DNA of 64,000 bases from Candidatus Curtissbacteria bacterium RIFCSPLOWO2_12_FULL_41_16 (GTDB lineage: Bacteria > Patescibacteriota > Microgenomatia > Curtissbacterales > GWA2-41-24): assembly GCA_001776545.1 (NCBI GenBank), contig MFBZ01000029.1:11988-75987 (forward strand), in the 5' to 3' direction. Both the position numbers and the translations under genes were made by a program. Below, in pieces: positions 1-64,000 of the stretch. Every line of letters starts with the position of its first letter. Positions within the stretch are counted from its first letter, which is position 1. Below the pieces are notes generated by a model. That model was not told where the DNA came from, searched no databases, and saw nothing but the letters and a program-made list of their open reading frames with translations.

Positions 1-297
1 CCGATTCAAGTAATCGTCTTACCAATTTCTGATAAATTTATAGATTACGCAAAAGAGGTAAAAGATGCTTTGGGCAAAGCAAACATAAGAACTGACATAG
101 ACGAAAGAAACGAAACACTGCAGGCAAAAATAAGAGATGCAACTTTGCAAAAAATTCCATACCTTGTCATCGTCGGTGCAAAAGAACAAGAATCAGGCAA
201 AATCGCTATTCGTACTCGAGACGGCAAAGACCTGGGACAAATGCCGGTCAATCAGTTTACAAACAAGATCACCGAAGAGATTGAAAATAAAAGTTAG
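1..297 (+). CDS. thrS: Threonyl-tRNA synthetase, C-terminal anticodon-binding domain (5' partial)
   Basis: Frame 1 is open from base 1: PIQVIVLPISDKFIDYAKEVKDALGKANIRTDIDERNETLQAKIRDATLQKIPYLVIVGAKEQESGKIAIRTRDGKDLG. This matches the ThrS C-terminus, and thrS-infC-rpmI-rplT synteny follows. Confidence 0.8.
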   Translation, partial: PIQVIVLPISDKFIDYAKEVKDALGKANIRTDIDERNETLQAKIRDATLQKIPYLVIVGAKEQESGKIAIRTRDGKDLGQMPVNQFTNKITEEIENKS

Positions 298-329
298 TAC
301 GTGATAAGATCATGTTCTATAAATTGACC

Positions 330-398
330 TAAATAATTTAGAAATTAGTTAATTTGAGCATTATTTAGAAATTAGAAATTAGAAATTAGAAATTCAAT
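330..398. repeat. AT-rich tandem heptamer repeat (AGAAATT x4-5) in the thrS-infC spacer
   Basis: Direct reading: ttatttagaaattagaaattagaaattagaaattcaattt. Confidence 0.6.
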
Positions 399-401
399 TT
401 A

Positions 402-965
402 ATCAGGAGGTTTGCTGTCAAGAGACATTTTAGACTAAATCATCAAATCACGGCGCCCGAGCTAAGAGTTCTTGATGAGTTAGGTAAACAAATAGGCCTT
501 TTACCACTTTCAGAAGCTTTAAAAAAAGCACTGGACGCACAGTTAGATTTGATAGAAATAGCCCCAGACGCCAAACCTCCGGTCGCCAAGATAATTGATT
601 TCAAAAAATTCAGGTATCTCGAGGAGAAGAAAGAAAAAGAAGCCAGGCGTCACGCAAAACAAACAGAATTAAAAGAGGTTCGCTTTTCTCCATTTATCGG
701 AGAACACGACTTTCAAACAGCGCTTGATAAAGTAAAAAGATTCCTAAAAGAGGGAAATTTAGTCAAAATCTCAATTGTCTTTGCGGGAAGACAAATGGCT
801 CATCAAGAATTCGGACCAAAACTTTTAGCAAGAATAATCTTGGAGCTTGAAGACGAGGCCAGGCAAGAAAGACCGGAAAGATGGGAAGGCAGACGATTTG
901 TTACTATAGTCAAAACAGTTAAATTAACCCAAAACATTAAACAGGAAACTAGAAACGAAAAATAA
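402..965 (+). CDS. infC: Translation initiation factor IF-3; non-AUG start, exact start codon unresolved
   Basis: The ORF track gives only 549..965. The same frame is open back to the stop at 387-389 and encodes the conserved IF-3 N-terminus (RLNHQITAPELRVLDELGKQIGLLPLSEALKKALDAQLDLIEIAPDAKPPV). AGGAGG lies at 405-410. No ATG precedes the conserved region and the first in-frame ATN is ATC at 402, consistent with the atypical start codons known for infC. Confidence 0.75.
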   Translation: MRRFAVKRHFRLNHQITAPELRVLDELGKQIGLLPLSEALKKALDAQLDLIEIAPDAKPPVAKIIDFKKFRYLEEKKEKEARRHAKQTELKEVRFSPFIGEHDFQTALDKVKRFLKEGNLVKISIVFAGRQMAHQEFGPKLLARIILELEDEARQERPERWEGRRFVTIVKTVKLTQNIKQETRNEK

Positions 966-1013
966 AAATTGCTCAAAAGTTTCAAGTTTCTTGTTTCGAG
1001 TTTGAAGTTCTTT

Positions 1014-1208
1014 ATGAAAGTTAAAACGAAAAAGGCAGCTGCTAAACGCTTCAAAATAACCAAAAGTGGCAAAATTTTAAGAGGCCGCCAAATGGCTGGA
1101 CATCTTAAAACTGCCAAAACTAAAAGTGCCAAGTCAAGATACAAAAAGATTGCCTATGTCTCAAAGCCGGAAAAGAAAAGGATAGAAAGGTTGATGCCAT
1201 ATAATTAA
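1014..1208 (+). CDS. rpmI: Ribosomal protein L35
   Basis: MKVKTKKAAAKRFKITKSGKILRGRQMAGHLKTAKTKSAKSRYKK is a typical L35. The internal Met at 1014 was preferred over the ORF-track start at 969. Confidence 0.85.
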   Translation: MKVKTKKAAAKRFKITKSGKILRGRQMAGHLKTAKTKSAKSRYKKIAYVSKPEKKRIERLMPYN

Positions 1209-1350
1209 GAACTGTTGAATTGTTCAATTGTTAAATCGCTATGGTGAAGCACCTTCTTCACTTGCGCGAAGCGAAGAAAGAGAGGACCACCGACTCTGAC
1301 TCGGTGGGAATCTATTTAACAATTTAGCAATGTAGCAATTAATTTAAACC

Positions 1351-1692
1351 ATGCGAGTCAAAAGGGGAGTAACATCACATCGCAGACACATACGACTTTT
1401 AGCAAAAGCGCGCGGCTACCATGGAGGCAGGTCTAAGCTTGTCAAACAAGCAAAAGAAGCTACAATCCATGCAGGAGCAGATGCCTACCGCGGTCGTAAA
1501 GAAAAAAAACGCCAAATGCGCTCTCTGTGGATTACAAGGATCAACGCGGCCCTTGAACCACATAATATCTCCTACAGCCAATTTATTAACAAATTAAAAT
1601 CCAAAAACGTTCAACTCGACCGTAAAATCCTCTCCCAAATCGCCATCGAGAACCCGGAGGCCTTCGCGGATATTGTCAAAAAGGTTCTTTGA
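1351..1692 (+). CDS. rplT: Ribosomal protein L20
   Basis: MRVKRGVTSHRRHIRLLAKARGYHGGRSKLVKQAKEA matches L20, and infC-rpmI-rplT is a conserved operon. Confidence 0.9.
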   Translation: MRVKRGVTSHRRHIRLLAKARGYHGGRSKLVKQAKEATIHAGADAYRGRKEKKRQMRSLWITRINAALEPHNISYSQFINKLKSKNVQLDRKILSQIAIENPEAFADIVKKVL

Positions 1693-1738
1693 CTTTCCTC
1701 ATGTTGACAACCAAATTTTCAATTGATATAAGTTACTT

Positions 1739-1784
1739 GCCTCTCGTTCTTAAAGCTAATTTTTAAGTTCGAGAGGTTTTTTTG
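1739..1784 (+). terminator. Rho-independent terminator after rplT
   Basis: The stem gcctctcg...cgagagg is followed by ttttttt. Confidence 0.6.
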
Positions 1785-1813
1785 AATCCGAATTGATCCG
1801 AATCAACCTAAAC

Positions 1814-1866
1814 CCGCAGGTGTAAAGCTAATCCACCCTTGGGGTGAAATACGTTTACACCCGCGG
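1814..1866 (+). repeat. REP element copy 1 (RAYT-associated repetitive extragenic palindrome, forward orientation)
   Basis: ccgcaggtgtaaagctaatccacccttggggtgaaatacgtttacacccgcgg has arms ccgcaggtgtaaa/tttacacccgcgg and an inner palindrome cacccttggggtg. The same element recurs at 7711, 34631 and 35356. Confidence 0.65.
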
Positions 1867-1928
1867 ATCAGACCCTACTGCTTCGCTTGTAAATGACAGA
1901 AAACTAAAAGTAATTTATAATTCAAGTC

Positions 1929-2951
1929 ATGGATACACAAATCAAGAAAGTTCTTGAGTTAGCTCGTGCCAAAATTAATTCTGCCAAAGTTGTCAAGGAT
2001 TTAGACCAAGCCTATATTGAAATCTTTGGCAAAGATGGCCTAATGACTGTCCTTACTAAACAATTATCCAACCTTCCACAAAAGGACCGACCAAAAACTG
2101 GCACACTCATCAACCAGCTTAAAAAAGAAATTGAAGAAAGACTAAAGAAAAAGCGCTCATCGTTAACCGCTCGACGTTCATTACCTTCAATCGACATTAC
2201 CGCCCCAGGCAAAAAACAGGAGATCGGCCATCTTCATCTCGTCTCTCAGGCTATTGAGGAAACGGTAAAAATCTTTTCAAGACTTGGCTTTTCTCTTCAG
2301 AGTTATCCTGAGGTAGATTGGGATTGGTATGCATTCGGGTCTCTGAATATGCCAAAAAATCATCCGGCAAGGGATGACTGGGAAACATTTTTCGTCAAAT
2401 CAGAAATTAATCCAAAATATGGAAGCCAAGTATTAACCCCTCATACTTCAAACGGGCAAGTTAGGGAAATGGAAAGAGTCAAAATACCACCCGTAAGAAT
2501 GCTTAATATCTCTCGTTGCTATAGACGCCAAATTGATGTTTCGCACACGCCGATGTTCCATCAGTTTGAAGGTTTGTTGATCGACGAAGATGTCTCAATC
2601 TCTCATTTAAAAGGTACTTTTGATTATTTCACGACGAACTTCTTTGGCCCAAGTCGCACCACCAGACTTCGTCCTCACCATTTTCGTTTCACGGAGCCTT
2701 CATTTGAAGTCGACGTCACTTGCGGCGTTTGTCAAGGATTAGGTTGTCGACTCTGTAAAGCTGGTTGGTTGGAGCTTGGGGGAGCCGGCATGGTTCACCC
2801 TAAAGTACTCTCTGCTGGCGAAATTGACCCTACCAGATACAAAGGCTTTGCCTTTGGATGGGGGATAGAACGGACGATTGCCATGAAAACAAATATACCC
2901 GACATCAGATTTTTTTATCAAAACGACATCCGTTTTCTCGAACAATTTTAA
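1929..2951 (+). CDS. pheS: Phenylalanyl-tRNA synthetase alpha subunit
   Basis: Class II aaRS core motifs are present (FHQFEGLLIDEDVS, GAGMVHPKVL, GFAFGWGIERTIAM). pheT follows immediately downstream. Confidence 0.9.
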   Translation: MDTQIKKVLELARAKINSAKVVKDLDQAYIEIFGKDGLMTVLTKQLSNLPQKDRPKTGTLINQLKKEIEERLKKKRSSLTARRSLPSIDITAPGKKQEIGHLHLVSQAIEETVKIFSRLGFSLQSYPEVDWDWYAFGSLNMPKNHPARDDWETFFVKSEINPKYGSQVLTPHTSNGQVREMERVKIPPVRMLNISRCYRRQIDVSHTPMFHQFEGLLIDEDVSISHLKGTFDYFTTNFFGPSRTTRLRPHHFRFTEPSFEVDVTCGVCQGLGCRLCKAGWLELGGAGMVHPKVLSAGEIDPTRYKGFAFGWGIERTIAMKTNIPDIRFFYQNDIRFLEQF

Positions 2952-3036
2952 ATTTAAAATTTGAAATTTTTAATGAAGTCTAAAATTTGAAAATTAAAAT
3001 TTTAAAAATTGATTGAAAATTGAAAATTGAAAATTT
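2952..3036. repeat. AT-rich GAAAATT heptamer tandem repeat in the pheS-pheT spacer
   Basis: Direct reading: aaatttgaaatttttaatgaagtctaaaatttgaaaattaaaattttaaaaattgattgaaaattgaaaattgaaaattt. Confidence 0.55.
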
Positions 3037-5073
3037 ATGAATATACGTGTACCCGTTTCATGGCTTCGAGAATATTTAAAAACTGACCTTGCCGCCAAAA
3101 CCATCGCCAATTATCTTTCGGCCTCGGGCCCTTCGGTCGAACGGATCCAAAAAAGCGCCACTGACTATATTTTTGACATCGAAGTCACCGGCAACAGACC
3201 GGATGCTTTGTCTGTCTTTGGGATAGCCAGAGAAGCAAACGCCATTCTCACAAATGAGAACCAAAACTCCCAGCTTGTGGCACCTTCCGGTCTAAAGTTA
3301 GAACTTGAGCCAGACATTTCAAATCCCTTAAATCTCGAGGTAATTATCAAAAATCACAGCCTTTGTCCGCGATTCGCCGCAATTTGTCTTGATAACGTTA
3401 AAATTGCGCCATCTCCGGCCTTTATTAGAAACCGACTCAGCGCCTCTGGAATTCGCGCCATCAATAATATCGTCGATATCACAAATTACGTAATGCTTGA
3501 ACTGGGCCAGCCAATGCATACTTTTGATTATGACAAGATCAAAAAAGCCCGAATGGTTCTGCGGGAATCCAAAGATGGCGAAAAAATAAGGACCCTGGAC
3601 GGCAAAACTCGAAAATTACCCAAAGACACTATAGTCATCGAAGATGAAAACCGCTTGATCGACCTATGCGGTATTATGGGAGGTCAAAACTCGGAAATTT
3701 CCCGACGCACCAAAAGGGTTGTCCTTTTTGTCCAAGCTTACGATTCAACAAGAGTCAAAAAGACCGCTCAATTACTGGCATTTAGAACAGAGGCGGCGGC
3801 CCGTTTTGAGAAAGGCGTGGACCTTGAAGGCATTATTCCCGCTCTCTCTCGAGCCGTTTACCTTGCCCAAAAAACTGCCAGTGCCAAAATAGCTTCGGAA
3901 TTGACAGACATCGTCCACGCGGAAACAAAAAGGGAAATCATCACTCTAAACATGACAAAACTCAACGATTATTGTGGCACCGAAATACCAAAAGACCAGG
4001 CTGCAAAAATTCTGGGGCTTTTGGGCTTTGGCACAAAAATAACACCTCAAACAATTGCTGCCACTCCTCCCGGCTGGAGAGCAAACGACGTGCAAAATGA
4101 TGTTGATCTGATTGAAGAAATCGCCAGAATTTACGGCTATTGGCGCCTACCTGCCAAGCTGCCTTCTGGACAAATTCCACAAGGAGCAGAAAGTGAACTT
4201 GCTAAAGTTATTGAACTTAAAAAGGCAATTAAATACTTGGGCCTCACTGAAATTATTTCCTATTCAATCATTTCAGAAGATTTTCTAAAACTCACGGGAG
4301 TAAAAATGGAAGACACGGTAGAACTGGCCAATCCCTTAACGTCTGACTGGCAGTTTATGCGCCCCACCATTTTAGTTTCACTAACTGATATCATCGCAAA
4401 AAATCAAAATCTCGCGTCGGAAATTAAAATCTTCGAAGTCGCCAAAACTTACCTTTCTCAAGAAAATGATTTACCAAAACAAGATCTAATGCTAGGAATT
4501 ACCCTGCAAAATGCAGATTTTTACGGGATCAAAGGACTTGTGGAAAACATTTTTGGGGTTTTGCAAAGGGATGTAAAGTTTGAAAAATTAAGTAATTATT
4601 CTTCTGAACTTTTCGATAAATCTCAGTCAGCCCGGGTCAAAACTGCAAATACCGAAGTGGGTACAGTCGGAATCCTCAACTCAAAAATCACCGATTATTT
4701 TCAAATTGAGGGACAAATTGCTGCCTGTGAACTTAATCTTTCTATAATCTACGGTCTGTCAGCTATCCAACGATCCTACCAGCCTATTCCCAAATACCCG
4801 CCGCGCGTTGAAGACATTTCGGCAATTTTTAGTAAAAAGGTTCCCGTCACAGATATCATCTCCGAAGTCAAAAGGTCAAATGAACTCGTCAAAAAAATAG
4901 AAGTTGTGGATATTTTTCTGGGCCAAAATTTAGGGGAAGGTAAAAAATCAGTAACTTTGCGCCTAACCTATCAAAATCAGGCAGGCACCCCGACCGCTAC
5001 CGAAGTAAAACAGGCAAAAGACAAAATCATCGATGTACTCAGTAAATCTTTTGCCGCAATCGTCAGAAGATAA
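3037..5073 (+). CDS. pheT: Phenylalanyl-tRNA synthetase beta subunit (short form, 678 aa)
   Basis: The N-terminus MNIRVPVSWLREYL is PheT-like, B3/4 and B5 regions are present, and it sits downstream of pheS. It is shorter than typical bacterial PheT (about 800 aa). Confidence 0.85.
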   Translation: MNIRVPVSWLREYLKTDLAAKTIANYLSASGPSVERIQKSATDYIFDIEVTGNRPDALSVFGIAREANAILTNENQNSQLVAPSGLKLELEPDISNPLNLEVIIKNHSLCPRFAAICLDNVKIAPSPAFIRNRLSASGIRAINNIVDITNYVMLELGQPMHTFDYDKIKKARMVLRESKDGEKIRTLDGKTRKLPKDTIVIEDENRLIDLCGIMGGQNSEISRRTKRVVLFVQAYDSTRVKKTAQLLAFRTEAAARFEKGVDLEGIIPALSRAVYLAQKTASAKIASELTDIVHAETKREIITLNMTKLNDYCGTEIPKDQAAKILGLLGFGTKITPQTIAATPPGWRANDVQNDVDLIEEIARIYGYWRLPAKLPSGQIPQGAESELAKVIELKKAIKYLGLTEIISYSIISEDFLKLTGVKMEDTVELANPLTSDWQFMRPTILVSLTDIIAKNQNLASEIKIFEVAKTYLSQENDLPKQDLMLGITLQNADFYGIKGLVENIFGVLQRDVKFEKLSNYSSELFDKSQSARVKTANTEVGTVGILNSKITDYFQIEGQIAACELNLSIIYGLSAIQRSYQPIPKYPPRVEDISAIFSKKVPVTDIISEVKRSNELVKKIEVVDIFLGQNLGEGKKSVTLRLTYQNQAGTPTATEVKQAKDKIIDVLSKSFAAIVRR

Positions 5074-5076
5074 AGG

Positions 5077-7683
5077 CTAATCCTCCCACGGCTGGCCGAC
5101 AGAAACTGTAATTTCGGCAGTATTGTCTTTGCCTGCTTCATTTACGGCTTTCACTTTTATTTTGTGCTTCCCCTTGTTGGCCGAAGCAAAAGTGAAGTTA
5201 AATTTATATGGTCCGTCAACTTTTGTGTCTTTAATCACATCATCGATGTAAAACTCCACCTTGGTTGCCCTTCGCCCGGTTTCCACCTCCGCTTCGGTTT
5301 CGAAACTAAAATCAACCTGCTTGTGGTCTTCGGGACTTTTAATTTTTACTCGAATATCATCAGGGTTAGCCGCCGGTTTATTAACCAACTCTTTAGGCGC
5401 CTGATATTTTGAATCACCCTGGCCAGCTGCCCAAGCGTCAATTCCTTCTTGCCAGCGATTCTTGCCATCTGTTGAAACCGGGTCAAACTCCGCAAAAACA
5501 TAATATTCTTTTCCGTCCAAAATCTTCTCGGCCAGGCAATCTCGCGTCGGCTCAGTCCCTTTTATGAAATATTCACTTCTTTTTGGAAAATCCCGGCAGG
5601 GAAGACCTCCGCCAAACGCATCGACCTCCAGGGCTATCACGTTGTCCGGTTTAACAAAATCACCAGAGGACTTGCCCTCAAGAACCTTTGTCATAATCCT
5701 GTTCCAAATCGGTGTTGCTCCGGTAATGCCGGAAGCGATCTTAGGATCCATTGGCGAATTATCGTTATTACCAACCCAAACTCCAACCACATAAGAGGAA
5801 TTGTAACCAACAGCCCAGTTATCACGTTTGTCATCAGTCGTACCTGTTTTAACAGCTACTGTTTTGCCGGGAATAACCAAAAGAGAAGAAGGGCCAAAGA
5901 CGGCACTTCTGGCATTATTATCAGAAAGAATATGCGAAATTAGAAAAGTAATATCCTCGCCCAAAACCTTTTTCCCTTTTGTCTCTTTTGCCTCCTCCAA
6001 AACCTTACCATTTTTGTCCTCCACTTTAAGAACCGCTACTGGCTCATGATAAACCCCGGATGTTGCCAGTGTCCCATAGCTGCTTGCCAAATCAAGAAGT
6101 TTCACCTCGCCGCCACCTAAGGTAATTGACAATCCAAAACGTTTTAAGTTCTCATCAGTTGGTTCGAGTGATTTCACGCCGGCTTCATAAGCAGTCCTCA
6201 ATATATTTTTAATACCCACAAGGGCAGTCATTTTAACTGCAGGAATATTGACAGAGTTGCCAAGCACAAACCTAATCTGCATAGGGCCACGAAACTTTCC
6301 GTCGTAATTGACCGGCTTATAAACTGGTTGACCGCCTCCGATTGGAAATTCCGTTGCGGCATCGAAAATCACAGAAGCCGGCGTGTAACCTGCTTTAAAC
6401 GCCGTTGCGTAGGTAAATGGCTTAAGGGCTGACCCGGGCTGTCGAAGTGAAAGAGAGACATTAACTTGGCCATCATAATCCCTGGCGAAATAATCCTTTG
6501 AGCCGACCATCGCCAGAATTTGTCCGTTCTTAGCATCCGTCACCACAGCCGCTCCGTTTCCGACAGCAAAACTCGCAATTTTGCCTACTTCCTCCGTCAC
6601 AATCGCCTGCGCTTTATTTTGCAGCTCAAGATCCAAGGTCGTTGTCACTTTAAGCCCGCCTGTTTCCACCATTTTCTCTCCAAATCTCTCAACTAAAAGA
6701 TCACGAACATAAAAAACAAAATGCGGAGCGGCAATCCCTTTATCGTTTGATGAAAATTTAACGCCCTGGATTTCCTTCTTCAATTTTTCCTCCTGCTCGC
6801 CGGTAATGTATTTATCTTCACGCATACGTCTTGCCACATCCTCTGCTCTGGCAATATAAGCCTTTGGATTTGTCCCGTAAGGTGAATAAAAAGAGGGTCT
6901 CTGCGGTAAGCCCGTCAAAATGGCAGCTTCTGCCAAAGTTAAATCTTTTGCCTCCTTACTAAAATAGGCCTGCGCCGCCGCCTCAATTCCCCAGGCAGTA
7001 CCACCGTAAGGCACCTCATTTAAGTAAATCTGCAAAATCTCGTCTTTGGTGTATTTTCTCTCTACCTGAATTGACAGAAGAAATTCTTTTATTTTTCTGG
7101 TTAGTGTTCGCTCCGGGGTAAGTAAAGTATTTTTGACCACCTGCTGCGTAATCGTCGAACCCCCTTCCAGTTTTTGAAATACTACAATGTTCAAAAGAGA
7201 TCTGCCTATCCCTACAGCTGAAAATCCCTGATGTTTGTAAAAATTTTTGTCCTCAATGGCAATAGTCGCTTGTTTCACATAATCAGGCAGTTGACTCCAA
7301 TTAACCAAAGCCCTGTTTTTATCACCGTAAATATCATAGAGCAGCTTGCCGTTCCTGTCGTAAATTTTTGTCGAGAGTGAAGAGTCGCGAGCAGTTAGTT
7401 TATAAGGCGAAGGCAAGTCACGGGCAAACACCAAAAAAGAAAAAAGGGTAAAAAGTATCAGAAGAACCAAAGAAAAGAAAACAACAGTCGAAAAAAGACC
7501 AAAAAAGCGAATCCAAAAACGCCTCCTGTTAAAAGAAGACTTCGCCAAAAATGGGTGATTTATCTGCTGGCGAGCCGAAAGTCTTGTCAGGCGTGAAGTA
7601 AATCTTCTTGCTCCGAGCCGATTAACCGGAAACCTCATTGAAAACCTACCGCATATTATCTCAAACTGTTTTAACAATGACAA
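5077..7683 (-). CDS. Class A penicillin-binding protein (transglycosylase plus transpeptidase) with a C-terminal Ig-like domain
   Basis: The glycosyltransferase-51 region (TITQQVVKNTLL, RKIKEFLLSIQVERKYTKDEILQIYLNEVPYG) and transpeptidase motifs (SALKP SxxK, SVN, KTGTT) are present. The tail is beta-rich (KVEFYIDDV...KIKVKAVNEAG). Confidence 0.85.
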   Translation of the reverse strand: MSLLKQFEIICGRFSMRFPVNRLGARRFTSRLTRLSARQQINHPFLAKSSFNRRRFWIRFFGLFSTVVFFSLVLLILFTLFSFLVFARDLPSPYKLTARDSSLSTKIYDRNGKLLYDIYGDKNRALVNWSQLPDYVKQATIAIEDKNFYKHQGFSAVGIGRSLLNIVVFQKLEGGSTITQQVVKNTLLTPERTLTRKIKEFLLSIQVERKYTKDEILQIYLNEVPYGGTAWGIEAAAQAYFSKEAKDLTLAEAAILTGLPQRPSFYSPYGTNPKAYIARAEDVARRMREDKYITGEQEEKLKKEIQGVKFSSNDKGIAAPHFVFYVRDLLVERFGEKMVETGGLKVTTTLDLELQNKAQAIVTEEVGKIASFAVGNGAAVVTDAKNGQILAMVGSKDYFARDYDGQVNVSLSLRQPGSALKPFTYATAFKAGYTPASVIFDAATEFPIGGGQPVYKPVNYDGKFRGPMQIRFVLGNSVNIPAVKMTALVGIKNILRTAYEAGVKSLEPTDENLKRFGLSITLGGGEVKLLDLASSYGTLATSGVYHEPVAVLKVEDKNGKVLEEAKETKGKKVLGEDITFLISHILSDNNARSAVFGPSSLLVIPGKTVAVKTGTTDDKRDNWAVGYNSSYVVGVWVGNNDNSPMDPKIASGITGATPIWNRIMTKVLEGKSSGDFVKPDNVIALEVDAFGGGLPCRDFPKRSEYFIKGTEPTRDCLAEKILDGKEYYVFAEFDPVSTDGKNRWQEGIDAWAAGQGDSKYQAPKELVNKPAANPDDIRVKIKSPEDHKQVDFSFETEAEVETGRRATKVEFYIDDVIKDTKVDGPYKFNFTFASANKGKHKIKVKAVNEAGKDNTAEITVSVGQPWED

Positions 7684-7710
7684 ACCACCAAAACTTGATA
7701 GAAAATAACA

Positions 7711-7763
7711 CCGCGGGTGTCAACGTAATTCACCCCAAGGGTGGATTAGCTTTACACCTGCGG
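7711..7763 (-). repeat. REP element copy 2 (inverted relative to copy 1)
   Basis: ccgcgggtgtcaacgtaattcaccccaagggtggattagctttacacctgcgg is the near-exact reverse complement of the 1814-1866 element. Confidence 0.65.
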
Positions 7764-7803
7764 ATTTGTTGCTAGAAGACTTAAAAAGGGCTAAGATTCA
7801 AGT

Positions 7804-9003
7804 ATGGATAAAATTGATGAACTTTTGAAAAGGGGAGTGGACAAGATTTATCCGTCTAAAGAAGCACTGGAGAAGGTTTTACGTTCTGGGAAGAAAATCA
7901 AAATTTACATCGGCGCCGACCCAACGGCACCGCAACTTCATCTTGGTCACGCAACAAACTTTCTAATCTTAAAAAAACTGCAAGATCTAGGGCACAAAAT
8001 TATTATCCTTATTGGAGACTTCACCGGCATGATTGGTGATCCTACAGATAAGTTAGCAGCAAGAAGACCCCTAGCCAAGGAGCAAGTTTTAGAAAACGCC
8101 AAAACTTACAAAGATCAACTTTCAAAAATATTGCGGTTTAGCAAAGAGAATCCGGCAGAGATAAAGTTTAACAGTACCTGGCTCTCAACCCTCACACTGG
8201 AAGATTTTATTCGCCTAATGGCTAAAGTAACTTTCCAGCAACTTATTGAACGGGATATGTTCCAAAAGCGCTTAACCGAAGGTAAAACGATTGGTCTTCA
8301 TGAACTGATCTATCCATTACTCCAAGGCTATGACTCAGTCGCAATGGATGTCGACGCGGAGATTGGCGGTACCGACCAAACTTTCAATATGCTCATGGGA
8401 AGAACTCTAATGAAAGAGTTAAAAGGCAAAGAGAAGTTCGTCATCACCACCGAGCTTCTTGTCAATCCCAAAAATGGCCAGAAACTAATGAGCAAAAGTG
8501 AGGAAAATTACGTTGGCCTAAATGACAACGCAGCTGAAATGTTTGCCAAAATTATGGCCCTACCCGACGAAACCATTGAACCAATCTTCAGATTATGCAC
8601 CACAGTCCCCATTCGGAAAGCCGAAGAAATCAAGTCCCGTCTAGAGTCCGGGGAGAATCCGATGGTTTTGAAAAAAGAACTCGCGTTTCAAATTGTTTCT
8701 GAATTACACAGTCCTGAAGCTGCCCAAAAAGCCCAAAACGAATTTGAAAGAGTATTCCAAAAAAGGGAAATACCAGAAGAAACAGCATCGATCAAAATCG
8801 CCAAGACGAGAATCAATGTTGTAGATTTCTTAGTAGAAAATAATCTCTCATCGAGTCGTTCGCAAGCCAAAAGATTGCTCGACCAGGGCGCGATCGAAAT
8901 TGACGGGGAAATCCTCAAAGAAAACGGGGTTGAATTTAAAGAAGGACAAGTGGTAAAAATAGGTAAGAAGAGATTTGTTAAAGTGATGCTTGCGTCATCT
9001 TGA
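7804..9003 (+). CDS. tyrS: Tyrosyl-tRNA synthetase
   Basis: HIGH motif (PQLHLGHATN), KMSKS (KLMSKSEEN) and a C-terminal S4 domain are present. The gene ends with a TGA stop, so the standard code is in use. Confidence 0.9.
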   Translation: MDKIDELLKRGVDKIYPSKEALEKVLRSGKKIKIYIGADPTAPQLHLGHATNFLILKKLQDLGHKIIILIGDFTGMIGDPTDKLAARRPLAKEQVLENAKTYKDQLSKILRFSKENPAEIKFNSTWLSTLTLEDFIRLMAKVTFQQLIERDMFQKRLTEGKTIGLHELIYPLLQGYDSVAMDVDAEIGGTDQTFNMLMGRTLMKELKGKEKFVITTELLVNPKNGQKLMSKSEENYVGLNDNAAEMFAKIMALPDETIEPIFRLCTTVPIRKAEEIKSRLESGENPMVLKKELAFQIVSELHSPEAAQKAQNEFERVFQKREIPEETASIKIAKTRINVVDFLVENNLSSSRSQAKRLLDQGAIEIDGEILKENGVEFKEGQVVKIGKKRFVKVMLASS

Positions 9004-9046
9004 GCGGAGCGAAGGATCTCAAACGACAATAGGAAATTCCTCAACA

Positions 9047-9163
9047 ATGAAATTATTCAAACGTTCCTACCTCAAAAAAATCTGGATCGCAATTATTGTT
9101 CTTGCAGGACTCGGTTTTATCGTTGGCCAGTTCACTCTTTACCTCTTCTACGGACTCCGCTAA
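9047..9163 (+). CDS. Possible 38-aa single-pass membrane peptide (MKLFKRSYLKKIWIAIIVLAGLGFIVGQFTLYLFYGLR)
   Basis: This is an ATG-initiated ORF below the ORF-track length cutoff, with a hydrophobic helix and a weak AGGAA 11 nt upstream. There is no homology support. Confidence 0.2.
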   Translation: MKLFKRSYLKKIWIAIIVLAGLGFIVGQFTLYLFYGLR

Positions 9164-9314
9164 AAACCTTTCGGCCTCCCTTCGACAAAACTCATGGCAG
9201 GCACTCAGGGCGGGCAATTGACATTTGAGATCTAACAATTGAAAATTAGCTTGACTTTTCACCTTGACCCGCTTCGCTCGCGAAGCGAGGCGAGCTTTCG
9301 ACTTTGACTAATAC

Positions 9315-11375
9315 ATGGACGCAGATACGCCGATTTCCCAACTTCCCGGCATTGGCAAATATTATTTTTACAAACTCAAAGGACTGGAAATAAAAACCGT
9401 TGAGGATCTTATCTACCACCTCCCGTTCCGCTACGACGACTTCGCAAAAATCGAAAAGATCCAGAGTGTCACTCCCGGCCAGAAACTTTCTATCGTGGGC
9501 ATCGTCTGGCAAATCACAAATATCAGAGCAAGATCCGGAAAATTTATCACCCGTGCAACGGTAGCAGATGAGTCTGGCACAATCGAAGTTATCTGGTTTA
9601 ACCAGCCATTTTTAACCAAAAATATCAAAGCCGGTATGCAAATTTCCTTGGCGGGCAAGGCTGACTTACAAGGATCACGAGTTATTCTTGTTTCTCCAAC
9701 ATACGAAATATTAAGACGACGGCTTGGCACCCCCGGGGGGGAAAGCAATATACACCCCGGGGGGGCCTTAGTCCATACAGCCCGTCTAGTCCCTGTTTAT
9801 CCGGAAACCGAAGGCATTACTTCCAGATGGTTAAGAGCCAAAATCGCTTCAGTCTTGCCGGAATATCTCCGGTCCCAAAAGGATTTTATCCCATATGAAA
9901 TTCTCGAAAAACAAAAATTTATCAAACTTGATAAAGCTCTCCATGACATTCATTTTCCTAATAATTTTGACGAGGTGGAGAAAGCTACCAAAAGGCTTTC
10001 ATTCGATGAGCTTTTTTTAATCCAATTAACTACCATCTTAAGAAAACAAGACTGGCAAAAGAAAAGAAAGGCACCGGCAATGAAACTCGATAAAGAAAAA
10101 ATCTCGCAGTTTGTTGAAAGTCTACCCTTCAAGCTAACGGCTGCCCAAAAAAAGGCAGCTCGCCAGATTCTTTTTGATCTAAAAAAAACAACTCCCCAAA
10201 ACCGTCTCCTGGAAGGAGATGTCGGTTCAGGCAAAACCGTAGTTGCGGCAATCGCCGCCTATGTTGCTTATTTAAATGGCTTTGACACTCTACTTGCTGC
10301 TCCCACCGAAATTCTTGCCTTTCAGCACCACCAGACACTTACAGAGATTTTATCATCCTGGGCTGTTAAAATTGGAATTTGGACCGGCAGTAAAAAAAGC
10401 GCAGGCAATATCACTTGCGGTACTCATGCCCTTCTTTCAACTTTTAAGCAACAAAGACCGATCGGCTTGGTTATTGTTGACGAACAGCACCGCTTCGGAG
10501 TAGCACAACGGGCCAAACTCTTTTTAAGACACAACTTGAGGCTCACTCCGCATTTACTAACAATGACCGCGACCCCCATACCCAGAACTCTAGCTTTAAC
10601 CTTGTATGGAGATCTCGATCTTTCGATTCTTGACGAAATGCCTCAAGGTCGCCAAAAAATTGCCACTTTTGTAGTTCCTAATCTCAAAAGGAACAACGCT
10701 TATAAATTCATCGAAAAGCAAGTTTTTGAAGGCCGCCAAGCATTTATCATTACTCCATTTATCGAACCCTCAGAAACTATGATTACAGTTAAAGCGGCAA
10801 AAGTTGAATTCGGCAAACTTAAAGACAAATTTTCTAAAAATATCAGCCTCGGCCTTCTTCACGGCAGGCTCAAGTCAAAAGAAAAAGAGGAGATAATCAG
10901 TAAGTTTAGAAAAAACAAGATCCACATATTGGTAACAACTCCGGTTGTCGAAGTTGGCATCGACATTCCGAATGCTACGGTGATGATGATCGAATCAGCA
11001 GAACGCTTCGGGCTTGCCCAACTCCACCAACTTCGCGGTAGAGTTGGCAGAGGAAAACACAAGTCATACTGCCTTCTTTTCACCGATTCAAGGTCTCCTG
11101 GCTCATATAAGCGCCTCAAAAGTATGGAAAAAATTTACGTTGGCGCGGAACTAGCCGAAATAGATCTAAAGATGCGCGGCCCAGGCGAAATCTTTGGCCT
11201 CAAACAATCGGGTTTTATCAACCTTAAGATAGCCAATCTTTCGGATCATCAAATGATAGCCAGGGCTCAAGAAGAAGCCAAAAGAATCATCGAAATCGAC
11301 CCAATTCTTAAATCATTCCCGATATTAAAACAAAAAATCTCCAAACTTTCCTCCGCCTTCGCCCAACCGAATTAG
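9315..11375 (+). CDS. recG: ATP-dependent DNA helicase RecG
   Basis: The wedge region, helicase motifs (GDVGSGKT, DEQHRFG, TATPIPRTL) and a C-terminal domain are present. It carries an in-frame palindromic insert at 9728-9767. Confidence 0.9.
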   Translation: MDADTPISQLPGIGKYYFYKLKGLEIKTVEDLIYHLPFRYDDFAKIEKIQSVTPGQKLSIVGIVWQITNIRARSGKFITRATVADESGTIEVIWFNQPFLTKNIKAGMQISLAGKADLQGSRVILVSPTYEILRRRLGTPGGESNIHPGGALVHTARLVPVYPETEGITSRWLRAKIASVLPEYLRSQKDFIPYEILEKQKFIKLDKALHDIHFPNNFDEVEKATKRLSFDELFLIQLTTILRKQDWQKKRKAPAMKLDKEKISQFVESLPFKLTAAQKKAARQILFDLKKTTPQNRLLEGDVGSGKTVVAAIAAYVAYLNGFDTLLAAPTEILAFQHHQTLTEILSSWAVKIGIWTGSKKSAGNITCGTHALLSTFKQQRPIGLVIVDEQHRFGVAQRAKLFLRHNLRLTPHLLTMTATPIPRTLALTLYGDLDLSILDEMPQGRQKIATFVVPNLKRNNAYKFIEKQVFEGRQAFIITPFIEPSETMITVKAAKVEFGKLKDKFSKNISLGLLHGRLKSKEKEEIISKFRKNKIHILVTTPVVEVGIDIPNATVMMIESAERFGLAQLHQLRGRVGRGKHKSYCLLFTDSRSPGSYKRLKSMEKIYVGAELAEIDLKMRGPGEIFGLKQSGFINLKIANLSDHQMIARAQEEAKRIIEIDPILKSFPILKQKISKLSSAFAQPN
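9728..9767. repeat. GC-rich palindromic element inside the recG coding sequence (in-frame)
   Basis: cacccccgggggggaaagcaatatacaccccgggggggcc encodes GTPGGESNIHPGGA. It contains two CACCCC(C)GGGGGGG palindromes, in sharp GC contrast to the AT-rich context. Confidence 0.6.
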
Positions 11376-11429
11376 TCGGGTTGACGATTAAAAACGATGG
11401 TTATATAATCGCAAGAACGTACCAGGACA

Positions 11430-11490
11430 AGGAATCGAACCAGCCTCGGTCAGGTATCCTATCTAACCGAGCCCGGCTGTTTTGGCTCCT
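11430..11490 (-). other. tRNA T-arm-like fragment (GGTTCGATTCC on the minus strand) without an intact cloverleaf
   Basis: Plus-strand caaggaatcgaaccagcc is the reverse complement of GGCTGGTTCGATTCCTTG. By eye I could not pair a T-stem or acceptor stem around it. Confidence 0.2.
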
Positions 11491-11567
11491 TGGCCCACAA
11501 TTAGTTCATAGTTCACAGTTTATGGTTTCTAGTTTATACTAGAACTTAAGAACCTGATTTCTTTCAG

Positions 11568-11756
11568 ATGACACCGCTTCCTAAGAAAAAACATGCCAAA
11601 AAAAGAACCCGTACCCGAAAAGCGGCTATTTCTTTGCGTCTGCCACAATTGATAACCTGCCCACGATGCCAGAACCTAAGATTCCCGCATCGAGCCTGTA
11701 CTAATTGTGGATTTTATAAAAATTCAGGTGTCACAAGTCAAAGATCAGGAAACTGA
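11568..11756 (+). CDS. rpmF: Ribosomal protein L32 (zinc-ribbon form)
   Basis: MTPLPKKKHAKKRTRTRKAA...CPRCQNLRFPHRACTNCGFYK shows the L32 signature with four Cys. Confidence 0.85.
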   Translation: MTPLPKKKHAKKRTRTRKAAISLRLPQLITCPRCQNLRFPHRACTNCGFYKNSGVTSQRSGN

Positions 11757-11758
11757 CT

Positions 11759-12166
11759 ATGAAAAAGAGAAGTGATCCAAGGCATAAGATGCGCATTCTT
11801 ACTTTCAAAACCCTATTTGAGCTGAATTTTAGACCAAACGCTAAGCTTCCCGAAAGTTCCATGTCTGCCCAGGTAATTTCCAAAAAAAAAGAAATTGACG
11901 GACTTATTATTAAAAACGCCAAGAGTTGGCCGATTGATCAAATCAATCCGGTTGACCTTAGCACTTTAAGGCTAGCTATCTGGGAACTTTTATTTAAAGA
12001 AAAAAAGGAACCATACAAAGTAATCATCGACGAAGCCGTCGAAATTGCCAAAGAATATGGTACAGAAACCTCAGGCAGCTTTGTCAATGGCGTTTTGGGA
12101 TCAATAATAAAGTCAAGAGTCAAAGCCAGGAGTCATAATTACCTGGCTTTACACTTTTCACTTTGA
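11759..12166 (+). CDS. nusB: Transcription antitermination factor NusB
   Basis: The protein is NusB-like (the ORF-track protein ends ...RSHNYLALHFSL, about 135 aa). Confidence 0.8.
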   Translation: MKKRSDPRHKMRILTFKTLFELNFRPNAKLPESSMSAQVISKKKEIDGLIIKNAKSWPIDQINPVDLSTLRLAIWELLFKEKKEPYKVIIDEAVEIAKEYGTETSGSFVNGVLGSIIKSRVKARSHNYLALHFSL

Positions 12167-12298
12167 CCCTTCGATTTACTCAGGGTCATCCCTTCGGGTC
12201 TGAGCTCCTCGAGTTACTCGAATCTGAGTGACGATCTCGGAATCGAAGATCTGAGCCTCGGAGTCGAAGACCTCAGGGTTGAAGACCTTGGCGAAGGA
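12160..12298. repeat. Repeat family 2, long copy (nusB-ACP spacer)
   Basis: ccttcgatttactcagggtcatcccttcgggtctgag...ggagtcgaagacctcagggttgaagacc; its reverse complement matches 18228-18320. Confidence 0.6.
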
Positions 12299-12319
12299 TT
12301 GACCTTGACTATCAATTTT

Positions 12320-12565
12320 ATGACAGACTTTTTAGAAGACATCAAAGAACTTATTGTCAAACAATTTGCTATTCCCGCCCAGAATATAGACGAGGACTCA
12401 CATCTGGAGAAAGACCTTGGCATCGCAGACCTTGAGATGGAAGATTTCATCACAACAATTGAGAATAAATATGAAATTAAAATCCCCCAAGACAAAATCC
12501 CCCCATTTAAAAAAGTTTCGGATATAGTTTCATTCCTTTACGAAAATGTCGACATCTCAAGCTGA
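12320..12565 (+). CDS. Acyl carrier protein-like protein lacking the phosphopantetheine-attachment Ser (Asp in the DSL position)
   Basis: The four-helix ACP pattern is present and acpP-rnc synteny matches Bacillus. The motif reads DLGIADLEMEDF, whereas canonical ACP has DLGADSLDTVEL. The start was taken at the internal Met (MTDFLEDIK). Confidence 0.65.
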   Translation: MTDFLEDIKELIVKQFAIPAQNIDEDSHLEKDLGIADLEMEDFITTIENKYEIKIPQDKIPPFKKVSDIVSFLYENVDISS

Positions 12566-13280
12566 TATCACCAATATTCAAGAACTCATAAATTTAAATT
12601 TCAGAAACGAAAAACTCTTAAAAAATGCCTTTATCCACCGATCTTATTTAAATGAGCATAAGGAGTTTAAAGGCGCCAGCAATGAACGTCTCGAATTTTT
12701 GGGAGATGCTGTTCTTTCGCTTGCCGTTTCCAAGTTCCTCTATGAAAAGTTCCAAAAAAGTCCGGAGGGTCAACTGACTCAACAAAGAAGCGCCCTGGTC
12801 AGAACCGAGACTTTGGCTAAAGTGGCCCGCACGCTCTCTCTGGGCAAATATTTATACCTTTCCAGGGGCGAGGAAGAATCTGGAGGCAGAAATAACCGCT
12901 CAATTCTGGCAAACACTTTTGAAGCGTTAGTCGGTGCAATTTATCTGGATCTTGGATTTGACCAAGCTCAAAATTTTCTAGAGCAGACAATTTTAAAAAA
13001 ATGGAGAATTTTGGCAAAAACCGCAGTTGTTGACAACAAATCAAAACTTCAGGAAATAGTTCAGCGAAAATATCACGAGTCTCCAACTTATAAACTAATT
13101 AAAAGTTGGGGTCCCGATCATGCCCGGCAATTTCAAGTAGGCGTCCTTCTGGAAAATTCTCTCCTGGGACTGGGAGAGGGACCAAATAAGCAAATAGCGG
13201 CTCAGAATGCTGCCAGAAACGCCATCGCCAAAATAAAAACTACTGATAGGCTTGAACTTCCTACTCAAAGTCTGAGATAA
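12546..13280 (+). CDS. rnc: Ribonuclease III
   Basis: The RNase III signature ERLEFLGDAVL and a C-terminal dsRBD are present. Confidence 0.9.
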   Translation: MSTSQADITNIQELINLNFRNEKLLKNAFIHRSYLNEHKEFKGASNERLEFLGDAVLSLAVSKFLYEKFQKSPEGQLTQQRSALVRTETLAKVARTLSLGKYLYLSRGEEESGGRNNRSILANTFEALVGAIYLDLGFDQAQNFLEQTILKKWRILAKTAVVDNKSKLQEIVQRKYHESPTYKLIKSWGPDHARQFQVGVLLENSLLGLGEGPNKQIAAQNAARNAIAKIKTTDRLELPTQSLR

Positions 13281-13317
13281 TTGCCAAAGTGAAATTTGAA
13301 ATTTAAAATTGAAGGAA

Positions 13318-13575
13318 ATGTCAGTCAAAATTAGACTTAGCAAAACCGGCAAGAAACACCAAATCTCTTTCCGCATCGCGGCCTTCGACACCAAAAGGAA
13401 AAGAGACGGCAAATTTTTGGAAATTTTAGGATATTATTATCCACATGGAAAAACACCGCTGCTAAAAATAAGTCAAGAACGATTTAATTTCTGGCTTTCA
13501 CACGGTGCCAAACCAACTGAGGCAGTAACCAAGCTTTTAAATCAGACGCAAAACGACAAACGACTAAAGCAATAA
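13318..13575 (+). CDS. rpsP: Ribosomal protein S16
   Basis: MSVKIRLSKTGKKHQISFRIAAFDTKRKRDGKFLEILGYYYPH matches S16. Confidence 0.85.
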   Translation: MSVKIRLSKTGKKHQISFRIAAFDTKRKRDGKFLEILGYYYPHGKTPLLKISQERFNFWLSHGAKPTEAVTKLLNQTQNDKRLKQ

Positions 13576-13597
13576 ATTAATCTTTAGACAAATTACC

Positions 13598-13831
13598 ATG
13601 GAAGATCTCATAAAAACCCTCATCGAACCGTTGGTCACCGACATTAAGAAAGTCAAGATCGAAAAAGCCCAAGAAGCTGAAAGCATCAGGTTCACCGTCT
13701 TTATCCCTAAAGAGGATATCGCCAAGGTTATCGGCAAAGAAGGCAAAATGATCAAATCTATAAAAAATCTCCTCAAAATTCGGGCCATCAAAGAAAACAT
13801 TTTTGCTACCTTAGAGGTACAGGAAATCTAA
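13598..13831 (+). CDS. KH-domain RNA-binding protein (UPF0109/YlqC-like)
   Basis: The KH GXXG motif reads VIGKEGKMIKSIKNL, and the gene lies between rpsP and trmD as in many bacteria. Confidence 0.7.
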   Translation: MEDLIKTLIEPLVTDIKKVKIEKAQEAESIRFTVFIPKEDIAKVIGKEGKMIKSIKNLLKIRAIKENIFATLEVQEI

Positions 13832-13853
13832 TTCGGGTGGTACTTTCGATAAT

Positions 13854-14525
13854 ATGATCTTCCATGTCCTCACTTTATTCCCCGAAATTTTTGAGGGAGT
13901 TTTTAGCTCAAGCATCCTCAAAAGAGCAATCCAGAAAAACCTTCTTAAAATTAACATTATTAATATCCGTGATTTCGCCCAAAATTCCCATAAAACAGTT
14001 GACGATAAGCCGTATGGAGGGGGCAGGGGAATGATTTTAAAAGTTGATGTAGTAGAAAGGGCCCTCGAGTCAATATCTGCCAGCGCCGAGCACACCATTC
14101 TTCTTGCTCCGTCCGGTAAAAAATATGACCAGAAAAAGGCCTCCGAGCTCTCCGCAAAAAACTCAGTAGCACTGACTTGCGGCCACTATGAAGGCGTAGA
14201 CGCCCGTGTAGAACATTTTGTAGATGAAGTGATCTCGCTCGGCGACTTTGTTTTAACTGGAGGAGAAATTGCTGCCATGGCCATTATTGACTCAGTCGCT
14301 CGCCTCGTCCACGGAGTAATTAAAAAGGAGTCATTACTTTCCGAATCTTTCTCACCAGCTACCAGTTTATTAGAATATCCTCACTTCACACGCCCCGAAG
14401 AATTTAGAGGCCTAAAAGTGCCTAAAGTTCTTTTATCTGGTAATCATGCCAAAATCGCCAAATGGCGCCAAGAACAAGCCATCAAAAGAACCCAAAAATT
14501 AAGACCGGACCTCATATTGAAATAG
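13854..14525 (+). CDS. trmD: tRNA (guanine37-N1)-methyltransferase
   Basis: MIFHVLTLFPEIF and the SPOUT knot motifs are present, and the gene sits in rpsP-trmD context. Confidence 0.9.
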   Translation: MIFHVLTLFPEIFEGVFSSSILKRAIQKNLLKINIINIRDFAQNSHKTVDDKPYGGGRGMILKVDVVERALESISASAEHTILLAPSGKKYDQKKASELSAKNSVALTCGHYEGVDARVEHFVDEVISLGDFVLTGGEIAAMAIIDSVARLVHGVIKKESLLSESFSPATSLLEYPHFTRPEEFRGLKVPKVLLSGNHAKIAKWRQEQAIKRTQKLRPDLILK

Positions 14526-14558
14526 GAAATAGAACTAAGGTAGCGTTTCTCGACCTTT

Positions 14559-15371
14559 TTAGAATGGAGCAAAAAGGTCTAACCTGCCAAGCGGTACCAC
14601 CGGAACTGCAGCTGAAGGAACACCGACACTTTCTTCCGTAGTTTTAATCTGCCTTAAAGTCTCTGTTTCCTGGGGAGTCAACTCGCTAATTGGCGACTCG
14701 ATTGAAGCAAGCTCTTTGGGCAAAGGTTGCCAGTAAGCATCGATCGTCAGTGAAATCCTCAGTTGTGATGACTGTCCGCTGGAACTGGAGGAAGAAACTG
14801 CCAAATCTCGAATAGCCACAACGCGGGGGAGTGAAAGAAGAAGATTTATAAATTGCAAATAAGATTTATAATCACCCGCCAGAGAAATCTTAATCTGAAT
14901 CTTAGGAATCCCAGCATCAAAAGAAGAGCCTCCGCCCGGCTGTTGGCTGACGGGCGCACTCGTCCCTTTCGTAGCAATGTTTGCCTGACCTTCACCTATT
15001 GTCCCGGGAGCCGTCTCTAGTCTTGAAAGCAGCACTCCGGACGAACGGGCGGCATTTTCAACTTGGGTCACTAAAGAAAAAACCTCTTTGTCGCTAGGCA
15101 AAAGACTCTCGGCACCCGATAGTTTCATTTCAAGATCCTCTTTATTCAAATTAGCCAAATCCTGCGCCTTTTGATTAAGGCTTGCGGCACGAGTCGCCAA
15201 TTCACGGTTTACTTCCCGCAGATTCAATACCTGGGTAAATTTAGGCCAGGCTATGAGAAAAAAGATAACCAGAGAAATACCGATTGCCCCGGCCGGTGCG
15301 ACAAAATTCGCCATTCGCAAAAAACCCCCGCCGATTCCGATCTTAGGTATGGACAAAGTAGGCAAATTCAT
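14559..15371 (-). CDS. pilO: Type IV pilus assembly protein PilO-like
   Basis: An N-terminal TM helix and coiled-coil are followed by a periplasmic domain, and the gene sits downstream of pilM-pilN in one operon. Confidence 0.55.
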   Translation of the reverse strand: MNLPTLSIPKIGIGGGFLRMANFVAPAGAIGISLVIFFLIAWPKFTQVLNLREVNRELATRAASLNQKAQDLANLNKEDLEMKLSGAESLLPSDKEVFSLVTQVENAARSSGVLLSRLETAPGTIGEGQANIATKGTSAPVSQQPGGGSSFDAGIPKIQIKISLAGDYKSYLQFINLLLSLPRVVAIRDLAVSSSSSSGQSSQLRISLTIDAYWQPLPKELASIESPISELTPQETETLRQIKTTEESVGVPSAAVPVVPLGRLDLFAPF

Positions 15372-15910
15372 TTTGTGACTGCCAGTTGACCTGAGATAGC
15401 AAAAGAAAAAACTCCGTTTTCATCAGAATTTAGAGAATCAATATTAACACTAGAAATAATCTGGGACCCGGAAGCCGAAGTCAGTGAAGAAACCAAACCT
15501 GCCATTTCCGCGGAAGTTTTTGCCTTACCGGAAATTATCACTTTATCCGAAGTAAATCTCATGTCTGTAAAATATACCCCTGCCGGAACAAGACCGGACA
15601 ACTGTCCAAAAATGTTTGCGAAATTAACCCTGGCTGTTAAAATCTTGTATCCTGCGGAAACTTTCCCCTTGATAACAACAATTAACTCCTCTGTTGCTTT
15701 CAATGAATTTATCTCATTGGAAGACGCCTCTATTTTAGTAATCAGATTCGACCTTTGAGAAGCGAACGAAGTAAAAAGGCCTAAAGTTATCAAAGTAAAA
15801 ACGGCTGTGAAAACCAAGAGAACTATAGAAACTATAGTCAGTCGTTTGCGCAAGACTTCCAGATTCTCCGCTTCCTTTTCCGCGACTGGTAATAAATTTA
15901 TGTCAGCCAT
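15368..15910 (-). CDS. pilN: Type IV pilus assembly protein PilN
   Basis: The N-terminal INLLP motif and a single TM helix are present. It overlaps pilO by 4 nt. Confidence 0.7.
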   Translation of the reverse strand: MADINLLPVAEKEAENLEVLRKRLTIVSIVLLVFTAVFTLITLGLFTSFASQRSNLITKIEASSNEINSLKATEELIVVIKGKVSAGYKILTARVNFANIFGQLSGLVPAGVYFTDMRFTSDKVIISGKAKTSAEMAGLVSSLTSASGSQIISSVNIDSLNSDENGVFSFAISGQLAVTK

Positions 15911-15978
15911 ATGAATATAAGGTCAAACTTCACACTTTTCACTTTGAGTTTGACTATCTAAACTCAGCGTATCAGACT

Positions 15979-16998
15979 TTACGACCTGAGAGCAAGGCCG
16001 GTTGCCACGGCATAGACGCTACCTTGCCCGGGAACTTTTAAAATTAAACCTTCTTTTGAAAAATCAGCCCAAGGATCACCCATGTTAACTTCAATGCTGG
16101 TTCGCTCTGCCAGAAATTCTGAGAACCCGGGCAAATATGCACCGCCGCCGCAAACAACAATGCGTGCAACTTGCGATTTTTGAAAGTAAGTATGAGTAAA
16201 TTCAATAGCTTTCAAAATCTCAGAAATTAAAATATCCATAATTGGTTTAAGTACCGCGGCCACTTTACCGGAAAGCTTGTCCTCCAAAATCCCGTAAGTT
16301 TGCTTATATTCCTCTGCCTGTTTTACCGGCAAGTTAAACTCAGCCATTATTGACTTCGTTAAGCTTAATCCGCCTGTAGCTATCGATCTTGTAAAAAGAA
16401 CGTTGCCGTCGCTGGCGACCACAAGCTCAGTCGAAACCGCCCCCATCGAAACAATGATGGTTGCCGGATCGCCGGGCCGGGTTAAGGCTCGGGTCAAAGC
16501 AGCTGATTCTGTTTCTAAGGCTTGTGGCCTAAGTTTTGCATTCCTCACAACATTTAAATATTTCTCTATAACTCTTTTGGGGACTGCTACCAAAAGGACA
16601 TTCAATTTACCTCCGGCAGACCCCTCCGGCCGTGAAACTATTTTGTATTGCAAATTCACATCGGTTATCGGCAGCGGAATATACTGCTCAGCTTCCCAGT
16701 GGATGGCGGCAAATAGCTCTTTATCTGTCAAATTAGGCAGCTCAATCAGTCTGGAAACTACTTGCGACTCAATTAAAGAAACTGCGCATTTATCAAGATT
16801 TATTTTTGCACGATCTAAACAATCAATAATCGCATCGGAAATCTTTGCCAAATCAACGGGGGACTCCGATTGAATCCCCCCTATGGGTGTCGGGACGGCC
16901 GCACAATTAGTCAGTATCTTTTTGCCGCGAGAAACATCTGTCTGGACGACTTTAATAAAAGATCTTCCAATATCAAGACCAAACAAATTAGAAGCCAT
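15979..16998 (-). CDS. pilM: Type IV pilus assembly protein PilM (actin-like ATPase fold)
   Basis: MASNLFGLDIGRSFIKVV and the FtsA/PilM fold motifs are present. Confidence 0.8.
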   Translation of the reverse strand: MASNLFGLDIGRSFIKVVQTDVSRGKKILTNCAAVPTPIGGIQSESPVDLAKISDAIIDCLDRAKINLDKCAVSLIESQVVSRLIELPNLTDKELFAAIHWEAEQYIPLPITDVNLQYKIVSRPEGSAGGKLNVLLVAVPKRVIEKYLNVVRNAKLRPQALETESAALTRALTRPGDPATIIVSMGAVSTELVVASDGNVLFTRSIATGGLSLTKSIMAEFNLPVKQAEEYKQTYGILEDKLSGKVAAVLKPIMDILISEILKAIEFTHTYFQKSQVARIVVCGGGAYLPGFSEFLAERTSIEVNMGDPWADFSKEGLILKVPGQGSVYAVATGLALRS

Positions 16999-17092
16999 AA
17001 ATCCTTTTAAAACAATCTAAAAATTTATGCCTGGAATTTACATCAGAGGAGCGCCATTGGCATGAACGAAGTATGCCAAGGCGACCTGCTGA

Positions 17093-17135
17093 TATAAAAG
17101 ATCTTCCAATATCAAGACCAAAAATTTGGGCAGCC
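17093..17135 (-). repeat. Direct duplication of the pilM start region (43 nt), forming a 50-codon uORF that ends overlapping the pilM ATG
   Basis: Plus-strand gatataaaagatcttccaatatcaagaccaaaaatttgggcagccat repeats ataaaagatcttccaatatcaagaccaaacaaattagaagccat at the pilM start. The uORF would begin MAAQIFGLDIGRSF. Confidence 0.55.
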
Positions 17136-17145
17136 ATAATTAAAT

Positions 17146-17394
17146 TTATTGTGGTGTAGCCGAAGGACTCGCTTGGAAAGCGGAACCACTCGCTTGATTC
17201 ACATTCGGAGAAATGCTGGCAACTGGTTTCTTTTTAACTGCTTCCTGGACTGCTTTAGTATCAAGTGATCTGGAATTTTGCGAAGCCCCTGATGGTTCTT
17301 TTGTACTGACAGTTAAAACTTTAAGCAAGATAGCCGGGATAATAATTGCCGAAAGTCCTATTATCGAAAGAATTAACTTTGTACGTTTACTCAT
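17146..17394 (-). CDS. Small single-pass membrane protein, hypothetical (pilus operon member)
   Basis: It has an N-terminal TM helix (LILSIIGLSAIIIPAILL) and a low-complexity S/A/Q-rich tail. It sits in operon position upstream of pilM. Confidence 0.4.
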   Translation of the reverse strand: MSKRTKLILSIIGLSAIIIPAILLKVLTVSTKEPSGASQNSRSLDTKAVQEAVKKKPVASISPNVNQASGSAFQASPSATPQ

Positions 17395-17414
17395 AATTTA
17401 CTTTACACTTTGAC

Positions 17415-18191
17415 TTACTTTTCGATTCCCTGCTCGGAAAACAAAACATAGTCAAAAACGGCGGGCAAAGCAGGCAGTGCGGTCCGTGTTATTTGAACCT
17501 TTCTGGTTACCCCAAGCGGCGTTGTCGCTGTCGATGTCACGTCATAAGTCTGCACAGGCAAGGTACCGTCCACGCTGGTCACCTGAACTGTCGCTTTCGT
17601 CCAAAACGGCCTGATTCTTAAAAACAATGCACCTGCCTGTCTTGTAATAGTAGCTTGACATAAAAAGGCTCCCGATCCGGTACAACTTCCGGCTGTGAAA
17701 CCGGTTTCATCTCTGCCGGAAACTCCCGCGGAAAAGGCAGATCTTACCTGATTGTAATTAGGGGAAGTTCCATAAACTTGGGTTACCTCAATTGAGGCCG
17801 GGTTGGGATCCTCAAGAACATCACCTTTCTTCCCCCATTCTATTCTAATCTGGGTTCCGGGAGTACATGGTGAAACACAGGTAAGATCGACTTGGCCGAC
17901 GGTTCCTTCTTCAATTGTCGCCTTATATGTATTATTTGCGGCTACATTAACAGTAGCAGTAATATCACCGACTGGAACTGAAATATTTGTACCTACAGGA
18001 ACAGTCGAAAGTCGTGACAAGACATTCTCAATACCGCCTTCCGCAGCCGAAAATGCCCTTTGAGATTGTTCTGTCTGGACGGAAGTCCTCAAATTCGTAA
18101 TATTCCTGGAGGCAACAGAAAGCCCCACCGCCAAAGCAACCACAACAACCAGAAGAACCAGCACTAAAATCTGTCCACGTTTCCTTTTCAT
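17415..18191 (-). CDS. PilX-like minor pilin (PilX N-terminal domain)
   Basis: MKRKRGQILVLVLLVVVVALAVGLSVASRN...QRAFSAAEGG resembles the PilX_N pattern. Confidence 0.55.
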   Translation of the reverse strand: MKRKRGQILVLVLLVVVVALAVGLSVASRNITNLRTSVQTEQSQRAFSAAEGGIENVLSRLSTVPVGTNISVPVGDITATVNVAANNTYKATIEEGTVGQVDLTCVSPCTPGTQIRIEWGKKGDVLEDPNPASIEVTQVYGTSPNYNQVRSAFSAGVSGRDETGFTAGSCTGSGAFLCQATITRQAGALFLRIRPFWTKATVQVTSVDGTLPVQTYDVTSTATTPLGVTRKVQITRTALPALPAVFDYVLFSEQGIEK

Positions 18192-18227
18192 TCCTAACTC
18201 CAGTTTAGGTTTGTCAATTGTCAGATG

Positions 18228-18320
18228 TCAAATGTCATCCCTCGACTTCGCTCAGGTCTTCGACCCTGAGGCTCAGACCCGAAGGGATGACCCTGAGTTT
18301 ATCGAAGGGTCAATTGTCAA
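18228..18320. repeat. Repeat family 2, short copy (inverted relative to the 12160 copy)
   Basis: tcatccctcgacttcgctcaggtcttcgaccctgaggctcagacccgaagggatgaccctgagtttatcgaagggtcaattgtc. The 22-mer gacccgaagggatgaccctgag is the exact reverse complement of 12181-12202. Confidence 0.6.
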
Positions 18321-18977
18321 TTAATATTTTCTCAACGAAATTGTCGTCTCAAACTTAGCGTTCGCCAAAAAATCAGCTCTCGATGGAGCCTTTATACCTT
18401 GATTGACGACAAAACTGACATTAACCAAAGCCGGCGAAAGAGAACCTGAGGTACTTGGAGTCGCCTTAAAACTACAGCTTTGGATATCTACTCCGGAAAC
18501 CGTGTCTGAATTCGTAAGTGTAGTATAACTGGAATCGGAAGGATTATTAGACGTTGAAACTACCACGCCCATCCATCCGTTTAGAGAACCGGTGGAGGCA
18601 AAACACTTTATGTGTAAAGGATTTTCATTTGGCCTGATAAGTTTAATATACTTATCTGAAACCGCAGCGTCTGCGCAAGAAGTTGAATTCCCGCTTTGAT
18701 TGAGGCAGTTAACATCAGTAGCGTTTCTTATCTGCCGTTCAAGCGAATCTAAAATTGCCTGACCGTTTTGTTTTACCTCCGCGGTCACATTGGCCTGATT
18801 TGTCCCGCGGAGGATTGATGTCAAAAACAAAAGTGTCGAGCCCACTCCGATAACCAAAATTCCTAAAACAACCAACAGTTCAATGAGAGTAAAACCTTTT
18901 GACAGATTGACACCTCGAGGCTTTGTGTTAATTGTTAATTTTGTTAATTGGTCAAATGTCCGCGAAGCGTAGGGCAT
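18321..18977 (-). CDS. Type IV minor pilin (prepilin N-terminus [15 protein letters not shown])
   Basis: It has a class III signal and a hydrophobic alpha-1 helix. Confidence 0.6.
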   Translation of the reverse strand: MPYASRTFDQLTKLTINTKPRGVNLSKGFTLIELLVVLGILVIGVGSTLLFLTSILRGTNQANVTAEVKQNGQAILDSLERQIRNATDVNCLNQSGNSTSCADAAVSDKYIKLIRPNENPLHIKCFASTGSLNGWMGVVVSTSNNPSDSSYTTLTNSDTVSGVDIQSCSFKATPSTSGSLSPALVNVSFVVNQGIKAPSRADFLANAKFETTISLRKY

Positions 18978-19046
18978 CTAATTCTACTTTACACCGTCTG
19001 CGCGTAATCGATCAAATGTCCATACTTCATAATTCATACTTCCATA

Positions 19047-19565
19047 TTACGGGGTCGGACAAGGTGAACCCGGTACAATCACACCCAGACACCAGGCTGT
19101 CAAAAATGTTTGGCTGGAAACAGACTGATTCCCGCCGGAATCGACCCAAGAAACAATAACCGTGATTGATCTTTCATTGGCGGTTGTAGATGCCAAGGTA
19201 ATTTTGCGTCTAAATTCAACATTTTCTAAAGTTATTGGCTCTCCGGTGGCATTTGGGCCGGAACATGTATTAAAACTCCAATTACTCGGGTCTGAATTTG
19301 ATGTATCAAGCGTAAAACAAATCCCACTACCGGGAATTGCGCTAAAGCCTTTTCGATCTCTATAAACTCTTATTTGTTCAAGATTTTGCTGAATCAACTT
19401 AGAAGCTTGTGTATTATTTTTTGCCGATCTGGATGTTCTCTGCGTAACCAGGCTTACTGTAACCAAAGAAACGGCCAAGGCAACCACCAGGGTTGTTGCC
19501 ACAATTACCTCAATTAAAGACTGCCCGCCCAATAGAATTGAAAATTTATTATGGTTTACTCTCAT
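19047..19565 (-). CDS. Type IV pilin-like protein (GQSLIEVIVATTLV)
   Basis: It carries a prepilin motif. The start was trimmed to the internal Met (MRVNHNKF) to reduce overlap with the upstream gene. Confidence 0.5.
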   Translation of the reverse strand: MRVNHNKFSILLGGQSLIEVIVATTLVVALAVSLVTVSLVTQRTSRSAKNNTQASKLIQQNLEQIRVYRDRKGFSAIPGSGICFTLDTSNSDPSNWSFNTCSGPNATGEPITLENVEFRRKITLASTTANERSITVIVSWVDSGGNQSVSSQTFLTAWCLGVIVPGSPCPTP

Positions 19566-20277
19566 TAGTTTCTCCGGAAGGCTGAATAATGACCTTATAT
19601 ACACCCGGGACTTGCTGGGATGAAAGCTCAACCGTCACCGAATCTTGAGGAATAGATCCGGTCAACTTACTCTGGTCAAGATCACCGTTGACATTCAAAA
19701 ATTGCCCTGACGGAGGAGTAAACGCGGTATTCCAAAAAGTTGCGCTTTGGGTCAGAGGTTGAAACAAAATGTTGACACTGGTCTTTGTAAAAACGCCGTA
19801 TTTTATAGCGCTTATGGTCACGCCTCGAGGTAACAAAACGGTTTTTGTGTCAAAAGATTGCTCCGTACCCGAAACATTACAATCTCTGGAAATTGTGTAT
19901 TTGTCGTTAGAACCAAGACCTGCGTCAAGTATCACGTACCAACCCACCAATAAAATTGCCGGATTGGGACTGGTTGGATTACAAGTTCCACCAACCACGC
20001 CTTTGTTACCGGACAGAGCATTGTTTTGAACAAGTCTTAGATCATTTTTGAGCTGTAAGGCTGCATTCTTAAGTCGCTGATTACGTTCAAAATTTAAAAA
20101 GGATGCGGTAATAACAGACGCAGTAATGCCGAAGATGGAAATAACAATCAGGAGCTCAATCAAACTAAAACCCAGTTTTAGTTTGAAGTGATAAGTGATA
20201 AGTGATAAGTGATAAGTTTTTACTAAATTTCTGCTTGTTGCTTGTTGCTTATCGCTTTTTACTTTAAGGAAGGGCAT
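19549..20277 (-). CDS. FimT/GspH-like pseudopilin ([16 protein letters not shown]); the N-terminal 35 codons are encoded by tandem heptamer repeats and may be leader rather than coding
   Basis: It has a prepilin motif and a conserved Glu at +5. The ATG-initiated ORF would give a 42-aa leader. Confidence 0.5.
   Translation of the reverse strand: MPFLKVKSDKQQATSRNLVKTYHLSLITYHFKLKLGFSLIELLIVISIFGITASVITASFLNFERNQRLKNAALQLKNDLRLVQNNALSGNKGVVGGTCNPTSPNPAILLVGWYVILDAGLGSNDKYTISRDCNVSGTEQSFDTKTVLLPRGVTISAIKYGVFTKTSVNILFQPLTQSATFWNTAFTPPSGQFLNVNGDLDQSKLTGSIPQDSVTVELSSQQVPGVYKVIIQPSGETNESKP
20184..20247. repeat. Tandem repeats GATAAGT x4 then GCTTGTT x3
   Basis: gtgataagtgataagtgataagtgataag...gcttgttgcttgttgcttatcgc; translated on the minus strand this gives LITYHLSLITYH. 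Confidence 0.65.
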
Positions 20278-20378
20278 TAGCTTAATATAGCATTTTCAGA
20301 TCATTTCGTCCCCACCCGAACCTCATCAGTTACTAACCTTCACCCTCAAAAGCGGACTTTTTCCGAAGTTTTCGAAAA

Positions 20379-21146
20379 TTAAAGTATCGAAAGATACAAG
20401 GCAATCAACTCTCGGCCCCAAAAAAGGGAAAGCAAAAAACCGCAGACCAAAAATGGGCCAAAGGGAATAGTCTGACCAAACCTTTTTTTACCCAAAAACA
20501 GAAGCATTATCGCAACGATTGCTCCCAGAGAAAATGCCAAAAAAACAGCCAGAATCATCTCTAAAAAGCCTAAAACCATTCCGATCAAAAAACCCAAAAT
20601 AACATCCCCCTCACCCATGCCTCGACCCCGCGTTAAAAGGACTATGGCCAGAAAAAAAATCCCTGCGCCAAAAGCCGCGAAAACATGCTCCACAAAAAGG
20701 TCGGAACGCAAAAAAAAGTAATTATAAAAAAGTGAAACAAAAGAGGCCAAAAAAACCAAAGATGTCGGAATAAGCGAGAACTTTACATCAACTGTTGCCA
20801 CTACCACTAAAACGGACACCAGAAAAAGATAAAGGAGAAATTTCGTAATTTCAAATGGATTATTGACGGAAAGCGCGTAAAAAGAAAGCACAAATAAGCC
20901 TCCCGTCACGGCCTCAACTGCCGGATACTGCCAGGATATCGGTCGCCGGCAATAACGACAACGAGCACCAAGGCCGACAAAACTAACTACCGGTATAAGA
21001 TCTATCGATGAAAGAGTAGCCTTGCAGTGATCACAATAAGATCTGCCCAAAATCGTCTCGCGGCGTATTGTCCGATCAATAACTACGTTTAGAAAACTGC
21101 CAACCGCCGTACCGATAATGAAAATTACCAAAAGCCAAAAGAACAT
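20379..21146 (-). CDS. pilD: Prepilin peptidase / N-methyltransferase (A24 family)
   Basis: The Cys-rich cytoplasmic loop (CDHCKATL...CRYCRRPI) and multiple TM helices are present. Confidence 0.85.
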   Translation of the reverse strand: MFFWLLVIFIIGTAVGSFLNVVIDRTIRRETILGRSYCDHCKATLSSIDLIPVVSFVGLGARCRYCRRPISWQYPAVEAVTGGLFVLSFYALSVNNPFEITKFLLYLFLVSVLVVVATVDVKFSLIPTSLVFLASFVSLFYNYFFLRSDLFVEHVFAAFGAGIFFLAIVLLTRGRGMGEGDVILGFLIGMVLGFLEMILAVFLAFSLGAIVAIMLLFLGKKRFGQTIPFGPFLVCGFLLSLFWGRELIALYLSIL

Positions 21147-21182
21147 TTACTTAATTAATATACTATACTATATTGCTTTGTT

Positions 21183-23336
21183 ATGATTAGTGCTCCAGCC
21201 AAATCGTGGCCATTGATAGTAATCACCTTTGTCATTTTCATTTTTTTTATAAAACTTTTCATTCCTCACCAAGCGATTTTCGTAACACCAGATTATGGCC
21301 GGAGCGACGCTTGGCATCTATCAATTGCCAATAAATATTACTACGCCCAAGAACTCAAAAAAAACCGCCTGCCAATTTGGAATCCCGCCGTCGGCACCGG
21401 CTTTCCAACTTTGGCCGAAGGCCAGACGGGCATCTTTTTCATACCCAATCTGATCCTGTTTCGATCATTACCTTTTGTTTTGGCCTACAATTTGAATTTA
21501 GTTCTGGCTTTCATTTTGGCCGCTTTCGGCGTCTATTTATTTTGCAGGTCACTTAATTTAAATAAATTTGCCTCCCTATATGGAGGCATTATTTTTGCTC
21601 TTGGTGGTTTTTTTATGGTCCACATTCCACACCTTCATCTCATCCAGACCGCCGCCATGCTTCCGTGGCTTTTCTGGGCCGCGAATGAATTTTTAAATAA
21701 CCAAAAAGTCCGCTATCTGCTTTTCTTAAGCCTCATCCTCTCGCAACAAATTTTCGCCGGATTTCCGCAAATAACAGCTTACGGTCTTTTTTCTTTATCA
21801 ATTTATGTAATTCTGCAGAACTTTTTTAAAAACAAAAAAGGACTCAAGTCGTTCATGATAATTAACTTGTCAATCATCCTCGGACTTTTAATCGCAACTA
21901 TTCAAATAGCACCAACTTACGAACTTCTCAAAGTTTCAAACCGCCACAATGACCCCCAATTAATCCTAAACCAGTTTCCTTACAAAGTGAAAAATCTTCT
22001 GCAGTTTTTAAATCCTTCTATTCTTGGATCTCCAAAAGACGGAACATATCCGAGGTGGGTTCCGGGTCAATGGGGAATATACTGGGAAAGTATTGCCTAC
22101 ATAGGAATCATTCCCCTCGCGCTATCGGCAGCGTCGACAGTTTTACTTTATTTTAAAAAAACCAGGGATAAAAAACCGATTGTCATTTTTGCCTCTCTGG
22201 CGACTTTAAGCATTTTATTATCCCTGGGATCATCCGCGCCTTTTCACCCATTGTTCTCTTTTCCACCCTTCTCGATCTTTAGAGTTCCTTCTCGTTTCTT
22301 GATAATCACTCAATTCTCGCTATGCGTACTCGCAGCAATTTATATCAACAAAATAACAAGGAGGCGTTTTTTGTATTTTTTGGTTTTGATTATCTCAATC
22401 GCGAATCTCTTTTTTGTATTTAAAAATTACAATCCTGTCGGCCGAGCTCCAGACTGGTTCGCAAGTCCTGAAACTGCAAAATACCTAAAAAGTCAAAATC
22501 CGGGGCGTATCTATACATTCGGCCAATTCACAAAATGGACCGAGCACTTTCTTTCCAGAGGATGGAAAGACCCCGGCTATTATTATTTTGCCAGAAACAG
22601 CCTTGACCAGAACTCCAATCTGATTTTTAATCTCTCGCAGGTTTTAAGTTACGAAAGCCTGCCAACACAGCGTTCATCAATTTTTGCTGCTTCAATATCC
22701 TCCGCCTTTAAAAGGGAAGACTCTGGTTATTCGGCCACAGCAAATCTGGCAAATTTTCTGGCCGCTGCCGGCGTGAGCCACGTGATCTCGACGGAAAACA
22801 TAGAAAGCGGCGATTTTCGAAAAGTTTTTGAAACGGCAGAAACAGAGAATACTTCATTCAAAATTTACAAATTGGCAAAAGATCCCTCACGCCTCTTCGT
22901 AACAGATCAGCTAAAAACTGCAAAAACCGTTCCGCAAATTACAAAAACCATAGAGAATAGAGAATTTGATCCGAAAAATCAGGCAATCGTCGAAATGGAT
23001 TCCAATCCTCCCGTTCTCAAACTTAGAAGTTGGCAAGCAAAAATAGTCGAAGAAACTCCTACAAAAGTTAAAATCGCCGCCAGGCTTGACGGCAATGGTT
23101 TCCTGATCCTTTCGGATAGTTTTTCCCCGGGCTGGTCAGCCAAAGTCAACGGCGCAAAAGCAAAGATTTATCCTGCAAACATAAACAGCCGGGCAGTTTT
23201 TTTAGACAATGGAGAAAACAAAATAATTTTTGAGTATAAGCCGAAAAGTCTTTATTACTTTTTACCAATCTCAATCATCTCGCTGGCTCTAACGCTAGTT
23301 TCTATATTTAAATTTTCAAAAGCAAAAATTATTTAA
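21183..23336 (+). CDS. Large polytopic membrane protein, YfhO-like GT-C-type putative glycosyltransferase
   Basis: It is 717 aa with about 12 or more predicted TM helices at the N-terminus and a large C-terminal extracytoplasmic domain ending in a TM anchor. The family assignment was made by eye. Confidence 0.4.
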   Translation: MISAPAKSWPLIVITFVIFIFFIKLFIPHQAIFVTPDYGRSDAWHLSIANKYYYAQELKKNRLPIWNPAVGTGFPTLAEGQTGIFFIPNLILFRSLPFVLAYNLNLVLAFILAAFGVYLFCRSLNLNKFASLYGGIIFALGGFFMVHIPHLHLIQTAAMLPWLFWAANEFLNNQKVRYLLFLSLILSQQIFAGFPQITAYGLFSLSIYVILQNFFKNKKGLKSFMIINLSIILGLLIATIQIAPTYELLKVSNRHNDPQLILNQFPYKVKNLLQFLNPSILGSPKDGTYPRWVPGQWGIYWESIAYIGIIPLALSAASTVLLYFKKTRDKKPIVIFASLATLSILLSLGSSAPFHPLFSFPPFSIFRVPSRFLIITQFSLCVLAAIYINKITRRRFLYFLVLIISIANLFFVFKNYNPVGRAPDWFASPETAKYLKSQNPGRIYTFGQFTKWTEHFLSRGWKDPGYYYFARNSLDQNSNLIFNLSQVLSYESLPTQRSSIFAASISSAFKREDSGYSATANLANFLAAAGVSHVISTENIESGDFRKVFETAETENTSFKIYKLAKDPSRLFVTDQLKTAKTVPQITKTIENREFDPKNQAIVEMDSNPPVLKLRSWQAKIVEETPTKVKIAARLDGNGFLILSDSFSPGWSAKVNGAKAKIYPANINSRAVFLDNGENKIIFEYKPKSLYYFLPISIISLALTLVSIFKFSKAKII

Positions 23337-25365
23337 AAGTAGGCTCGAGTTTTCTTTGTTGCTCATCCAAAAGCATTTGATATCTTGCAGCTGCTGCTTC
23401 ATCCAAATCGCAGTCTTTGGCAATTTTGACAAGTTGATTTAAGACATATTGATTCCGTTCGTTAATCGAATTTGCCCTGACAAAATTATTCTTTGCGCTC
23501 GTACAGTCACCTTTCTCCAGAAAAACTCGAGCCTTGCCTATGTAATAATCCTCGCTTTCGCCAATAATGGTGTTAGCAATAAAATAAAACTTCAACGCAT
23601 CATCATAATATTTCTTGGAAAGTAATTCATCGCCGATTTTTTTGTAGGATTCAAAGTAAAGAGCCTTAATATGCTCACCGATAAAATTTCTATAGCCGAC
23701 AGCCAGAGCGCCATCAGTAAACTTTAACCTGGGAAATATCGAGGCGACTGAATCAAAAATTATTCTCCCGTCCTCGATTTCATCTTTTTTAAAAAGTTCT
23801 GTCAAAAGCCCCGTTGTCGCCCATGATCCGTCTTCTATTTGCGGGACATAACCCCGGGCATAAATTTTAAAACGGGCTTTATTTGCGTTTATAAGTTCTT
23901 GCATAAAAGTAGCACTATCAAGTTGCCTGTCTTCAAAAAATTTCTCCGGGAAAGTTAAGTCCGGGTATGCTTCGACAAGTGAGAGACGATATTCTAAATA
24001 TCTCAAAGACCCGCCCTTTACTAATTTACGGTTTTGATAAATAGGATTCGTATAGTAGACGTATTGAGTGTTGAAAACGAGGGTATCGTCATAAACAAAA
24101 ATTATCGAATTAGGCTCTGACGATTCCAAAGTATCTCGCCCCAAAAGATCACCCAAGTAAAACTTTGATAAATCGCTTTTTGGCCAATTGATCAAAAACA
24201 ATGTCAGCGGAAAAATTAAAAATGATAATTTAATAGTTAAATCAAGAGTTTCTATCCTAAAAACCCAGGCTTTTTTCAAAAGATTTAGGCTTTTAAAAAA
24301 TTTCAGTAATCCCAGGCGTACCGCTGCAAAACCGAACCCTAAAAATATTGCCGTTAAAAAATAGCTAACTAGTAGAAAACGTTCCCAAATTCCTAAAAGA
24401 AAGTCTGTTGACAGTGCGAAGCTGGCGTAAGCTGCAAAAAAAGGCCCGGACAAAATCATTCCGGCAAAAAGCATCCAAAACAAAGACCTTTTTTTGATAA
24501 AGGCATAGAAAGACCCAAAAATAGCCAAAATTACTCCGAAAACAGTAAAATCATTTTTTACAAAATAAAAATAACTGATAATTTCCCAGGCCCTTTCGGA
24601 AAGTCTTGTGCCGATAAAACTCTTGGATGCCAAAAAAGTACCGTAATCGGCTCGGGTCAAAAGCCGCAAAAAGTTCCTCAAATTTTCAGGGTCATTCCAA
24701 TTTATAGGCGTATGGCGGCTTGCCGCATACGGGATAAAAAGATATGGTAAAAAACCGATGGCTGCAAGTATTGCAAGCTTTAAAAAAGATCTCCGGTTTT
24801 TGAAAATTTTACTGTCAGTCTTATAAACGAAATAGGCTAGTCCGGGCAAAATCAAAACGGCGGTCTGATGGTGGAAAAAGGCCAGTCCGAAAAAAATAAT
24901 AGACCAGTACAAAAACTTAATTTTGGGCTTTTTTTGACTGACTGAGTCATTCCACAAAATTAAAAAATAAACGGTTAAAGCAGTCAAGAGAACCAAAAGC
25001 TGAAAAACTTCTGTGACATGGGCATATAACCAAAATAGGGGAGTAAAGGCTAAAGTCAATGACGCGGCAAGTGAAAGAATTGCACTGCTTGTCAATTTTT
25101 TAACAATCAGAAAAACCACTCCAATAGACATTGCCTGTAATACCGCCGACATTAAATTAGACCGATAACTAACCGTATCCCCAAAAGGCAAATGGGTAAA
25201 AATATATCCAATCATTGTGTTTAGGGGATAACCGGGCGGGTGCGCAACCCCGCCAAACCAGTTAGCAAGAGTTATATCACCGGCATCACCACCATAAACT
25301 CCATGCGAAATACCCAAAAAATAAATAACGAAAGTAAAAAGCGAAACAAAAAGAAAACTGGTCAT
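23329..25365 (-). CDS. DUF2723/TMEM260-like GT-C glycosyltransferase (PMT-like) with C-terminal TPR repeats
   Basis: The N-terminus reads GDAGDITLANWFGGVAHPPGYPL (DUF2723 signature). It has many TM helices and a C-terminal TPR-like region (YYDDALKFYFIANTI...). Confidence 0.55.
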   Translation of the reverse strand: MTSFLFVSLFTFVIYFLGISHGVYGGDAGDITLANWFGGVAHPPGYPLNTMIGYIFTHLPFGDTVSYRSNLMSAVLQAMSIGVVFLIVKKLTSSAILSLAASLTLAFTPLFWLYAHVTEVFQLLVLLTALTVYFLILWNDSVSQKKPKIKFLYWSIIFFGLAFFHHQTAVLILPGLAYFVYKTDSKIFKNRRSFLKLAILAAIGFLPYLFIPYAASRHTPINWNDPENLRNFLRLLTRADYGTFLASKSFIGTRLSERAWEIISYFYFVKNDFTVFGVILAIFGSFYAFIKKRSLFWMLFAGMILSGPFFAAYASFALSTDFLLGIWERFLLVSYFLTAIFLGFGFAAVRLGLLKFFKSLNLLKKAWVFRIETLDLTIKLSFLIFPLTLFLINWPKSDLSKFYLGDLLGRDTLESSEPNSIIFVYDDTLVFNTQYVYYTNPIYQNRKLVKGGSLRYLEYRLSLVEAYPDLTFPEKFFEDRQLDSATFMQELINANKARFKIYARGYVPQIEDGSWATTGLLTELFKKDEIEDGRIIFDSVASIFPRLKFTDGALAVGYRNFIGEHIKALYFESYKKIGDELLSKKYYDDALKFYFIANTIIGESEDYYIGKARVFLEKGDCTSAKNNFVRANSINERNQYVLNQLVKIAKDCDLDEAAAARYQMLLDEQQRKLEPTFK

Positions 25366-26795
25366 TCTCTAAAAATTGACAATTTATATTTAGAAAGAGT
25401 ATCTAAATCTTTGTGAAGCTGGGTGATGTTAGTAACCCCTCTTAAATCACCAACGCTAACTCGAGGGTAAATTGATCCCCATAGTGCAAGCTTATCGAGC
25501 GATGGATCATTCGAAAACAACTGGCCGCGAACATCAGATAAAAAACCATATCTTTCAATTGTAATCTTTGTTCCTTGCGCTGAACTATTAATTGAAAAAG
25601 CAGATATTAAGACAATGGTAAAAATTGTAAATATTTTTAACCAATTGAAACTCAGAAAATTTTCTGATTTACTTTTTTGGGAAATATTCAAGTTAAAGTA
25701 GATCATCACTACAATCACTACCCAAAATAATTCAACAACTGTTATGTAACGAGAAACTGGCTGAGTCGGTAAACCAAGTCCTAATCGTCCGGCACCCGTA
25801 ACCACCGAGTTGAAAATAGCATAAAAACCTAAAGCAACACTTGATAAAATCAAAGTATTATTAAATAATTTTCCCCGGATAAATTTCAAAAGCAAATAAG
25901 CATAAATTACAAGCCCGAATATTCCCGATGCAATTGCTCTATTTGGGCTAAATATTTCAAGCGGAGATCCCAAAAGCATCAAAACCAATTTCACATAATC
26001 AATGGGGTGCTCGAAAACCAAAGTCATGGGAATTGGAGGATTAAAAGCCGGTTTTTGATATTTAAAAAAATAAGAAATGTAAATTAATAAAGATATGACA
26101 ACCCAAATTGTCAGAAATTTCACCTTTCTTATTTTAGAAATTTTTGGATGTAAAAAAATAATTACAAACCCAATCGGCCAGTAACTCAAACCTCCTGCAT
26201 AAGAATAAGTCGCAAAAGTACCAAAAACAACCGCAGCACCGACTGCAACCCAGGAAATAATTGGGGACGTTAAAATTAACAAACCCACAAGTATCGAAAA
26301 AAGGTTCATAAAAACCAATTTCTGCATTCCCCAAGTCCAGTTTTCAAATTGGCTGAGGGAAAAAACTAAGAAAGATAAAGTAGGTAATATAAATAAAATA
26401 GAATATTTTCGAAAATGTTTTACTTCTCGGTTTAAAAAATAAACTAGAGAAAGGAAAATCCCAAAGCCTAAAATCAAATTAAAAGCTATCTCATATTTTA
26501 AATTCCAACCTGTAAGCTGCCCGAGGGCTAGGGTCAAAAGATGAGGGAAAACCAGTCGGTGTTCATTGTGCTGTGACCAAAGATCATAAAAGGTAAGTGA
26601 TCCGGAAAACATCTTTTCAAACAGAGGCACTGAATACCACTCAACCCAGGTAGGTAAATCTACTGAAAACTTCACCAATATGTAAATTAAATAAATTATG
26701 GGAAGAATGGCAAAAAGTAAAATAAAAATTTTAGTTAACAAGAATCTATTCATTGTAGAATCCCTAAATTTAATAGAATAGTTTGTCAATTTCAA
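25362..26795 (-). CDS. Polytopic membrane protein, hypothetical (possible glycosyltransferase-associated)
   Basis: It is 477 aa with at least 10 hydrophobic segments. It overlaps the upstream gene by 4 nt, which suggests operon organisation. Confidence 0.35.
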   Translation of the reverse strand: MKLTNYSIKFRDSTMNRFLLTKIFILLFAILPIIYLIYILVKFSVDLPTWVEWYSVPLFEKMFSGSLTFYDLWSQHNEHRLVFPHLLTLALGQLTGWNLKYEIAFNLILGFGIFLSLVYFLNREVKHFRKYSILFILPTLSFLVFSLSQFENWTWGMQKLVFMNLFSILVGLLILTSPIISWVAVGAAVVFGTFATYSYAGGLSYWPIGFVIIFLHPKISKIRKVKFLTIWVVISLLIYISYFFKYQKPAFNPPIPMTLVFEHPIDYVKLVLMLLGSPLEIFSPNRAIASGIFGLVIYAYLLLKFIRGKLFNNTLILSSVALGFYAIFNSVVTGAGRLGLGLPTQPVSRYITVVELFWVVIVVMIYFNLNISQKSKSENFLSFNWLKIFTIFTIVLISAFSINSSAQGTKITIERYGFLSDVRGQLFSNDPSLDKLALWGSIYPRVSVGDLRGVTNITQLHKDLDTLSKYKLSIFRE

Positions 26796-26835
26796 GTATA
26801 AAGTGTTATCTTAAATCACTAACGATTCCGGCAGC

Positions 26836-27501
26836 ATGCAAGTTATCGAAGACATAAAAGAATTGTACATTAATCGTTTTTCAAAAGACGAACGAAAAGA
26901 AAGAAATGATATCTGGGAAGTTTTATGTTCAAGTTTTTTCCAACAATACATCGACCCGAAAAACAGTGTACTCGATTTAGGAGCAGGTTACTGTGAATTT
27001 ATTAACAATATCAAAGCTAAGCGCAAAATTGCGGTAGATCTTAATCCTGAAACCAAAAAGTTTGCCGATCATAATGTCAGAACTTTAATTTGCTCATCCA
27101 CAAAACTTCCAAAACAGCTGACTGGAAAAATCGACATCGTGTTTGCCAGCAATTTTTTTGAACACTTGCCGACAAAAGAAGATATCGTCAAAACGCTTGC
27201 ACAAGTTAAAAAAGCACTTGCAAGAAAGGGCAAAATTATAATCATGCATCCCAATATTAGATATTTAGGCGGTTCCTATTGGGACTTTTTAGACCACCAG
27301 CTTCCCTTGTCAGAAAAAAGCCTTGTAGAAGCGCTTACTCTTTCTAATTTCAAAATCATAAAAGTTATTCCTAAATTTCTTCCCTATACAATAAAATCTA
27401 AAATTCCAAAATATAAATGGTTAATTCGCCTTTATTTAAAATTTAAACTGGCTCATTTTATTCTCGGAAAACAAAGTCTGATTATTGCCCAAAAAATCTA
27501 A
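26836..27501 (+). CDS. Class I SAM-dependent methyltransferase
   Basis: Motif I reads VLDLGAGYCEF and motif II-like reads DIVFASNFFEH. Confidence 0.65.
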   Translation: MQVIEDIKELYINRFSKDERKERNDIWEVLCSSFFQQYIDPKNSVLDLGAGYCEFINNIKAKRKIAVDLNPETKKFADHNVRTLICSSTKLPKQLTGKIDIVFASNFFEHLPTKEDIVKTLAQVKKALARKGKIIIMHPNIRYLGGSYWDFLDHQLPLSEKSLVEALTLSNFKIIKVIPKFLPYTIKSKIPKYKWLIRLYLKFKLAHFILGKQSLIIAQKI

Positions 27502-28802
27502 TGCCTTTTAGATTCTTCACCAAACCTTAAAATGGCGGCAAGTAAAATTAATAAGCTAATTAGAAAGTAGTAGTGGATAAATGCTAATTTATTAAAAAAG
27601 AAAAATGTAAAAAGAAAAAAAGCAACCGCAAGTACAAACCTTGACCAAATTCTACTTGCTGCCCATATTAAAGAAAAAATTCCGACTACCGTCCAGACAA
27701 AATATAAAAATATTTTCGGTATATCTCGTCCCCAAAGAAAATAGAAAAAAGTATTAACTGTAATACTATCGTACCTTGCGGGATAGTTTAAAAAAAATTT
27801 TATCGTATCGTGATAAAAATCAGAAAAAGACCATAAGGCAAATGGCAGAATAGAAACCCCAATCAACAAAAGTGCCCGAAGTATCACGGTTTTTTTTAAT
27901 TTTGTAAAAATCAGAAAAAAGGGGATCAATATCAGCAAGCTCTGTTTCAGGCTCAAGAAAAAAGCCAGTATTATGTAAGAATATAAGTCTTTTGCGCGTA
28001 CCCTAATCTGTAAGAAAATTAAACCCGCTAAAAAAGCAAAAATTAAGCCGTCAATCCAGGACTGTTCAAGAATAAAGGATCCGGATGGATGATATAAAAA
28101 CACAAGCGGCAATATAAATTTCAGGGATTTTGCTTTTGATTTCAAAGACTCAATTATTTTGTAAATTATAAAAGCAGTTACCAGGTCGCTGATTATAAAA
28201 GCTACTCTGGGGTCGGAAAACAAATAATCAATTGGCGCAAAGACCAAAAGAGTTAACGGAAAATAGGTAAAATAATCAGGAATGACACCGACATATCTTT
28301 GAGGATAAAGTTGACTATAGGGGTTTTCCCCGGAAAATAAATATCTCGGGCCTTCTTTTAACATATCAAAAACATCTATCCTTGGAGATGGTGAAGAAAT
28401 CAGAACCATCACCCTAAGAACAATCGCCAGAATAATCATCGCCAAAAATGACAGTTTTTGTATGTTATTTTTTTTGCCTGAACTTAAAACCAGAAAAAGA
28501 GAGAAAATCAAAACAAGAGGAATGGCCAATTTAATAAGATTAAACGCCGGTCCCGGTTCTTGATAAATACCGCCAAACAAAAGGACAAAAAGCAAACTAT
28601 TAATTATAAATACAAACGGAGCGATTAGCTCAAAGCCGATATTGTCAATGAAAGTTCTCTTTTTCAAAAAAAACGAAAAGCCAAAAAGCATGTAGGTAAA
28701 AGCGAGGACTAAAAATGAATGGTATGAATAAAAACCTCGGGATAAACTGTAGCCAAAGATCGAAATCAAGTACAAAACCAACAGAAAAGAAGCACTCTGC
28801 AT
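27498..28802 (-). CDS. Polytopic membrane protein, hypothetical (possibly GT-C/DUF2029-like)
   Basis: It is 434 aa and highly hydrophobic, with no soluble domain recognised. Confidence 0.35.
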   Translation of the reverse strand: MQSASFLLVLYLISIFGYSLSRGFYSYHSFLVLAFTYMLFGFSFFLKKRTFIDNIGFELIAPFVFIINSLLFVLLFGGIYQEPGPAFNLIKLAIPLVLIFSLFLVLSSGKKNNIQKLSFLAMIILAIVLRVMVLISSPSPRIDVFDMLKEGPRYLFSGENPYSQLYPQRYVGVIPDYFTYFPLTLLVFAPIDYLFSDPRVAFIISDLVTAFIIYKIIESLKSKAKSLKFILPLVFLYHPSGSFILEQSWIDGLIFAFLAGLIFLQIRVRAKDLYSYIILAFFLSLKQSLLILIPFFLIFTKLKKTVILRALLLIGVSILPFALWSFSDFYHDTIKFFLNYPARYDSITVNTFFYFLWGRDIPKIFLYFVWTVVGIFSLIWAASRIWSRFVLAVAFFLFTFFFFNKLAFIHYYFLISLLILLAAILRFGEESKRH

Positions 28803-28949
28803 TAAAAAACGGGCAGGAAAAATATTCTTAGGGTATCAGTATAAAACCAAAACAATCAAAATCCAATAGCAAAAGTAGTCTTTTTAAATCCTGGCTCTCT
28901 CAAGCCGGCAGACTCGACTTCTTATACAACAACTTATGGCTTATGTTAG

Positions 28950-28988
28950 ATGAAAAAGAGCACAATGGATATCCCGATTGTGCTCTTT
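28950..28988 (-). terminator. Rho-independent terminator downstream of pilA
   Basis: The minus strand reads aaagagcacaat-cgggatatcc-attgtgctcttttt, a 12-bp stem followed by a T-run. Confidence 0.55.
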
Positions 28989-29014
28989 AAATTTCAAGGC
29001 TTCTCAAACCTCAA

Positions 29015-29518
29015 TTATGGCGTACAGGAACCTTGTGTAATTTCTTTAGCCTTGCCTGTTGTTGATTGCCAACAGAATAGGAAAGTACCAGTACCTGAAG
29101 TTGGATCCTCCAGCGTGGCGTAAACTGACGCTTCTGTGGCGCTGCCACTCGTGTTGTAGCAATAACCATCTGCTGTTGGTCCGTTAGGAACTTGCTTAAC
29201 ATCACCGCTACCCGTCAAAGTCGTAAAACCGCCAACGGCAGTTCCGCAACCAGACCCCGTTGTTGGAAAATTCCCTTGTCCTGGAGTTGTGTAATATGCC
29301 TGAAGTGCCGTTGCCAACTGTCCAATGTCGCTTTTTCGGGCGGCATCTCTTGCCTGTCTTTGACGCTTTCCAGGATTCACCGCCACTAGAACCGCGGCCG
29401 CTAAAATCCCTAAAATTGCAATAACAATAAGAAGCTCGATTAAGGTAAAACCTCTAAATAAGCGGGCTTCTTTTCTCACTGTACTCGAAAATAATTTCTT
29501 TCGGGCAGTTACAATCAT
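29015..29518 (-). CDS. pilA: Type IV major pilin (PilA-like); a GTG at 29479 would give a typical short leader [10 protein letters not shown]
   Basis: [22 protein letters not shown] follows a class III signal. The C-terminal region is Ser/Thr/Gly-rich with two Cys pairs. The gene has its own terminator. Confidence 0.75.
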
Positions 29519-29743
29519 TAAACTTATCTCACCCCCTTTTCAGGGATAAACTCTAAAAATATTCCCTACTAAAATTAAGTATCGAGTATTTGTTTTACGG
29601 TTGTCAAGGGGCAAGGAAACTCCGGCTAAAATCTGCTTTATCAGCTAAAATCAGGAGACAACTTCTCACTTCCAAATCAAAACTGACTCGTTAAATTTAG
29701 CCCCGCAGCGGAGCGAGGAGCGCAAGCTTACTTCCTTAAGTTA

Positions 29744-30952
29744 CTAAAATTGAGACGTAAGATTATATATTGGCAAAATAATCGAAATAACCAAAATGCC
29801 AACCCCTAAACCCAGAACAACCAAAATCACTGGTTCCAATGCTGTTGTCAGATTACGGATTGAATTTTCGCTTTCTGCTTCGAAATAAACAGAGAGTCGT
29901 CCTAAAACCTCGTCCATTTTGCCGGTTTCTTCCCCGACTCTAACCATCTGTCCGATAATCGGCGGGAAATCTGGATTCGCTGTCAATGGCTGATAAAGCG
30001 GTGATCCGCGTTCTACCCGCCCGATTGCAAACTCAATCCCTTCACGATATGAAGGACTAGCCAAAATATCGGCAACGACCTTGAGAGCGACGATAATTGG
30101 AATCCCGGTACCAATCAAAAGCCCTAGAGTCCTGGTAAATTGCGACAAAATAAGGCCTTTTCTGATTTTTCCCCAAATAGGCAAAATTAAAACAACCCTG
30201 GAAAGAAGTTGAGACCCGCGCTCGGTCTTTGCAAAAACTCTAAAAGCGTAAACGAATCCGAAAATCAAAAGAAGCAGTAACCACCAAAAACCGCGCATAA
30301 AGTTTGAGACCGCGACCAGAATTTTGGTTGGTAAGGGCAGCTCCGCTCCAATTTCCGTATACAAACTGGTTAATTTCGGAATCACAAAAATCATCATTAT
30401 GGTAACAACCAAAACCATCACCACCACCACAATTGCCGGATAAATAAAAGCTCCTCGGGTTTTTGCCTTAAACTCTCTTTCTTTTTCTAAAGACTCCGCG
30501 AGTTTATTAAGAACCTTATCCAAAACTCCACCGGTTTCTCCGGCCTCAACCAGCTTAATATAAATGACGTCAAAAATCTTAGGGTGGCGGCCAAGTGCCG
30601 CAGAAAGGGAGGTTCCTCCCTCGACGTCAGCCACAATTTCTGAAATTACATGGGCGAAGTTTTGATTTTTTGTTTGTTTTTCTAAAATAACTAAAGCATC
30701 GGTCAGTGGCAAACCTGCCGAAATCATTGTCGAAAGTTGCCTGGTAAAACCGAGGGTCTCAGATGAAGAAACGCCGGAGCTTGGCAAAAAAGTTCGTATC
30801 ACAGAACGGCTGGTGTTGCGTTTTCTAATTTCAACAGGAACCAAACCCTGGCCTTGCAGTGTTGTCACCAAAGCCTTTTCGTCAAGGGACTCAACATCGC
30901 CTATGAATTTTTTCCCGGTTAAATCTTTGGCAACATAGTGATAAAGAGACAT
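29744..30952 (-). CDS. pilC: Type IV pilus platform protein PilC (GspF family)
   Basis: It has two GspF repeats and three TM segments. Confidence 0.85.
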   Translation of the reverse strand: MSLYHYVAKDLTGKKFIGDVESLDEKALVTTLQGQGLVPVEIRKRNTSRSVIRTFLPSSGVSSSETLGFTRQLSTMISAGLPLTDALVILEKQTKNQNFAHVISEIVADVEGGTSLSAALGRHPKIFDVIYIKLVEAGETGGVLDKVLNKLAESLEKEREFKAKTRGAFIYPAIVVVVMVLVVTIMMIFVIPKLTSLYTEIGAELPLPTKILVAVSNFMRGFWWLLLLLIFGFVYAFRVFAKTERGSQLLSRVVLILPIWGKIRKGLILSQFTRTLGLLIGTGIPIIVALKVVADILASPSYREGIEFAIGRVERGSPLYQPLTANPDFPPIIGQMVRVGEETGKMDEVLGRLSVYFEAESENSIRNLTTALEPVILVVLGLGVGILVISIILPIYNLTSQF

Positions 30953-30967
30953 AAAGAGACACTTTGA

Positions 30968-32029
30968 CTAACTACTGTTGTTCCCCACCAACCGATCCAG
31001 TTCCTCAGGCCTCATACTGTAAGTCTTGGCAATATCCAAGGATATTCGTCCGGCACGCACTAAATAGGCAAGCGACGCATCCAAAAGAATCATCCCTGCC
31101 TCGCCCGATGTTTGAATAATATTATCGATTTGATGGGTTTTACCTTCACGAATTGCCGTCTGAACAGCTCCCGAAGAAAGAAGAATCTCGCAAACCGGAA
31201 GCCTGCCCCCGCCGATTGCCGGAACGAGTCTTATGGAAATAATTCCGGCAATTGTCGCAGCCAACTGCAATCGAACCTGCATCTGTTGATTTTCAGGAAA
31301 AACATCAATTATTCGGTCAATTGATTGCGCGGCCGAATTCGTGTGCAGTGTCGCAAAAACCAAATGGCCTGTTTCGGCAACCGTAATTGCCGAAGCGATC
31401 GTTTCAAAATCACGCATCTCACCGACCAAAACAACATCCGGATCCTCTCTTAGCGCTGAACGTAGTGACATCTCCCAGGAATGAGTGTCCAAATGCATCT
31501 CCCTCTGGGAAATCAAGGATTTTCCCTTCGGATAGACATACTCGATAGGATCTTCAATCGTCACAATGTGCACAGCACGCGTTAAATTAATTTCATTAGT
31601 CATCGAGGCAATAGTCGTTGACTTTCCATGACCTGTCGGGCCGGTCACTAAAATAAAACCCTGCCTTAACTTTGCAAAATTGTGGCAAATCTTGGGTAAG
31701 TTTAATTCCTCTATTGTTTTAATATAAGAGGGGATCAGTCTTAAAGCTGCCGAAAGATATCCTTTCTGAAAATAAGCGTTTACCCGAAAACGGGCTACGT
31801 CTCCCAGGGCAAACGAAAGGTCAAGCTCCTTATTGACTATAAGAATCTCTCTTTGCTCGGCCGATAAAAGTTCAAAGACCAAACTTTCCGTTTCCTCGGG
31901 CGTCAAAGGTGCGGATGTTATAGGCATCAGTTGTCCGTCAGAGCGCATCATCGGCGGTGATCCGGCAATTAAATGCAAGTCCGAGGCTTCCCTTCTAATA
32001 ACAATTTCTAAAAATTCCTGTATAGACAT
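30968..32029 (-). CDS. pilT: Twitching-motility retraction ATPase PilT
   Basis: Walker A reads GPTGHGKSTT, with Asp box, Walker B and His box, and the length is about 350 aa, typical of PilT. Confidence 0.85.
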   Translation of the reverse strand: MSIQEFLEIVIRREASDLHLIAGSPPMMRSDGQLMPITSAPLTPEETESLVFELLSAEQREILIVNKELDLSFALGDVARFRVNAYFQKGYLSAALRLIPSYIKTIEELNLPKICHNFAKLRQGFILVTGPTGHGKSTTIASMTNEINLTRAVHIVTIEDPIEYVYPKGKSLISQREMHLDTHSWEMSLRSALREDPDVVLVGEMRDFETIASAITVAETGHLVFATLHTNSAAQSIDRIIDVFPENQQMQVRLQLAATIAGIISIRLVPAIGGGRLPVCEILLSSGAVQTAIREGKTHQIDNIIQTSGEAGMILLDASLAYLVRAGRISLDIAKTYSMRPEELDRLVGNNSS

Positions 32030-32068
32030 TATAAATTTGAAATTTTCAATTTCAAATTGAAAATTATT
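32030..32068. repeat. AT-rich palindromic heptamer repeat between pilB and pilT
   Basis: Direct reading: taaatttgaaattttcaatttcaaattgaaaattatttt. Confidence 0.5.
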
Positions 32069-33820
32069 TTACTCTTCCGCTACTCTCAATACTTCCTCAA
32101 TCGTTGTTATTCCTTCAATAACCTTCATAAAACCGTCTTGTTTCATCGTAATCATTCCCTCTGAAACTGCCTGATTTTCAACAGCCTGGGATGTTTCATG
32201 TGCCAGGATCATCTTGGCAATTTTCTCCGAAACGACCAAAACTTCAAAAATACCGATTCTTCCCAAGTAACCTGTGTTGTTACATTCTTTACAGCCGTGT
32301 CCGGCAAAAAATGTTATTTTCCCGTCTTTTTCAAAATTATAGAGTTTCCCCAAACTCTTCTTCATAGATTCCAGAATGTCGCCGGTTACAGTCTTAATAC
32401 CTTTACAGGTTGGACAAATTTTACGGACGACCCGTTGCCCGACCACACAGGTAACGGTTGAGGCAATAAGGTAAGGTTCGGCCTGCATATCTAAAAGTCT
32501 CGGCAGAGCGCCTGCTGCATTATTAGTATGCAGTGTCGAAAAAACCAAATGTCCTGTTAGAGATGCCTGGATTGCCAACTCCGTTGTTTCCGTATCCCGA
32601 ATCTCGCCTACCATAATAATATTTGGGTCCTGTCGTAGGAACGATCTTAATCCTGAAGCAAAAGTTAAGCCGGCTTGGGAATTAACCTGAACCTGGTTAA
32701 CCCCTGCGATTTGATACTCGATTGGATCCTCCAAAGTCATAATGTTGACTCTTGTAGAATTTAACTTTGAAAGGACAGAATAGAGCGTAGTCGTTTTTCC
32801 GGAACCTGTAGGTCCGCAGACCAAAATAATTCCATGCGGCCTGGCGATATTTTCATCCAAATGCCGCAAAGCCATTCCCCGAAGCCCAAGCTCTGGCAAC
32901 GTCGGCACTCCACCGCTCTTTTTAAGAAGCCTCATGACCACCTTTTCCCCAAAGGCAGTCGGCATTGTCGAAAGCCTTAGGTCAATTTCCTCTTTGCCTA
33001 TTTTAAAGTTAAACCTTGCATCCTGAGGTAAACGTTTTTCGTCGATTTTCATATTGCCCAAAATTTTTATCCTGGAAACAATCGCATCGTGAATCCTCCT
33101 TGGCAAAATCAGTTTTTCATGCAAAATCCCGTCAATTCGATAGCGGATCCTGGTTTCGTTTTCCAGAGGTTCTATATGAATATCGGAGGCCCTGACTTTA
33201 ATTCCGTATTCCAGAAGGGTTGAAACGATCCTGGCAACTGGTGCCTCTCCCAAAACACCGCTTACGCCCGCCAGGGGCGCAAACGGGGTCACAAAAGTCG
33301 GCGTTGCTTCCTTGAGTGCTTCACCGACCTCAACTGAAAGACCGCGGGTAAACTTCTCTGCGATTGCCCTGTTTATCGTTTGAGCGGTTGCAATGTAAGG
33401 TCTAACCACCAATCCGGATTTTTTCTCGACGAATTCTAAAACCTGCAAATCCAAGGGGTCAACCATTGCCACCGACAAAGTCTCGCCTTCTTTGGCAATA
33501 GGAATAACCGTAAATCTCTTGGCAACTTCTTCCGGTAAAAAGGCCAAGACTTCGGGGGAAATTGGCTGCTGACTGGGGTCAACATAGGGAACACCAATTA
33601 CCTGGGCTTTGGCCGCTACAATTTGCTCCGGACTAACCCAACCCATCTGGGATAATACTTTTTCTGTCAGCTCTTGCCTTCTTTTCGCCTCGCTCTTAAC
33701 AAAAGTCAACTGCTCGGGGGTCAAAAGCCCCCTGGAGAAAAGCACGTCTTCTACATAAATTGCTCGGTAACCGACATTTGCATTCTGTTGTATATTTATC
33801 TTTTGGGCAGTAACGTCCAT
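32069..33820 (-). CDS. pilB: Type IV pilus assembly ATPase PilB (GspE family)
   Basis: It has an N-terminal GSPII domain, Walker A GPTGSGKTTT and a tetracysteine motif (CPTCKG...CKEC). The start was taken at MDVTAQ. Confidence 0.85.
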   Translation of the reverse strand: MDVTAQKINIQQNANVGYRAIYVEDVLFSRGLLTPEQLTFVKSEAKRRQELTEKVLSQMGWVSPEQIVAAKAQVIGVPYVDPSQQPISPEVLAFLPEEVAKRFTVIPIAKEGETLSVAMVDPLDLQVLEFVEKKSGLVVRPYIATAQTINRAIAEKFTRGLSVEVGEALKEATPTFVTPFAPLAGVSGVLGEAPVARIVSTLLEYGIKVRASDIHIEPLENETRIRYRIDGILHEKLILPRRIHDAIVSRIKILGNMKIDEKRLPQDARFNFKIGKEEIDLRLSTMPTAFGEKVVMRLLKKSGGVPTLPELGLRGMALRHLDENIARPHGIILVCGPTGSGKTTTLYSVLSKLNSTRVNIMTLEDPIEYQIAGVNQVQVNSQAGLTFASGLRSFLRQDPNIIMVGEIRDTETTELAIQASLTGHLVFSTLHTNNAAGALPRLLDMQAEPYLIASTVTCVVGQRVVRKICPTCKGIKTVTGDILESMKKSLGKLYNFEKDGKITFFAGHGCKECNNTGYLGRIGIFEVLVVSEKIAKMILAHETSQAVENQAVSEGMITMKQDGFMKVIEGITTIEEVLRVAEE

Positions 33821-33891
33821 ACTTTGATCATAACAAATAGTCAAGATAAATTGAAAATAGGGAAACATTGCTATATTGTTACATTGTTAAA

Positions 33892-34623
33892 ATGGAAAAA
33901 AAGAACAATAAAACAATGAAACAAGAAAACAACAGGTCAGTTACCAGATTTCAAAGCTACCTTGTCACTGGCCCGGAAGACTCGAGGCGCAAACAAACTC
34001 AATCTCTTGCCAAAACACTCGGCATAGATCTTACCAGGGTCTCCCTGGACATTTTTTTCATCTCTCCACAAAAAAGTTCTGTCACCATAGACCAGATTCG
34101 TGATCTCAAAAATCATATCTTCCAAAAACCTCTAAAATTAAACTACAAATTCATTCTAATTGAAAAAGCGCATAAATTAACTCATGAAGCCCAAAACGCT
34201 CTTTTAAAAATCCTCGAGGAACCACCAAGCCACGCCATCATTGTTTTGGAGGCCAAAGACAAATCCCAACTTTTACCGACAATCCAATCCCGAATTGTCA
34301 TCAAACAAGCTCGCCCGACAGATCAACCCTTTGAGACTAAGCGTATCAAAGAATCTAATCTTTTGACTGAAAAAAACATTGTTAAGCTTTTAGAAAAAAT
34401 CCCCGTAATCGACAATCCCATCCAGTGGCTCGATGATCAAATCATCCTACTACATAAAATGCTCAAGAAAAAAATCAGCGCTAATCAGCCTGCTATTTCA
34501 CCAGCAAAAATCAGCGATCTTATCGAGAAATGCGCCAAAACCAAACAAATGATTGAGGCAAACGTCAACCCCCGCTTTGCCCTCGCCAACCTAATCTTCT
34601 CCATATCATTAACCTCTAAATAG
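33892..34623 (+). CDS. holB: DNA polymerase III delta-prime subunit-like (short)
   Basis: It carries AQNALLKILEEPP, a degenerate P-loop and SRI/SRC-like TIQSRIV. Confidence 0.6.
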   Translation: MEKKNNKTMKQENNRSVTRFQSYLVTGPEDSRRKQTQSLAKTLGIDLTRVSLDIFFISPQKSSVTIDQIRDLKNHIFQKPLKLNYKFILIEKAHKLTHEAQNALLKILEEPPSHAIIVLEAKDKSQLLPTIQSRIVIKQARPTDQPFETKRIKESNLLTEKNIVKLLEKIPVIDNPIQWLDDQIILLHKMLKKKISANQPAISPAKISDLIEKCAKTKQMIEANVNPRFALANLIFSISLTSK

Positions 34624-34630
34624 CCACAAA

Positions 34631-34684
34631 TCCGCACGTGTCAACATAACCCACCCCAAGGGTGGATTAGCTTTACACACGCGG
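34631..34684 (-). repeat. REP element copy 3 (inverted, immediately 5' of the RAYT gene)
   Basis: ccgcacgtgtcaacataacccaccccaagggtggattagctttacacacgcgg; its reverse complement matches copy 1 with a few substitutions. Confidence 0.65.
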
Positions 34685-34706
34685 GGTTACATGTTTTAAT
34701 AAATCT

Positions 34707-35354
34707 ATGCCTTCAAGAATTATCCCTTTTGTCAACAATCAGTTCTATCATGTTTTTAATAGAGGAGTAGCCCAAATGCCCACCTTTAATGATAGATGGG
34801 ATTACAAAAGATTCATCAAGACATTCATCTATTATCAGATTCAAGGACCAAAACCAAAATTTTCCATTTTTAGCCCTGAGAATCATAATTTGGATACCAC
34901 TAAAAGGATTATTGAAATCATTTGCTATTGCCTGATGCCTAACCACTTTCACTTCCTCCTGCAACAAAAAGTTGATGGTGGAATCACAGATTTTGTCAGC
35001 AAAATAAGCAACAGCTATACCAAATACTTTAATACGAAAAACCAGAGGATCGGACCATTATTACAAGGGGAGTTTAAATCGGTTTATATTGAAACTAACG
35101 AACAACTCATCCATGTATCAAGATATATTCATCTAAATCCGCTAGTCTCATTCCTGACAGATAATTTAGAAACTTATCAGTGGTCTTCTTATTTGGAATA
35201 CTTGAAAGAGGTTAAAAATAACACTTGTTCGAAAGGGATTATCCTTGACCAATTTAAATCTCCGCAAGATTACAAGCAATTCGTCCTAGACCAAGAAAAC
35301 TACGGAAAAAAACTAGAGATGATCAAACACCAGCTGCTTGATTTACCAGCCTGA
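34707..35354 (+). mobile_element. REP-associated tyrosine transposase (RAYT, IS200/Y1 HUH superfamily)
   Basis: Y1 transposase motifs are present: HxH (MPNHFHFLL), a catalytic Tyr region (SRYIHLNPL) and YQWSSY. The 215-aa length is RAYT-like, and the gene is flanked by inverted REPs. Confidence 0.75.
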
Positions 35355-35355
35355 T

Positions 35356-35388
35356 CCGCAGGTGTAAAGCTAATCCACCCTTGGGGTG
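35356..35388 (+). repeat. REP element copy 4 (forward, truncated, immediately 3' of RAYT)
   Basis: ccgcaggtgtaaagctaatccacccttggggtg is identical to the left arm and loop of copy 1. Confidence 0.65.
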
Positions 35389-35558
35389 TCTCCACTTTTA
35401 AACTCTTTTATAATCCACGCCTCTCTTAACCCCAAAATAAGAAGGCTTGTTTTATTCGCTTCGCTCTCAAAATAGCTTGCTTTTGAAGCTAAAAATCTGT
35501 TAAAATTGACAGAGTGATTGCTCTTCTGTAACACTGGATTCTAACCAAATTCCTATGA

Positions 35559-37532
<1,974 letters not shown>

Positions 37533-37542
37533 CCAAACTATC

Positions 37543-38109
37543 ATGGATCCAACACCTGAAATTCAAGAACTAGACAAAGAAATCATTAAAGCCCAATTTC
37601 AAGCTTGGATGAAAGAATTAAAAATAAAGGGCGAGAAATTTTCTAATGGTTCACAATCCTTAGAACTCGCTTTTGATAGGAGTGATGATCCCGAATCAAA
37701 ATTCAACGAAGAAACAGTCCTTCTTCAACAACCTAGACCGGAAGAACTACCAGAAATACCAAGAATCAATGGCGAACAATGGTTAGGAATTACCATTGTA
37801 CCGAAAAACCCATACAACTCAAGAGTCGGTTTGATGAAAGGAGTCCATAGCATTGGCCTTAGCCCAAGCTTGAAGGGTGATGCTGCTGAAGCTCTTATTG
37901 TCTTTTTATCTAACTCTGGAAGAGATTATCAAAAAACAGTCTGGCGCCCAATTCGCAGACAATCACTAAGAGAAGAACCAGAACGGCGAGAAACTTTAGA
38001 TTTCGCCACATTTAATCAAGAACTTGAACCACTCCAACCTTTAAGTGGCCAAACCTTAGAAAGATTGAATTTTTTGTATAACCTAGCATTTAGGGGTTCA
38101 ACCACTTAA
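37543..38109 (+). CDS. Hypothetical protein inserted between gyrB and gyrA
   Basis: The ORF is taken from MDPTPEIQ. It has no recognisable domain and lies in the gyrB-gyrA operon position. Confidence 0.4.
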   Translation: MDPTPEIQELDKEIIKAQFQAWMKELKIKGEKFSNGSQSLELAFDRSDDPESKFNEETVLLQQPRPEELPEIPRINGEQWLGITIVPKNPYNSRVGLMKGVHSIGLSPSLKGDAAEALIVFLSNSGRDYQKTVWRPIRRQSLREEPERRETLDFATFNQELEPLQPLSGQTLERLNFLYNLAFRGSTT

Positions 38110-38151
38110 AAGGGTTAATATAAATCAGCCCTTTAGGTCAAAAAAAAATTC

Positions 38152-38415
38152 ATGAATAATCAACAGAAAACAATAACCGAAGAAACAGCCAAAAGACTAT
38201 CGGAGACTTTGCAACTTGCCAAAAAACCTGTTTACCACATCCGCAATAGTCAAATTGCGGCAGGCGTCACCGGCTCGATCGGTCTAATAATTTTTGCTCT
38301 GGGAGTCGAGAATCTCATGACAAACGTTCTTAAAATCTCTTCTCCATATGTTGAAATCATGCTCGGATTAATATTGCTTTCCATCTCGGGACTATTTTTA
38401 AAGAAGCTCTTGTAA
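38152..38415 (+). CDS. Small two-TM membrane protein, hypothetical
   Basis: It is 87 aa with two hydrophobic helices (GVTGSIGLIIFALGV and IMLGLILLSISGLFL). Confidence 0.35.
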   Translation: MNNQQKTITEETAKRLSETLQLAKKPVYHIRNSQIAAGVTGSIGLIIFALGVENLMTNVLKISSPYVEIMLGLILLSISGLFLKKLL

Positions 38416-38488
38416 CCAGGGCAGCTTCTCGAAGGCGGGAACTTCCGCAATTTTTTAATTTTGAACTTTTAATTTTAAATTAACCATC

Positions 38489-41098
38489 ATGGCCGACATC
38501 GGAAAAATACAGCCCGTCGAGATAATTGACGAAATGCAGCGTAGTTATTTGGACTACGCCATGTCCGTCATTGTTGCCCGCGCCCTCCCCGACGTCCGCG
38601 ACGGCCTTAAGCCTGTCCACCGCCGAATTATCTATGCCATGCAAAGAATGGGCATCACCCACGCTGCCCACTACAGCAAAAGCGCTAAAGTCGTCGGAGA
38701 AGTACTCGGAAAATACCATCCTCATGGAGATGCTCCCGTTTATGAGGCGCTGGTTAGGATGGCTCAGGATTTTGCCATGCGTTATCCGCTAATCGACGGT
38801 CAGGGTAACTTTGGTTCAGTCGATGGTGATGCTCCGGCTGCCATGCGCTATACAGAGGTGCGCTTGAGTACAATTACCGAAACTCTACTATACGACCTCG
38901 ACAAGGATACGGTCAATTTTGTCGATAACTTTGACGGCAGCCTCAAGGAACCGGTTTTCTTACCATCGGTCCTGCCAAATCTTCTAACAAGCGGTGCTTC
39001 CGGCATCGCCGTTGGCATGGCTACCAACATTCCGCCTCATAATCTGAAAGAAGTAATCGATGCCACAATTTATTTAATCGACAATCCCCAAGCCTCAGTT
39101 GAAGATCTAATGCAGCATGTCAAAGGCCCTGATTTTCCAACTGGTGCGCAAATCTTTGATATTGACGAAATCACGGCCAGCTACGCCACCGGCCGCGGCA
39201 AAATTATTATGCGCGCCAAAGCGGATATCGAAGAGGGCAAAAGCGGCAAGTTCCAAATCATCGTCACAGAAATTCCTTATCAGGTTAATAAAGCCAGCCT
39301 TATCACCAGAATCGCCGAACTGGTTAAGGATAAAAAAATAGAGGGAATCTCCGATCTGCGCGACGAATCAGACCGTAAGGGACTGCGTGTTGTCGTCGAA
39401 CTTAAACGGGACGCCCGCCCCAAAGCAGTTCTTAACAATCTTTACAAGCATACCAGCTTGCAGCAATCATTCCCGGTTAATATGGTCGCTTTAGTCGAGG
39501 GAACACCCCAAACACTCACTCTCAAAATGATCTTGGAAGAATTTATTAGCCACCGCCGGAAAGTCATAACCCGCAGAAGCCAGTTTGAACTGGACGAGGC
39601 CAAACGCCATGCCCATATTTTAGAAGGTCTTAAAATTGCCGTTGACAACATCGACGCAGTTATCGCAACCATTAAGAAAAGCCGGGACACCCAAGATGCC
39701 AAAATCAATTTGATGCGCCAGTTCAAACTTACCGAAGTCCAGTCGCAAGCGATTTTGGACATGCAACTTAAAAGACTGGCTGCTCTTGAGCGTCAAAAAA
39801 TTGAAGAAGAACTAACAATGACACAAGAGGAAATTGCTTATCTTGAAGATTTGCTTGCCCACTCCGAAAAAATCATGTCAGTTGCCAAAAATGAGCTTGT
39901 CCGCCTTAAAGAACGTTTCGGTGATGACAGGAGAACAAAGGTTTTTAAACAAAAAATAGGCGAATTCAAAGAAGAAGACCTCATCCCCAACACACCCGCA
40001 ATTGTCACTATCACGGTCGGCGGCTACGTTAAAAGACAAGACATCGGATCATTCCGCACTCAACGAAGGGGAGGTAAGGGTATTACCGGCATCACCACCA
40101 AAGAAGAAGATACGGTAAGTCAGCTTTTTGCCACCCAAACACACGACAACCTGCTTTTCTTTACAAACAAAGGCCGTGTTTTCCAGCTCAAAGTTTACGA
40201 CCTGCCGGATTCATCACGTGTCGGAAAAGGTGTAGCGATTGTCAATCTTTTAGATTTGCAACAAGACGAAAAAGTCCTTTCCATACTCCCGATTAAAAAG
40301 CAGCAGGCGAAAGATAAAAACGGTTTTGTGATTATGGCTACCAAAAACGGAGTTATTAAAAAAACCGCAACTGGCGCCTATGAAGCAATCAGAAGATCCG
40401 GGATTATCGCCATTAAACTTACCGATGGCGACCAACTGCGTTGGGCTAAGTTAACCGGTGGCCATGACCTCGTTTTTCTTGTCTCCAGACGAGGCATGTC
40501 GATAAAATTTGACGAAAAAGATGTCCGGCCAATGGCCCGCGATACTATGGGAGTTCGAGGTATCAAGATTAAACATGGCGATGAATTAATTGGCATGGAT
40601 GTCATAGGATCTGACAACGAAAAGGCCGATCTTCTGGTTGTCACCGAGAAAGGCATCGGTAAAAAAACTTCAATCTCCGCCTGGCCAAAACAACTCCGGG
40701 GCGGAGTCGGCGTAAAAGCTGCCAGTTTAGCCGATAAAACTGGTGATATTGTCACCGCTCAAATTCTAACCAAAGAAGACGAGGCATTAATTCTAACCTC
40801 TCAAAAAGGCCAGGTCATAAGAACCACCTTGCGTTCAATTCCCAGGTTAACCCGCGACACTCAAGGCGTCATTGTCATGCGGTTATCAGCGGGCGACAAA
40901 GTCGCAGCCGCCACCATTATTAAAAGAAGAAAAGAGGAAGAGAAAGATGCACCCGCCCCAAACACTGAAAAAGAAGATAGACCTAAGTCAGTGCAAAACA
41001 GAACTAAAACAGTAAAAGCAGTTGCTGCAAAAAAGCCCAAAATTGAAAAAACACCAAAACCTGAAAAGAAACTTGTGAAAAAATCCCAAAAAAGCTAG
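38489..41098 (+). CDS. gyrA: DNA gyrase subunit A with a C-terminal Lys-rich tail
   Basis: It has the active-site region ([28 protein letters not shown]), beta-pinwheel repeats and a final roughly 70 aa that are basic and low-complexity. Confidence 0.9.
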
Positions 41099-41188
41099 AA
41101 TCTAATGTGAACGACTAAATGAAATTTAAATTGAATTTAAAATATTTATACTGGAAGCCCGTCAAGGGCTTCTTTTTTAAAGTAGAAA

Positions 41189-42379
41189 TTGAAAATTATG
41201 ACAAATAACAAGGCAAGACTAATCCTTAAAGATGGCACAATATTTGCTGGGCTTGCTGCCGGCTCCCAAACTTCCGTCGCTGGTGAGGTCGTTTTCACAA
41301 CCGGCATGGTTGGCTATGACCAAAGCCTAACCGATCCGTCCTACTCCGGCCAAATCTTGGTTTTTACTTATCCATTAATCGGCAACTGGGGAGTACCACC
41401 TCAAGAATTTTGGGAATCGGAAAAAATCCATGTTTCAGGCGTTGTCATAAGCGACCTGACTACCAATCCTAGCCATTGGCAATCCCAAAAATCCCTCAAC
41501 CAGTGGTTGCAGGAAGAAAATATCCCGGCAATTGTCGGTATTGACACGAGAAAACTCACCCAGAAATTAAGGGAAAAAGGTGTCATGCTTGGCAAAATTG
41601 TGGTAGGGGATCAAGACGTCAAACTTTACGATCCTAATGCCGAAAATCTCGTCGAGCGGGTTTCTCCCAAGGAGGTAGTAATTCACAGACCGAAGTTGGA
41701 AGTGGGAAGTGAGAAAAATCTAACCTCTCACCTCAAAAATCCAGCTTCCCACCTCTCACATCGCACATCCCCAAAAGTTGGCCTTTTAAACTGTGGTGCC
41801 AAAAGAAATATTTTGAGAAATCTCCGCGCTCGCGGAGCAACGGTCTATGAACTTCCCTGGAATTTCGACCCATTCCCAGAGTCAAACACCCCCGGGGTGG
41901 GCTCTGACCCCCTGGGGGTGAGTCGAAAGATTAAAATTGATGGACTAATGATCTCAAACGGTCCAGGCGATCCAAAAATGGCCAAAGAATCTATCGCCAT
42001 CATCAAAAAAGCTCTCAAGGCGAAAATCCCCACTTTTGGCATTTGTCTTGGCAACCAGCTTCTGGCACTTGCAGCCGGCGGCGACACCTACAAACTTAAA
42101 TTTGGCCATCGGGCACAAAACCAACCGACAATAGAGGTGGGGAAGGAACGCTGCTACATTACCACCCAAAATCATGGCTTTGCGGTGGATGAGAAAAGAA
42201 TGCCAGACGGTTTTCGCCGCTGGTTCACAAACGCCAACGACAATACCAACGAAGGCATCATCCACCAAAAACTACCGTTCTTTTCAGTCCAATTCCATCC
42301 GGAAGCAAGCCCCGGCCCCACCGATACCGAATTCCTGTTTGATTATTTTTTGAACAAAGTGAAAAAAAGAGCTGCGTGA
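41189..42379 (+). CDS. carA: Carbamoyl-phosphate synthase small (glutaminase) subunit
   Basis: It has the CPSase small-chain N-domain and a class I GATase with catalytic Cys (FGICLGNQLL). It contains two GC/hairpin inserts at 41692-41770 and 41887-41922. Confidence 0.85.
   Translation: MKIMTNNKARLILKDGTIFAGLAAGSQTSVAGEVVFTTGMVGYDQSLTDPSYSGQILVFTYPLIGNWGVPPQEFWESEKIHVSGVVISDLTTNPSHWQSQKSLNQWLQEENIPAIVGIDTRKLTQKLREKGVMLGKIVVGDQDVKLYDPNAENLVERVSPKEVVIHRPKLEVGSEKNLTSHLKNPASHLSHRTSPKVGLLNCGAKRNILRNLRARGATVYELPWNFDPFPESNTPGVGSDPLGVSRKIKIDGLMISNGPGDPKMAKESIAIIKKALKAKIPTFGICLGNQLLALAAGGDTYKLKFGHRAQNQPTIEVGKERCYITTQNHGFAVDEKRMPDGFRRWFTNANDNTNEGIIHQKLPFFSVQFHPEASPGPTDTEFLFDYFLNKVKKRAA
41692..41770. 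repeat. Inverted/direct-repeat hairpin element inserted in-frame in carA
   Basis: gaagttggaagtgggaagtgagaaaaatctaacctctcacctcaaaaatccagcttcccacctctcacatc encodes LEVGSEKNLTSHLKNPASHLSH. Confidence 0.5.
41887..41922. repeat. GC-rich palindromic element in-frame in carA
   Basis: cacccccggggtgggctctgaccccctgggggtgag encodes TPGVGSDPLGVS. Confidence 0.55.
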
Positions 42380-42405
42380 CCTTTCATGGAAAAACTTAGA
42401 TAAAA

Positions 42406-45400
42406 ATGACCAATTTAAAAATCAAAAAAGTCTTGCTTCTTGGCTCCGGGGCTTTGAAGATCGGCCAAGCCGGAGAATTTGATTATTCCGGCTCCCAAGC
42501 CATCAAAGCGCTCAAGGAAGAAAGCATAGAGGTAATATTAATTAACCCAAATATAGCAACAATCCAAACCTCGGAGGGTTTTGCGACAAGGGTTTATTTT
42601 TTGCCCCTTGAGCCTTATTTTGTCGAGGAAGTGATCCGGAAAGAAAAACCAAACGGTATTTTGCTTTCCTTCGGCGGCCAGACAGCTCTCAACTGTGGGC
42701 TAGCTCTTGCCAAAAACGGCACATTAGCCAAGTATCAAGTCCGGGTCTTGGGCACACCAATTCCGGCAATTGAGAAAACAGAAGATCGGCAACTCTTCGC
42801 CGATTCTTTAATAAGAATTGGGCTTTTGGTACCGACAAGCAAAGCCGTCAGAAATCTCGCGGGCGCAAGGAAAGTTGCGCAAAGCATCGGTTATCCACTG
42901 ATGGTAAGATCCGGCTTTTCTTTGGGAGGCCAGGACTCCGGAGTTGCCAGAGGTTGGCAAGAACTTTCGGAAATCGCCAAGAAAGCTCTGGCTAAATCTC
43001 CGCAAATACTAATAGAGAAGTACCTTGGCGGCTGGAAAGAAGTTGAATACGAGGTGGTTCGCGACAGTTTTGATAATTGTATTGCAGTCTGCAACATGGA
43101 AAATATCGATCCGATGGGCATACATACGGGAGAATCGATCGTCGTTGCGCCCTCGCAAACATTAAACAATTTCGAGTATCACTCCCTTCGCGAAGTTGCC
43201 ATCAAGGTCATTAGACACTTGGGAATTGTCGGAGAGTGCAATATCCAGTTCGCCCTAAACCCTAGGCCGCTTGCGGCCGAGTCCGCCAATAATTCGCCAA
43301 TTAATCAGCTTGACTACCGCATTATCGAGGTCAATGCCCGCCTCTCCCGAAGCTCGGCTTTGGCCTCCAAAGCAACCGGCTATCCTTTAGCTTATGTTGC
43401 AGCCAAGCTTGCTCTTGGATATTCTTTAACTGAACTTAAAAACGCAGTTACCCAAAAAACAATTGCCTGCTTTGAACCGGCCCTGGATTATCTTGCCCTC
43501 AAAATTCCCCGCTGGGACCTTGGCAAATTCATAAAAAGCGAAAATCAAATTGGTTCTTCCATGCAATCGGTTGGCGAAGTTATGGCGCTAGGGCGCAAAT
43601 TTGAAGAGGCGCTCCAAAAAGCGGTGAGAATGCTGGATATCGGTTTTGAAGGAATCTTGGATGAGAAAGCTCCGGGTCTTGTTTACAGCAAACCTACTCC
43701 CTGGCGGCTTTTTGCAATCGCCAAAAGCGTCAAAGGCGGGACTTCGGTTGCCAAAATCCACAAGCAGACAGGCATAGACCCGTTTTTTATAGAAAAAATT
43801 AAAAATCTTGTCCAAATGGAGGAGAAAATCAAAAAAACTGGCCAAAATCTGACTACGGAATTATTAAGAGGAGCAAAAGAGTACGGATTTTCTGATGCCC
43901 GAATCGCCAAGTTAATAAAATCAAAAGAAGAAACTGTAACCAAAAAACGAGAAGCATGGGGAATAGTTCCTTCTGTCAAACAAATCGACACTCTGGCAGC
44001 AGAATACCCGGCCGAAACAAACTACCTCTATCTTACATATAATGGGGAGGGAGACGACATAGATAACAGAAAGTCGAAAGTCAAAGTCGAAAGTCAAAGT
44101 CAGATCAAAAATCAAAAAGACTTTTCACTTCACACTTTGACTCCACACTCCAATGACCGCAAGGTCATTGTCTTGGGTTCCGGACCTTACAGAATAGGTT
44201 CTTCTGTAGAATTTGATTGGTGCTGTGTAACCTGCGCCCAAACAATCAGCCAAAATGGTTTCGCCAGCATAATTATCAATTGCAACCCAGAAACCGTCTC
44301 AACGGATTATGACATGGCCCAAAAACTTTACTTTGAAGAGCTGACTGCCGAGACCGTAATGGAAATCTACAAAAAAGAGAGGGCATCCTGCGTAATCATT
44401 TCAATGGGTGGCCAAACTCCAAATAATCTGGCGACGAAATTAGAAGCGGCCGGCGCAAAAATCTTAGGAACCAGTACTAAATCAATAGACACAGCCGAAG
44501 ACAGAAGTAAGTTCTCAAGGCTCTGTGATGAACTCAAAATAGCCCAGCCAATTTGGGCCAAGTTTGAAAATATAGATGAGGCGGTCGGCTTTGCCGAAAA
44601 AATCAAATATCCCGTTCTAATTCGTCCTTCTTACGTCCTTTCCGGTACCGCCATGAACGTCGCTTTTACCTCAAAGGACCTTAGGGAGTACCTGGAACTT
44701 GCATCAAAAGTCTCAAGAGAATACCCGGTCGTTATTTCTAAATTCCACCAGGATGCCAAGGAACTGGAAATTGACGCTGTTGCTGAAAGGGGAAACATTA
44801 TTTGTTCCACAATTACCGAGCACGTTGAAAATGCAGGCGTTCACAGTGGTGATTCCACTGTCCTTTTACCGCCGCAAAAATTGTATTTGGCAACAGTCAA
44901 GCAAGCTGAGACAATAGCCCAAAAAATCGCAAAAACTCTTCAAATAAGCGGCCCTTTTAACATTCAATTCTTGGCAACAGACAACAATATTCTGGTAATC
45001 GAATGCAACTTGCGGGCTTCAAGAAGCTTCCCTTTCGTTTCAAAAGTCACGGGGGTTAATTTCGCCAAAATCGCAACCGAGGCAATTCTTGGCAAAAAGA
45101 TCAAACCAGTGGCGGCAAACAACATTTCCTACGTCGGAGTAAAATCCCCCCAATTTTCTTTTTCCAGAATAAAAGGCGCGGATCCGATTTTGCGGGTTGA
45201 AATGGCCTCAACCGGGGAAGTGGCTTGTTTTGGCCACGATGTTTATGAAGCTTTTTTAAAATCTTTAATCGCAAGTGGCGTAAGCCTCCCGCAAAAATCG
45301 GTTTTTGTCTCGCTGGCCGGAGAGGAAAACAAAGTCAAGTTTTTAGAGGCAGCCCGGACGCTCTCCAACATCGGACTGAAAATCTATGCTACCGAGGGAA

Positions 45401-45708
45401 CAAGTAAATTTTTAAGGGGACACCTGATCGAGGCAAACAAACTCCATAAAATTCATGAAAACAAAAAACCCAACATCCTCTCGTATCTCAACGACAAAAA
45501 AATAGACCTTGTCATCAACATTTTTGACCCTTACTTCAAAAAAGAATTTGACGACGATTATCTAATCCGCAGAGCCACAATTGATTTTGGGATACCGCTT
45601 CTTACCAATCTGCAAACTGCGGAGCTTTTCGTCAAAGCTTTAGCCAAAAAACAATTGGCAGATCTCAAAACTCTGCCATGGGATGCCTATGTCACTCCCC
45701 AAAACTAA
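42406..45708 (+). CDS. carB: Carbamoyl-phosphate synthase large subunit
   Basis: It has two ATP-grasp halves and an MGS-like C-terminal domain, and is 1100 aa. Confidence 0.9.
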   Translation: MTNLKIKKVLLLGSGALKIGQAGEFDYSGSQAIKALKEESIEVILINPNIATIQTSEGFATRVYFLPLEPYFVEEVIRKEKPNGILLSFGGQTALNCGLALAKNGTLAKYQVRVLGTPIPAIEKTEDRQLFADSLIRIGLLVPTSKAVRNLAGARKVAQSIGYPLMVRSGFSLGGQDSGVARGWQELSEIAKKALAKSPQILIEKYLGGWKEVEYEVVRDSFDNCIAVCNMENIDPMGIHTGESIVVAPSQTLNNFEYHSLREVAIKVIRHLGIVGECNIQFALNPRPLAAESANNSPINQLDYRIIEVNARLSRSSALASKATGYPLAYVAAKLALGYSLTELKNAVTQKTIACFEPALDYLALKIPRWDLGKFIKSENQIGSSMQSVGEVMALGRKFEEALQKAVRMLDIGFEGILDEKAPGLVYSKPTPWRLFAIAKSVKGGTSVAKIHKQTGIDPFFIEKIKNLVQMEEKIKKTGQNLTTELLRGAKEYGFSDARIAKLIKSKEETVTKKREAWGIVPSVKQIDTLAAEYPAETNYLYLTYNGEGDDIDNRKSKVKVESQSQIKNQKDFSLHTLTPHSNDRKVIVLGSGPYRIGSSVEFDWCCVTCAQTISQNGFASIIINCNPETVSTDYDMAQKLYFEELTAETVMEIYKKERASCVIISMGGQTPNNLATKLEAAGAKILGTSTKSIDTAEDRSKFSRLCDELKIAQPIWAKFENIDEAVGFAEKIKYPVLIRPSYVLSGTAMNVAFTSKDLREYLELASKVSREYPVVISKFHQDAKELEIDAVAERGNIICSTITEHVENAGVHSGDSTVLLPPQKLYLATVKQAETIAQKIAKTLQISGPFNIQFLATDNNILVIECNLRASRSFPFVSKVTGVNFAKIATEAILGKKIKPVAANNISYVGVKSPQFSFSRIKGADPILRVEMASTGEVACFGHDVYEAFLKSLIASGVSLPQKSVFVSLAGEENKVKFLEAARTLSNIGLKIYATEGTSKFLRGHLIEANKLHKIHENKKPNILSYLNDKKIDLVINIFDPYFKKEFDDDYLIRRATIDFGIPLLTNLQTAELFVKALAKKQLADLKTLPWDAYVTPQN
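44069..44151. repeat. Tandem repeat (GAAAGTCAAAGTC) plus a CTTTTCACTTTGAC-like motif inside the carB inter-half linker
   Basis: gaaagtcgaaagtcaaagtcgaaagtcaaagtcag...cttttcacttcacactttgactccacactcc encodes KSKVKVESQSQIK...FSLHTLTPHS. Confidence 0.5.
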
Positions 45709-45783
45709 ATAAGGTTCGCTCCAGTATCACTCATTGCCGCTTTCCTTGACTGGAATAAACAAAACCTAACATAATTAAGTCAG

Positions 45784-46373
45784 ATGAAATCTGCCCGCAA
45801 AAGGATTTTTCGCCTAATAACTTCAAAGCAAAAAAGCTTCACGCTCATTGAACTTCTTATCGTTATTGCCATTTTGGGAGTTTTGGCGGCTGCAGTCATG
45901 GTCGCAGTCAATCCGACAAAAAGAACCGGGCAAGCTCGTGACACCCAAAGGAAATCAGATCTGTCCCAAATCGTCAGCGCACTAGAAGCTTATTATGCAT
46001 TTAAAGCTAACTATCCCAATCCTTACTCTCCCAGCCCGGTGACATTGATAGTTCAACCGAATGTTGGATAAAAAATCTTGAACTCTGCGCCGGCAACCCG
46101 TTTACATTGTACGAACTAATCAAAAATCAAGACATCAAAAGATTACCATACGACCCCGGGAAAAATATCTTACCGGGAACGGGTGGTTGTGGTGTGGCCC
46201 AGGCTTACCTCTATCACGCCTCGGCAAACGCCGATTATTTCATTTTATATGGTGTTCTGGAAGAAAAGGGGAACCAAGAGTGCAAACCTGAGTGCGAAAT
46301 TACCCTAGGAGCCGAAACCTTTGGATTTCATTTTTGTTATGATTCAAGACAAAACAAATTCATCGGAATCTAA
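45784..46373 (+). pseudogene. Type IV pilin paralog interrupted by a frameshift (N-terminal ORF 45784..46071; C-terminal ORF continues in another frame from about 46011 to 46373)
   Basis: The first ORF has the prepilin N-terminus [22 protein letters not shown] and ends abruptly after 95 aa. The second frame is open from 46011 and encodes a Cys-containing pilin-like C-terminal domain. Both frames are open across 46011-46071. Confidence 0.5.
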
Positions 46374-46376
46374 AAC

Positions 46377-47309
46377 CTATTTATTCCCAGAATGAAAGGC
46401 CTTATGCACGTCGCGAAGCTGCGCGTTGGTCACGTGGGTGTAGATTTGGGTGGTAGAAACGTTTTTGTGGCCCAAAAGTTCCTGAACCGAGCGCAAATCC
46501 GCCCCGTTCATCAGAAGATCTGTGGCAAAAGAATGTCTCAAAGCATGCGGCGTAGCCTTAATCGGCAAACGTGCTTTGCGCACATATTTTTCGATAAGCC
46601 TCTGCACCGAGCGGGGAGTCAACCTCAATTTCTCTAAATTTTGGGTGGGCTCCCTGTTGCCAGCATAACGGATGAATAAAGCTTTTGACTGATCTGTTCT
46701 TTTGGCTAAATACTTCTCGAGCCAAATTGTCGCCCGGTCGGACAAAAAGACCACTCGAGCTCGTCCGCCTTTGCCGATGACCCCAAACTCTCTTCTCTCG
46801 AGATTGATTTGGTCTCGATTCAATTTACATAACTCTGACACCCTGAGTCCTGTTGAAAAAAGCATTTCCATAATCGTCTTATCGCGAATTCCTTGCTTGC
46901 CGGAAATATCAGGTTGAGCAAGTAAACGCTCAAGCTGGTCTCGATCCAAAAATTTCAAAGATCTGGATTCAACCTTTGGCAAATCAATCTTCTCTGGTGC
47001 CACCACCGGCAAATCCTTCCTTATTAAATATCTCAGAAAAGACCGCAAGGCTATTACATAATAATTTTGGGTGACTTTTTTGATTGGCAAATTACCGTTT
47101 GGACTGTTGTAATGGGCTAAATAAACCCTATATTTGCGGATTAACTCCACGGTAATATCCTGAGGCTTGGCAATGGGGGACTGGGCTTTGGACCACGAGG
47201 CAAAATTCTCAAGATAGTGCCGGTAGTCGCGAATGGTTAGGGGAGAGAGGTTGCGTTCAATCTCTAAATATTCGAGGAATTCGTTAACTAAAGCAGGTAG
47301 ATCGAACAT
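46377..47309 (-). CDS. Tyrosine site-specific recombinase XerC/XerD family
   Basis: It has an N-terminal SAM-like domain and the catalytic R..HxxR..Y (HALRHSFATDLL, HKNVSTTQIYTHV). Confidence 0.8.
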   Translation of the reverse strand: MFDLPALVNEFLEYLEIERNLSPLTIRDYRHYLENFASWSKAQSPIAKPQDITVELIRKYRVYLAHYNSPNGNLPIKKVTQNYYVIALRSFLRYLIRKDLPVVAPEKIDLPKVESRSLKFLDRDQLERLLAQPDISGKQGIRDKTIMEMLFSTGLRVSELCKLNRDQINLERREFGVIGKGGRARVVFLSDRATIWLEKYLAKRTDQSKALFIRYAGNREPTQNLEKLRLTPRSVQRLIEKYVRKARLPIKATPHALRHSFATDLLMNGADLRSVQELLGHKNVSTTQIYTHVTNAQLRDVHKAFHSGNK

Positions 47310-47575
47310 TTTGTTAATCGTGAATCGTTAATAGTTCATCGGGAAAATAAACCCCATGAACGATACACGATCAACGATCTTCATTACATTCTACGACGCT
47401 TTCAAACTAAAAATCAACAAGTAGGGAAGCCAGCCCCAAAATTGTACGACAACATAAGAAGCTTATAAGGTTGAGTCAACGCTAACCAAGCTAACGATCC
47501 CGTATCGTTAAGTCTAGTTACCGTTAAATATGGGGTCTTTACAAAAGACGATTGCCAGTTGTTATAATACCTCAC

Positions 47576-48559
47576 ATGTCACCGGTAGAAAGAAGTGTTG
47601 CAGTTGCACCCGAAACAGAACCTCATAGATTAATCGCTTTATTAGTCCCAGGGCAAGGAAAGCAAAGAGTTGGCATGGGGTGGGAATTATGGCAAAGATA
47701 TCCACCCGTCAAAGAACTTTTTTCTCTTGCGAGCGAAGTCACTGGACAAGACGTGGCAAGACTCTGTTTTGAAGGACCAGAAGGAGAATTAAATAAACCC
47801 GAGAACGCTCAAACTGCTATTCTCATTAATCACCAAGCCAATTTAATTGCTCTCCAAAAAGAGGGTAAGCTACATATAGAAGATATAAGTCTAGTCGCAG
47901 GCCATTCTTTAGGTGAATTAAGTGGTTTAGTTCCTGCAGGAGCTATTAGTGTTGAAGATCTTTTGATATTAGGCAGGGAAAGAGGCAAGGGTACACAAAT
48001 AGCTTATGAAAGACATCCAAGTAGAATGGTCGCTTTAAAGAATCCTTCAGAAGAGATTAGGAAACTGCTACAAACATTGGGTGTACAAGTGTGCATAACC
48101 AATACTGATAATCTGGTTACGTTTGGTGGACTTGAAAAAGCCATAGCAGAAGCAAAAAGATTACTTACCGAAAAAAAGATCCCCTTTGCAGAGGTAAATG
48201 TAGCAGGCGCATTCCATACTAAATGGATGAAACCAGCAGTAGAATACGTAGTTGAGGCCCTACGCAGAATTCATATACGTGACGCAAGAATTCCTCTAGT
48301 TGCAAACACAACCGGTAAACTTATCCAAACACGGGATCAAATCGAAAAGGAAATAATTGCCCAACTGACGGAACCAGTGCAGTGGGATAAAACTATCGCC
48401 CATTTAAAAGATCAACAGACGGATGAAACTATTGAAATTGGAGAAAATAATCATCTAAGTAAATGGAATACGGCAATGATAGGCGGCGGAATTACAGTTA
48501 TCACCATAGCTGGAATTACTTTAGCTTCAATTTGGCGCCGCCACCACCAAGCTCATTGA
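47576..48559 (+). CDS. FabD-like acyltransferase (malonyl-CoA:ACP transacylase family) with a C-terminal TM anchor
   Basis: LLVPGQGKQRVGMG (GQGSQ-type), the GHSLGE nucleophile elbow and a VQWD motif are present. The C-terminal IGGGITVITIAGITLASIW is hydrophobic. A TATAAT lies 6 nt upstream of the ATG. Confidence 0.65.
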   Translation: MSPVERSVAVAPETEPHRLIALLVPGQGKQRVGMGWELWQRYPPVKELFSLASEVTGQDVARLCFEGPEGELNKPENAQTAILINHQANLIALQKEGKLHIEDISLVAGHSLGELSGLVPAGAISVEDLLILGRERGKGTQIAYERHPSRMVALKNPSEEIRKLLQTLGVQVCITNTDNLVTFGGLEKAIAEAKRLLTEKKIPFAEVNVAGAFHTKWMKPAVEYVVEALRRIHIRDARIPLVANTTGKLIQTRDQIEKEIIAQLTEPVQWDKTIAHLKDQQTDETIEIGENNHLSKWNTAMIGGGITVITIAGITLASIWRRHHQAH

Positions 48560-48612
48560 CAACACAAACGCATCGACAAAACTATCTCGCTCTTGCTACA
48601 ATATTACTCTAA

Positions 48613-49329
48613 ATGCCCCAACCCAAATACAAACGCGTTCTTCTCAAACTCTCCGGAGAAACTTTTCTTGGCAAAAGAGAGTACGGAATTGACCCTGAAT
48701 TTTGCGAGTGGCTGGCCCGCGAAATCATCAAGGCTCATAAGACAGATGCCCAAATTGCCGTTGTTGTCGGCGGAGGTAATATCTTTCGCGGAACCTCAGC
48801 CCAAGAAAATGGACTTGAGAGAACGATCGGCGACTACATCGGCATGCTGGCAACAATAATGAACTCACTGGCACTTCAGGCAGCCCTAGAAAAAGAAAAT
48901 CAGGAAACTCGAGTTCTTTCCGCAATCCAAATTCCAGACGTCTGCGAACCGTACATCCGTCGCCGCGCCATCCGCCATATGGAAAAGGGCAGAGTAGTGA
49001 TTTTTGCAGGCGGCACCGGCAATCCTTATTTCACAACCGATACCGCAGCGGCACTGCGCGCCCTTGAAACCGAATGTCAGATAATTCTCAAAGCCACCAA
49101 AGTCGACGGCGTTTACAACAAAGATCCCCGAAAATACAAGGATGCTAAAAAACTGGGATCCCTAACCTTCACCCAGGCCATCGCCGATAAAGAAATAGAA
49201 ATAATGGACAACAGTGCCCTTTCTTTGTGTATGGACCATAAAATTCCCATTTTAGTCTTTGATCTTGCCAAAGAAGACAACATCGCCCGTGCCATCTTGG
49301 GTGAAAAGCTCGGCACCCTCATCTTCTAA
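48613..49329 (+). CDS. pyrH: UMP kinase
   Basis: KRVLLKLSGE and the amino-acid-kinase-family motifs are present. Confidence 0.9.
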   Translation: MPQPKYKRVLLKLSGETFLGKREYGIDPEFCEWLAREIIKAHKTDAQIAVVVGGGNIFRGTSAQENGLERTIGDYIGMLATIMNSLALQAALEKENQETRVLSAIQIPDVCEPYIRRRAIRHMEKGRVVIFAGGTGNPYFTTDTAAALRALETECQIILKATKVDGVYNKDPRKYKDAKKLGSLTFTQAIADKEIEIMDNSALSLCMDHKIPILVFDLAKEDNIARAILGEKLGTLIF

Positions 49330-50320
49330 TTAAACCCAAATCCGTCGAAAGACCTCGCCTAAAACCGTCTAAAAACCCCAATTGACCTCACCTGACCCAC
49401 CAAAGACCCTAAAACGGCTTTTTTGGCATCAAGACAACTCAATCATCATTATAATTGGTCAAAGAGAATCCAAAATAAGCAATTTGGGACAAATAGGGGA
49501 TAAATAGATCAAAAGCGACAAGTTTAAAGTTGAAAGTTAAAAGTTCAAAGTAGAGGAAATTAGCAAAAATAAAACTTTGAATTTTGAACTTTAAATTTTG
49601 AATTAATCCAGCTTCATTCCCTATCCCATGCCCGTTTTACGTCGCAAAAGTATTATTGTGCGACGCAATGACCAATAACAATAGAAACATAATCTTATTC
49701 GTAGGGAGTATAAAGGCAAATACGGTGAATAATAAATTGTCAAATGTAAATTGTTAACTGTCAACTGCTCCCCAAAAAGCCACTCCTCCCATAAATCTAT
49801 AATTGGCTTTTTTGGAGATTAGCACTCTTTTCACGCAGTCGCTAAAATTAGCTCACGTAAATTTTAGAGGATAGAGGATAAAAGAAACCTCCACCCGCTT
49901 TGCGAGGAGTATTAAATAAAATATCCCTAGGCCCGCAGTCCCGAGTTTATCGAGGGACGAGGACCGCAAGATTCATGTCCATAAATATTTCAGTTCCGAC
50001 CTGTCAAGGTTGGAATGAAATTCTAACTATGAATCTTATAATTATTTTTCACGCTTCTCACTCGCCTTTTTCACATACAATATCAAACTATATCATCTTC
50101 CACTCTACCCCGCCTCCCCTGTCACCTGTTTTTTAAAACTTTCCGAAGCAAATTTGAAGCTAAATATTTTGTTAATTGTCAATTCTTAAATATCAATTGT
50201 TTCCAAAAACACCCTCTTCCCCAAACAAAACTATAGGTTAGGTATTTCGCTTGTAAACCTCGCAATTTTAAAACTGCGATAATTTGATCTTTAATTCAAA
50301 AAAGTCTATAATTTGCGCCT
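49330..50320. other. Unusually long (about 1 kb) non-coding region with hairpins and AT-rich inverted repeats; candidate ncRNA locus or decayed gene
   Basis: No ORF longer than 78 aa is present, and the only one lacks protein-like composition. It contains a long AAAGTTN inverted repeat at 49505-49600, the hairpin cgtcgca...tgcgacg, and the pair ccaaaaagcc...ggcttttttgg. Confidence 0.4.
50284..50312 (+). promoter_or_regulatory. Sigma-70-type promoter TTGATC-17 nt-TATAAT whose -10 ends 8 nt before the ATG of the next gene (leaderless arrangement)
   Basis: aatttgatctttaattcaaaaaagtctataatttgcgcctATG. Confidence 0.5.
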
Positions 50321-50977
50321 ATGAGTAAAGAAAAACAAGGAAACCGGCTTGAAGGCAATCAGCCGACTCAAGTTATTGGTCCCGAAGGCTTATTGTTAAG
50401 AGCAGTTTTTGGGATCAAGAAAACCCCGATTCCACCGGAATTTGCCAAAGCTCGAAAAGAGGCTGTTGACGAAGCACTGAAAACGCTGACCGCAAGAGAA
50501 CGGCATATTCTTTCTCTTGTTTTCGGTTTTGCGACCGGGCGCCCACAAACACTGGCCGCGGTTGCCAAACAAACTCCCCGTATTGACAATCCAAGTATCC
50601 ATATCACATATCAAGTATCGAGTTCTCTTGTAACAAAAGCTCTCAGCAAATTACGCCACCCAACAAGAAGCAGTGCTTTAAGTCTATTCTTGCCTCTTTC
50701 CGATAACAGTTTGGGTAAAAGCGTTTGGGGGATAAATTTTGGTTACGAACTTCTAAGGCACTCTCCTTGCGTCGATATTGCAAATTTAGACGTTGAGGAA
50801 ATGAATCTTTCGGACGAAACGCTTGAGGAACTAAGAAACAAAGGAATTCTGTTTCCGGGAACCAAACTCAATCGATTAATCAGCTATCCCCCAAATCGAT
50901 TACCGCTGGCCATAAGAAGAAAACCAAACTCGTCTCTTTCCGAATCCGCCCGATCGGAACTCATCCAAAGCCTATAG
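50321..50977 (+). CDS. Protein with a sigma-70 region-4-like HTH only (no region 2); possible transcription regulator
   Basis: LTARERHILSLVFGFATGRPQTLAAVAKQ...VTKALSKLRHP matches the sigma-70 region 4.2 signature. No region 2 or 3 is present. Confidence 0.5.
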   Translation: MSKEKQGNRLEGNQPTQVIGPEGLLLRAVFGIKKTPIPPEFAKARKEAVDEALKTLTARERHILSLVFGFATGRPQTLAAVAKQTPRIDNPSIHITYQVSSSLVTKALSKLRHPTRSSALSLFLPLSDNSLGKSVWGINFGYELLRHSPCVDIANLDVEEMNLSDETLEELRNKGILFPGTKLNRLISYPPNRLPLAIRRKPNSSLSESARSELIQSL

Positions 50978-51010
50978 GGGTTAGAAGCCAAGCACAAGAT
51001 CAAACACGAC

Positions 51011-51835
51011 CTACCCTCCCCACCTCGTAGAAATCAAAACAATTACAAATACAATAGCGGCAATTGACAAATGTTCCCAGATAATCCTAGTCTTTAATCT
51101 ATTCTCAAAATTAAATTGCGCCAAACCTAAAAGAACATACATGACTGTAGCCAAAACAAGTGCCCCGTTGATAGAAACGATTGGCCAGAATGAAAGCACC
51201 AAGCCAATTTGAGTAGTCACAAGAGTAAAAATCAGACTGTACATAAAAACGCGTTTGGATATATAATCTTCAAGCTCCAACGACCATAACCCTACTAAAT
51301 ATAAAGGCGCAACAATAGCTACAACGCCTCCCGCAATTAAATAAAATGGCAAGTGCAGCGAAAAAAGCACGTTCCCCAAAAAAAATGTGGCAATTAGTGA
51401 AAACAAAAGACCAACTGCATGAGCGGCTCGAAGTAGTGCAATTGTACGAATAGCGGCAACATTGTAAATATTCGAGGTAAGCATCAAAAGATAAACCGAA
51501 ATTCCAAAGAAAAAAGCGTAAGGAACTTTTGTCAACCACCTAACCGGCAATAAGAAGTAAAAAAGACTGGCTCCCGCTACGAAATAAATCGGCAAAAGAA
51601 GCAATAAAAAGTACTTGATTCCGGCTAACTCACCCCAAAGAGCAAAAATCGCCAAAAGTACAGTTGAGACAACCATAAGCCCCATTACTTGGTATCTAAT
51701 ATTTTCACTCACGGTTTGCGTCGCAAAAAGCACAATTGTCAAGAAAAAAGACATCAGAATAAATCTTTGCCTTTTGGTTATTTCGTAAGAAGTAATCTTT
51801 AAAAAAAATTTGTGAAGAGATTTAATTACTATCAC
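51011..51835 (-). CDS. Polytopic membrane protein, hypothetical
   Basis: It is 274 aa with about 8 hydrophobic helices. Confidence 0.4.
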   Translation of the reverse strand: MIVIKSLHKFFLKITSYEITKRQRFILMSFFLTIVLFATQTVSENIRYQVMGLMVVSTVLLAIFALWGELAGIKYFLLLLLPIYFVAGASLFYFLLPVRWLTKVPYAFFFGISVYLLMLTSNIYNVAAIRTIALLRAAHAVGLLFSLIATFFLGNVLFSLHLPFYLIAGGVVAIVAPLYLVGLWSLELEDYISKRVFMYSLIFTLVTTQIGLVLSFWPIVSINGALVLATVMYVLLGLAQFNFENRLKTRIIWEHLSIAAIVFVIVLISTRWGG

Positions 51836-51856
51836 TTCCCTGCACCTTTTTTAAAA

Positions 51857-52381
51857 TCAAATGCCTTTTGAATTCTTACCGATCTTTATAACATGGCATA
51901 TCGCCACCGCCAATGCATCGGCTGCATCGTCCAAATATCCGTTTAATGGTTTTTTTAACCTTCTTTTACCCAAATACTTCATTACCGATTTTTGAATTTG
52001 TTTTTTATCAGCCCGACCAGAACCGGTCAAGGTAAATTTTACGTGCAGTCCCTGATATTCAAATACTGGAAGCCTATAGGAAGCAGCCGTCGAGAGCACA
52101 ACCCCCCTGGCCTGCCCGACAGTCATTGCAGTTCTGGAATTTGCACCAAAGAACAATTGTTCAACAATAACACAATCAGGTCTAAACAGATTTAATAGTC
52201 TTTTTAAATCTTTTTGAATACTATATAACCTCAATGGCATCTCTTTATCTTTAGGGGTAACAATACATCCATAATCAATCAACTCAATACCATTTTTGAT
52301 CTTTGATTTTTGATTTTTGCTATGTTTTATTACCCCATAGCCTGTTGTCGCCGTACCCGGATCAATGCCGAAAATTATCAT
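51857..52381 (-). CDS. ruvC: Holliday junction resolvase RuvC
   Basis: MIIFGIDPGTATTGYGVI and the RNase H-like catalytic Asp/Glu pattern are present. Confidence 0.85.
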   Translation of the reverse strand: MIIFGIDPGTATTGYGVIKHSKNQKSKIKNGIELIDYGCIVTPKDKEMPLRLYSIQKDLKRLLNLFRPDCVIVEQLFFGANSRTAMTVGQARGVVLSTAASYRLPVFEYQGLHVKFTLTGSGRADKKQIQKSVMKYLGKRRLKKPLNGYLDDAADALAVAICHVIKIGKNSKGI

Positions 52382-52445
52382 ATTTTTGTCGAATTTCCAA
52401 TTTCAAATTTCCAGTTACCAATTTCTAATTCTTCTAAACACATTT
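52382..52445. repeat. AT-rich 7-nt-period repeats upstream of ruvC
   Basis: Direct reading: gaatttccaatttcaaatttccagttaccaatttctaattc...catttgacatttgaaatttgacattgg. Confidence 0.5.
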
Positions 52446-52514
52446 GACATTTGAAATTTGACATTGGTAATTATTAAAAATTCCCGCAAAAATTTATTCG
52501 CAGAAAAGCTTTGC

Positions 52515-53261
52515 TTATTTTCGCGGGCGTGGTCCGTCATACTCCACATCTTTTTCAGAAAGTCTTCTAAAAGGTTTTTCCCTTAATGCTTCTTCAACAA
52601 CATGAGCAACCAGTCCCGGCGTTCTGGCAATAATAAATACTCCCTTTCCTACCTTCGGATTAAAACCCATCTCCAAGAGTAATGCCGCAATAATGCCGTC
52701 AATATTGATGGGCAATCTTTTGCCACCAAATAATAGTTTCCCCTCTACGGCTTCGGCAAATTTTACAAATTTGCCATAAAATCCAAGCTCCTTGGCAATC
52801 TGAACAAGCCTGATGGTTCTCAGATCAGTTTCGTAAAGTCTATGCCCGAATCCACTAACCCGCTGCCCACTTTTGGCAAAATCCTCGACTAATTTGTCCG
52901 CCCCATCCCCTGCCGGCGGACAATATCTCAAGAAATTTTCCATCGCTGCCTCAATTGCCCCGCCATGATACTCACCCAAAGCTAAAATTCCAGATGCGAC
53001 TGCCGCTTGCACTGGACTACCCCCGGAATAAACGTTTCTCGCAGCCACAACCGACGGCGGCTCTACTCCATGATCGATGGAGATAGTCAAAATTGCCTCC
53101 AGCATCTTCTCGCTGTTTTTATCCGGCATCTCGCCTTTCAAAATCAAGTAAATCGCGCGGGCAAAGGAGTTTGTTCCGGCAAGTTCTGCCAGATCATAAC
53201 CATAAACATAGGGCCTGCCGCCAACGTGGGTGGTAATTGCGCTGCGGTAAGGTTTAGGCAT
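52515..53261 (-). CDS. Citrate synthase-fold small protein (citryl-CoA lyase-like)
   Basis: It has the citrate synthase family catalytic motif GFGHRLY plus ARTPGLVAHV. At 248 aa it has only the C-terminal catalytic region, like Ccl and the AclA C-terminus. Confidence 0.55.
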   Translation of the reverse strand: MPKPYRSAITTHVGGRPYVYGYDLAELAGTNSFARAIYLILKGEMPDKNSEKMLEAILTISIDHGVEPPSVVAARNVYSGGSPVQAAVASGILALGEYHGGAIEAAMENFLRYCPPAGDGADKLVEDFAKSGQRVSGFGHRLYETDLRTIRLVQIAKELGFYGKFVKFAEAVEGKLLFGGKRLPINIDGIIAALLLEMGFNPKVGKGVFIIARTPGLVAHVVEEALREKPFRRLSEKDVEYDGPRPRK

Positions 53262-53336
53262 AAATTAAGTATAACTAAAAGGAGATAAAGTAGCAAAAAA
53301 GCAAAAGTACAACGATACAGAATTGTTAAGGTTCCT

Positions 53337-54227
53337 CTAGAGAACTTTTTTGATAAGTTTCGGGATGTCCTCAAAATTTTCGGCGACGATTGCGCCGGAA
53401 TTTTTCAAGATTTTGATCTTCTGCTCCATTGTTGCTTCCAGCCCAACAATCGCACCGGCATGCCCAAGTGCCGTATCGTGCGGCAGCTTTTCCGCAAATT
53501 TACCTGCTAAAAAGACAATAAAAGGCTTGGTGAATTTTCCCTCTTCGATTACCCTTGCAGCTTCTACTTCGGCGCTGCCCCCCACTTCCCCAAAAGCCAC
53601 CACCACTTTTGTCTGAGAATCTTTTTCAAATTCCAAAAGCAAATCAACAAAAGTTGTTCCAACAAGTAAATCGCCACCAATACCCACAACTGTTGACTGC
53701 CCAAATCCCCCATTGGTCACTAAAAGTCCAAGCTCCGAACACATCCCTCCGGACTTAGAAATAATCCCCACCGGCCCTTTGGAAAAAACAGCGTCAGGAG
53801 CAGGCCCTCCGACTGAACCAATCTTACCCTCGCCCGGGCTAATCGCCCCCACTGATGCCGGCCCCAAAACCCGTACGTTCTTTTGGGAAGCGTGCGCGAT
53901 AACGCGCGCCGTATCAAAAACCGGCATTTTCTCTACAAAAATATGCACTAGCGGAATTTGAACCTCAATTGCCTCGACTGCCGCCTCGTAAGATGCAAGC
54001 GGCGGTACGTAAATCATCGCAACGTCAACCGGTCCAGCTTCTCTGAGTGCTTCGCCGACCGAATTAAAAACCGGAACCGTATCCACCTCCTGACCTCCCT
54101 TACCCGGAGTCACACCACTAACCACACGAGTTCCGTAATCCAAAAGCTCAGAAGTAACCTGCATTCCCGACTTGCCGGTAATACCCTGAATCAATATTCT
54201 TGTTTCTCGATTTACTAAAATAGCCAT
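53337..54227 (-). CDS. Succinyl-CoA synthetase alpha-like (CoA-binding plus phosphohistidine loop GHAGAI); candidate citryl-CoA synthetase small subunit
   Basis: ILVNRETRILIQGITGKSG shows a CoA-binding Rossmann fold, and the His loop reads DTALGHAGAIV. Confidence 0.65.
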   Translation of the reverse strand: MAILVNRETRILIQGITGKSGMQVTSELLDYGTRVVSGVTPGKGGQEVDTVPVFNSVGEALREAGPVDVAMIYVPPLASYEAAVEAIEVQIPLVHIFVEKMPVFDTARVIAHASQKNVRVLGPASVGAISPGEGKIGSVGGPAPDAVFSKGPVGIISKSGGMCSELGLLVTNGGFGQSTVVGIGGDLLVGTTFVDLLLEFEKDSQTKVVVAFGEVGGSAEVEAARVIEEGKFTKPFIVFLAGKFAEKLPHDTALGHAGAIVGLEATMEQKIKILKNSGAIVAENFEDIPKLIKKVL

Positions 54228-54237
54228 GATATTAATT

Positions 54238-54262
54238 AAAAGTTCAAAATTAAAAGTTCAAA
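54238..54262. repeat. AT-rich tandem repeat (TTAAAAGTTCAAAA x2)
   Basis: Direct reading: ttaaaagttcaaaattaaaagttcaaaatta. Confidence 0.5.
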
Positions 54263-54263
54263 A

Positions 54264-55571
54264 TTATTTTTTTCCATTAACTTTAAACTTTGCACTTTGA
54301 ACCTTGAACTGATTAGATAGCTCAACCATCTTTTTGCATGCCACCGAAATTGGTGTTTCCGGCCCAAACAAATGGATATCATACTCTTCTTTTTTGGCAA
54401 CCCGCCTAAGCATCTCATACGCTTCTTTCTGTCTCGGTCCTCCCCGGCGAATCACAATTGGGTAATCCGGTTTTGGTTTTATTTGCCCAAGGCCTTGCAC
54501 AAAACCTGAAAGCGTTTCGTAAATATCAGTAAAGTTGGCGACCGCTCCCGCAACTAAACAACCTGACAAGCCTTTTCTTGAAAGTGTAACCTGCGTCAAT
54601 TTTTCGACTTTTTCCCTCGACGGGTTGCCGGAATATTCCGTGTAATTTGCCGGTCTGCCTCCAGAGGCTATCACCGCATCCATTACGAGAAGCGACGCCC
54701 CTCCGCCTGAAGCCAAAATGGCAATATCACCCGCTTCGCCACGAGGCGAGCCATCAAGTTCGATAAAAGTTGAACCCGCTGAGCCACGGTAATCTTCCTC
54801 GTCGATTTTTTTGGCCGCCAGTTCTCGCTGTGATGGAATCGCCGATATCGCTCCCTTTGACAAAACATCTAAATCTCGATGACGGGCCAGTCCAGCATCA
54901 TCAAGAATAATTTTGGCATCAACAGCTACGTAGTCAAACTCACCATTAACACTCCCACGTTTACTCTGAGCTCGTCGAAGGGCCAAAGGATTAACTTCTA
55001 TCAACCGGCAGTCATAACGCCAAAAAGCATCCCAAAGGCGCAAAATAAAATCGATAAGTCTATCTTCTTTAGGGGTCCGACCCCTATTAGGGGTTGAACC
55101 CCTAAATATCTTTTCCAAATCTTTTTTAATTGGCCCTGCCAAAGGGTCAAAATCAATTCTTATAATCGCCTCAGGATTAGCCTTTTTTACCTCCTCAATA
55201 TCAACTCCCCCTTTTTGAGAAAACAGCAAGAAGGGTATCTTCAGCGCAGTATCGTAAGTGATCGAAATATAATACTCGCTTTCGATATCAACCTTTTCGG
55301 CAAGTGCTATGAACCTTACCTGCTCTCCATTAAATTCTTTTCCTAAATGCTCTCTTGCAAAAGCAGTCAGCTGTTTTTCTGTCGTACAAACCTTTACTCC
55401 ACCACGTCTACCGCGATTTCCGGAAAGTACTTGGACTTTTGCAACGATTGGAAATTTAAGACGCTTGCGAGCCTGTTTCACCGCATCTAAATCCGAAGTC
55501 ATCACAAAAAAAGGGGTTTCTATCCCAACCTTTGAAAGAATCCGCAGACCTTCAAATTCGTATAGCTTCAT
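54264..55571 (-). CDS. Succinyl-CoA synthetase beta-like ATP-grasp subunit; candidate citryl-CoA synthetase large subunit
   Basis: It has an ATP-grasp N-domain (MKLYEFEGLRILSKVGI...VVKCQV-like VAKVQVLSGNRGRRGGVKV) and a ligase-CoA C-domain. It carries an in-frame palindromic insert at 55070-55107. Confidence 0.65.
   Translation of the reverse strand: MKLYEFEGLRILSKVGIETPFFVMTSDLDAVKQARKRLKFPIVAKVQVLSGNRGRRGGVKVCTTEKQLTAFAREHLGKEFNGEQVRFIALAEKVDIESEYYISITYDTALKIPFLLFSQKGGVDIEEVKKANPEAIIRIDFDPLAGPIKKDLEKIFRGSTPNRGRTPKEDRLIDFILRLWDAFWRYDCRLIEVNPLALRRAQSKRGSVNGEFDYVAVDAKIILDDAGLARHRDLDVLSKGAISAIPSQRELAAKKIDEEDYRGSAGSTFIELDGSPRGEAGDIAILASGGGASLLVMDAVIASGGRPANYTEYSGNPSREKVEKLTQVTLSRKGLSGCLVAGAVANFTDIYETLSGFVQGLGQIKPKPDYPIVIRRGGPRQKEAYEMLRRVAKKEEYDIHLFGPETPISVACKKMVELSNQFKVQSAKFKVNGKK
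55070..55107. repeat. GC-rich palindromic element pair (AGGGGTCCGACCCCT / AGGGGTTGAACCCCT) in-frame in the SucC-like gene
   Basis: On the minus strand it encodes RGSTPNRGRTPK. Confidence 0.6.
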
Positions 55572-55677
55572 CGATATTTTAAAATTCTAGCATAAAAGGC
55601 GCGTATAAAGTAGAATATTTTTATATCAGCAGGTCGCCAACTATTCATTATTTGAATAAAAAGGAGGTTTTGAAATT

Positions 55678-56106
55678 ATGGAAATAACCTTGGCCACCAA
55701 AGAAGACGTCGACGGCATTTTATACCTTCAAACCCAAATTTACCGGGTTTCCTCTCTACCTCAAAATTCTAGGAAGATCCTAGACAAACTAATCACGAAT
55801 CACGATTGCGATGTCTTAGTAGCAAAAAAAGATGATGAGATTGCCGGATCCGCATTTCTTTTTTACTTACCTATCCCGGCTCACGGCAAGCCCTGCGCTT
55901 TTCTGGAAGGAGTGGTGGTTGATGAAAAATTCAGAAAAAGAGGGATTGGCACCAAATTAACCCAAAAAGCAGTAGAACTTGCCAAAGAAAAAGGTGCCTA
56001 CAAAATCCTCTTTACTTCCGGATTTAATAGAAAAGATATCCACAAGTTTTACGAAAAACTTGGTTTTAAAAAATGGGGCTTTGAGTTTAGAATGGATTTG
56101 GAATAG
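55678..56106 (+). CDS. GNAT family N-acetyltransferase
   Basis: The acetyl-CoA binding motif reads VVVDEKFRKRGIGTKL. Confidence 0.7.
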   Translation: MEITLATKEDVDGILYLQTQIYRVSSLPQNSRKILDKLITNHDCDVLVAKKDDEIAGSAFLFYLPIPAHGKPCAFLEGVVVDEKFRKRGIGTKLTQKAVELAKEKGAYKILFTSGFNRKDIHKFYEKLGFKKWGFEFRMDLE

Positions 56107-56188
56107 TCTATGATAAATTTATGATTTTAACCCCGCTCAAGCCCGGGACTTGATGGCTTATTCAATCTGTCCTTAATCAAACCGGTAA

Positions 56189-56710
56189 TTATTGTCTAAT
56201 TGCCTTACTTTCCCAAATTGTCCCAAAAATTCTACTCTCACCCCATATCATACTTCTATTAAGCTCTGATAGCGCATTTTTTGAATATCGCAAAACCGCA
56301 CCTTCTATCTCATCCGGAGAAAAGAATGGCGCAATTCCCATTTTAACCGCGCAAAAATTTCTACTTTCAAAAAATTTGTTTGGATCGTCAAAACCTCCAT
56401 CAAATAACGCCAAGGAAATCTTATCCAGGTCAGTCTGTGGAGATGTTTCCGATATTAACTCGCAAATTCCCAGTTTAATTGCACTTGAAGCCTTCCGGTT
56501 GAGTTTCCTGGAAGAAACAATTTCCAAAATATTTCTTTCTTCTAAGGAAGATGGCAACATCCGCCACCAATTAAACATCCTTATGGAGCATTTTTCTCCT
56601 AGGACAAAAACTATCCCATGCCTTACGGAAAGCGAGGGCAAAATGGCAAACCCATCGCAAGAACCGATGCGAACTTCTATATCGCTACCATCATCTCTCT
56701 CCATTGTCAT
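56189..56710 (-). CDS. Hypothetical protein (downstream of yebC, same strand)
   Basis: It was chosen over the overlapping antisense ORF 56376..56879 because of its protein-like composition and operon position 20 nt after yebC. Confidence 0.35.
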   Translation of the reverse strand: MTMERDDGSDIEVRIGSCDGFAILPSLSVRHGIVFVLGEKCSIRMFNWWRMLPSSLEERNILEIVSSRKLNRKASSAIKLGICELISETSPQTDLDKISLALFDGGFDDPNKFFESRNFCAVKMGIAPFFSPDEIEGAVLRYSKNALSELNRSMIWGESRIFGTIWESKAIRQ

Positions 56711-56730
56711 GATTTTCGACTTAATTTATT

Positions 56731-57483
56731 TTACTTCCCGGCCAATATTTCGTCCGGAATGTCAAAATTTGAATAGACTTTCTGGACATCATCGAGTTCC
56801 TCCAGTTTCTCAATCAGCGACAAAACTTTTTTGGCAGTTTCGGGATCGGCAATCTCAACCGTTGTGGTCGGTTTTTTGACAAGCTCCACGCTTCCGGCCT
56901 TAAGTCCCTTCTCCAAAAGCGCTCTTCTGACAGTTTCTATCTCAGTCGGTTTGGTATAAACCTCGACCAAGTCGCCGGCTTCCTCGACATCCTCGGCCCC
57001 CGCCTCCGCCGCCATTTCAAAAATTTCATCTACCGACTTACCGTCCCTGGGAACAGTAATTAAGCCCTGGTCTTTAAACATCCAAGAGACGGCACCCAAA
57101 GACGCAAAAGTTCCCCCGGATTTTTCAATTACTCCCCTTATTTCGGAAAGTGCCCGATTGCGGTTGTCAGTTGTTGCCTCAACTATTAAACCGACTTTTC
57201 CTGGACCGTACCCTTCGTAGGCGACTGATTCCAGCTGTCCCCCGCCCCCTCCTTTTCCCAGGCCCCTGTCAATCGCCCGCTGGATGTTTTCCTTCGGCAT
57301 GTTTACCGCCCGGGCCTGGTCAATTGCCAGTCTCAGTTTGAAATTGCTGACCGGGTCCCCTCCACCGCCTTCACGAACGGCAATGGTGATCGCGTTTCCT
57401 AACTTAGTAAAAGCCTGTCCGCGTTTTACGTCTGCCACACCCTTTTGCCTCTTAATCTGCGACCACTTGCTATGTCCCGACAT
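56731..57483 (-). CDS. YebC/PmpR family DNA-binding regulator
   Basis: MSGHSKWSQIKRQKGVADVKRGQAFTKL is the conserved YebC N-terminus. Confidence 0.85.
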   Translation of the reverse strand: MSGHSKWSQIKRQKGVADVKRGQAFTKLGNAITIAVREGGGGDPVSNFKLRLAIDQARAVNMPKENIQRAIDRGLGKGGGGGQLESVAYEGYGPGKVGLIVEATTDNRNRALSEIRGVIEKSGGTFASLGAVSWMFKDQGLITVPRDGKSVDEIFEMAAEAGAEDVEEAGDLVEVYTKPTEIETVRRALLEKGLKAGSVELVKKPTTTVEIADPETAKKVLSLIEKLEELDDVQKVYSNFDIPDEILAGK

Positions 57484-57522
57484 ATCTCACCAATTTTAAA
57501 TTTTCAAAACTTATTTTGCAAT

Positions 57523-57554
57523 CATTAGGGGTCATTAGGGGTCCGACCCCTAAA
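57523..57554. repeat. GC-rich palindromic element (ATTAGGGGTC-ATTAGGGGTCCGACCCCTAAAT) in the divergent promoter region
   Basis: It is the same TAGGGGTCCGACCCCTA core as the in-gene copies at 55070 and 62932, and this copy is intergenic. Confidence 0.6.
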
Positions 57555-57691
57555 TAACGTTTTGAACAAGCCGAGTACTCAAAATATCCAATAATGTTTC
57601 AAGATTTTCACCCATTGACTTCACATACGAACTAACTTAATTTGGTTTCATGGTCAATTTATTGCCTGGGAGTTGGCAGGAAAGCAACGAA

Positions 57692-58363
57692 ATGAAGTTC
57701 CTAACCAGAACCGCAATCAAGCTGGCCATGGAAAACAACTGGCAAGAAGCGGCGAAAATCAATAAAAAGATCTTACTTTCCCAAAAAGATGATATCGAAA
57801 CTCTCAACCGCCTGGCTTTCGCCTACTCGTGTCTCAAAGAGTTTAAAAAGGCTCAAAAAGCTTACAAAAAAGTTTTAGGAATTGACCCTTTTAATATAAT
57901 CGCCGCCAAAAATCTGGCAAAAATTACCAAAGGAAACCGCAACGGCCAAACAAACGGTGAGCATCATTCAAACAATAAATTTGCATCACTTGACAATCTT
58001 TCAAGTGTCTTTTTATACGAACCCGGAAAGACTAAAACAGTCAACCTTTTAAATTTGGCCCCGCCGTCCGTGTTGGCAACTTTAAATTGTGGAGACCAGG
58101 TCCTTATCAATCTCAAAAAACACGCAGTCACGATTACCAACCTTGACGGTCTTTATCTTGGAGCCCTACCGGACGATCTTGCCCATAGGCTTCTCACTTT
58201 AATCAACGGAGGTAATAAGTATGAAGCGTATATCAGATCTTTAACGACAAAAATGTTGACTTTATTTATCAGGGAAGTTGAGAGATCAGAAAGATTTGTC
58301 AATCAACCTTCTTTCCAGAACAGCTTCAACCCTCTCCTCGAAGAGGAACGCTCTTTTGTTTAA
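57692..58363 (+). CDS. Hypothetical protein with N-terminal TPR-like repeats
   Basis: The start was taken at MKFLTRTAIK. AYSCLKEFKKAQKAYKKVLGIDPFN resembles a TPR. Confidence 0.4.
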   Translation: MKFLTRTAIKLAMENNWQEAAKINKKILLSQKDDIETLNRLAFAYSCLKEFKKAQKAYKKVLGIDPFNIIAAKNLAKITKGNRNGQTNGEHHSNNKFASLDNLSSVFLYEPGKTKTVNLLNLAPPSVLATLNCGDQVLINLKKHAVTITNLDGLYLGALPDDLAHRLLTLINGGNKYEAYIRSLTTKMLTLFIREVERSERFVNQPSFQNSFNPLLEEERSFV

Positions 58364-58376
58364 ACTTAGACAAAAC

Positions 58377-58760
58377 TCACTTTATAGAAGAATTATGGGG
58401 ATTTACCCACTCTCCGGACAGACCCTCTTGTTTACCGCCTGTTAAGACTTTGCCACGCCCGAAAAAATCATCTATCTGGTGCCTGCCGCTATCCAGCTTA
58501 TTGTCAGTTGACGACTCGTCAAAACTTAAGGATTGCGGCAATCCAAAAGAAGGGCTTTGGTCGGAACTCGCGGGCGAAATTTTTTCCGTAGTTTTTTCCA
58601 AAACGCCTGGTTTTGCCAATATTGATATGGCAGATGACCCCGACTCGGATGTTTCAGGCTGTGTTTGTTTTTTGACCTTTTCCTGCTCGCGAATCAGGGA
58701 AATTAGGGCAATCGCAAATGAAATGACAAGAATCACAAACCCCACTGCAGCAAAAATCAT
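58377..58760 (-). CDS. Small membrane-anchored protein, hypothetical
   Basis: It has an N-terminal TM helix. Its 4-nt overlap with the upstream LCP-like gene supports this strand over the antisense ORF. Confidence 0.35.
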   Translation of the reverse strand: MIFAAVGFVILVISFAIALISLIREQEKVKKQTQPETSESGSSAISILAKPGVLEKTTEKISPASSDQSPSFGLPQSLSFDESSTDNKLDSGRHQIDDFFGRGKVLTGGKQEGLSGEWVNPHNSSIK

Positions 58761-59803
58761 TCAAAGTATTTTCTGGCAAAATCTGCTCCTACCACCACAG
58801 TCGCAAGACCCGCATTCTCCTCTCCGGCTTGCGAAACTATATCACAATTAAACAATTTCGACAAATAGACGCTATCTTTGCCGCCATCACCGGAAAGAAT
58901 CACTGAACTTTCTCTCCTGTCCCCTTGGCTCTCTACACGAACAACATCAAAACCGACACTTGTAACAAAGTCCGTTGCCAACTTAGCCGCAGAGGAAGAA
59001 CCAGAAGCGTTGCGGATTGTAACTTTAAAATTCTTTCTCATTATTTCCGGCGTCTCCAAATATTTGGCGATAACCCGATTTAAAGAAACTTCATCAACAC
59101 CCAATACTTTTTGGCTGTCTCCAAAAACAATTTCCTCGCCATAACTCGAAAGGTCAACTAAATTCAACTGATTTATACTAAGACCTTTTACTTGCCACCA
59201 CAAGCGAAGCGCATCCAGTCGAGTAATATTTGTCTCTTGAACGTTAAAACTTTTAGGACGGGCCAAAATCAGAAAAGGGGTTAAAGGGGACGCAAAATTT
59301 TTAAACATTTTTTGCGCCTCTTTCTCGTTAATATTCTGTTTATCCTTATAAATAACATAGTTTTCAATTTTTGCCCCGAACGAAAGAGTCAAAATTTTCG
59401 CAAATTTTATTCCGTCTTTTTCCTCAACCACGGAAGAAATTTTGACAATTGGTTTATTTATTTGCCCGGAAGGCAAGTAGAAGTTATCATTAACCGTCAA
59501 AAATATCATTCTTTTGGGATCTTTCTGATAAATAAAAACCGAAGGCTGAGATGTTGAAAGTGCTAAAACAAACGAACCCTTACCGTCCCAGCCCGATTTA
59601 TCAAGATATTTTTTAAAAGACAACGACTTAATAAAACCGGAAAGAACTGCAAAAATCAGAACTATTACGATGAAGGCGGCAAGTAAATCTCGCCATTTTT
59701 TTTGGACTTGGTGCTTTTTCCAAGAAGATCGAGTGGCAGGATAATCCGTCATCTTTTTCGTATTCAACTTATCCTGCCCTGCAAAAAAATCCCTCACACC
59801 CAA
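58757..59803 (-). CDS. Membrane-anchored protein with a LytR_C-like C-terminal domain (LCP family-like)
   Basis: It has one N-terminal TM helix. The C-terminus VTIRNASGSSSAAKLATDFVTSVGFDVVRVESQGD resembles the LytR C-terminal domain. Confidence 0.45.
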   Translation of the reverse strand: MGVRDFFAGQDKLNTKKMTDYPATRSSWKKHQVQKKWRDLLAAFIVIVLIFAVLSGFIKSLSFKKYLDKSGWDGKGSFVLALSTSQPSVFIYQKDPKRMIFLTVNDNFYLPSGQINKPIVKISSVVEEKDGIKFAKILTLSFGAKIENYVIYKDKQNINEKEAQKMFKNFASPLTPFLILARPKSFNVQETNITRLDALRLWWQVKGLSINQLNLVDLSSYGEEIVFGDSQKVLGVDEVSLNRVIAKYLETPEIMRKNFKVTIRNASGSSSAAKLATDFVTSVGFDVVRVESQGDRRESSVILSGDGGKDSVYLSKLFNCDIVSQAGEENAGLATVVVGADFARKYFE

Positions 59804-59937
59804 AAGTCATTTCAAAACCTCTCTTGTCATCTCTTCAAGTCATCTCTTCAAGCTCAGAATGACGACGTTGAAACAGGCTCTAAATTGACTTTACTGAATT
59901 TAAAATTCCTTTATCTATTTGAAATTTTAAACTTTCT

Positions 59938-60073
59938 TAGCCCTTCTCCTTTTTCCCGATGATCTCTACTTTCGGAGGCGCAAAAACTTTGGCAATTTGC
60001 CCGGCTTGCTTTTCCAAAATCTCTTTTTTCTTCTTCCTCTTCTCACCTTTATAATAACTTCCAAAACTGCTCA
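59938..60073 (-). CDS. Possible 45-aa Lys-rich small protein (MSSFGSYYKGEKRKKKKEILEKQAGQIAKVFAPPKVEIIGKKEKG)
   Basis: This is an ATG-to-TAA ORF below the ORF-track cutoff, upstream of the LCP-like gene on the same strand. There is no homology support. Confidence 0.2.
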
Positions 60074-60182
60074 TAATTTATTCCACCAAAAACACCCGAT
60101 ATGTACAAAAGGCAACCTCCATATTCATTCTAACAACCAGACGCAAACCAGAACAAGCCCGCATGTTGTATAATCAGCCATC

Positions 60183-60902
60183 ATGGAAAGAAAAAACAGC
60201 GAAGAAGATAGCTTATCAGCTGGTCACAACCTTCCCCGAATCGTCTATCAAGAGGGAGTTAATTCAGGGCAAATTCCTTTTTTGATAAAGCTAAAAGGAG
60301 AAAATCTCTGCGCGCTTTTAGAATCAAGGTTTAGTTTCACGCAAGAGCAAATTAGGGGCCTTGCGATCACGATTTCCCCAGAAATCAAAGAGGTCAGGGA
60401 AGAATTCCAGGAAAAATTAATTCTTGGAGAAACGGCACTCAGAAGAAACCCTCAAGGAATAAGAGAAACCACCCTCTACGCCGGAAGTTTGGCCAGATTC
60501 CATGCCGGCCAAAAATCTGAGGTCGCGGAAATGGATTCAGAACAAATTATTTTGGCAAGAACTCAAAGACTGTTTAGCTTAACCCTCCTTCATGAGGCCA
60601 GACATGCTTATGACTTGGATCTTATCGAGCAAGAAGAGAAAAAACTCAAAAAAACTCAAAAAAGGGCGCTGTCTGCTGTCGGAACACGGCTTGCCAGGCT
60701 GGCAGCTAACTTGGCATTGTTGATCCTAAACCGCAAGATTATCGGATCCATGGGTTCAGGCGCTTATACGTTTATTCTCGACAGAAGGCTAAAAAAGTCT
60801 CCTGAATTTCAGGATTTGGAAAATCGCGCGCAAGAAGAAACAAATAATATTACACCCGAATGGACAGAAATCATTGAAATTACCAAAAACCCGACTTTTT
60901 AA
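60183..60902 (+). CDS. Hypothetical protein with an HExxH motif (LLHEARHAYD), putative zinc metallopeptidase-like
   Basis: A single HExxH is present and a TTGTATAAT -10-like box lies 13 nt upstream of the ATG. Confidence 0.35.
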   Translation: MERKNSEEDSLSAGHNLPRIVYQEGVNSGQIPFLIKLKGENLCALLESRFSFTQEQIRGLAITISPEIKEVREEFQEKLILGETALRRNPQGIRETTLYAGSLARFHAGQKSEVAEMDSEQIILARTQRLFSLTLLHEARHAYDLDLIEQEEKKLKKTQKRALSAVGTRLARLAANLALLILNRKIIGSMGSGAYTFILDRRLKKSPEFQDLENRAQEETNNITPEWTEIIEITKNPTF

Positions 60903-60909
60903 ACCATCC

Positions 60910-62610
60910 TTAAAATATTTTGTGAGATAAAAGTTCCTCAAAATACTGGCTTTTGGCTTTTTTAATAGCCGCGAGATTATCCCAGTGGTCGCCTAAAAGT
61001 TTGGCCAAATGCTTACCGCCTACGGTTTCCGGAACCACCACGTAATCTGCGCCAGACTCATAAAGACGAATGGCATCGTGAAGCCAATAGGCAGTCGCAA
61101 TAATTGGTCCTTTGTAATTTTTCCCCTTGGCAAACCTTATAAGATGGATGTTGTCTGAAACATCAGGATCAGTCACTACGATGAGTTTTGCCCGGCCGAA
61201 TTCTAACTCTTCCAAAACCTCTGGATCAGAAATATCACCAAAAACTGCATTATAGCCGGATGCTGTAATTTGTTTAATTATATCGGGATTAAAATCAACA
61301 ACCACGATCTGATTTTTATCGCGAGTCTTAGTTTTTAAAAATTCCAAAATGTCCCAACCCATTTGTTCACCGCCAACCAAAACTAGGTGATCTGTCAGCT
61401 TCTCTCTGTTTAAAACGTATGGTTCGCGAGCTACCTGCGGCAGAACCACTAAAAATGGCTTTTCCAGAAATCGATAGATCCTCTCCCCATAAAGAATTAA
61501 GTAAGAAGAAAGAGCAATCGTTACAATCCCAACGCCGGCCACTAAAGAAAGAGTATCGCCACTTATATGCCCAAGCGCCACCCCTGTTGTCAAAAGTATC
61601 AGAGAAAATTCTGAAATTTGCGCACCGGTCACTGAACTTAAAAAGGCAGTCCTGTTTCTGAAGCCCAACGTTTTCATAATCGCCAGCATTATAAGTGGCT
61701 TACCAAAAAGGATAAATAAAGACAAAACCAGAATATCGACAATCATCACGCGGGATGCCGAAACGGAAATAGAAGCCCCCAGTAAAATAAAGAAGATGAC
61801 GATGAAAAAATCACGAAGTGGCTTGACTCTTGCCGAAATCTGTAAGCGATATGCGGAAGATGCAATGGCCACACCCGCCAAAAATGCCCCGATGGCAATC
61901 GAAAAACCGGCTATTGCGCCTACGGCAGATAACAAAAAGGCCCAAGCAATAGCTGCAACGAATAACAATTCAGTAGAAGTTGAAGTCAACTTAAACAAAA
62001 TGGGCAAAATGAATTTTGAAGCCAAATATGTTAATCCTACTAAAAGTAACCCTTTGACGAAAATCAAAAGAATCGAAAACATCGAAGGAAGATGGCCGCC
62101 TTGACCGAATCCCGACAAAATCATCAAAGCGCTGATGGCTACAAAGTCCTGAGTCAGGAGATAACCAATGGCAATTTTCCCGTATAGGGATTGCAAATCA
62201 TGTTTCTCGGAAAGTAATTTAATGATAATTACTGTCGAAGAAAAAGTAATGGCAAAAGCAATGTAGGCTGCTTCAATTGGACTCTGTCCGAGCCCGGAAA
62301 GTAGAATAAAACCGACAACCAGCGTGAAAAAGATCTGCCCCAAACCCGTAAAAATTGCTGTCTTACCCACGTATTTAAGATCTTGGGTTTTAAGCTCCAC
62401 TCCTACCAAGAAAAGCAGAAACGCGATGCCAAGATTTGAAAGGAGATCAAAAACGGATTTATCAATGTTTTTGAAAAAACCAAAAAGAGAAATAATAATG
62501 CCTGAGAAAATATAGGCGAGAATGAGCGGCTGCTTGAAAGACCGCAGTATAATCCCGATAATTGTGGCCAAAACCAGAACGCTGGCCAGCTCTAAAAAGG
62601 CAGTGGGCAT
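60910..62610 (-). CDS. Cation:proton antiporter (CPA2, Kef-type) with a C-terminal RCK/TrkA-N domain
   Basis: It has about 12 TM helices and a Rossmann GxGxxG (LVLVGGEQMG) in the C-terminal domain. Confidence 0.75.
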   Translation of the reverse strand: MPTAFLELASVLVLATIIGIILRSFKQPLILAYIFSGIIISLFGFFKNIDKSVFDLLSNLGIAFLLFLVGVELKTQDLKYVGKTAIFTGLGQIFFTLVVGFILLSGLGQSPIEAAYIAFAITFSSTVIIIKLLSEKHDLQSLYGKIAIGYLLTQDFVAISALMILSGFGQGGHLPSMFSILLIFVKGLLLVGLTYLASKFILPILFKLTSTSTELLFVAAIAWAFLLSAVGAIAGFSIAIGAFLAGVAIASSAYRLQISARVKPLRDFFIVIFFILLGASISVSASRVMIVDILVLSLFILFGKPLIMLAIMKTLGFRNRTAFLSSVTGAQISEFSLILLTTGVALGHISGDTLSLVAGVGIVTIALSSYLILYGERIYRFLEKPFLVVLPQVAREPYVLNREKLTDHLVLVGGEQMGWDILEFLKTKTRDKNQIVVVDFNPDIIKQITASGYNAVFGDISDPEVLEELEFGRAKLIVVTDPDVSDNIHLIRFAKGKNYKGPIIATAYWLHDAIRLYESGADYVVVPETVGGKHLAKLLGDHWDNLAAIKKAKSQYFEELLSHKIF

Positions 62611-62620
62611 AAACTAGACG

Positions 62621-63466
62621 CTAGTCGCTAGACGCTAGAAAAATCATTGCATTTTTAAGATCCTTTGGCAAGTCTAGGGTAAAAGCAATTTCTTTTTTTG
62701 TCTTAGGATGCCTGAAGGCTAAGAATGCCGCGTGCAAGAAAAGCCGCGGGCACCACAAAAGATCAAATTTAATAAGTTTTCTCGGACAGTAAATCAAATC
62801 AGAAACGATTGGATGGCCAATACTTTTTAAGTGAACACGAATTTGATGAGTCCGGCCGGTTTTGGGAAAAACTTTAAGCAGTGTATAGAAAGTAGCATGT
62901 TTTTCCAAATAATTAATTCGAGATTTAGTCATCCCCTCCAGGGGTCCGACCCCTTCAGGGGTCGGACCCCTAAAGAACTTGTGCTGAAAGTAACTAACCA
63001 TTCGATATTCCGTCCTTGCCTCTCTAGCCTTAGAACCAACACCATTCCAAACCCGGTTTGGAATTGAAGCTACAAACCGGGTTTGGGCAACCCCAAACTT
63101 GCCAAATTTGCCTATCCTGCCGATCTTAGATTCAATAACCCCCGACTCCTCCTTTATTAGTCCATGAACCAAAGCCATATATTCTTTCTCAACTCTCCTT
63201 TCTTTAAATTCCCCTTGCAAGAAATCAAAGGCCTCTTGGGTCTTTGCCACCAAAAGAAGTCCCGAAGTCTCCCGATCCAGTCGATGCACAATCCCCGCCC
63301 GATCTCCAATGCCTGAATCGCCAGGTTTGAGGTGAAAATATCCCGCCAGTTGATCTTGTAACGTCTCTTCACGAATCGTCTCGCTCCGATTCACCACCAG
63401 CCCAGCCAGCTTCTCAACCACTAAAATCTGTCCATCCTCAAAAACAATGCTTGCTCTCTTTAACAT
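62621..63466 (-). CDS. RluA-family pseudouridine synthase
   Basis: The catalytic HRLDRETSGLLLVAK is present. It carries an in-frame palindromic insert at 62932-62974. Confidence 0.8.
   Translation of the reverse strand: MLKRASIVFEDGQILVVEKLAGLVVNRSETIREETLQDQLAGYFHLKPGDSGIGDRAGIVHRLDRETSGLLLVAKTQEAFDFLQGEFKERRVEKEYMALVHGLIKEESGVIESKIGRIGKFGKFGVAQTRFVASIPNRVWNGVGSKAREARTEYRMVSYFQHKFFRGPTPEGVGPLEGMTKSRINYLEKHATFYTLLKVFPKTGRTHQIRVHLKSIGHPIVSDLIYCPRKLIKFDLLWCPRLFLHAAFLAFRHPKTKKEIAFTLDLPKDLKNAMIFLASSD
62932..62974. repeat. GC-rich palindromic element pair (GGGGTCCGACCCC / GGGGTCGGACCCC) in-frame in the RluA-family gene
   Basis: cccctccaggggtccgaccccttcaggggtcggacccctaaag encodes FFRGPTPEGVGPLEGM on the minus strand. 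Confidence 0.6.
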
Positions 63467-63551
63467 AAGTTAATAGTATCGGGAAGCAAAGCCCCAAGTC
63501 AAAATTCAAACAAGTTGACTTGATAAGCCGATAGTAGTAAAGTCCATTCCT

Positions 63552-64000
63552 ATGGTTGAAACTGGACAAACTCCAAACCCATTAAATGAAAAAGCGGCTG
63601 AACTAGCCAAAAAACTTGGGATTGAAACCCGTGACCTCCAGCCATGGCAAGTAAGCCAAAGTTTGAGTGCTCTGGCAAAAATAAAACTTGCTCAGGAATC
63701 TGGAGCGCCAGATGATGTTATTTCTGACCCAACAAAACTTCATGAATGGTTAAGAAGGCGGGGTCAATTACCAAAAATTGAAACCGTCGGGCAAATTATA
63801 GAATATTTAGACCCAGAACTTCGATTACAACGACAACAGACAGAATTCGCCAGAAGAGAAACAGACTTAAAACAGGAGATAGCGCATCTAAAATTACAAG
63901 TAGATAGACTAACAGTAAGAGAGCAATACCTAGCAGACCTGACTACACAGTTAAGAAACAAGCTAGAGAGTGCTCAAAGAGAGCTAGCTGGATTACGTAT
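63552..64000 (+). CDS. Coiled-coil protein, 3' partial (runs off the window end)
   Basis: The ATG at 63552 opens a frame with no stop to base 64000. The sequence is heptad-like and charged (QTEFARRETDLKQEIAHLKLQVDRLTVREQYLADLTTQLRNKLESAQRELAGL). Confidence 0.4.
   Translation, partial: MVETGQTPNPLNEKAAELAKKLGIETRDLQPWQVSQSLSALAKIKLAQESGAPDDVISDPTKLHEWLRRRGQLPKIETVGQIIEYLDPELRLQRQQTEFARRETDLKQEIAHLKLQVDRLTVREQYLADLTTQLRNKLESAQRELAGLR

What the first reader, a model, noticed from the sequence alone, without database searches (positions are those of the whole stretch)
52515..55571. Three-gene cluster SucC-like + SucD-like + small citrate-synthase-fold protein: candidate citryl-CoA synthetase/citryl-CoA lyase (two-step citrate cleavage) module
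The minus-strand operon encodes an ATP-grasp SucC-like subunit (435 aa), a SucD-like subunit with the phosphohistidine loop GHAGAI (296 aa), and a 248-aa protein with the citrate synthase catalytic motif GFGHRLY that has only the C-terminal catalytic region. This trio matches the size and domain pattern of CcsA/CcsB plus Ccl (Hydrogenobacter-type citrate cleavage) or a split ATP-citrate lyase. It does not look like a plain succinyl-CoA synthetase, which has no reason to be co-operonic with a truncated citrate synthase homologue. If confirmed, it is an unexpected central-carbon capability for a reduced genome. The direction (citrate cleavage or citryl-CoA formation) is open.
Basis: partly seen in the sequence, partly recalled or inferred. 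Interest (0 to 1): 0.6.

Follow-up and report, generated by a model that had tools for sequence, protein, structure and literature searches.

The report
Citrate-cleaving CCS/CCL cassette in CPR bacterium

Summary
The 435-aa protein joins an ATP-grasp domain to an ACL-type citrate-binding domain. It keeps the citrate-loop residues and falls in a CcsA/AclB clade that excludes SucC in 198/200 bootstraps. The 248-aa protein is full-length against Hydrogenobacter citryl-CoA lyase (49.6% identity), passes NCBIfam's citryl-CoA lyase cut-off, and keeps the His/His/Asp triad. The 296-aa alpha subunit keeps the phosphohistidine but cannot be separated from SucD.

The window belongs to a Candidatus Curtissbacteria genome (GCA_001775075.1). 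The cassette (large subunit, alpha, Ccl; always unfused) is present in all 76 of the 80 best loci whose contigs extend far enough; 409 GTDB species genomes encode a relative. Most are Microgenomates-group CPR bacteria and DPANN archaea.

Acetyl-CoA-using acetyltransferase genes, GlmU-like or GNAT, recur directly upstream. This favours the cleavage direction and an acetyl-CoA supply role, but that is inference.

NCBI already names the homologues citryl-CoA lyase. A 2022 preprint and a 2026 paper report CCS/CCL or ACL in CPR and DPANN. No enzyme of this clade has been assayed. Verdict: new member of a known kind, moderate interest.

The parts
54264..55571 (-). Citryl-CoA synthetase large (beta, CcsA/AclB-like) subunit, 435 aa: ATP-grasp domain plus ACL-type citrate-binding domain
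   Evidence: Pfam ATP-grasp_2 (142 bits) and Citrate_bind PF16114 (92 bits, cut-off 26.8). Best PDB hit is CcsA 6hxq_B at 189 bits. Citrate-loop residues G315, N346-F347-T348 and R376 correspond to human ACLY G309, N346-F347-T348 and R379 and are at least 97% conserved in 81 cassette copies. The CcsA/AclB clade excludes SucC in 198/200 bootstraps.
53337..54227 (-). Alpha (CoA-binding, phosphohistidine) subunit, 296 aa, SucD/CcsB family
   Evidence: Pfam CoA_binding + Ligase_CoA. GHAGA with H256 and E214 are at least 97% conserved in 77 copies. It scores 277 bits against the NCBIfam SucD equivalog, below the cut-off of 336. It is adjacent to the citrate-type large subunit in 79 of 80 loci.
52515..53261 (-). 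Citryl-CoA lyase (Ccl), 248 aa, citrate-synthase fold without the N-terminal part of citrate synthase
   Evidence: NCBIfam NF004869 citryl-CoA lyase, 277 bits against cut-off 212. PDB 6hxp_A Ccl: 234 bits, residues 3-247 aligned to 3-250, 49.6% identity. H99, H140, D188, R148 and R213 are at least 97% conserved in 75 copies.
52481..52506 (-). Terminator-like hairpin plus T-run directly after the Ccl stop codon
   Evidence: Consensus scan and sequence. This is a pattern match only.
55647..55674 (-). Promoter-like hexamers upstream of the large-subunit start
   Evidence: Consensus scan. This is a pattern match only (16 sites found in the region against 9.4 expected).
55678..56106 (+). Divergently transcribed GNAT acetyltransferase (142 aa), a possible functional partner that consumes acetyl-CoA
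   Evidence: Pfam Acetyltransf_1. It occupies the same divergent position in 15 of 25 Curtissbacteria-like loci and in L001-L006. Its substrate is unknown; GNA1-type GlcN-6-P acetyltransferases are among weak PDB hits.

Best explanation
The three genes form one operon encoding a two-enzyme, ATP-dependent citrate-cleavage system of the CCS/CCL type. In step 1, the heteromeric synthetase (435-aa large subunit plus 296-aa alpha subunit) uses ATP to phosphorylate the alpha-subunit histidine H256. It then activates citrate, bound in the large subunit's C-terminal domain, and forms citryl-CoA. In step 2, the 248-aa lyase cleaves citryl-CoA into acetyl-CoA and oxaloacetate using the citrate-synthase-type His/His/Asp triad. 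The host is a Curtissbacteria (CPR) bacterium that probably has no TCA cycle, so the citrate would come from outside the cell (a host or the community). The main purpose would be to supply acetyl-CoA, for example to the acetyltransferases encoded next to the cassette, with oxaloacetate as a C4 by-product. What is shown: family membership, conservation of catalytic and ligand residues, and conservation of the gene order. What is inferred: the substrate, the direction, the source of citrate and the physiological use of the products.
For: The closest solved structures are CcsA and Ccl of Hydrogenobacter thermophilus. The citrate-loop residues match human ACLY G309/N346/T348/R379, whereas SucC has GGI(T/V)R and VR(V/L)xG at those positions. 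The tree places the large subunit with CcsA and AclB and away from SucC in 198/200 bootstraps. Catalytic residues of all three proteins are at least 97% conserved over 75-81 cassette copies. The same unfused gene order occurs in 76 of 80 loci from CPR bacteria and DPANN archaea. For direction: a GlmU-like sugar-1-phosphate nucleotidyltransferase/acetyltransferase lies upstream on the same strand in 25 of 68 loci, it comes in at least three gene types, and 7 of 14 large-subunit clusters show it. A GNAT sits divergently upstream in 15 of 25 Curtissbacteria-like loci and in the window. In L053 the order is Mur ligase, nucleotidyltransferase, acetyltransferase, then the cassette. No other TCA-cycle gene occurs in about 86 kb of the 96-kb source contig, i.e. 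the window plus the fetched flanks. A complete Microgenomates genome has no TCA-cycle genes (PMC7143001).
Against: No enzyme of this CPR/DPANN clade has been assayed. The alpha subunit is closer to archaeal SucD than to CcsB among solved structures, and its phylogeny is unresolved. The overall reaction is near equilibrium, so sequence alone cannot fix the direction. No citrate transporter was found in the window or the contig flanks. The rest of the genome could not be searched, so the absence of a TCA cycle and of other acetyl-CoA sources in this organism is assumed from the literature on related genomes. Some Microgenomates have pyruvate:ferredoxin oxidoreductase as an acetyl-CoA source. The acetyltransferase linkage is a genomic association and not proof of metabolic coupling.
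Confidence: 0.7

Rival explanations
1. The enzymes are the same but run in reverse. Ccl condenses acetyl-CoA with oxaloacetate to citryl-CoA, and the synthetase then releases citrate while making ATP by substrate-level phosphorylation. This would be an ATP-yielding citrate synthase for a fermenter.
For: The ACL reaction is close to equilibrium, and Desulfobacter postgatei is reported to use ATP-citrate lyase in this direction (own knowledge; Moeller et al. 1987, not checked here). CPR bacteria depend on substrate-level phosphorylation. Ccl retains the full citrate-synthase catalytic triad.
Against: This route needs a steady oxaloacetate supply and a use or export path for citrate, and neither is evident. 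Acetyl-CoA can already yield ATP through acetyl-CoA synthetase or acetate formation in related genomes without spending a C4 acid. The recurrent operon linkage to enzymes that consume acetyl-CoA fits acetyl-CoA production better.
Confidence: 0.12
2. The three proteins assemble into a non-covalent, ACL-like holoenzyme (a fully split ATP-citrate lyase) that channels citryl-CoA, instead of acting as two independent enzymes as in Hydrogenobacter. This overlaps with the best explanation and differs only in quaternary structure.
For: In the NJ tree the large subunit lies nearer Chlorobium AclB than Hydrogenobacter CcsA in 140/200 bootstraps. Its ANFT and RRGGP motifs are identical to AclB, whereas CcsA has ANNT and RRNGP. 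Its C-terminal domain scores higher against AclB (65.8 bits) than against CcsA (54.3 bits). The three genes are strictly co-located in 76 of 80 loci.
Against: Alpha and Ccl are never fused in the 76 complete loci. Unrelated genes are sometimes inserted between cassette genes. Ccl scores 234 bits against free-standing Ccl but only 56 bits against the AclA citrate-synthase-homology module. AclB sits on a long branch, so its placement is not robust.
Confidence: 0.2
3. The synthetase/lyase pair acts on a different hydroxy- or tricarboxylic acid, such as malate, citramalate or 2-methylcitrate, and not on citrate.
For: There are no biochemical data for this clade. The alpha subunit is generic. The clade is only 35-38% identical to the characterised large subunits.
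Against: All residues equivalent to the ACLY citrate-site residues are at least 97% conserved across the clade. The Pfam Citrate_bind domain is well above threshold. Ccl keeps the oxaloacetate/citrate-binding arginines of citrate synthases, R148 and R213 (residue roles from own knowledge of pig citrate synthase R329 and R401).
Confidence: 0.06
4. This is a plain succinyl-CoA synthetase next to a degraded, truncated citrate synthase gene, with no citrate-cleaving function.
For: The alpha subunit's best solved-structure hits are SucD. The only NCBIfam hits for the large subunit are SucC-type models.
Against: The large subunit scores about half the SucC cut-off (188 bits against 370) and groups away from SucC in 198/200 bootstraps. 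The 248-aa protein is full-length relative to Ccl and is conserved at 72-87% identity in 120 listed homologues. Its catalytic residues are conserved across two domains of life.
Confidence: 0.02

Closest known systems
Citryl-CoA synthetase (CcsA/CcsB) plus citryl-CoA lyase (Ccl) of Hydrogenobacter thermophilus (PDB 6hxq, 6hxp)
   Same: The architecture is the same: three separate polypeptides. The large subunit combines ATP-grasp and citrate-binding domains, the alpha subunit carries the phosphohistidine, and the lyase is a small citrate-synthase-fold protein. These are the best solved-structure hits for the large subunit (189 bits, 37.5% identity) and for Ccl (234 bits, 49.6% identity).
   Different: The window's large subunit belongs to a separate, much larger 'ANFT' clade of about 55 clusters at 50% identity. 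The Aquificae-type 'ANNT' clade has only about 5 such clusters. The alpha subunit is 296 aa and SucD-like, whereas CcsB is 353 aa. The host is a non-autotrophic CPR bacterium without a reductive TCA cycle, so the physiological role must differ.
Two-subunit bacterial ATP-citrate lyase (AclB/AclA) of Chlorobium limicola (PDB 6hxj)
   Same: The overall chemistry is the same. The large subunit shares the ANFT and RRGGP citrate-site motifs exactly and may be phylogenetically nearer AclB than CcsA (140/200 bootstraps).
   Different: In ACL the alpha subunit is fused to the lyase (citrate-synthase-homology) module. Here they are separate genes in all 76 complete loci. Ccl scores only 56 bits against the AclA lyase module.
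Succinyl-CoA synthetase (SucC/SucD)
   Same: It belongs to the same superfamily and uses the same phosphohistidine mechanism. The alpha subunit is 45% identical to archaeal and Thermus SucD and cannot be separated from them by phylogeny.
   Different: The large subunit has the citrate-binding domain and its motifs in place of the SucC GGI(T/V)RC and VRLxGTN motifs, and it falls far below the SucC family cut-offs.
Citrate synthase / 2-methylcitrate synthase
   Same: The fold and the catalytic His/His/Asp triad are shared, including the GFGHRxY motif.
   Different: The window protein lacks roughly the first 160 positions of the citrate synthase model. It scores 82 bits or less against any citrate synthase, compared with 234 bits against Ccl.
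Eukaryotic cytosolic ATP-citrate lyase (ACLY)
   Same: The proposed role is the same: converting imported citrate into acetyl-CoA for biosynthetic acetylation or acylation outside a TCA-cycle context. The citrate-site residues are conserved.
   Different: ACLY is a single fused polypeptide of about 1100 aa, whereas this system has three separate proteins. The functional analogy is inferred and not demonstrated.

Membership tests
Citryl-CoA synthetase large subunit / ACL beta subunit (citrate-type ATP-grasp subunit) | ATP-grasp domain followed by an ACL-type citrate-binding domain | tested here: met
   Pfam ATP-grasp_2 at 142 bits and Citrate_bind at 92 bits (cut-off 26.8).
Citryl-CoA synthetase large subunit / ACL beta subunit (citrate-type ATP-grasp subunit) | Citrate-site residues equivalent to human ACLY G309, N346, T348 and R379 | tested here: met
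   G315, N346, T348 and R376 align to those positions of 3mwd_A and are at least 97% conserved in 81 copies. The assignment of these residues to citrate binding rests on my memory of Sun et al. 2010, which the library does not hold.
Citryl-CoA synthetase large subunit / ACL beta subunit (citrate-type ATP-grasp subunit) | Phylogenetic placement with CcsA/AclB and outside SucC | tested here: met
   NJ tree of 128 sequences: the citrate-type clade excludes all SucC-type sequences in 198/200 bootstraps.
Citryl-CoA synthetase small subunit (CcsB) | Alpha subunit with CoA-binding and ligase-CoA domains and a phosphohistidine loop (GHAGA) | tested here: met
   (H256 conserved).
Citryl-CoA synthetase small subunit (CcsB) | Specific relatedness to CcsB rather than SucD | tested here: inconclusive
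   SucD scores 251 bits against 177 for CcsB. In the tree, both the SucD and the CcsB-type references nest within the cassette alphas.
Citryl-CoA lyase (Ccl) | Full-length match to the Ccl family above the curated threshold, and better than to citrate synthases | tested here: met
   NF004869 at 277 bits against cut-off 212. 6hxp_A at 234 bits, against 82 or less for citrate synthases and 56 for the AclA module.
Citryl-CoA lyase (Ccl) | Citrate-synthase-type catalytic His, His and Asp, plus the substrate-binding arginines | tested here: met
   H99, H140, D188, R148 and R213 are at least 97% conserved in 75 copies. Equivalence to pig citrate synthase H274/H320/D375 and R329/R401 is from own knowledge plus the alignment.
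CCS/CCL two-step citrate cleavage system | Citrate-, ATP- and CoA-dependent citryl-CoA formation, and citryl-CoA cleavage to acetyl-CoA and oxaloacetate | not testable with these tools
   This needs enzyme assays.
ATP-citrate lyase (AclBA / ACLY) | Alpha subunit fused to the citrate-synthase-homology (lyase) module | tested here: not met
   Alpha and Ccl are separate ORFs in the window, 75 bp apart, and in all 76 complete loci.
Succinyl-CoA synthetase | Beta subunit reaching the SucC family thresholds and carrying SucC-type substrate-site motifs | tested here: not met
   188.5 bits against 370 and 175.9 against 375.55. The motifs differ.
Reductive TCA cycle (as the context for CCS/CCL) | Co-occurrence with 2-oxoglutarate:ferredoxin oxidoreductase, fumarate reductase, aconitase and related enzymes | tested here: inconclusive
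   None of these occurs in the roughly 86 kb of the 96-kb contig examined. The whole genome could not be searched. Related Microgenomates lack the cycle.

The most novel reading that the evidence does not exclude
The CPR/DPANN 'ANFT-clade' cassette may be a prokaryotic analogue of cytosolic ACLY. Ultra-small symbionts without a TCA cycle would take citrate from hosts or neighbours and cleave it mainly to feed acetyl-CoA to cell-envelope amino-sugar acetylation (UDP-GlcNAc synthesis through GlmU-like or GNAT acetyltransferases). The cassette's repeated operon fusion with these acetyltransferases and its proximity to Mur/dcw genes would then follow. That would make citrate a key cross-fed currency for episymbiont growth.
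Probability: 0.3. Interest if true: 0.55.

Novelty: new member of a known kind. Interest (0 to 1): 0.35.

Why it matters
CPR bacteria and DPANN archaea make up a large share of microbial diversity, yet how they obtain central precursors is poorly understood. A conserved, apparently functional citrate-cleavage cassette present in hundreds of such genomes would give them a one-step route from a scavenged metabolite to acetyl-CoA and oxaloacetate. It is also a concrete target for cultivation (citrate supplementation) and for testing cross-feeding models. In addition, it samples a large uncharacterised clade lying between the characterised Aquificae CCS/CCL and the fused ACLs. That bears on the proposed evolutionary path from CCS/CCL to ACL and citrate synthase. 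The basic annotation is not new.

Tried and rejected
1. Plain SCS plus a truncated citrate synthase: rejected.
2. Alpha-subunit phylogeny to separate CcsB from SucD: it did not resolve.
3. Primary-literature confirmation of the ACLY citrate-site residues: Sun et al. 2010 is not in the library, and the searches gave only indirect mentions. The residue roles are therefore marked as own knowledge.
4. Taxonomic labelling of representative clusters through cluster membership: few names were returned, so I used the genome scan instead.
5. A consistent fourth subunit among the genes inserted between cassette genes: the inserts are heterogeneous (Trp-repressor-like HTH protein, 23S rRNA intervening-sequence protein, thioredoxin/DsbD, DUF2268, reverse transcriptase), so this is rejected.
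6. A citrate transporter or other TCA-cycle genes in the window and contig flanks: none found.
7. A GlmU-type acetyltransferase elsewhere in the window: no tblastn hit.
8. The GNAT as a GNA1-type GlcN-6-P acetyltransferase: only weak, non-specific PDB similarity.
9. tRNA and Rfam scans of the window: nothing found.
10. Structure prediction was not run. Full-length sequence matches to solved CcsA and Ccl structures made it redundant.
Full report
OBSERVATION

The quoted motifs are present: GHAGAI at residues 255-260 of the second protein and GFGHRLY at 137-143 of the third. The genes are separated by 36 and 75 bp. A hairpin with a T-run follows the last gene, and promoter-like hexamers precede the first. 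This fits a single three-gene transcription unit, although those signals are consensus matches only.

WHAT THE PROTEINS ARE

The large subunit has an ATP-grasp_2 domain and the ACL citrate-binding domain PF16114 (92 bits, cut-off 26.8). It reaches only about half the NCBIfam SucC thresholds (188 bits against 370). Among solved structures it matches Hydrogenobacter thermophilus CcsA best (6hxq_B, 189 bits, 37.5% identity). Chlorobium AclB follows at 147 bits and the best SucC at 120 bits.

I counted along the alignment to human ACLY chain 3mwd_A. The window protein retains the YSG glycine (G309), the A-N-F-T loop (N346/F347/T348) and the RRGGP arginine (R379). SucC proteins have GGI(T/V)R and VR(V/L)xG at these positions. 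That these residues bind citrate is my recollection of Sun et al. 2010 (J Biol Chem 285:27418). The paper is not in the library, so this point rests on my own knowledge plus the Pfam domain call.

An exhaustive search of 1.84 billion cluster representatives gave 4445 relatives. About the 60 best-scoring clusters all carry the EYSGNP / ANFT / RR(G/A)GP motifs. I built a neighbour-joining tree of 128 sequences, including reference sequences taken from the PDB alignments. The clade containing the window protein, CcsA and AclB excludes every SucC-type sequence in 198/200 bootstraps.

Within that clade the window protein sits in a large 'ANFT' group of about 55 clusters at 50% identity. The characterised Aquificae CcsA belongs to a small separate 'ANNT' group. 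Chlorobium AclB branches from the ANFT group on a long branch, and the window protein is nearer AclB than CcsA in 140/200 replicates. That placement is not robust.

The 248-aa protein aligns over its full length (3-247 against 3-250) to H. thermophilus citryl-CoA lyase 6hxp_A: 234 bits and 49.6% identity. It scores 82 bits or less against any citrate synthase and 56 bits against the lyase module of AclA. It passes the NCBIfam citryl-CoA lyase model NF004869 (277 bits, cut-off 212). It is therefore a complete Ccl and not a truncated citrate synthase.

The 296-aa alpha subunit has the CoA-binding and ligase-CoA domains and the phosphohistidine loop. It is closer to archaeal and Thermus SucD (251-214 bits, 45% identity) than to CcsB (177 bits), and it falls below the SucD equivalog cut-off (277 bits against 336). 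I built a tree with SucD references, a CcsB-type alpha fetched from beside an Aquificae-type large subunit (L090) and a partial AclA (L093). It does not separate these groups. The alpha subunit is uninformative about substrate.

ORGANISM AND DISTRIBUTION

The window is part of contig MFBX01000034.1 of NCBI assembly GCA_001775075.1, from a groundwater metagenome. The closest Ccl homologues (72-87% identity) are from Candidatus Curtissbacteria, and NCBI already names them 'citryl-CoA lyase'.

The rest of the window encodes typical CPR housekeeping functions. These include aminoacyl-tRNA synthetases, PBP1, RecG, RNase III, TrmD, type IV pilus genes, gyrase, CarAB, FabD, PyrH, XerC-like recombinase, RuvC, YebC and a Na+/H+ exchanger. 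There is no other TCA-cycle enzyme and no obvious citrate carrier. The fetched contig flanks, 9.5 kb and about 8 kb beyond the window edges, add nothing more.

I scanned one genome per GTDB species using two peptide patterns specific to the ANFT clade. This found 409 genomes encoding a relative. The best 80 are dominated by Microgenomates-group CPR lineages: Curtiss-, Woyke-, Woese- and Daviesbacteria, plus 'Patescibacteria group'. DPANN archaea are also well represented: Iainarchaeum, Woesearchaeota, Micrarchaeota and unclassified archaea. There is also one Heimdallarchaeota and one Acidobacteriota genome.

In 76 of these 80 loci, all three genes occur in the order large subunit, alpha, Ccl, on one strand and as separate ORFs. 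The four exceptions are contig ends. Across 75-81 copies the following residues are at least 97% conserved:
- Ccl: H99, H140, D188, R148, R213.
- Alpha subunit: H256, E214.
- Large subunit: K45, R53, N194, D218, G315, N346, F347, T348, R375, R376.

The cassette is therefore under strong purifying selection in two domains of life.

CONTEXT AND LIKELY DIRECTION

In Curtissbacteria the cassette sits between YebC and RuvC with conserved synteny. Other lineages have it elsewhere, so the cassette has moved as a unit. The only gene family besides the three cassette genes that recurs across lineages is a GlmU-like sugar-1-phosphate nucleotidyltransferase/acetyltransferase. Its best NCBIfam match is TIGR03992 at 250-262 bits, below the cut-off of 292.

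This gene lies upstream on the same strand within 1.6 kb in 25 of the 68 loci with enough upstream DNA. In 13 of them it abuts or overlaps the large-subunit start codon. The linkage occurs in 7 of 14 large-subunit clusters at 60% identity. It involves at least three gene types:
- a stand-alone acetyltransferase domain of the bacterial GlmU type;
- a stand-alone acetyltransferase domain of the archaeal GlmU type;
- a full-length bifunctional enzyme.

Some archaeal loci have only the nucleotidyltransferase half.

In L053 the order is Mur ligase, nucleotidyltransferase, acetyltransferase, then the cassette. In Woykebacteria-type loci the acetyltransferase-plus-cassette unit diverges from MraZ-RsmH at the head of the cell-wall/division cluster. 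In the window and in 15 of 25 Curtissbacteria-like loci, a GNAT acetyltransferase is divergently transcribed from the same intergenic region instead. Its substrate is unknown. GlcN-6-P acetyltransferases (GNA1) are among its weak PDB hits but do not stand out.

Two unrelated acetyl-CoA-dependent acetyltransferase folds therefore recur at this position. I take this as indirect evidence that the cassette runs towards acetyl-CoA. This is inference, and shared ancestry of the gene neighbourhoods inflates the raw counts.

MECHANISM PROPOSED

ATP phosphorylates H256 of the alpha subunit. Citrate bound in the large subunit's C-terminal domain is activated and thioesterified with CoA to citryl-CoA. 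Ccl then cleaves citryl-CoA to acetyl-CoA and oxaloacetate. A complete Microgenomates genome has no TCA-cycle genes (PMC7143001), and other CPR genomes have only partial cycles (PMC5581439). Citrate is therefore most likely imported.

The rivals are as follows:
- The reverse, ATP-yielding direction. There is a precedent in Desulfobacter postgatei (own knowledge). It would need an oxaloacetate supply and offers no advantage over acetate formation.
- A non-covalent ACL-like complex. This is compatible with the main explanation.
- A different acid substrate. This is disfavoured by the conserved citrate-site residues.
- Plain SCS plus a degraded citrate synthase. This is refuted.

WHAT IS ALREADY KNOWN

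Sokolskyi and DasSarma (bioRxiv 10.1101/2022.10.25.513756) report that sequences from CPR bacteria and DPANN archaea annotated as SCS or citrate synthase are monophyletic with CCS and CCL. They speculate about syntrophic TCA operation between Nanohaloarchaea and Haloarchaea.

A 2026 deep-groundwater study (PMC13014828) lists Patescibacteria, Micrarchaeota, Nanoarchaeota and others as carrying 'ACL'. It proposes that they take up citrate released by other community members. I found no biochemical work on this clade. I also found no paper on Curtissbacteria and citrate, and no description of the acetyltransferase linkage in the papers read.

VERDICT

The cassette is a new, uncharacterised member of a known kind (CCS/CCL), and its presence is already recognised in annotation and in two papers. 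Three points go beyond those papers. The cassette is strictly unfused and conserved in order across CPR and DPANN. The clade is distinct from the characterised Aquificae enzymes, and its large subunit is ACL-like in its citrate site. The cassette is recurrently linked to acetyl-CoA-consuming amino-sugar acetyltransferase genes. Interest is moderate.

Noticed in passing
L033, L034, L045, L046, L053, L062, L067, L074, L079, L080 and others, directly upstream of locus position ~6001: A GlmU-like nucleotidyltransferase/hexapeptide acetyltransferase gene, or just one of its halves, lies on the same strand immediately upstream of the cassette in 25 of 68 loci. At least three different gene types are involved.
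   Followed up: yes
window 55678-56106 (+): A 142-aa GNAT acetyltransferase is transcribed divergently from the cassette promoter region. The same position is occupied in 15 of 25 Curtissbacteria-like loci. GNA1-type GlcN-6-P acetyltransferases are among its weak PDB hits, but the substrate is unknown.
   Followed up: partly
window 51857-52381 (RuvC) and 56731-57483 (YebC): In Curtissbacteria the cassette, the GNAT and an unannotated ORF lie between yebC and ruvC, genes that are neighbours in many bacteria (own knowledge). Other CPR lineages carry the cassette elsewhere, near GlmU or dcw genes. This suggests the cassette moved as a unit.
   Followed up: partly
window 56189-56710 (-): A 173-aa ORF between YebC and the GNAT has no Pfam match. 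An ORF of similar size (167-171 aa) occupies the same position in related contigs L001-L003 and L006.
   Followed up: no
L008, L009, L016, L043, L065, L067, L069, L081, L086, between cassette genes: In some genomes, unrelated genes are inserted between cassette genes: a Trp-repressor-like HTH protein, a 23S rRNA intervening-sequence protein, thioredoxin/DsbD, DUF2268, and a reverse transcriptase in L086 (3946-4866).
   Followed up: partly
L037 (DASVHF010000076.1, labelled Candidatus Nanoarchaeia): This 6.3-kb contig has ORFs of the same size, order and orientation as the MraZ/RsmH-acetyltransferase-cassette arrangement in the Woykebacteria loci (only L033's were checked against Pfam). It is probably a CPR contig binned into an archaeal MAG.
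   Followed up: partly
record titles (for example OZ246414.1 at 915 kb and CAZXEC010000001.1): Many cassette-bearing MAGs are titled 'uncultured Gammaproteobacteria' or 'uncultured Methanosarcinales', yet their gene content and synteny look like CPR or DPANN. The names appear to be placeholders, so taxon counts taken from titles are unreliable.
   Followed up: no
Representative proteins P0184-P0270: Several other uncharacterised SucC-like groups appear with neither SucC nor citrate-type motifs, for example 'DTSGNP...ASQEQ...AGNK' and 'EIGGNP...NVVNNTRA...FR(V/I)PG(S/A)W'. They may have other acid specificities.
   Followed up: no
L045 3113-4480, L082 1234-2607 and 7 other loci: An Nramp-family divalent-metal transporter gene lies near the cassette in 9 non-Curtissbacteria loci, mostly Daviesbacteria-like. 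This could be lineage synteny, or it could relate to metal-citrate uptake.
   Followed up: no
window 54228-54263: The spacer between the large-subunit and alpha-subunit genes contains a tandem direct repeat, TTTTGAACTTTTAAT twice.
   Followed up: no
window 47552-48559 (+): A FabD-like malonyl-CoA:ACP transacylase (Acyl_transf_1) is encoded in this CPR genome. Most CPR are thought to lack fatty-acid synthesis, so an acetyl-CoA sink in lipid metabolism might be worth checking.
   Followed up: no
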